Source of the DNA: Fonticula-like sp. SCN 57-25 | Taxonomy: Eukaryota | Direction: 5' to 3' | NCBI GenBank assembly: GCA_001724245.1 | Contig: MEDX01000040.1 | Location: forward strand, 1-34,324 | Length of the DNA: 34,324 nt | Shown here: piece after piece, positions 1 to 34,324 of the stretch | Layout: the number at the start of each line of letters is the position of its first letter | How positions within the stretch are numbered: the stretch's first letter is position 1 | The notes under the pieces: model-generated | Seen by the model: the letters and a program-made list of their open reading frames with translations, nothing else | The model's database searches: none | What the model was told of the DNA's origin: nothing | Position numbers and translations under genes: made by a program

Positions 1-1
1 T

Positions 2-3000
2 GGGGCTGCCGAAGAGCCCAGCACGAAACAAGCGCTTGCCGACCTTCGCGATATTGGCCTCGATCTCCTTCGGAAACGGATCGAGTCAATGAGCCAGCTA
101 CAAAACGGCCCGCTTGAGCGCGACATCTTTTTGAATTGTCTTCACAAGGTGTCGCTCCACTACCCCGAGCTCGTTGATGCGTATATCAAGCAGATCATCT
201 TTTACATGCCGCAGTACCATGGTGACTTTAAGGTGATGTGCCTCGATGTCCTGGAAAGCCGCGCCGAGCACGTGGATCAGATCTTTGTCGTCCTAAAGTC
301 CCAGGATCTCTTGGGTCTGATTAGCCACCGCGACGAGGGAGTGCAGCTAAAGACGCTCCAGCTGATATATAGGATTCTCAAGCTGCTCTCGGTCGATGAT
401 ATCGCCTACTTTTTGCCGACGCTCGCCCACTCGTGTGCGTCGATCGGAAGCCTCCCTATTCGCCTTCTCTACTTTGACGTTATCATCTGGATCTATGACA
501 ACGCCCAGATAGAGCCGTCGTCGGCGCTCCACCAGCAGCTCTGTACCGAGCTCCTCAAGGGTCTCGCGGACGAGGCTCAGATCATTCGCGTCAAAATGAC
601 GGCGTTCTGGAACGCTGAGCGGCGGCTATCTAGCGACACTGGCACGCGTGTAGTGTCGCTCATGAACGTTGCCTACACGTCCGAGGTGGAGGACATTTTC
701 CTCAACTATGCGTCGTGGCTGCTTTTGGAGGCGACGAAGAAGAGGTGCGTTCTTTGATCATGCGTGTCAAACTAATGTAGATTAGCCCTGATTACTCTGA
801 GCCCGTGTTCCGAAACCTGCCGCGCCAGACGGGCGCGTACCAGCGGATTGATGTGACCTGGCAGCGTCCGGCAGCGATGACCCCGATGTTTGTCCCTGCG
901 TCGCAGCAGGTCCACAACGAGGAAGATGTGCGAGCATTTCTCGTGTTGCTTTTCGCTCACGCGTCTTTTTATAGCTCGTCCGTATGACGCAAGATGACGC
1001 AAACGAGTTTTCCATGACGCAGAGCGCCGCGCCAGACGCCGACATGTATTCGCTCTCGCAGTTCACGGCGTCAACGCAGCGCGGTTCGACGCTCCTCTTT
1101 GAGGTCGGGTCGTCGGGAGCCGCCTCAACGCAGGACGCGACCCAGCGGATTGGCGGCTGGAGCGGAGCCGACTCAAAGTACACACGACTTCAGCGCCGAT
1201 TCACCAAGCAATCGTCCGAATCCGTTTCGTTGATGCAGATCAGGCGCGCGGAGCAGCAGAGGAAGCGCACCGACGCAGCGAACCGCCTCCGAAAGCAGGA
1301 GCGCGAGAACCGAATTACCATGTATCGGCAGTATCGAGCGGGTGAGCAGCCTGATCTAGGCATCAAGTTTGAAGAGGTGCGGTGGCGAATATTGTTTTTG
1401 GCAGCGTCTCATTTTGTATAGATCTTGCGCCCGCTCCAAGCGCTTGCGCACATTGACGTTGAGATTGCGCGCCTTTTGTTTGCGTCGCTTGTGAGCGCAG
1501 TGTACGAGCAGATGGACGGCCGCCACCACACGATGAGCGAAGATGAGCAGCGCGACCTCCAGACCTCGATTACCAGCAACATTCAAAGAGTACGCACCGC
1601 CCTTTATTTACTCGCAATTGACCCATTTCTCTAGCTCATGCAAAAATCCACCCGCCAATTCCCGCCGTTCCTGGGATCCCTCTTGGCCATCACGCACCGG
1701 TGCGGCCTTCCGATCCCCGCCAAGATTAGCGGGCGCGTCAGCGTAGAGTCGTCAAACTATCTGATTGGCATTGTGCTGTTGGAGCAGCAGATTTCGGACC
1801 GCTCGGCTGCGCCGCCGCCCGCGACGGCCTCCAACAAACGCGCTCGCGGCATGTCGGCAGCGCGGTCGGCGCCTGCGTTGGCCGAGTGGACCGAGCTTGC
1901 AGCGCTCTACATGGCGATTGGCGAGCAGGATCTCTTCCAAGAAGTGACGGAAAAGCATATCTCGCGCCATCCAGCCACCTCCGAGGGCATTTCGGCCGAG
2001 CTCCAGAGCGACTTTAAGCGCGCCTACGAAGTTTACTCGCTCGCCATCCAGAACGCCGCAGATGCCGAGGAGCGCGACCTGGATGTCTGGGAGGAGCGGG
2101 CGGTCCAGTGCGCCGAAAAGCTCATGTGGTGGGAGGAGGTGAGCCGCTTCACGCACATGATGATTGGCACCGATCCTCTTTCCGTGCTGTGGGAGCCCAG
2201 CATGGCCGATGCCCTGCGCTACTTTGTTCTTTCCTATTCCCGGCTGTGGCGGGGGTACGAGAAGGCGCAGGCTGGTGGGGCTACGGCTTTCAAGGAATGG
2301 ACGGCTGAAGATCCGAACCCGCTGGTCAAGTTTGTTCAGGATGCCGGTCATATCGCCAAGAGGTGCGTCTTTTTTTTGTATTTTTTTGCTAACACGATTA
2401 CATAGATCGTCCTATCTGGATTCTCAGTTTGATCTGGAAATGATTACCTTCCGCGTGCAGCAATCAGACTATGGCCGCGCGCGCCACCTCGTGCAGACTG
2501 GCTTCGACACCTTTTTGTCCAACTGGACAGGAATTCACCCGCTGCTCTCGTCGGCGCGGTGGGGTCTGCTGGAAAAGCTGCAGCCGTACGTTGAGGCTGA
2601 GGAGCTCCTTTCTCTAGCCTACGACCCGACGCGCTCGTTCTCTGTTGCCGAGTTTGATCGCATGCTGGCATCTTGGAAGGGGCGCCGCCCGGCGAGACAG
2701 GACAATGTCAGCAATAGCTGGGACCGCATGGTTCAATCGCGCACTCTCTATCTAGAGCGCCTGATGTCGGTTGTTTCCTCCAATGATGCTCTCCGCGACA
2801 TGCACTCGATCGACGTGGATCAAATGCGCACGCGGATCCAGTCGGAGCTTCGCGGGTATTTGCAATCACTCGCGAGTGCCGCCATTTCCCAAGGAAACTC
2901 GTATGTTGCCGACAAGACCCTTGGGTTGGCTCTTCAGATTCCCTCCAGCCCTCAGCATGACTTGGAATCCCGCGAGCTCCAGCTGCAGTGCACACTCGTG

Positions 3001-6000
3001 GAGGCCCGCACCAGCCTTTTGGCGTCGGAGCAGAAGCAGCGCCAGAGCGGGTTCAACATTTTGCTCGACCGGATCGGCCGCGCCGAGTCATCCGATGTGC
3101 GTCTTGCTTTTTTGCTCTTTTGGTTATTAATGCTTGTGTTCCTCAGCATCCCCGCCTACTTCAGTTGCAGTCCGAGGTCCTAGAGGTGACCGCAGAGGCG
3201 TTGTTCGAGCCCGGCAGCTTGACGCGCGACCTCTCCAACCTGGCGTTGACGCACCGCGGGTTTGTCAAGGCGGTTGGAGTTGGGAGCGCGTCTGACCTCG
3301 GCGCGCGCATCGCCGGCATGGGCAGTTCGCTTCTCGAGCGCGCAGTACACATTTGCGAGCAGCGGCAAGCGAGCGCGCGTGATGCGGCTGCGCTTCGTCT
3401 GCAGTTAGGCCAATTCTGCGATCGGATGCTGCGCCTGAACGAAGGCAGCGAGCAGTCTCGCGTGATGGGATCGCTTGACGCATTCCCTGGCGTCGTCATG
3501 GAACAGGTCTTGCGCGCACTTATGCTGGACCCGTCGCGAGATGGTACGATATTGCGTGATTGATTTATGTTTTAACTTTTTGTTAGCACTCGATATGATT
3601 CCACGCCTGCTCACGCTTCTGGACGTGTACCCCGCGACCTCGGATGCATTTGCGAGCCACGCTGCGTCGGTGCCTCTCTGGGTGTTCCTCAAGTGGGTCC
3701 CCCAGATGACGGCGTTGATTGGGCAGCCCGAGGGCCGCGTGGTTCTGCCGCTGCTCGACGTTCTTGCCGTTGCATACCCGGAGGCGCTTCGCTACCCATT
3801 CAATATCAGTTGCGAGCAAATTGAGCTACAATTGGAGCAGCTGCCTCCCCTTGCAGAGGCGATTCGCCAAAAGGTGCGCTCGTGTTTGCAATATTGTCTT
3901 TCTTATACTTTCCCATAGTTGTTCTCAAGCGTTCATCGAGACCTGGTTACGGGGCTGCTCGAGCTGACGAACCCTGAGCACATCTTGTCTGACTTTATGG
4001 CATTTGCTTCAAGCATGGTCGGGCGTCGGGCCGCGGCTACATCTTCTGCCAAGAAGAAGCTCGCTGAAAAGATTCTGGATCGCGAGCTAGCGCAAATGTA
4101 CCAGATCTTGGCGCTGGATGTCCCGGCGCGTCGTACCGGCAGCTCTCACGCCTCGATCCGTATGCGCTCATTTTGGCGCGAAATAGTTTGCTAACATGTG
4201 GCCATAGACGAAAAGTTTGCGGAACAACACGGGGACGCGGTGAGGGCACTTTTCCCAGGTACGATGAGGAATATTTGTATGTGTATGCTAAGATATTCGT
4301 CAGCGGGCCATTATGAGGTGTGGGCGGGGTCGTCTACAAAGGACCGCGAGGCGCAGAACCAAGTGCGCGATCGTGTGAAGAACTTTACGAAATCGGCCAA
4401 GCTGCCTCCCGTGCTCGCGTCGTACTCGCCGCGCCGGCTGCCCAGTCTCAAGATGAGCCGGCAACGCGTTGAAGTGCCGGGCCAGTACGAGTCGTGTGCT
4501 CGCGTGCCGCGCCCATTGGACCACGCGCGCATCGCTGACTTTGACGAGTCGCTGCTGCTCCTGTCTTCGCTGCGCCAACCAAAGCGGCTGACCATCCGCG
4601 GAACCGACGAGCACGACGTCCAGTTCCTCGTGAAGGGCGGGGAAGATCTGCGTCAAGATCAGCGCATCCAGCAGCTCTTCTCTGTCATGAACGAGCTTGT
4701 GCAAGCCACTGGCCGACCAGGCCAGAACTCGTCGATCCGCCTCCGGACGTACAGGGTGGTCCCCCTGAGCATGTCCGTCGGCGTCCTGGAGTGGGTGTCC
4801 AACACGGTCCCCCTCAAGGCGTTCATTCAGGCCGAGCTGGTCTCGCGCTTTGGCTCCAACACACCTGACTCTGCGGCGAATGCTGCCTACAAGCACTTTA
4901 TCGAAAAGGAAAAGGGGTTCATCCAGGTATACAAGGCGTCTCGCTCCACCGCAGTTGCCGCCGCCGAGCACATTGTCAGCCAGCTCCCGTGGGACACTCT
5001 CCGAAGCGCTGTGCTCAAGCTGGCCGCCACCCCCGAGGCATCGCTGACCATCCGCGCGCTCTTTGTCCGCAGCCTCGCCGGCATCAACATTGGCGGGTAC
5101 CTGCTGGGTATCGGCGACCGGCACGCAGAAAACTTTTTGGTCGACAAGCGGCGGTACGTCTCGTATATATATTTCGTTGGTCTGACTAGTTTTTAGCGGC
5201 GAGCTCGTGTCCATTGACTTTGGGCACGCCTTTGGATCGGCCACGCAGATCTTGCAGTTCCCCGAGCTCATCCCATTCAGGCTGACACGGTACGCTGCAT
5301 TTCCCCTGCGCTGCCGCCCTCACCCTCGCTCGTAGTCAAATGATCAATGTGTCGGCGCCTCATGGAGCAGGTGGCCTTCTGGAGCATAGCATGGTCAGGA
5401 TGCTCGATGGTGCGTTGGATGTTTGCCTCAGCAGAGTCTCACGGTATTTTTCTAGGTTTACAAGCGAGCAAGGACGTCCTGCTTAACGCCATGGGCGTGT
5501 TCCTCAAGGAGCCGCTGCTCGACTGGGAGCGCTTTGCGCATCGGACAAACACGCAGGCCGAGAGGGCGTCCAAGATCGCGCGGGGAGAGACGACAGCCGC
5601 CACCCTGCACCGCTACGCCGCCGTCCGCCTCGACATCGCGCGGCGAAAGCTCAACAGGGGAAACCCGACTGATATCCGCTCAATACACGTTTTGTTTTGT
5701 GTGTCTGTGGATGTGCGTGCTTGCTGAATGTATTATTGGCTGTGCGGCGTGGTGCTTGTTTGTCTTTATTCGAGCTACTTTGTGTTGTTTTCCTTAACCG
5801 CATCGTACTGCTGCTAGGCGAGGAGCTCGACCGCAACAACAACCCGGACGTCCGGAAGGAGATTTCTGCCATTCGTGCCGCGCTGAACGGCGACAAGGAG
5901 CACAACGTCCGTGCCAATGTGGGTGCGGTGTGCGCAACGACTCGAGAGCAGGTACGCTGCCTGATCGACCTCGCGAGCGACCTCAACGTCCAAGCGCGCT

Positions 6001-6029
6001 GCTGGATTGGCCTCGCGCCGTGGCTCTAG
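2..6029 (+). CDS. PRKDC: DNA-dependent protein kinase catalytic subunit, 5'-truncated by the window edge (M-HEAT end, FAT, PIKK kinase, FATC); about 14 introns in the window
   Basis: Kinase motifs [36 protein letters not shown] and [39 protein letters not shown] end [26 protein letters not shown] resembles the DNA-PKcs end ([23 protein letters not shown]). [12 protein letters not shown] and PMFV..SQ motifs are present. Frame is open from position 2, and ORF breaks coincide with GT..AG introns (e.g. donors near 746, 1377, 2363, 3544, 5154). Confidence 0.95.
5672..5808 (+). other. U12-type (minor spliceosome) AT-AC intron in PRKDC
   Basis: Starts ATATCCGC, has TTTCCTTAAC at 5789-5798, and ends ...GTAC at 5808. 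Removal joins the two frames to give NPTVLLGEEL, colinear with DNA-PKcs NPAVITCDEL. Confidence 0.85.
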
Positions 6030-6180
6030 CTTTGCCATGCATTTTTATTAGTTATATTCTTGTACCTTTACTATTCGAATACTCAATGCATTCTATCAAT
6101 TTCAACCAATTGATATGCACGGCTCTTCAACACTTGCTAAAAGTCTATTCCCATTCTTCCATTCAGAGGAAGCGCGGGAA

Positions 6181-6261
6181 TCACACGTGATCGTGACGTC
6201 ACACGTCGGTGGCGGCGCAGCTTCGGCCTCGGACAAGCAGGCGGTAAAGTGCTCGCACGTG
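6181..6261. promoter_or_regulatory. Cluster of CACGTG (E/G-box) and GTGACGTCAC (CRE-like palindrome) motifs upstream of the Alba gene
   Basis: CACGTG at 6184 and 6256, GTGACGTCAC at 6193-6202. The same CACGTG hexamer recurs close to several other start codons. Confidence 0.5.
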
Positions 6262-6813
6262 ATGGAAAAGTACGAGCGGTCGATACAGGGCGTGGAGGAA
6301 GAATTGACCGAGGGTGAGACTCCTCTTGCGGAGGTCCGGGTGAGCCCGCATGGCCAGATCAAAGAGTACGTTTCTGCGGCCATGCGGCTGTTGGAGGCGA
6401 CGTCGGGGAGCATTACCGTCGTTGGGCGGGGTAAGGCGATCTCTCGCGCCGTTACGGTCGTCGAGATTGTCAAGCGGCGAGTACCGGGCCTTCATCAGCA
6501 TACATCGATTGGTAGCGTTACGGTAACCGACGTCTGGTCATCGAAATCCCCTCAGGAGCCGCTCGACAAGGTGCAGGTGGTGCGGTCGACCCCGACCATT
6601 ACAGTCACTCTATCGCTTTCTCCGCTGGACGAATCGCTACCGGGCTATCAGCCTCCGCAGCGCGTTGCGGCTCAGACGCCCGAGACTGGGGCTTCCAGCT
6701 CGGTATCTTCGCCGCCGCCTTCGAATCAGCCATCATCGCGACAGGGTAGGAAGGGTTCGGGGCCCCGGTCTCACCCTTCGAAACAGCGTCGCACGCAACC
6801 GGAATCACTGTAA
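6262..6813 (+). CDS. Alba-domain protein (Rpp25/Alba-like nucleic acid-binding protein), intronless
   Basis: EVRV...IKEYVSAA.RLL...ITVVGRGKAISRAVTVVEIVKRRVPGLHQ.T.I and ITVTLS..PLD...PGYQPP are typical of the Rpp25/Alba family. Start taken at MEKYER (6262) rather than the upstream ATG. Confidence 0.85.
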   Translation: MEKYERSIQGVEEELTEGETPLAEVRVSPHGQIKEYVSAAMRLLEATSGSITVVGRGKAISRAVTVVEIVKRRVPGLHQHTSIGSVTVTDVWSSKSPQEPLDKVQVVRSTPTITVTLSLSPLDESLPGYQPPQRVAAQTPETGASSSVSSPPPSNQPSSRQGRKGSGPRSHPSKQRRTQPESL

Positions 6814-6933
6814 TTAGCTTTCTTTATTCAGTACTGTAAAGCATATTTTGTACAATAACAGCAGCCTTGCTATTACTTCTCTACTCGCGCAGCAGCATCG
6901 GTTGTTCGACCCTGTCCACGTGACGCCGCCGTG

Positions 6934-7559
6934 ATGGTCGATGTTGATGCCTCTACCGAGGCCGTCCTGGCAATCTTGAGAGTCGCCCAGGAGCGTGAGT
7001 ACATTGGCGAGCCAGTGTCGCAGCAGGAAGTACGGCCAGTCTGCTTGGTGTGCCGAATGCTTACAGGATTGACTTGCAGCATGCCCTTCAGGCCGCGCAT
7101 ATGGCCCAAATCCAGGGGTTCGACGCTGAAACGGTGCTGGCGGCGCTCTTTCACGACATTGGGCATCTGTGCGCATTGCCGGGGGCTGAAATGATGGGAA
7201 ACGTCGGAGTCAAGGGTCATGAGATGATTGGCGGGGCGTTTTTGCGCAAGCACGGTTTCTCAAACAAGGTGGCCGAGCTGGTCGAGGCGCATGTGATGGT
7301 GAAGCGCTACCTGACATTCAAGTACCCCGAATACCTGGCCAAGCTGTCGAGCGCGAGCCTCACGTCGCTAAAGTACCAGGGAGGACCGCTTTGCGAAGCC
7401 GAAGCCACTGCTTTCGAGGCAGATCCGCTTTTCAGTCTCAAGTGCAAGTTGAGGGAGTGGGACGAGGCAGCCAAGGTGGTCGACTGGGAGGTGCCATCGC
7501 TAGAGTCGTACCGCCCGCTCATAGTCGAGCATTTGAGCAAGCAACAGTGTGTTGTGTAA
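6934..7559 (+). CDS. PhnZ/TmpB-like HD-domain di-iron oxygenase (phosphonate-degradation-associated HD protein); one intron 7030-7079
   Basis: Spliced product reads YIGEPVSQQE|HALQAA..AALFHDIGH..GHEMIGG..VEAHVMVKRYL..LSSASLTSLKYQGG..LREWDEAAK, the characteristic PhnZ-family motif series. Confidence 0.85.
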
Positions 7560-7634
7560 TTTGCGTGCATCAATTGGACTTAAGTGATATTGGTGTTGTC
7601 TTTGTAATTTGATTTATTAATACAATTTGGCCGT

Positions 7635-8454
7635 TTACTCTTCATTGTCCTCGGCCTCCTCCTCCCCCTCCTCTTCCTCCTCCTGCGCCTCCTCTTCGGC
7701 CTCATCCTCGGCCTGCTCCTCGGCGTCCTCTTCGCCGTCAGAGTTGTCGGCCGGAGCCGATTCCTCGTCCTTTGTAGTCTCCGCCGACCCCTTGGCGGCA
7801 AACATGTCGCGCAGAGTCCGCTGCTTCTTGGACGCAGGCGACATCACTTGCTTGCTAGAGTCATTCTCAGTCTCCTTTTCTTCGTCGTCGCCACCGGCGG
7901 ATGCCGCTGACTTGGCCTTGGCGGCGTCGCGCGCGAGCGCCTTGCGCAGCTGAACACGCTCGGGAATAATATCTACGCAGACTGAGCCAAATGCGCGAAA
8001 TGAGCAAGATCGTACCCGAAAGAAACTCAAAACGCGTCTCTGACTTGACAGCTTGAGCTAAAACGTAAATTCAAGTTAGGATTCCGCATTCCACAGGATG
8101 ACCAAAGGCGAACCCATATCGTCGTAAAAGACGGTCTTGCGCTTGGCACGACGCGTCACATCGTACGATGCCGCAGAAAACTCTTCAATAAACAATTCCT
8201 GTGCAAGGTGAGCACTAAAGCAAACAAAGCTCAACCGTGCGCACCGCCGCGCGCGTGATGGCCGTGGCGCAGTCCAAGCTGCACTGGCCAAACTCCTTGT
8301 CCACCTTGAGGAGTCGGCGGATGCGACTTACAGGAAGCTGAGTGAGGCGGTCCGAGCTCGACGGCGTGTCATGCTCGGCACCGGCGTCCGCGTCGGCGGT
8401 CAAATGCGCAGCTGCCACTGGCGATTCCGGTGCAACATCCTGTTCGTCGGCCAT
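7635..8454 (-). CDS. H2A-like histone-fold protein of the Dpb3/POLE4/CHRAC1 (NF-YC-related) family with a long acidic tail; 3 introns
   Basis: Spliced LPVSRIRRLLKVDKE..AITRAA|ELFIEEF...KRKTVFYDDM|AQAV....FEFLS|DIIP, followed by an E/D-rich C-terminus. Confidence 0.8.
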
Positions 8455-8524
8455 GGTGATGCTGGGAGGCGGCAAGGTTAAAGTTTCGCGGTTTCGCGCG
8501 CTTTCTGTAGATCACGTGCTCGTC

Positions 8525-9888
8525 ATGTCAGGTCAGGAGACGTCGGCGGTGAGGAAAGGGTACGGCGCGATACGTGCTAAAGATCGCGGCGCGGCCACGC
8601 TTTGCTCCTACAATTACGTTGTTCACATTTTTCTCTTAGTCACGAGCTAGATGTGGCGTCTCTTGAGCGGAGGCTCACCGAGCATGTGGGTTTCTTCTGG
8701 TCGCCCCTCACAAAGGTGGGGCAGTTTAACATTGGCCAATCCAACCCGACTTACTACCTGATCGACTCTGCCGGTCGGCAGTATGTCCTGCGCAAGAAGC
8801 CGGCCGGCAAGCTGCTCGCTTCGGCGCATATGATCGAGCGCGAGGTGCAAGTCATTCAGGCGCTCGCAAAGTCAGCCGTCCCGGTCCCTGCTATTTACCA
8901 CTTTTGCGAGGAAGCTAGCGTCGTCGGCACGCCATTCTATGTACGCTGGCCTTTTATAAACATGACAGATGGCTAAAGGCATGGTAGGTAATGGAGTTTG
9001 TGAAGGGCCGCATCTTTGCGGACCCGTCCCTACCCGGCCTGTCACCATCAACCCGCGCAGCATAGTACGCCCCGTAGAGATCACTTCCCCAAGCTGACTT
9101 CTCTGCTAGCTTTGAGTCTGCCATCCGCACTCTTGCGGCAATTCACACGGTCGACTATAATGCGGTTGGTCTGGGCAAGTTTGGACGTGTGGGCGACTTT
9201 TACAAGCGGCAGATCGCCCGGATGGGCTCGACGACGCGCGCCCAGGAGATCCCCGGCAAGATCGATCCGCTCCCTCACGTCGACGCCCTTCTCCAATGGT
9301 ATTCAAACAACCTCCCGGCCGACCGCTCGACGCTCGTGCACGGCGATTTCAAGTTTGACAACCTTATTTTTCACGAAAGCGAGAGCCGCGTAATCGGCGT
9401 CCTCGACTGGGAGATGGCGACGATTGGCCACCCGCTCTCGGACCTCGCCAATATGACGCTACCCTATTATGGCATGGAGGGCACGCCGCCACCGCTCGGC
9501 GGCATCTCTCACCTTGTTGGGAGCGAATACGGTGCGCCAATTGTGACCGCAACGTGCCCGTGCTAACAGGTGGTCCCAGGCATTCCGTCCCTCGCCGACG
9601 TTCATCGCCTGTACGCGTCGCTCGTCGGCATCCCGTACCCGATCGCAGATTGGCAGTTTTGCATTTCCTTTGCGTCTTTCCGCGTGCGTACTCGATTTTA
9701 GGGCTGTGCTTCTGACCTGCTAACATATTACCTCGCAGATGGCTGTGATTTTGCAGGGCGTGGCGTCGCGCGCCGCAAAGGGGCAGGCAAGCAACCCGAT
9801 GGCCGAGATGCTGGGCACGTTCGCGAGCATGCTGGCAGAGGGCGCAGCGGAGCAGGCGGGCCTCCTCCCCGGCAACAGCAAATTGTAA
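8525..9888 (+). CDS. APH/choline-kinase-family phosphotransferase, ACAD10/ACAD11 N-terminal kinase-like, with C-terminal PTS1 (SKL); 5 introns
   Basis: QFNIGQSNPTY, YVLRKKPAGKLLASAHMIEREV, VGTPFY|VMEFV.GRIF, LVHGDFKFDNLIFH, VIGVLDWEMATIGHPLSDLAN; ends GNSKL*. Confidence 0.88.
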
Positions 9889-9933
9889 CTTTTAGTAATT
9901 CCAATATTCATAATATACAAAACATAGCCATAA

Positions 9934-12900
9934 TCACTCGGCGCTCGGCGCTTCCGGTGCATGTTCCTCTGCGGCCGCCGCGCCCTTGAGCGCCGTTGTG
10001 GCCCGCAACTGGGCAAGCTCCACTTCGGCGGCCTGGTCCAGCAGGCGGAACTCGAGCTGCTGGCAGATGTGCTTCACGGCCTGATACTTGTCCTCGAGGG
10101 CACTGACCTGCGTCTGCCAGGCCTGCTCTTGCGTCTGTTGCCGTTTCAGCTGCACGACGTGGTCAGTTGACGAGAGCGCGACCAAAAAAACGTACCAAAT
10201 CCTCATTCAGGGTCCGCTGCGCCGAAATGGCCGTCTCGGAAGATGCCAACTTTGCCTTGAGCAGCCGAATCTCGGTCGAGTAAGATCTGACCAACGAGTG
10301 TAAGTAAAAACACATTGACCAATTCGCATAAAAACGACGCACTCTAAAAGCAGGCGGCTCTTTTCATCTTCTAATTGGAGCGACCGAATTACGTGGTCCT
10401 TTTCGCGCGCCAATGTAGCGAGAGTCTCGACTTCCTTCTTGCCCTCCTCGTGCGTGGCAGAATCGCGCTCCCAAAGCAGCAGCTGCGACGAAAGCTGCTG
10501 CACCTGGTGGGTCAGGTCGTCCACCGTCAGCGCCTTTGCCTCTGCAGTCGCTGTCCGCATTTCGAGAAGCGAGACGCGCTCCTCTGATGCCTCCAGCTTT
10601 GCCGTCTGCACAGTCACGCGGGCCTGAAGCTGCTGCAGCATCGCGTCCTTATCAATGCACGCGTCTCCGAGGCGCTTCGAGTCCTCACGATACTTGCTCG
10701 TCTTGCTCTGCAGCTCGGCGACCCACTTTTCATGAATGTCCTTGATTGCAACCAGATCCGTGCGCTGCGTGGCCACCTTTTGGTGCAGCTGCTTGAGCTC
10801 GGCCTTGTTCAAGCGCAGCTCCTCAAACTAGAGGTAAAGGTTAGCAGACGCTACAAATGATGACAAAGCGTACCAGTGATTCGTGGTCGGCGTCCTGCAG
10901 CATGCGAGCTTGCTTTTGGCGGTGAAGGCTTCGTACCAGCTGCGCGTACTGATGGCGCAGCTCGCGCTCAAACAAGAGCTGGTTCTGCAGCATAAAGAGA
11001 TCGCGACCCGACGCACTTTCAACCAGCGTCTGCGACGGCTCCACCGTGCTCGGCGACGACGGCGCGCTCATCGAGCTGTCGCTGCCGACGCGCTCGATCT
11101 GGTACGCGCGCATCACCTCATCCGAGGCAAGGCGGTAGGCCGAATACTTTGACGTCAGCGCGGGCACGCGCGACATGGGCTCCGACCGCCGCCTGCGGCC
11201 CTTGCTCGCCGTCCACCCCAACGGCTGATCCGGTACGTGAGCGCCAGGCTCAAAGGGAGACGTCGGCGCCGACCGATCGTCGAACACGCCAACAGGCGAC
11301 GACGCGTTTTTGGGAGACGAAACGGACATCGTCCCGAGGATTTCTTCAAGGATAGATGACGACTGGGCGCGCTTCGGGGTGGGAACCTCGACTTCTGCGG
11401 AGGGCCGCGGGGCATCGTCGCTTGCAAGCGGAGGCGACTGTGGGGCGTCAGGGTAAGGCGATGCCAGCGGGGAGTCAACCAGCGGCGGGGGCGATCCGAC
11501 GTGCGCCATTGAGTCCGCGGCCAGATTGAGGGAAGGGAGAGCGTCGCTGCTAGGAGTCGAGCTGCTTCTTTCGTCGTGCTCGCCAAAAACGGCGTGCTCG
11601 GTGCTCATTTCAAGGACATCTTCGGGTGTCATGTTGGCAAAGCGCGCCTCGCTTAGCTCGTCTTCCTTTGACGACAGAAAAAGACTCGGTGACAGCGACC
11701 GGCGCCGGAAGAGGGGCTGAAAGGCGGTCAGAAACAAAAGAAAAGCACGACGAGACGCGGCGTACGAAAACAAAAGTGGAAAGCTTGGTGCGCAGCGAGG
11801 TGGTCTGGGACGAGTTGCGCATAAAGTCTAGCATATTGCAGGGAAACACGCCGTACAATACATCAAAGTACAGTTCAAAAACACCCATAAACTTGTCACT
11901 TTCGGCTGCCTCGAGCCCAACGCCTCCCGCGTCTATAGCTGTTTAGCATGCAAAAGTACGAAATGGTGCTCGTACCGGTGAACGAGTTCCAGTCAGATAA
12001 TAACCAGCGCGAGTCAATCTCTGCAAGAGCGATAGATTCCGTGGTAAATGTCGACGCCACTTCGACCGCATCGTCGTCGCCTTCCGGTAATGATACCTCT
12101 TCATTGGTCTCTTCCACCTGACCTTGCGTCTACAATCGCACTTAGCAAGGCAGTTATAAACTGGCTGACGTACGGCCTCAAAGACGCTCAGCCAGCGGAA
12201 GCACCGCTGAAATACCGCCATCAGCGTGCTGTAGAGGTCACCTAACCTTGACGAGCAGGATGGAATGAGCATCAGCAGTGTCCGGAGCTCGACCAGGAAG
12301 AGACTGAAGGATTCGTCCACCTGCGCGCCAGTCAGAACAGGATCTTGGACAGAGAGCACATACCAGCAATGATGTCACGAGCGCGGAGAAAGAAGGCGTG
12401 TCCATCACATCGCTGATACCGCGAGCATGTCGCGAAACTAATTGGGCAAAGAGGTCCATGGCAACCACGCGAGTCGGCTTGGCGGCGATCCTTGGCGCGA
12501 GGTGGTTGAAAAAGGTGCGGGCATCCAGCTCGCCCAGGGCAAGAACAACAGCAACAGCGCGGTCCCCGTTGCGCATTGCGCTTTGGAACAGACTCACTGC
12601 GAGCTGCTCGTCCTTTACCCCCAATTCGGCCAGGAGCGCCGTAGCCGCAGATGAGGCTGCGATATGCGACGATTCGGCATGCTTTCTCAAAAACGGGTAC
12701 CATTCGGCCGCCTTGTCGCCTGCTCCGCCTATCTGCAGCAGCTGCATGCATGAAAGCAAAACACTCGCCTGCTTGTCCGTGGTCTCCGTGTCCAGCTTGG
12801 CCGCGCGGACTTCTGCAAAGAGCTGTGCATCGGTGGTGAGCGTTTGGCGGCCCAGGGTTCGGACGTCGTACCAGAGGGCTAGCGGTCACATTGGCGCCTG

Positions 12901-13003
12901 CTGTCCTTCCTAAATCCTTCAAGCGGTCTATCAAGTCTTGGTCCAGCGTGCCGCTCTTTGTTGCCGACACAACCCCCCGCACGATCTCCTTGGTGACCTG
13001 CAT
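9934..13003 (-). CDS. TSC1: Hamartin / tuberous sclerosis 1 homologue; about 8 introns
   Basis: YFDVLYGVFPCNMLDFMR matches the hamartin LYGxxPCN motif. An S/P-rich linker is followed by LQNQLLFERELRHQYAQLVRSL (hamartin LxNQLLYERxxRxQHA) and a long coiled coil. Confidence 0.82.
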
Positions 13004-13094
13004 CCCGCTTCAGGCGCACAGGCACTGAATACCGTAAAGTTGTGAAATGCTGACATCACGTTACCGTTCCTGTTTCAGACCTGCCCTGCCGAGG

Positions 13095-13997
13095 ATGTCC
13101 GAGGTAAAGCTGGAGTGGATCATTGAGCTGGCCCGCGCGGCTGGCGCCCACATCAAGGCCGCCTTTGTGGTCGACAAGAAGATCGAGTACAAGGGAGAGA
13201 ACGATCTGGTGACGGACACTGACAAGGCGGTGGAGGAGGCAATCATCACCTCGATCCGCGCCAAGTTTCCCACGCACCACTTTTTGGCCGAGGAGTCGTC
13301 CGCCCTCGCCGAGGTCTTCCCTTCGCTCACCGACGCGCCGACCTGGATCATTGACCCGGTCGACGGCACCACCAACTTTGCGCACAGCCACCCCTTTGTT
13401 GCGGTGTCGATTGCTTTCGCTGTCAACAAGGTGGTTCAGATGGGCGTCGTGTACAACCCGGTTCTGGACGAGCTGTTCTATGCCGAGCGCGGATCTGGCG
13501 CGTTCCTGAATGGACAGCGCATCAGCGTGAGCACGCAGACGTCGATCGGCCGCAGCCTTGTCACGACGGGCTTTAACGCGTATGTGGTCGGAGCCGAGCG
13601 TGGGTCTGGCATGTACGCGTCATCAAACATTCCCTACCCGAACGGCGTGCCGCCGACGCGTGAAACGCGCCCGCCGCTTCCCAAGACGCGCTGCCTGGAC
13701 GCCACCCTGAATAACCTGCACGCCGCACTCTGCCTGGCGCAGGATGTGCGCCGCTGCGGCTCCGCGGCCCTTGACATGTGCTACGTGGCATGCGGTCGCT
13801 ACGAGCTGTACTTTGAGTGGGGCCCGCGCGAGTGGGACTTTGCCGCCGGGCTTGTCATCCTTCAGGAGGCTGGCGGTATCATTACACGGTTTGACGGAAG
13901 CGAATTTGACATTTCGTGCCGCGACGCCGTGGCGGCCAACTCGCGCGCGCTCGCCGACCAGTTGATACCGTACCTCGAGCTCCCCGTCATCGTATAA
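13095..13997 (+). CDS. Inositol monophosphatase (IMPase/SuhB family), intronless; alternative in-frame ATG at 13047
   Basis: DLVTDTDKAVE, FLAEE, TWIIDPVDGTTNFAH, RRCGSAALDMCYVACG, WDFAAGLVILQEAGG. Confidence 0.93.
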   Translation: MSEVKLEWIIELARAAGAHIKAAFVVDKKIEYKGENDLVTDTDKAVEEAIITSIRAKFPTHHFLAEESSALAEVFPSLTDAPTWIIDPVDGTTNFAHSHPFVAVSIAFAVNKVVQMGVVYNPVLDELFYAERGSGAFLNGQRISVSTQTSIGRSLVTTGFNAYVVGAERGSGMYASSNIPYPNGVPPTRETRPPLPKTRCLDATLNNLHAALCLAQDVRRCGSAALDMCYVACGRYELYFEWGPREWDFAAGLVILQEAGGIITRFDGSEFDISCRDAVAANSRALADQLIPYLELPVIV

Positions 13998-14085
13998 TTT
14001 TGTTTTTTTGCTATCCAAAAAGGAGTTGCAGTTTTCAATGCATTTACATAATACATTCCTCAAGCACAGCTATCTAAAACTACCA

Positions 14086-15921
14086 CTACTTGTACGAAGG
14101 CTCTACCCAGCCGCCAAACTCGCGCTCAAGCTCCTGCGCCACGCGGAGGCAGAGCCCGTCGTTGCCCTTGGCGGCCACGACCTGCACGCCGAGAGGCATG
14201 CCATCGCGGCTGAGGCCAACGGGAATGGCCGTTACTGGCACATCCAGTACGTTAAAGATGGCAGTGTACACAAAGTTGAACGGGTAAAACGACGGCTCGT
14301 AGTGCTGCGCGCGCGTTAGCAAAAGCAAAATTTTGTTGCGAGCGTACCTTGTAAGCAGTGCACGGGTGGGAAGGGACGATGAGAACACCGTCGCGACCAA
14401 GCGCGGCATTGAGCGCCTCGCGCAGCTCCTTGCCCTCCACCTGGGCGCGGGCGTGCGCGGCAGGGGTCAGCCTGTCACAGCAGCATGAGCATGGCCATGC
14501 ACATAATCGATATATCGTACTTTGCGTTCATGGGCTCAATCATTGAGTACAGAACGCCGGGCAGGGTAAAGTTGGACATGCCAAGCACAACACGGACGAG
14601 CTCAGAGAGCGGGTTAAAGTTGTCCGTCTCATTGCCCATCAGATACCTACAGCAGGTGTGAGAAAAACAACAATCTACCACAAAGGGGCATACTTGAAGT
14701 GGTTGTTGTTGGCATCGTAGAGCATGCTGGACCAGATATTGAAGGCGTTATCAAAGCCGGGCAGGTAAAGGTCCCTGGCATCAATCATGCCGCAGCGCTC
14801 AGTGAGTGTGCTGTGAACCGAGCGAACCGCGCGGCGGATCTCGGGCGAGACACTCTGCACGAGAGGCGTCCTGAACGACTCGGTAAAGTAGACACGGACC
14901 TTGGAAAGGTCCACCTTGGCGGGGTCGGCGATGCTCGACGGGTCGCTCGCGATGAGGCGCAGGACCGGGTAGAGGTCGCCGGCATAGCGGCAAAGCGGGC
15001 CGGACGAGCAGTAGCGCACGATTTCGTCCACGACCGGGGGGTGCTGGCCGCTGCTGTCGACGAGGCCGGGCGTGGGCTTGTGGCCAAACACGCCGTTAAA
15101 AAAGGCGGGCATGCGAATGGAGCCGCCAATATCAGAGCCCAAACCAAAAATAGACGCTCCGCCGCCGATGATGGCGCCCTCGCCGCCCGAGCTGCCGCCG
15201 ACATGGCGCGACAGGTCGTAGGGGTTGTTGGTCCTGCCCCAGATCTTACAAATATGTTAGTCTCGAGGCCAAGGGAGCGACGCGAGGCGTACCGTGTTGT
15301 ACGTTTCATACCACATGCACAGCTCAGGGATGTTGGTCACACCGAACGGAATGCTAATACCGGCCTTATCAGAACACTATCAGGGCCATAGAGAGCGCGT
15401 ACAGGCCAGCGGTGCGAAGCTTGGCGACAGCCGGGGAATCTTCCTTGGCCGCGCCGAGGCCCATGCGCGACTTGAGGCCAGCCGAGTGCGGCATGCCGGT
15501 GAGCTTGAGGCTCTCCTTGATGGTGCAGGGCACGCCGAGGAAAGGCTGCTTGATAGCGCTATACTGCCCCGAGGCGAGCTTCTCGTCGGCCTGCTTCGCC
15601 TCGATGAGCGCCTCCGCGAACCGGTCCACGACTACGGCATTGAGGAACGGGTTCACCAACTTGATGCGGTCAATGTAGAGCTGCACGAGCTCCACCGACG
15701 TTGTTTCCTTGTCGCGCAGCTGGGTCGCAAGGGGTCAGCCATGTCGCGCGCGAGTCGAACCACCGTACCTTTTGGGCCAGCTGCGTCGCGGGCAATAGCA
15801 GCAGCGGGTGCTGGATAGCCATGCTGCCCTTGGGGCGCTTGACGGTAGGGCGGATGCAGAGCATCATGAGCTTTGCAAAGAGGCCCCATAGGTAGCCCAG
15901 CATCCCGACAATCGCACTCAT
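14086..15921 (-). CDS. Amidase-signature enzyme, fatty-acid amide hydrolase 2-like; several introns
   Basis: PFLGVPCTIKES (catalytic Lys), GGSSGGEGA, GLGSDIGGSIRMPAFFNGVFGHKPT, GMPLGVQVV, ELEREFGGW; hydrophobic N-terminus. Confidence 0.9.
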
Positions 15922-16180
15922 CCTGCGCGTCGTCTCGTGTCGTCTCGACTTTGAGCGCGGGCCGACCCCTTCCCGGCAATGATCTCTGATTGGCCACCCA
16001 CCCTGAGTAGGGGAATGCAGTCGGACCACCCGGCAGCATTCCGGGGTGATGAACTTGCATCCCCCGAATTTGTGAACCGTCAACCGTCATTTCCCAACTT
16101 TTCAACGACGCGCGTTCAGGTGATCGGCAGCCAGTGGGCGATCTCGGCCGCGACACTTGGCGGGAAAGACGTCCTTCGCA

Positions 16181-19100
16181 ATGGACGAATTCTTCTTTGA
16201 GGACGCGTACGCGGACTCTCCCGCGTTCAGACTAAAGATCGATGAGCACTGGCGGCACGTCGAGGCGCTCTGGGAGGGATTGCGGCGTATTCAGGTTGCT
16301 GCTCAGCGACTAGCCGCCGCGGAGCGCCGTACGTCGAGAGCGTTGGCCGTAGTTGTGCTATGTCACTTACACGGTTTGTACAGATGCACTGCAGACGAGC
16401 CAGCAGCTGGCCGACGAGTTCCAGATGTTCAAGTCGATCGGGATGGCGACGGCAACTACGCCCGGGGCCTCCGAGAGTACGATTTATGGGGCACGCTCAT
16501 CTTGGTCGACTCACTTGTGCTTTCCTCTAGGTAAAACGGCCCTTTCTCGCTTTGGGCAGACGTTTACGGCTCTGGATATTCACCGCGAGCACTTTGTACG
16601 TTACCCATGCCGGAACTCGCCAATGCTGACTACTACCCCGCAGCTCTCGCATCTTGAGGAGGTTCTTGTGCAATCCTGCCAAAAGTTTTACGTCGAAGAG
16701 TTTATGCCGGCAAAGGAGCTGAAGGCAAAGATGGAGCGCGAGCAGGCAGACATGGAGTCGGAGCTGGGCAAGCTGGGGTCTCTTTCAAAGAAGAAGGAGG
16801 CCAAGGGCTCCAACAAGGAGGCCGAGGTCCGTTACCCGCCTTTGTGCCGTCTGCATCGCTGACGCACTAAAAGATTTTTACCATTCTGCGCACTATGCGC
16901 AAAAATTACCACCAATCGCTGCTGGAGCTTGCGGAGCGTCTGACCTGGCTTACCTCCACGACGCACGTCCGCTTTGCGGAGAAGGCGGCGCTCTACGTGA
17001 GCGGCCTGTGCAAGTTTTACACGAGCTGTGCCACCCTGGCCGACGGCGTCGTTCCTGTTGTGCAGGAGCTGACCGCCGATTTGCAAGAGGTGCGACTTTG
17101 CCGCTTGCTTTCTTTTGCTGACGTGGCGACTCGCGGAGTAGGCGCTCGCCCAGACGCAGCTCGAGCGCGAAGACCACGAGCAGGCTATCCAACAGCTGCT
17201 TGAGAACGGTGTGCGTCAATTTGAGGACACCATTGCGCCGTCTGCGGCCGCGCTTTCTGAGCTGCGCACGCAATACCTGGATGCGGTAGAGCACGGGCTC
17301 AGCTCGAGCGTGTCGCCGCACCGCTCCGGGTACCTGTTCAAGCGCGGATCCGGTACCATCAAAAACTGGAGCAGGCGATATTTCCGCATCAACATGTCGG
17401 ACTGTAGACTCGAGTACACGAACCCAAAGGACCCGAATGCATCGACGGTGGCCGTCTACCTAGAGGGCGGCTCTGTCGGTGAGATTGAGCAGGACGACAG
17501 GCGCTTTGTGTTTCAGATTTCGGCAAAGGGAATGTACGTGCTTTGACGCCTGCCTTTCTGCCGCGAGCTCACTTTTTTCGGCAGCTCGTATTTCCTGCAG
17601 GCCGAGAACGAAGTAGATATGATGGAGTGGATCATGGCCCTCATGTCTGCGATCAACGCCAGCTCGCAGGCGCGCCCCGGTAGCCCCGTAAAGGACATGT
17701 TTTCCCCTGCCGACTCTAGATCCGCGTCGCCTGAAAAGAGCACCAGCTCTGTACGTACTTTTTTATGTGTATCCATTGCTGATGCCTTTTCCGCAGCCGC
17801 GACCCCTGGGAATGCTGCGCGCCAGTTCCAGCCGCCTTCAGCTCGAGTCGCTGGACGATGTACGCCTAGCTTTCCACGTGCCGCTGTGCGCACTAACAGT
17901 TTACTTTTAGATTGTCCTGCGGTCGGTCGAACGCCAGGAGGACTCGTCCTACATGAAGAACGGCGAGCTTCACCTGCAGCGCGAAGGCCGCAAGCCGTCT
18001 CGGTCGCTCTCGCGTGCGACTCTCTTTGGAGACAGCACGCCCGAGTCGCCCTGGCGCGAGGTGTCTGCTCACCTCACCAAGGAGGGCCGACTCGTTATGT
18101 TTGAGTACGAGCGCCCGCGCGCCACCTCTGGCGGTGAAAAGACCCTTGCTCGGCGTTCTGCTGGCGTGAGCCCCACGGTTGCCATGCAGTCCAACACGAG
18201 TCTTCTGAACGGCTCGCAGCTGTCGTCGCGGGGGCGGCCGCGCGCGGTGCTCAACGTAGATTTGCCCCAGATGATGCGCGCCGACATTGAGGTCCTGCAC
18301 GAGTCGCTGGTCCACCGCCGCTTTGCGTTCAGCATCACCACGTCGCAGAAGCGCTACGTCCTGGCGGCGTTGAGCCCCAGCGAGCGCGACCAGTGGGTTC
18401 TTTTGCTCAAGCAGTACTGCTCGGACAACGTCCGCGCGAGCCCCGGAAACGAGTGCAGGTCGGTCGTCACCCTCAACATCGAGGTCCAGGAGGCGCGCTA
18501 CCTCGCCCCGTACGATGTCTACTGCGAGATTCTCGTTGATAGCGTCAAGCGTGCCCAGACGGCCACGCGGTCAAAGTCGACGGGCGCTTTCTGGGGAGAG
18601 CTGTTTACGTTCCCGTGCGTGCTCGCCAATGTGTGAAACTTTTTTGTGCTAATGTTTGGGTCAGTGATATCCCCGAGGTCGAGGAGGGCATTACTCTGCT
18701 GTTCAAGGGCGAGCAGCGCCTCTCAAAGGACATCGACATTGGGTTTGCGTTCTTGCCGGTTGAAGAGCTGACGACAAACACGAACGGCGGCTGGAGCTCC
18801 AGGACAAAGGCCATGTGCGCCGCTTCACGTTTGATACTTGTTGTTCTGACCGAATGCGTAGCCAACTGTCGCCGTCGCAGACGGAAGGCGCCAACAAGCC
18901 CGACGTCAAGCTGATGGTCAACCTGCGGACGCTCTACCTTCTCCCCATTGAGCAGTACAAGGAGTTTGAGGAGGCGTTCTTTTCGCTGGACGTGCCCAGC
19001 ATGCACGAGCTCGGAAAGGCCACGGACCGCCTAGAGATGTTGGCGACGGTGCGTCTCGCAGATACACAAGTTTTATTTTGCTGACCATGATTGGGTAGAT

Positions 19101-20158
19101 TGTGATGCGCATTCTGCATGCCAAGCACCTTGCTGTAAAGTGGCTCGACGACCTGTGCCTCGCTGAAGTCCAAAACACCGAGCTGAACAGCGTAAACACC
19201 CTCTTCCGCGGCAACTCGATTGCGTCAAAGGCAGTTGACGTCTACCTCAAGCTGACCGGCTACAACTACCTGAACGACACCATTGGCGACATCATCCGCG
19301 ACATTGTGGACTCGCGCACCGGCATCGAGGTGGACCCGTCTCGCCTCTCCAACAGCGATGACGTGGCCAAGCAGTCGCAGAAGCTGCTCGCCCTCGTGCA
19401 GCAGATCTGGACCGCCATCTGCCGGTCGGCGCCGTACTGCCCTCCGTACGCGCAGTTTTGTCTTTGAATGCGTATCATGCTAACAATGTTGTGCAGCACG
19501 CTTCGCATCATTTTCCGCCAGCTGCAGCGCCACTCGTTCCAGCAGTTTGGCACTGAGAACGGCTCCCAGTATATTATCGTCAGCGCGTTCTTGTTCCTGC
19601 GCTTCTTTTGCGCGGCCATCCTCACGCCCAAGCTCTTTGGCCTTGTGCACGGTACGCGACTGGTCCCTTTGCGCGCTGGTTCTAAACTCGCGACGCAGAC
19701 CACCCGGACGACAAGACGAGGCGGACGCTCATGCTGATTGCAAAGACCCTGCAGAACCTCGCCAACCTGACGCCCTTTGGCGCCAAGGAGGCGTACATGA
19801 TTCCCCTGAACGACTTTATGAACGTGCGTACCCGCCGTCGGCCCCGCGTGGCGTTGCTAAATGCGCCGTTTTGTAGGCCAACATGTCGGCGATGATGGAG
19901 TTTATCAACACTGTCTCGACGTACAACGAGGACGCGCCGGTTGTCGAGGTCAACTTTATCGACTACCCGCTAGAGCTGGCGCAGCTGCAGCAGTACATCA
20001 CGCTCCACCGCGACGCGCTGTACAGGCCGACGGCGGTGCCGCTCCGGCAGCTGCGGGACGCCTCGGAGAGGATTGAGAAGAAGCTGATGGCCGCCACGAC
20101 CGTGTCGTACGACGACTTTTTGAAGGAGGCGGCGGAGCATGCCACCGGACGCAGTTGA
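16181..20158 (+). CDS. Ras GTPase-activating protein with N-terminal BAR-PH, a second (split) PH-like region and a C2 domain; about 14 introns
   Basis: N-terminal DSPAFR followed by a helical BAR-like region. [22 protein letters not shown]...[16 protein letters not shown]....EWI. Second PH ends FAFSITT..KRYVLAA....ERDQWV. C2: YCEILVD..KRAQT.......AFWGELFTF. Ras[62 protein letters not shown]. Confidence 0.85.
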
Positions 20159-20567
20159 GTTTTTTTAGTAGTAGCACAGCGTGTGCATACCGATCCGCGC
20201 GTTTTTCCCTTTTCCCTCTTTTGCTACTGTGCTTTTTTAATTCTGGTGAAGCGTGGCCGTTTGCTATTTATTGGCCTGCTCCTTTGTACGGAACCGCGAG
20301 GCCACCTCTGTGGACGCGTTGGTTCCAAGTCATTTTTGTCTCTTTTTGCACTCGCTGTTTTGTTTTCTTTCGGTGTTAGACGAGTGGTTTCTTGTGTAAA
20401 GTGTATTGTACCGTGTCCGCATAGTGGTAATGAAACGCATACCTTGCAAATTCTGTTTGCCTTGGTCGTCCAGTCGCCACACCAAAGGCTCAAACTCGGA
20501 CAATTATAAATGGCCACGTGGATAGTGGCCTGATGTTTGCATTGTCAATATTGACGGGCACCGCACG

Positions 20568-21997
20568 ATGCCGCCGCGCAAGGATGCCGCGCGCCCTCCT
20601 TTCGAGTACGAGTTCTTTGGGCCCGTTGGCACAGCCTTTATCATGGCAACGCTGCCTATCACGATAGTTGGGCTGTACGCGTTCTGTAATGAGGATGTCG
20701 GATGCTCGGTTTTGCCCCCTGCGCCGCTGAGCGCGGCCATCGCGGCGGTCGAGGCGCACATGCCGCTCATCACGCCGCTGGACGCGGGCCTTGTTCTTGG
20801 CTGGTTCATGCTGCACGTCGTGCTTTACGTTGTTCTCCCGGGGCCGGTTCGCCAGGGAATCACCAACCCCGACGGCAGCAAGCTGTCTTACACAATGAAT
20901 GGTTCGCCTCAGCGAGATCTCCTGCCATGGCTAACTCGTGCGCCCAGGTTTACTCGAGCTTGCCGTATCGCTCTCACTTGCTGTTGGACTGCACCTTTAC
21001 GGTGCCTTTGACATTACCATCATCTACCATCGGTTCCTCAACCTCGCCGTCACGTCCATTGCCTTTAGCATCATTCTGTCGGTCTACACCTACGCGGTGT
21101 CATTCGTCCCCGGCACTCTGCGCGCCGTCCCCGGCTCTTCGGGTACACTTTTATATATACTATTATTGCCTATGCTTAAACTGTAACGTAGACAATGTGA
21201 TCTACGACTTTTTCATTGGTCGCGCGCTGACGCCCCGGCTCCTTGGCCTCGACCTCAAGTTCTTCTGCGAGCAGCGCCCCGGCCTTTCGGCCTGGTGCCT
21301 TATCAACATCGCGTGCCTTGTCGAGCAGTACAATACGCTTGGTTATGTGACGAACGGCATGTGGGTTGTTGTGCTGCTGACCGTCATGTATGTTGTTGAC
21401 ACGTTTGTCTTTGAGGTTCGTGGCATATTCCCTCTATAAATTCGCTGACGCGCCGCGTAGGACGCGGTGTTGACCACGGCCGACATCATGACGGAAGGCT
21501 TTGGCTTTATGCTTGTCTTTGGCGACCTTGCGTGGGTGCCGTTCACGTACACCTTCCAGGCGCGCTTCCTTGTCGTGCAGCCCGACTCGCTCTCCCTAAC
21601 AGCCGCGCTCGCCATCGCCGCCCTCGGGCTTGCTGGCTTTCTCGTTTTCCGCATGTCCAACCTTGAAAAGCACCACTTTCGCCACAAGCCCGACAGCTGG
21701 CTGGCCAAGCGCCTTCAGTACATCAACACGGAGAGCGGCAGCAGGCTCATCACGTCCGGCTGGTGGGGCCGCGCGCGCCATATCAACTACTTTGGCGACT
21801 GGGTGCTCAGCCTGGCGCAGTGCATTGCAGCCGGCGGCGTGACCTCTTTCCTTCCGTACTGGTTTGTCATTTACTTTGGCATCCTGCTCGTGCACAGGGA
21901 GAGGCGCGACGAGCACAAGTGCAGGCTAAAGTACGGCAGGGACTGGGACAAGTACTGCAGCAAGGTCCCGTACCGTATCATCCCCTACATCTATTAA
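20568..21997 (+). CDS. Sterol C14-reductase (ERG24/TM7SF2/LBR family); 3 introns
   Basis: [113 protein letters not shown]. Confidence 0.92.
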
Positions 21998-22267
21998 TGA
22001 ACAAATAAATAAGAGTTTTGTCAGTTAAAAGCTTGTTTCAAGCGCATTGTACATGCGGGTTTCCTTATGGCTAAGTTACAATGGCCTTCAGATGCCGCCT
22101 TGCAATATCCATAATACGATGATGAGTCACATGTTTGCAGTTTGCACTCAATTGACCCGAGACGCGTCAAAGACCAAGGCCGGCAGAAGAGACTAAGCGC
22201 CAAAGCCCCGCCGGCTGGATCTCACGAGCAACTTGGCGTGGAGCCTGGGCATGGTCACGTCGACAGC

Positions 22268-23000
22268 ATGTCGGACCTCAGACTGCAGATCGTAGACGAG
22301 CTGCCCTTGGAGGCGCGGGCCGAGGTCGAGGAGCTGAACGTACGCGTCGCCGTGCATGCCAGTTTCTTGCGCTGACTTTCGGCACACCTATTAGAAAGAC
22401 TTGTTTCCAGTCACATATGGGTCGTTCTTTTACGATCAGCTATTTATTTCTAGAGAGTACCTTCTTTCCGCGGCGTTGGACCCGTCGACAGGGCAGATCG
22501 TTGCGTTTGCTTCATATTCGATCAACGATGGCAGCGACTGGGGCGGGATCATATCCCGACGCGTCTGCCACTTGTTAACATTTGGCGTGCGAGCTGGGCT
22601 GCGGCACAAGGGCGTTGGCACTCTTTTGCTGCAGCACATCATGTCGTCGATGTTTGGGAAAGGAGGCGCGCACGCCATCGAGCTGAACGTGCTCGAATCC
22701 AACGAGCGCGCCATTCGCTTCTACGAGCGCAACGGCTTTCGCAAAGTATATAAGCATTACGAGTACTACATTTTGGAGGACGGCCCGCGAACGGGATTTT
22801 TGATGGAGTGCCGATTGCCGTCAGGGCTGGCCCAAGAGGGCCCGTGGCGTTACTTTTGGGCCATTTGGGATGGCGGCGAGCAGCTATTGCACGCCGTTGT
22901 TACCAGCATTTCAAGCATTCCGTTCAGAATTTACCACTCGGTGGCTTCGCTCCGCAGAAGTTCTCGGGCCGGCGCCAAGAGCGGCGACGATGTCGTCTGA
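22268..23000 (+). CDS. GNAT N-acetyltransferase, NAA60/NAA50-like; one intron 22340-22394
   Basis: ELN|KDLFPVTYGSFFY, HLLTFGVRAGLRHKGVGTLLL (acetyl-CoA motif A), LNVLESNERAIRFYERNGF, YY. An aromatic, amphipathic-looking C-terminal extension favours NAA60. Confidence 0.75.
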
Positions 23001-23173
23001 GGTTGGTTAATCCAATGCGCATGGGGCGCATGGCGGAGAGGATCTACAGCATATTATTAATTTAAGGAGCGTGGCGTTGTCCGCTAGCCGACACGTCATG
23101 TTTCACAACGAGGTGTATTTTATGTCTATACGATATTTGTATTTGTTTATTTAAGGAATGTACACTGTGTGCA

Positions 23174-23688
23174 CTACTCGGAATGCGAGCGACTCGGCTT
23201 GTATGAATAGAGGCGCTTGGCCATAAGCACTGCGATATGATTTGCTCAGTCAAACAGATTGCAAATGAGCAATGAAACGTACATGCGCCGACAAGAGGTA
23301 CCAGCACGATGGGCGACATCGAACTGGACGCCACCTCGGTGGCAAAGAGGAACACCTCGAGCAAGTACGACACGACGCAGAGGCGGCGCATGACGGCACT
23401 CTCAAGAGAAACAGCCGTGCCGCCGCGGATAAACATATGGGCAAGGAACGCATGCCCAAAGAGACGCGCAGTTACATTGCCATCTGCGTGACTGGTGTTA
23501 GCTGACGGCGTGAATAGGCACTCGAACGCACTCAGGCCATTGACAAACATGACGGACAAGGCCTCCGGGCGGACAATGCTCGCCACAAAAATGGCCAAGT
23601 CGATAAAGGTGTTGCCGATAAGGAGCTTGCTCAGCTGAGGCCGCTCGCCTCCGCTCGCTGCATCTTTGCGACCGGACCCCTCTGCCAT
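23174..23688 (-). CDS. ERG28-like ergosterol biosynthesis membrane protein; one intron 23230-23282
   Basis: ARLFGHAFLAHMFIR...LCVVSYLLEVFLFATE resembles the Erg28 pattern ARTFGTWT.....IR....L...SY...L.HF..E. Small multi-TM protein; spliced stop at 23174-23176. Confidence 0.65.
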
Positions 23689-23839
23689 GATGTGGGCGAC
23701 GCTTGTTTTGGGTGCCTAGCTGAACGGACCAATGGCTAATCGCCATTCGATCAGGCAGCCAATGGCGTCTCTTCCGTTCGAAACATTTGGCGGCAAAATG
23801 GTCTACAATGCATTCGTTGTATTGAAACATGCCAAAAAT

Positions 23840-25503
23840 CTACTGTTGCGAGCCGCTGGGCTCCTCGTCATAGCCTCGCGCAACGCCTCGCCTTCCTTCT
23901 ACCGCCAAGGCCACGGGCGTCTCGCCCAGCCGCTGCTCCAGGCCCTGATACTGCCTCGAAGAGAGGAAGTCGCCCGCCGGTGACCAGCTCACCAGCGTCG
24001 AGCTCGCGTCCCGCACAACGACGGCCTGCCCAGCCTCGTTCTCCTCTGCAAACCGACAGTCAGTTTGCTGATAAATATCGAACGCAAATCGCGCACCTTT
24101 CCTCAAGCGGAATGACTTTACCGTCCCGCTGACGAGCGACTGGAACGACTCGGCCTCCTCCTCGTCGTCGTCGGGCCGCGTGCTGGACGCGATGAGGCGA
24201 GGGAGAACATCACCAATGTCGACAAGGTAGTCACCGGTCCAGTCCTTGCCCCTTTATCAGACTTTAGCATGGCATTAAACCAATGAAATTGCGTACGGCG
24301 TTAGCGCCAGCTCCAGTTCAAACGGCGTCACCACGGGCCTCATAAACTCCTACAAAAAAAGTTAAATGCCACGAAAAAGTATCAAATCCCATACCTTTGA
24401 ATCAATGATTGTATTCTCTGGGCTTGCTACGAGCACAAAGACGTCCACCTCCATAAAGTTGGCCATCTTTGCCGTGTTGAGCTTGCCCATGACGCACATG
24501 TACGACTTGCGGTTCGCGCGCTTTATCAACAACCTCAAATAATCGGCCACCTGCAGGTATCCATCTGCGCGCAAGCATAAGCCACATGGGCCCACAGTGT
24601 GCTGCTGCGTACCGATACTGAGCGACGAGACGATGATTCCAATCACCTCGGCGTCGCGCGCCTTTTGCATTAGGTAGTATCTCTTCATGAGCGCGCGGTT
24701 CACGTCCAGCGTCTCCTTGCGCGCCGTCCCCGTCGACGGGTCAAAGGTGTAGAAAGGCCACTTGTTGAGAGTGAGCATCAGGTGAGTGAGCGTGGCGCTC
24801 TCCCCACCGACGTAAAACACAGAGTAATCCTCGATCGCGTCGCCTTCCGGCAGCGACCACGTGCGACCCTTGCGCTGCGGATGCCATGGGTCGCTCTCGC
24901 CAGAAACAGAGGACACGGCCGACGTGGCGGGCACCTGCTCGGCCGCACGTGCACTGGACCCCGCCCACTCGAGCGCCACCTTGGACACCACCACGCGCGA
25001 GCTCGGATACCGCGACCGCAGCGCCGACTCTAGGGAGGCTATCACACAACGGGTCAGCTAAAGAACAAAGCGGGCCCTGGACTACCGCGCGTACGAATTG
25101 CGTGTGCGTAGATGACGTCGTAGAGGACGAGTACGGCGGTCGCATTGCCGACCTGCTCGCCAAACGCCGCCACTGCGTTGTCCACGTTGACCGGCAGCTG
25201 TCCAAAAACAAAGATAACCGGAAGACGGCAGCTAGGGTTCAGGCTCGCGCGCCCGTAGAGGACGATCGCCTGCGCCTGGACATGCTGTGCGGCCACCTCG
25301 TCGGGATCGGTGCTCGCAAACGTGTTGTCAGCCAGGATGAAAAATTTGGTCTCCGGAACAAGCTCGCTCATGGCCAGCGAGACGGCAACCGAGTCGCCGA
25401 CAAGCTCGTCGGGAAACTGGAGGGCGACGCGCTCATAGCCGCCGGCCCGGACGAGCGACGCCACGCGGGTCAGCTCAAACTGCGTCTCCATCGAGTCCGC
25501 CAT
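23840..25503 (-). CDS. DPH2: Diphthamide biosynthesis protein 2; about 5 introns
   Basis: YERVALQFPDEL, FILADNTF....DEVAAQHV, RYYLMQKARDAEVIGIIV, MGKLNTAKMANFMEVDVFVLVA.PE, VTPFELELAL; C-terminal GRRGVARGYDEE is typical of DPH2. Confidence 0.9.
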
Positions 25504-25539
25504 CGTGGCCACGTGGTAGAGTGACTGTGCCAAACCATT

Positions 25540-25568
25540 GAAGAGGTGCAGAAGAGGTGCAGAAGAGG
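25540..25568. repeat. Short tandem repeat (GAAGAGGTGCA)x2.6 in the DPH2/cyclin H divergent spacer
   Basis: gaagaggtgca gaagaggtgca gaagagg read directly from the sequence. Confidence 0.7.
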
Positions 25569-25575
25569 CGGCGCG

Positions 25576-26763
25576 ATGGTGGTGCCACTGTCGCTGCTCG
25601 AGGACTCTAGCCAGTTTCTGAGGTGGAGGTTTACCACCGAAGGGCTCGAAACGCGGCGTGCTAGTGTGAATGAAATTGCGCGCCAGCGGGTGGATGTCGC
25701 TCGCAAGGAGGAGGCGGTATGTCCATTGCAGTGTTGGTTGGTTGACGCTGATGCTTGCACCCGCGCCATCTAGGGTAGCGCTGGCGAGCAGCAAACCGGC
25801 GAGTACCTTACGGCCGAAGAGGAGTCCATGCTTTGTATGTATTACTTGCAGCTTATACCCAAAATATGCTCCAAGCACAAGCTGCCCGATACGCTAGCCC
25901 TCCGCGCCGTCGTCATCTTGCAGCGCTACTACCTGTCGAGATCGGTTGTTGACTACCACCCAAAGCACGCAGTGTGCGTGTTCTTTTGTAGGGATACATT
26001 ACGGTGCTGACTTTCTTTTTAGCCTTGTAGCTATTTATTTGGCTTTCAAGCTGGAAGGCACTGTTTTGAACATGCCTACGATGGCCACCTTCCTGTCCCC
26101 GATCTTTGAGGGCATGAAGGACGTGGACGCCAGCCTCGTTCCCATGCTTCAGCAGCTAGAGATGGCCATGCTCGAGGGTATTAATTTTGACCTACACATT
26201 CAGCTTCCACTCCCTGCCCTCACTGGGCTTCAGATGGATTTGCTGGTCCGCTCCCGCATTCTCGCTTCATTTGGTACTGACTTTGGATGTCCAGCAACGC
26301 CATACCTTCGACAATGACGTAATTCAGAATCTCTTTAAGAATGCCAGGAGGTGCGTTAAGTGCTATTGACGCTTTTTGGGCGCTTACATATTTCGCCGGG
26401 TAGCCGCCTTGCGCTGCTCATGCTCACGGATGCGCCGTTCGTGTACCAGCCTGCGCAGATTTCCTTTACGGCACTTCACCAGGCCGCCGTCGCGCTCAAT
26501 GTGCAGCAGACGCTCGAGGACTACGCCTTGAAAAAGTTCAACGACGACATCCTTGTTGGCGAGCTGTACAAGTGTGTACAAGAGATGGAGGCGCTTCAGG
26601 CGGCGTGGAACGCAGCCATGCCAAAGATCGACCGCCTCAAGCAGATTGACGCCAAGCTGGCGCTCTGCCGGAACGCAGCCAGCGACGTCGATAGTGTACA
26701 GTGCGTGCGCTTGAGTATTTGTCTGCTTTTGGCTAACAACGCTATGCTGCCAGAAATAAGTAG
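25576..26763 (+). CDS. CCNH: Cyclin H (CAK/TFIIH cyclin); about 5 introns, 3' end approximate
   Basis: SSQFLRWRFT..GL..RR..VN N-terminus, LTAEGE..L..YY, AVVILQRYYLSRSVVDYHPKH, IYLAFKLE, LEMAMLEGINFDL, LMLTDAPFVYQPAQI, LKQIDAKLALC. Confidence 0.78.
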
Positions 26764-27003
26764 GTGACAAGGCGAATAAAAGGAAAGCAAAGCCCCATGT
26801 ATCAATGTATTGTTGTTTGGTATTTGAGCAGAGGTGCACGGCGAGGCCGGGAGAGAACGCCACGGCCCGCCTTCATAGTGACACGCAAAGAGAGTATAAC
26901 CGCAACAATGCGGCTGCCCCGCTTTCAGTGCGGCAGAGCAGATACAAAAGGTGTCCTGCCCTGCGCGTGCAGGGAGACACAGAGGAATCCGTGTCCACAT
27001 TTC

Positions 27004-29428
27004 CTACGACGTCGACCACGGCCAGGTCTGCGCGGCATCCGCAGTTGAGCCCACTGCGCCCTGCTGGCCACCCCCAACAGCGCTGGGCGCCGCTGGCTGG
27101 TTGTAGGCCGCCAAAAGCTGCTGGAACTGCAGCTGCGCGACCTCGGCCGAGCTCGGCTGCGCGGCGGTCGTCATGAACTGCGCAGGATGGGGAGGGTACG
27201 CTCCGTAATAGTTGGGCGCATACGAGGTGGTGTACGGCGATGCGGGCTGCGAAAGTCCAAACTGCATAGGCTGAGACATCGCCATCTGCGGAGGAACCGC
27301 CGTCTGCATCGGCAAAGGAACCGCGGCCTGCATCTGCGGCTGAGGCGCAAAGTGACCCTGCGCCATCTGGGCCGGGTCGTACGACACGCTGTAGGACGGC
27401 TGGGCGGCCATGCCAGGGGCGACCGCCCACGAAGGCATCGGGATCGAGCTCGCCGCAGGGGGTGCAGGGGCGGTAGAGAGCGAAGGCGTCGGCACACTAG
27501 CGGCTTGCTGGTAAACCGGCGCGGTGGTGCTGTAGCTCGGCTGGTAAGCGCCCATAGGCTCGCGGAGGAAACCGCCCGGTCCACCGCCAAAGTTGGAGTA
27601 GCCCGTGCTGGGCGTCGCCGCGGCCGGTGCAAAAGTCGGCGGCTCGAGCGACTTTACAGCGTCATACATATCTCTAAAGTGCATCGGCGTGTCTGCGCCG
27701 GGTGACGGCGACGAGCGACCGGACATGGGGGCGGGGGAGGAGCGCTCCGATCCGATGGCGCCAACCGAGGGCGACGACACGGCAGACATTGACGGGCTTC
27801 GCGTGCGCTCCAGCACAGTGGAGATAGGTGGCAGCGAGGTGGAGCCGCCAAGCGCACACGAATCCACAATGGCGCAAATCTTGTGGGCGCGGTGAGAGGC
27901 AAAGCGCGCGTCCGCCGTCACCAGCGGGTACGGTTTTCCTTGCGCAACTGCAGGCAAAATGAGTCAAAAAAGAGGTAAACGGCAGTCAGCGCACCATTCG
28001 TAAACTCGAAAAAGACGACGGAGGCGTGGGCTTCCTCTTCTGGCAGGCTCAAACTGTTGCCGCCCCACGTCGACGAAAAGACAGTCGTCAGTACAGCAGA
28101 AAGCTCCTCGATCTCCTTGCTCACCCGCTGCCACAGCTGCTGGCGGCTAGGGTGCGCAAGCCACATGATCGACAGGTAGAGGGCTGGGAGCATCTTGGAC
28201 TCTGTATGCGCCATTGATTAGCAGAGCATTCGTATCTGTGTTCCGCGACGTACCGCGCAAAAGATGGGGGTCGCGGTGGGCCATGTGCTCCATCATGTCC
28301 GATGTGCACGCTTTCGCGAGGACGCTAAAGAGGCTTGCAAACGCATTGTGAGCCGCTGGCAAGCGACTTGACGCGTCCTTGCGCACAAGACACGCACCTA
28401 ATCCACGCGTCAGCTGGCTCAAAGAGTACCGAAATGTGCGTACCAGACGAAGGGTTCTCGAGCGCGTACACGGCCGCCATGGTCGACACCATAATCTGAA
28501 CAAATACCGATGAGAGCTGCTTGGTGTTGCGCGACTCGATCAAGTTGGCCAGGGCGGCAGCGGCGCCTTCGCTAGACATCGCCGACGAGTTCACATCCAA
28601 AAGAAGCGCGCTCAAAACGGCCTGAAAGGCGTTTGAAAATGAGCGGAGCGCCACGTCGCCTGAAGAAGCGGCGGTGCGATCTTTGCCGAGGGCGAGCTTG
28701 AGGTTTGCGCGACCCGTGAGGAAGGGCACGGGCACGCTGAGCGCCATCAGGTTGTAGTAAAACGCAAGCAAATCGTTCTTCTCATTCGATGCAATAACCA
28801 CGAGTCTGTTGTACGGGACGCCGTCCTCCGGGTACAGCACCACCGCGCGAGCGTAGCACTCCATGGCAGCGTCGAACGAGTGAGCCGACTTGACGCGCAG
28901 TTCCTCGCGGTAGCGCGCCAGATCGCCCATCGCAATGTACAGTCCGAAAAGAATACGCATGAGATGTGCTCTCTCGGGCGTCGGCTGCGCCGGCGACGTG
29001 CGGGCCGGCGTGCCAAGAACGGCAACGTCCGGGATACCGTGCGCGTGCAAAAGTTGGGTCACCAGCTCCGAGTAAAAGCCAGCGCCACGAAGCAGAAAAG
29101 TGGAAAGTTGGGCCTGTAGGGCGTCCCGTGAGCTCTTTCCTTCGGTGCCCTTTTGAGAATACACAGGTTAGTGCATCGGACACACGTAGCTGGCCACGCG
29201 CACCTTGTTGCGCAGGGCAGTCCGCGCGTGGGAGATGAAAGGGTAAAACGCCACCTTAAACAGCGTCCCGTCCACTCCCTCCTTCGCCGCCAGCGAAACA
29301 TCCTCCATAATCACTTGGCGGCAGGCGGCATGCATTTCTTCGCATGCCTTCATCGTCTCCTTAGCACTAGGCCCGTGCTGGGCCGCTGCGGCGGCCACGG
29401 CGTCCTCCGCCCGTCGCACCCGGTCCAT
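27004..29428 (-). CDS. EST1/SMG5-6-7 family 14-3-3-like TPR protein with a low-complexity P/Q/A/S tail (SMG7/Ebs1-like; no PIN domain seen); about 4 introns
   Basis: LFKVAFYPFI, FL..GAGFYSELV, YIAMGDLARYRE, AMECYARAVVLYPEDGVPYNRLVVIA, LLAFYYNLMALSVPVPFLTGRANL. The start codon is uncertain. Confidence 0.82.
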
Positions 29429-29699
29429 CAGAATACCCTAGCGGCTTCAAATATGACCAGCACAACTACCAATGAACAACGCCATCAACATGGCAATACA
29501 GTAAGAAGGCCTTGAAAGTAGAAGGTGACAGCGAGGAAAAATGCAGCTGCGCAAGACACTTGATCGAGACGCGGCAGCAGGCAGAGCTGATATGGCTGCC
29601 CGTCAAGTAGCCGCGGCCAATCAGCATGCGCTCTACTCCAGATTTTTGTTTAGTTTGTGCTTTGCCATCCACCAATAAGGACGCACAGCCAGCTATCTA

Positions 29700-30073
29700 T
29701 CGAGGGCAGCGTCGCTTGCTATGCCGCGTCTGACGACATTGAGGTGAGCGGCTTGCCTTTTGAGTGAAACCCGAGCAGGACTCTGCAAGTGAACCGCCGT
29801 TGCGACGCGTTTCTTTTGCCAGTCGCAGATGTATGCGGGATATAGCCCTATATTCTCCTCTGTCACGCCTTGTCTCCTCGAGGCAGGCATCTGTGTGTGC
29901 ACATGGCCGGCCCGACGTTGTTCCGCAGCGGCGGGACTCGTGGAAAAAGTATCTATTAAACCCGACGTCCGTAATTGCGGCCCGCGATGGGGTAAACATA
30001 GGGCACTTGGTCCCGTATCTCAATCCGATTGGCTCAATTAGGGGAATCCCATCGGTCCATTACCACAACAAGT
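29700..30073 (+). ncRNA. Candidate structured non-coding RNA with H/ACA-like features (identity unresolved)
   Basis: Multiple helices whose mismatches are G-U pairs only on the + strand. ANANNA (AAAGTA 29946-29951) follows a long hairpin, and a terminal hairpin is followed by ACA at 30068-30070. Confidence 0.5.
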
Positions 30074-30257
30074 AATATGGTGGCTTTAACAGGTTTCTAG
30101 AAAGGTGATTTGCCACACGTGACGGCGCCCAATGAGTTCATCGAATGGCGATTCGCTATCCAACCAATCGGCCGCGACGTTGCCGTCACTCGACTGTTGA
30201 TCCCATCTGCTACGCACGCGGCGCGAGTAGGAGGGAGAAAACCTTGGCTGCCCGAGA

Positions 30258-31524
30258 ATGGGAGTCGACCTGGGCCTCGACCCACTCCTCTCTTCGTTCC
30301 TATGGTTCGTGTCGTCTTTTATTTCTTTTTTCCAGAGATTTCAGATTTCCTTACCCTTTGTTTTTTCCTTTTAGGGGCGTCTTTTCTAGCATCTCGCTCA
30401 TCATTGGTGCGGCATGCGGGATCTACCTGAAGGTGCCGACAAAGGTCATCAGCATCATTATGGCCTTTGGCGCGGGAGCGCTGCTATTTGCCCTATCGAT
30501 CGAGATTTATGGCATAGCCATCTGCCAGTTTGAGAACGGCGGCCACACCGACCGCATCCCTATGCTCCTCTTGGCAGTTGGCTCGGTGCTCGGCGCGATT
30601 ATGTTTTCAGTTACAAACTACTTGGTCGAGACCAAGGGGGGCGTTTTCCGCACCATCGAGTGGGACAACGACTGGGTTTCCTCGGTGCTCGGCGTTTGCT
30701 TCCCCAAGTTCCGCCGCAGCGAATCGTTCCATGACCCTGATGACTCGACAGCGCCCAACATCGCCGTTTCCGACTCCACCGAGCCTGCAACGAGCGAGGA
30801 CCCGCTGATCCGTTCCTCCAGATACCGCAGCACGATGAGCGGATACGGCCGCGAATGTACGCCGATGCATGCGGGGCTGCGATTTTCTTCCTGCTAACCT
30901 TCTTGCTTAGCGTACGCTCTGCAGCCGCCGACTGCTCGCCAGAGCATGCGCATGAGCATGCGCCGCTCGGTTGTCATGAAGCACGACGACGGTATTCACA
31001 CGCACTCGCATGTGATCGACAGCAGCGTCGGCATGGCCATCTGGCTCGGCATGCTGATCGACAGCTTCCCCGAGTCGCTCGTCATCGGTATCCTGGCCAC
31101 GGCCGAGGGCGGCGTCTCGTTCGCCTTCATTATCAGCGTCTTTATCAGCAACTTTCCCGAGGCGATGTCGAGCTCTGCCATTCTGAGGCAGGCGCGCATG
31201 CCCCCGTGGAAGATCTTCCTCATGTGGTCCGCCATTGTCTGCGTCACCGGCCTTGGGGCGCTCGTCGGCGCGGTGTGCTTTAACGGTGTTCATGGCCGCG
31301 GACAGGAGCTCGCGGCAAAGACCATTGAAGGTCTCGCTGCCGGCGCCATGCTCGTGCTCATCGCCGAGGCCAACTTGCCCGTACGCCCGTTCATTTCCCA
31401 GGTTTCTTGCCACTCACGCTCGGGTGGATTATAGGAAGCATTCCACAACGCAGGAAGTGTGGTAGGATTCGCCACTCTGATGGGCTTCCTCACGGCATAC
31501 TTTATCAAGCTGATCGAGTTTTAG
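30258..31524 (+). CDS. ZIP (ZupT/ZIP11-like) divalent metal transporter; 3 introns
   Basis: SLIIGAACG, IMAFGAGALLFALSIEI, His-rich loop HDDGIHTHSH, GMLIDSFPESLVIG, VFISNFPEAMSSS, IEGLAAGAMLVLIAE..LP|EAF, GFATLMGF. Confidence 0.85.
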
Positions 31525-31917
31525 ACGACCAGCGTGAAAAAAATGACCATATAGATGGCCTTTCGGCGATAAATTTATCCACCGTTGGCATATGATTGAG
31601 TCCTCTTTAAAATGTTTCGCCTTTGAAGATGTTCTCTTGGCGATGCTCTTTTCTTTATTTTCCATGGTTTCCTTAATTTTGGACCTCTTTGTACAGCTGC
31701 AATATACCCTAATCAGTATGACATTGTTCAAGAAGAGGCTCAGCAGCAGCTCGCTCTCGGAAAAGACACCCGATTGGTGGTAGGGTTACCCATTTTTCGC
31801 TACCTCGAATGTTTTCAAGGGTGGCTGGTTTCATCTACCTGCTTTCAGTTCACTGGTAAACCACCCGTCCCGTACACAAGCAAGGCACGTCGGGCCCGAC
31901 TAGGCATCCTCGCCGCC

Positions 31918-33945
31918 ATGTTTTCGTCCAAGCCAAAGATGGACATCAGGGAGGTCCAGAACATTGCTGAAGGCCTCAAAAAGGTGTACAAGTTCAAGAT
32001 GCGGCCCCTTGAGGAGCACTACTTGTTCAATGAGTTCCACTCGCCGTTCCTGCTGGAAACGGACTTTGATGCCAAGCCCATGGTCCTGCTGCTCGGCCAG
32101 TACTCCACCGGTAAGACGACGTTCATCTCCTTTTTGCTGGACCGCGAGTTTCCCGGCGCGCACATTGGCCCCGAGCCCACCACCGGTACGTTTCGCCTCG
32201 ATCTCGCCATTGCTGGATGTGCTAACCTGTTGGCAAATCAGACCGCTTCATCGCCGTCATGCACGGCAAGGAGGATCGCGTGACGCCCGGTAACGGTACG
32301 AATGAGCACCGCTCCTTTTGAATGTACGCTGATCTCGATCTCTTCAGCGCTGGCCGTCCAGTCGGACAAGCCCTTCCGCGGCCTCGAAATGTTTGGTACC
32401 GGATTCCTGAGCAAGTTCCAGAGCGCGGAATGCGCTGCGCCGCTCCTTGAGGAGCTTACCTTTATCGACACGCCCGGTGTTTTGTCCGGTGAGAAGCAGC
32501 GCATTGGCCGCGCGTACGACTTTGTCAAGGTCTGCGGCTGGTTCGCCGAGCGCTCGGACCTTATCCTCTTCCTCTTTGACGCACACAAGCTCGATATCTC
32601 GGACGAGTTCAAGCGCGCCATCGAGTCGCTGCGCGTACGTCCACCTTTTAATGACCATAGATTTCCTGTTATTCACGTCATTTTTTTCTTTAGGGTCACG
32701 ATGAAAAGATCCGCGTCGTGCTCAACAAGGCCGACATGGTGACGCCGCAGCAGCTGATGCGCGTGTACGGCGCGCTCATGTGGGCCCTCGGCAAGGTCAT
32801 CCGCACACCCGAGGTGGTGCGCGTGTACATTGGCTCGTTCTGGAGCCAGCCGCTGCACAACACGGACAATGCCAAGCTCTTCCAGGCTGAGCAGGCCGAC
32901 CTTTTGCGCGACCTCCGCAACCTCCCGAGCAACTCGACCGTCCGCAAGGTCAACGAGCTCGTCAAGCGCGCCCGCCTCGCCAAGGTGCACGCCATCATCA
33001 TTGCCTCGCTCAAGAAGGAAATGCCCGCCGTGTTTGGCAAGAACTCGAAGCAGGACGAGCTCATCACAAACATCCGCAAGGAGTTTGACAAGGTCCAGCG
33101 CCAGTACAACCTGCCCCCGGGCGACTTCCCGGACGCCCAGGTCTTCCAGGACATTTGCAAGCGCTTTGACTTTAACAAGCACTTTCACAAGTACAACGCC
33201 AAGGTGCGCCTCTTTTTAGCCAGTATGTATAGGCATTAACTAACGCAATCCTTTTTCGCCCACCACAGCTCATCGACACGATGGAGGAGGTGCTCACGCA
33301 GGACCTGCCGAACCTCATGGCCAAGTTCCCCCCGGAGATGCTCCGCAAGGAAAAGTCGGGCACGGTCGCCGAGGTCATCCTGAGCTCGGACATGGGCTTT
33401 GCCGACCGCCTCCAGAACAGCGTCAATGCGCCGCCGCCGACGCCCGCCCCGGCCAGTGCGTCCACCCGCGCCCCCGAGCCCGCGCCCGCGCCTGCGCCTG
33501 GTACGCATTGACCGCTTGCTGGATCTATCGATTTATTGTATTTCTAATATCCCGCTTTCCTTCCAGCGCAAGCGGCTGTCCCGGCTGACCCCTGGACGGT
33601 CCCCGATTCTGAGCGGAGAATGCTCAGGGGCGACTTTTACGAGCTCGAGCCCGTCGAGGGCAAGATCACGGGCGAAAAGGCCAAGGGCGTTTTGCTCAAG
33701 ACCGGCCTCGCGAATGACCAGCTCAAGCGCATCTGGATCATGTCCGACATGGACAAGGACGGCAAGCTCGACCTCGAGGAGTTTATCGTTGCTATGACGC
33801 TCGCCAAGGTACGGCCGAACGAGGATGGGTGCTGTGTTTCAGATGGCTAATGATGCATGTGTAGGGTGTTGCGTTGGGCGCTCCGCTTCCGAGCCAGTTG
33901 CCCATGTCGCTGATGCCGACGTCCAAGATGGACACGCCCTTCTAA
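31918..33945 (+). CDS. EH domain-containing dynamin-like ATPase (EHD/RME-1/Past1) with C-terminal EH domain; 6 introns
   Basis: KPMVLLLGQYSTGKTTFI, IGPEPTT|DRF, PGN|AL, FIDTPGVLSGEKQRI.RAYDF, LFDAHKLDISDEF, RVVLNKAD, VRVYIGSFW. EH domain GKITGEKAK..LKRIWIMSDMDKDGKLDLEEF. Confidence 0.95.
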
Positions 33946-34182
33946 GCTCGGCGCCATGCGACTTATTCGATAGCCCTCGGGACCGTTCTGTTTTTCCGTT
34001 TTTGAAAGTCGTCGTTGTTATTACTTTCTCTTTTTCTTTTTGAGTTTACCTTTCAGTGAAGCTGCCTTTACGCAGCTGTCTTTGTCTCTAATAAAACGAG
34101 ATGCACACTATTATCATTGCTTGAAATACTTGGGCGACTTTGCACCACCCCTGCAGAATCACTCGAGGGGCACCGAACAACG

Positions 34183-34296
34183 ATGGGAAGCCTGAACAAG
34201 ATCGTGCTGCCGACGTCGGCGCTCTTCGCCGGCATGTGCCACGCACTGGTCACGGACCGCGAGGAAGTAATGGGGCTTATTCTTGGCACCTTTGAT
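34183..34296 (+). CDS. BRCC3: First exon of BRCC36-like JAMM/MPN+ K63 deubiquitinase; the gene continues beyond the window
   Basis: MGSLNKIVLPTSALFAGMCHALVTDREEVMGLILGTFD is followed by a GTACAT donor at 34297. It matches the BRCC36 N-terminus (..CLNHALSTEKEEVMGLCIG). Absent from the ORF track. Confidence 0.8.
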
Positions 34297-34324
34297 GTAC
34301 ATTCTCCTCTCACGATGGCTCTGC

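Follow-up and report, generated by a model that had tools for sequence, protein, structure and literature searches.

Positions 5672-5808 of the window, by which the whole analysed stretch of 34,324 bases is meant, are in our judgement very likely a U12-type AT-AC intron in phase 1, interrupting DNA-PKcs in a unicellular eukaryote with GC-rich DNA. This reading was drawn from the sequence: from splice signals and their geometry, from a junction that could be fixed by homology and from an orthologous U12-type intron in a distant lineage. We infer that the RNA is spliced at 5671/5809 and that the organism possesses minor snRNPs.

The DNA-PKcs gene and its introns

Gene region 1-6029 (+ strand) codes for the final, C-terminal third of an orthologue of DNA-PKcs, whose N-terminal part lies outside the window. 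The Pfam domain PI3_PI4_kinase (PF00454) was found on 4450-5169 with 96.6 bits and FATC (PF02260) on 5811-6026 with 23.5 bits, slightly below the curated cut-off of 25.3. The order of kinase and then FATC tail is that of a DNA-PKcs orthologue, as far as its C-terminal part in the window is concerned, and the best matches of the gene were DNA-PKcs of fungi, animals and protists, not ATM, ATR or TOR. Its intron content in the window comprises 12 short U2 introns in addition to the 137-nt segment 5672-5808. The features, all on the + strand, are as follows.

2..6029, +: 3' part of the DNA-PKcs (PRKDC) orthologue, from tblastn tiling by homologues; overruns the 5' end of the window
Starts 745, 928, 1377, 1590, 2363, 3097, 3544, 3874, 4160, 5154, 5290 and 5410, +: the 12 confidently placed U2 introns
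5410-5455, +: U2 intron upstream of the penultimate exon, GTGCGT...TAG
5456..5671, +: penultimate coding exon, from frame and homology; ends AAC CCG ACT + G, the first base of the next codon
5672..5808, +: proposed U12-type AT-AC intron, 137 nt, phase 1, from signals, homology and composition
5672..5679, +: putative 5' splice site ATATCCGC; the core ATATCC at 5672-5677 matches, +7/+8 is GC, not TT
5713..5774, +: internal U2-like GT-AG candidate, rival splice or decoy; GTGCGTGC...TTCGAG, 62 nt, in frame
5789..5798, +: putative branch-point sequence TTTCCTTAAC; candidate branch adenosines 5796/5797, at 12/11 nt from the intron's final base
5807..5808, +: putative 3' splice site AC after CGCATCGT, no pyrimidine tract
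5809..6029, +: last exon, VLLGEELD...FATC...APWL, with the stop at 6027-6029, from frame, homology and Pfam

A junction fixed by homology

Joining 5671 to 5809 yields NRGNPTVLLGEELD, in which the split codon G/TG encodes valine and the last exon opens with TG CTG CTA GGC GAG GAG CTC at 5809. The joined product aligned without gaps to the motif (R/K)KLxGxNPxxxxxxEL in 24 named or transcript-derived DNA-PKcs tails. For a count of the spacing, 156 of 248 PRKDC-like matches were kept, namely those with a FATC-like tail, and the other 92 were dropped beforehand. Exactly 18 residues were found opposite the 18-residue stretch of the window in 152 of these 156 homologues; the remaining four presented fewer (0, 6, 15 and 17), from truncation or misalignment, and an insertion at the junction occurred in none of the 156 compared. 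That splicing restores NPTVLLGEEL at the length of DNA-PKcs, as the first-pass annotation had stated, is thus supported by the gapless KLxxxNPxxxxxxEL fit as well as by this nearly invariant spacing.

When the junction was moved by 1-2 nt, the length was kept and the ends became GA..TA, TA..CT or TG..GT, all of them non-canonical. Taking the spacing of the homologues together with these non-canonical shifted ends, AT-AC at 5672/5808 is the only recognised intron class which restores the universal spacing. An AT-AC intron of U12 type had earlier been offered as the best explanation of the frame break, and it stands as the sole reading that restores the spacing while also displaying core, branch sequence and branch distance.

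Splice signals of 5672-5808

The segment begins with ATATCC, ends in AC and measures 137 nt at 5672-5808; coordinates, motifs and length, read directly, agree with those first annotated. Its start conforms to the U12 core [AG]TATCC at +1 to +6, its terminal dinucleotides are unmixed (AT...AC), and the branch sequence follows TCCTTRAY, so that the perfect U12 branch sequence claimed near the end was recovered as TTTCCTTAAC at 5789-5798, its adenosines 11-12 nt from the end. From there to the 3' end, closing at 5808, the sequence reads CGCATCGTAC and contains no polypyrimidine tract.

The U12 donor consensus is ATATCCTT, and donor positions +7/+8 pair with U11 and U6atac. Since the segment carries GC at 5678-5679 in place of the TT extension, and hence no T's at the positions pairing with U11 and U6atac, recognition of this donor would be weaker than usual. 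TT at +7/+8 is common, not universal, and GC in this donor was treated as a deviation, not as an exclusion. The departure at +7/+8 had already been pointed out in the first-pass annotation and is evident against the consensus and against ATATCCTTTC, the donor printed in Table 1 of PMC2846911. The same table lists EST-verified AT-AC U12 introns of Trichinella spiralis, printed as /ATATCCTTTC...TTTCCTTAAC...AC/, which share with 5672-5808 the ATATCC start, the branch sequence TTTCCTTAAC, a nearby terminal AC and the lack of a pyrimidine tract; they differ in possessing TT instead of GC at +7/+8, and were verified by ESTs, whereas the excision of 5672-5808 is predicted.

The branch-to-3' distance of 11-12 nt lies within the optimum of 11-13 nt given in the text of PMC3584512. 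Minor introns were described in PMC10639083 as biased away from phase 0 (1 > 2 > 0), a bias into which phase 1 of 5672-5808 fits.

Contrast with the U2 introns and rival readings

The 12 U2 introns of the gene share with 5672-5808 the transcript and a T-rich composition, but are otherwise unlike it. All 12 are GT-AG introns of 41-50 nt with donors of the GTGCG/GTACG/GTATG type (GT[GA][CT]G) and TAG or CAG acceptors, and 11 of the 12 possess a YTNAY motif with its A 10-16 nt from the 3' end. On matrices made from these 12 introns, the AT and AC ends of 5672-5808 scored -5.9 and -6.1, respectively. The segment is about three times as long as the U2 introns, in agreement with the earlier description, by which it exceeds most of them more than twofold. 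Its composition (GC 0.44, T 0.43) corresponds to that of the U2 introns (0.43/0.41), not to that of coding sequence (0.61/0.21), and all of its thirds are intron-like (GC 0.39/0.48/0.41, T 0.44/0.42/0.44).

The strongest rival, absent from the first-pass annotation, is the removal of a U2-type GT-AG intron at 5713-5774, with the flanks 5672-5712 and 5775-5808 coding for 25 residues (14 + 11 from the two flanks) inserted in this lineage only, between NPT and LLLGEEL. Such a splice keeps the frame and would be picked by a gene finder restricted to GT-AG introns; its donor gat/GTGCGTGC scored 9.9, within the 2.4-13.0 of the 12 true donors, and its acceptor, with 5.6, came near the minimum of the true acceptors (5.2-15.0). 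The 62 nt of this candidate are, however, outside the local range of 41-50 nt, no YTNAY branch motif is present, and the acceptor is GAG, where the 12 true acceptors are TAG or CAG. An insertion at this site was found in 0 of 156 homologues. The supposed coding flanks show GC of 0.39/0.41 and T of 0.44, and their GC3 is 0.40, where the median of 25-codon coding windows is 0.76 and the 1st percentile 0.36. Codon log-odds favour neither reading, the extra residues (0.03-0.07 per codon, 5th percentile about -0.3) not being separated from coding sequence. Furthermore, the presence of the complete U12 signals exactly at the borders defined by homology, and likewise the orthologous intron described below, would have to be coincidences. 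A donor-like hexamer GT[GA]CG[TC] arises in a shuffled 137-mer with a chance of 0.15, so the donor at 5713 may be a chance decoy, and we regard the splice at 5713-5774 as improbable.

A second rival, considered very improbable, holds that the segment is retained, the minor spliceosome being lost or the gene decaying, so that read-through would stop at 5725-5727 and the FATC tail would be lost. The upstream frame (ORF 5344..5727) does continue to this stop, and U12 splicing has been lost in many lineages, as stated in PMC3584512 and PMC2846911. Against retention, the gene is otherwise undamaged: its 12 U2 introns are clean, and the kinase and FATC exons are conserved and open in frame. The cores of the U12 signals are unmutated, and a last exon that is not translated would not remain conserved.

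Other splices of non-U12 type (GC-AG 5678-5817, or GT-AG 5689-5774, 5717-5817 and 5699-5817) are hardly credible: although all four keep the frame, and CTTAAC followed by CTAG 19 nt on (5817) could act as U2-type branch and acceptor as in intron 3544-3586, their donors scored -7.8, -6.1, 0.1 and 4.3 and the acceptor at 5817 only 0.1, with 86-140 nt they are much longer than the local introns (41-50 nt), and every one alters the invariant spacing, the GC-AG splice giving NPTDIREEL, one residue short, and the three GT-AG splices insertions of 12-17 residues.

Uniqueness of the signals

The sequence TCCTTAAC occurs once in the 34,324 bases, both strands included, at 5791, and [AG]TATCC occurs 14 times in the window. 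The composite pattern TATCC-N(100-130)-TCCTTRAY-N(6-14)-A[CG] matched the window once, at 5672-5808; shuffled sequences gave a mean of 0.07 matches, with at least one match in 5 of 100, in a test which scores the whole window and ignores the coincidence with the homology-fixed junction. With the junction fixed beforehand, a simple product model based on the composition of the local U2 introns puts the joint chance at about 8e-10 for ATATCC at +1, AC at the end and TCCTTAAC in any one of 8 registers. Two further motifs in the window were rejected as chance matches, GTATCC at 31088, within an exon coding for a ZIP-type transporter, and TTTCCTTAAT at 31668, between two genes.

The orthologous position in other genomes

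The first-pass annotation had suspected that the intron may be lineage-specific and had proposed a comparison of intron positions across PRKDC orthologues. This was carried out on metagenome contigs, which were scanned with an alignment of C-terminal tails, and the 80 loci obtained were sorted by hand.

53 of 80 loci: motif encoded uninterrupted
16 of 80 loci: both exons around a GT-AG intron in phase 2 that lies 10 nt further downstream, after NPxxIT + 2 nt
5 of 80 loci: acceptor alone of the downstream intron present
4 of 80 loci: region not covered
2 of 80 loci (L044, L075): intron at the position and phase of 5672-5808

The 53 uninterrupted loci include many near-duplicates and many that are possibly transcript-derived, so that the absence of an intron there means little. 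L075, which differs from the window at 3 of 1346 aligned bases, is the window sequence itself and not independent. L044, a metagenome contig of 16% GC, is therefore the sole independent locus with an intron in the same codon and phase. It reads AAC CCA GCC T/GTATCCTTATATA...ACATCCTTAATGTTTTTGATTCATTACAG/AT ATT GTT TGT AAC GAA TTG and its intron, a GT-AG intron of minor type, measures 80 nt, with the donor GTATCCTTAT and the branch sequence TCCTTAAT, arranged in phase 1 as GTATCCTTAT...ATCCTTAAT...AG/AT ATT. The two introns thus have in common the codon and phase (NPx + 1 nt), the U12 core at the 5' end and a branch sequence of the form TCCTTRAY. L044 differs in its GT-AG ends, its full U12 donor GTATCCTT, its shorter length, a branch A 19-20 nt from AG and its AT-rich genome. 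Gaps of about 19-20 nt from branch to end also occur among EST-verified introns, as counted from the strings of Table 1 in PMC2846911.

The spliced product of L044, RRKLELENPAYIVCNEL, shows no gap at the junction against the window product, to which it is 39% identical, and is 70% identical over 108 residues to DNA-PKcs of Scutellospora calospora (P0253), a member of Glomeromycotina. A U12-type intron at a position common to two very distant genomes, one of them Glomeromycotina-like, argues against lineage specificity, and the intron at 5672-5808 is probably ancient rather than lineage-specific. Although the shared position is a supporting and not a defining character, and comes from one independent contig, it fits the strong positional conservation of U12 introns reported in PMC2426677 and PMC3584512.

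The U2 intron of animal PRKDC also interrupts this short motif, closely ahead of the FATC exon, but lies 10 nt downstream, in another codon and in phase 2, with GT-AG borders and pyrimidine-rich 3' ends. The 16 loci with both exons, and the 5 with the acceptor alone, are animal-like contigs. Their introns at this downstream point possess ordinary U2 signals with GTAAG/GTGAG/GTACG-type donors, and three vertebrate partial protein models stop there. In L058 and L060 the downstream intron reads GTATCCTC, yet is without a U12 branch sequence.

The host organism, and U12 splicing documented in a fungus

The host is, judged from its protein similarities, probably an opisthokont protist on the fungal side. 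The best named match of the window's inositol monophosphatase (49%) and of its EHD domain (71%) was Fonticula alba in both cases, and for the DNA-PKcs kinase exon the identity to proteins of chytrids and Mucoromycota is 48-50%; for these three window genes no relative was closer than about 50-70% protein identity. In genome contigs scanned with the C-terminal alignment, no relative was found. In a library of 1.84 billion proteins the only match of 100% was P0241, a 305-aa open-frame fragment, and neither a transcript-derived protein spanning the junction nor a closer relative or a eukaryote-style gene model of the host genome was found in it. One 152-nt contig from a sequencing run of DNA-like contigs spans 5530-5681 and reaches 10 nt into the intron, as DNA does, with no joint at the intron, a result without bearing on splicing. 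Rfam gave 0 matches in the window (gathering threshold or E<=1), snRNAs included, which says nothing on other parts of the genome.

Among fungal-side opisthokonts, U12 splicing is documented in Rhizophagus irregularis, for which 205 predicted minor introns, with the bias of phase 1 over 2 over 0, and all four minor snRNAs were reported in PMC10639083. L044 belongs to the same fungal group by protein similarity, while the window organism is not a glomeromycete. Neither 'PRKDC' nor 'Fonticula' appears in the main text of PMC10639083. PRKDC was not found as a minor-intron gene in the portions covered of the literature on PRKDC and U12-type or minor introns, and among the papers listed for Fonticula and nucleariids none paired Fonticula with U12 or the minor spliceosome.

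Proposed splicing and its implications

By analogy with characterised U12 introns, the U11/U12 di-snRNP would bind ATATCC and TTTCCTTAAC together, adenosine 5796 or 5797 would be bulged as the branch point, and U4atac/U6atac.U5 would join, U6atac taking the place of U11 at the 5' site. Two transesterifications would then link 5671 to 5809, giving the valine codon and NPTVLLGEEL, with the FATC tail after it. That slow splicing of this intron might limit the output of DNA-PKcs is an idea taken only from analogy, namely with the rate-limiting proposal reviewed in PMC3584512.

A more elaborate history can be sketched, which we consider unlikely as a whole. The intron may be what is left of an ancient U12 intron in fungal-side opisthokonts, carried by a Fonticula-like protist and a glomeromycete-like fungus; the U2 introns would have shrunk to 41-50 nt, while the U12 intron was kept at three times that size with its donor reduced to ATATCC, entailing relaxed recognition of the 5' site or compensating changes in U11/U6atac. 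The candidate at 5713-5774 could in that case make a nested intron, U2 within U12, removed in two steps.

If spliced as proposed, 5672-5808 alone suffices to predict a working minor spliceosome in the host, whose genome is unannotated. For annotation, a caller confined to GT-AG introns would truncate DNA-PKcs before the FATC tail or add 25 spurious residues. The position common with the glomeromycete-like contig adds a U12 intron position in PRKDC which was not found in print in the sources covered and which supplementary lists may include. In other respects 5672-5808 is an ordinary member of an intron class that has been well described.

Introns of the PRKDC gene

The introns and the intron-like unit considered in the 3' part of the DNA-PKcs orthologue (PRKDC gene) of Fonticula-like sp. 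SCN 57-25 are the following:

745-5455, forward strand: 12 U2 introns of 41-50 nt each
5713-5774, forward strand: U2-like GT-AG unit, in frame, with the consensus donor GTGCGT, within the proposed AT-AC U12 intron (5672-5808)

The 12 U2 introns are tiny and highly uniform, with donors of the form GT[GA][CT]G, acceptors TAG or CAG and, in all except one, the branch motif YTNAY located 10-16 nt before the 3' end. Window-wide, a count by pattern only yielded about 54 candidate units of this type, 37 of them on the forward and 17 on the reverse strand. For the unit enclosed in the proposed U12 intron, three readings are conceivable, namely decoy, alternative splice and nested intron; the probability that a shuffled 137-mer contains a donor-like hexamer was 0.15.

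Elsewhere in the window, a further candidate intron, composed of GTATCCTGG at 31088 and TTTCCTTAAT at 31668, was rejected, as these are chance U12-like words: the gene for a ZIP-type transporter has the former in one of its coding exons, and the latter lies in the spacer ahead of an EHD-type gene.

Introns in animal-like DNA-PKcs

Twenty-one animal-like DNA-PKcs loci among the metagenome contigs (L049-L072, L076, L080) possess a U2-type intron in phase 2, the site of which is situated 10 nt downstream of the proposed U12 intron of the window. Its donor in L058 and L060 is GTATCCTC, and despite this donor the U12 branch sequence is absent from the intron of both loci; relatives display GTATTT, GTATTC, GTAAAT and GTAAGC at the same site.

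C-terminal tails

The FATC tail of the window (5941-6026), which ends in CWIGLAPWL, is somewhat divergent and scored 23.5 bits, slightly under the Pfam cut-off of 25.3. A FATC-like tail was also present in L079 (618-815), where DNA-PKcs likeness was not found in any frame of the sequence upstream. Two other metagenome loci, L040 and L051, showed several in-frame stop codons within otherwise well aligned DNA-PKcs tails; that the alignment reads through these stops suggests reassigned stop codons in the source organisms.

Contigs matching the window

The window's own sequence, including the proposed U12 intron, was recovered in a 2.6-kb metagenome contig (L075), of which positions 1200-2611 differ from window 4866-6145 by three single bases in 1346 aligned. 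In the DNA-like sequencing run X1, one contig (depth 119.5) links 9995 to 11051, leaving out 1055 bases; the skipped segment has the ends TT..CT, the shorter side of the joint comprises only 21 letters, and the contig probably derives from a repeat or another organism.
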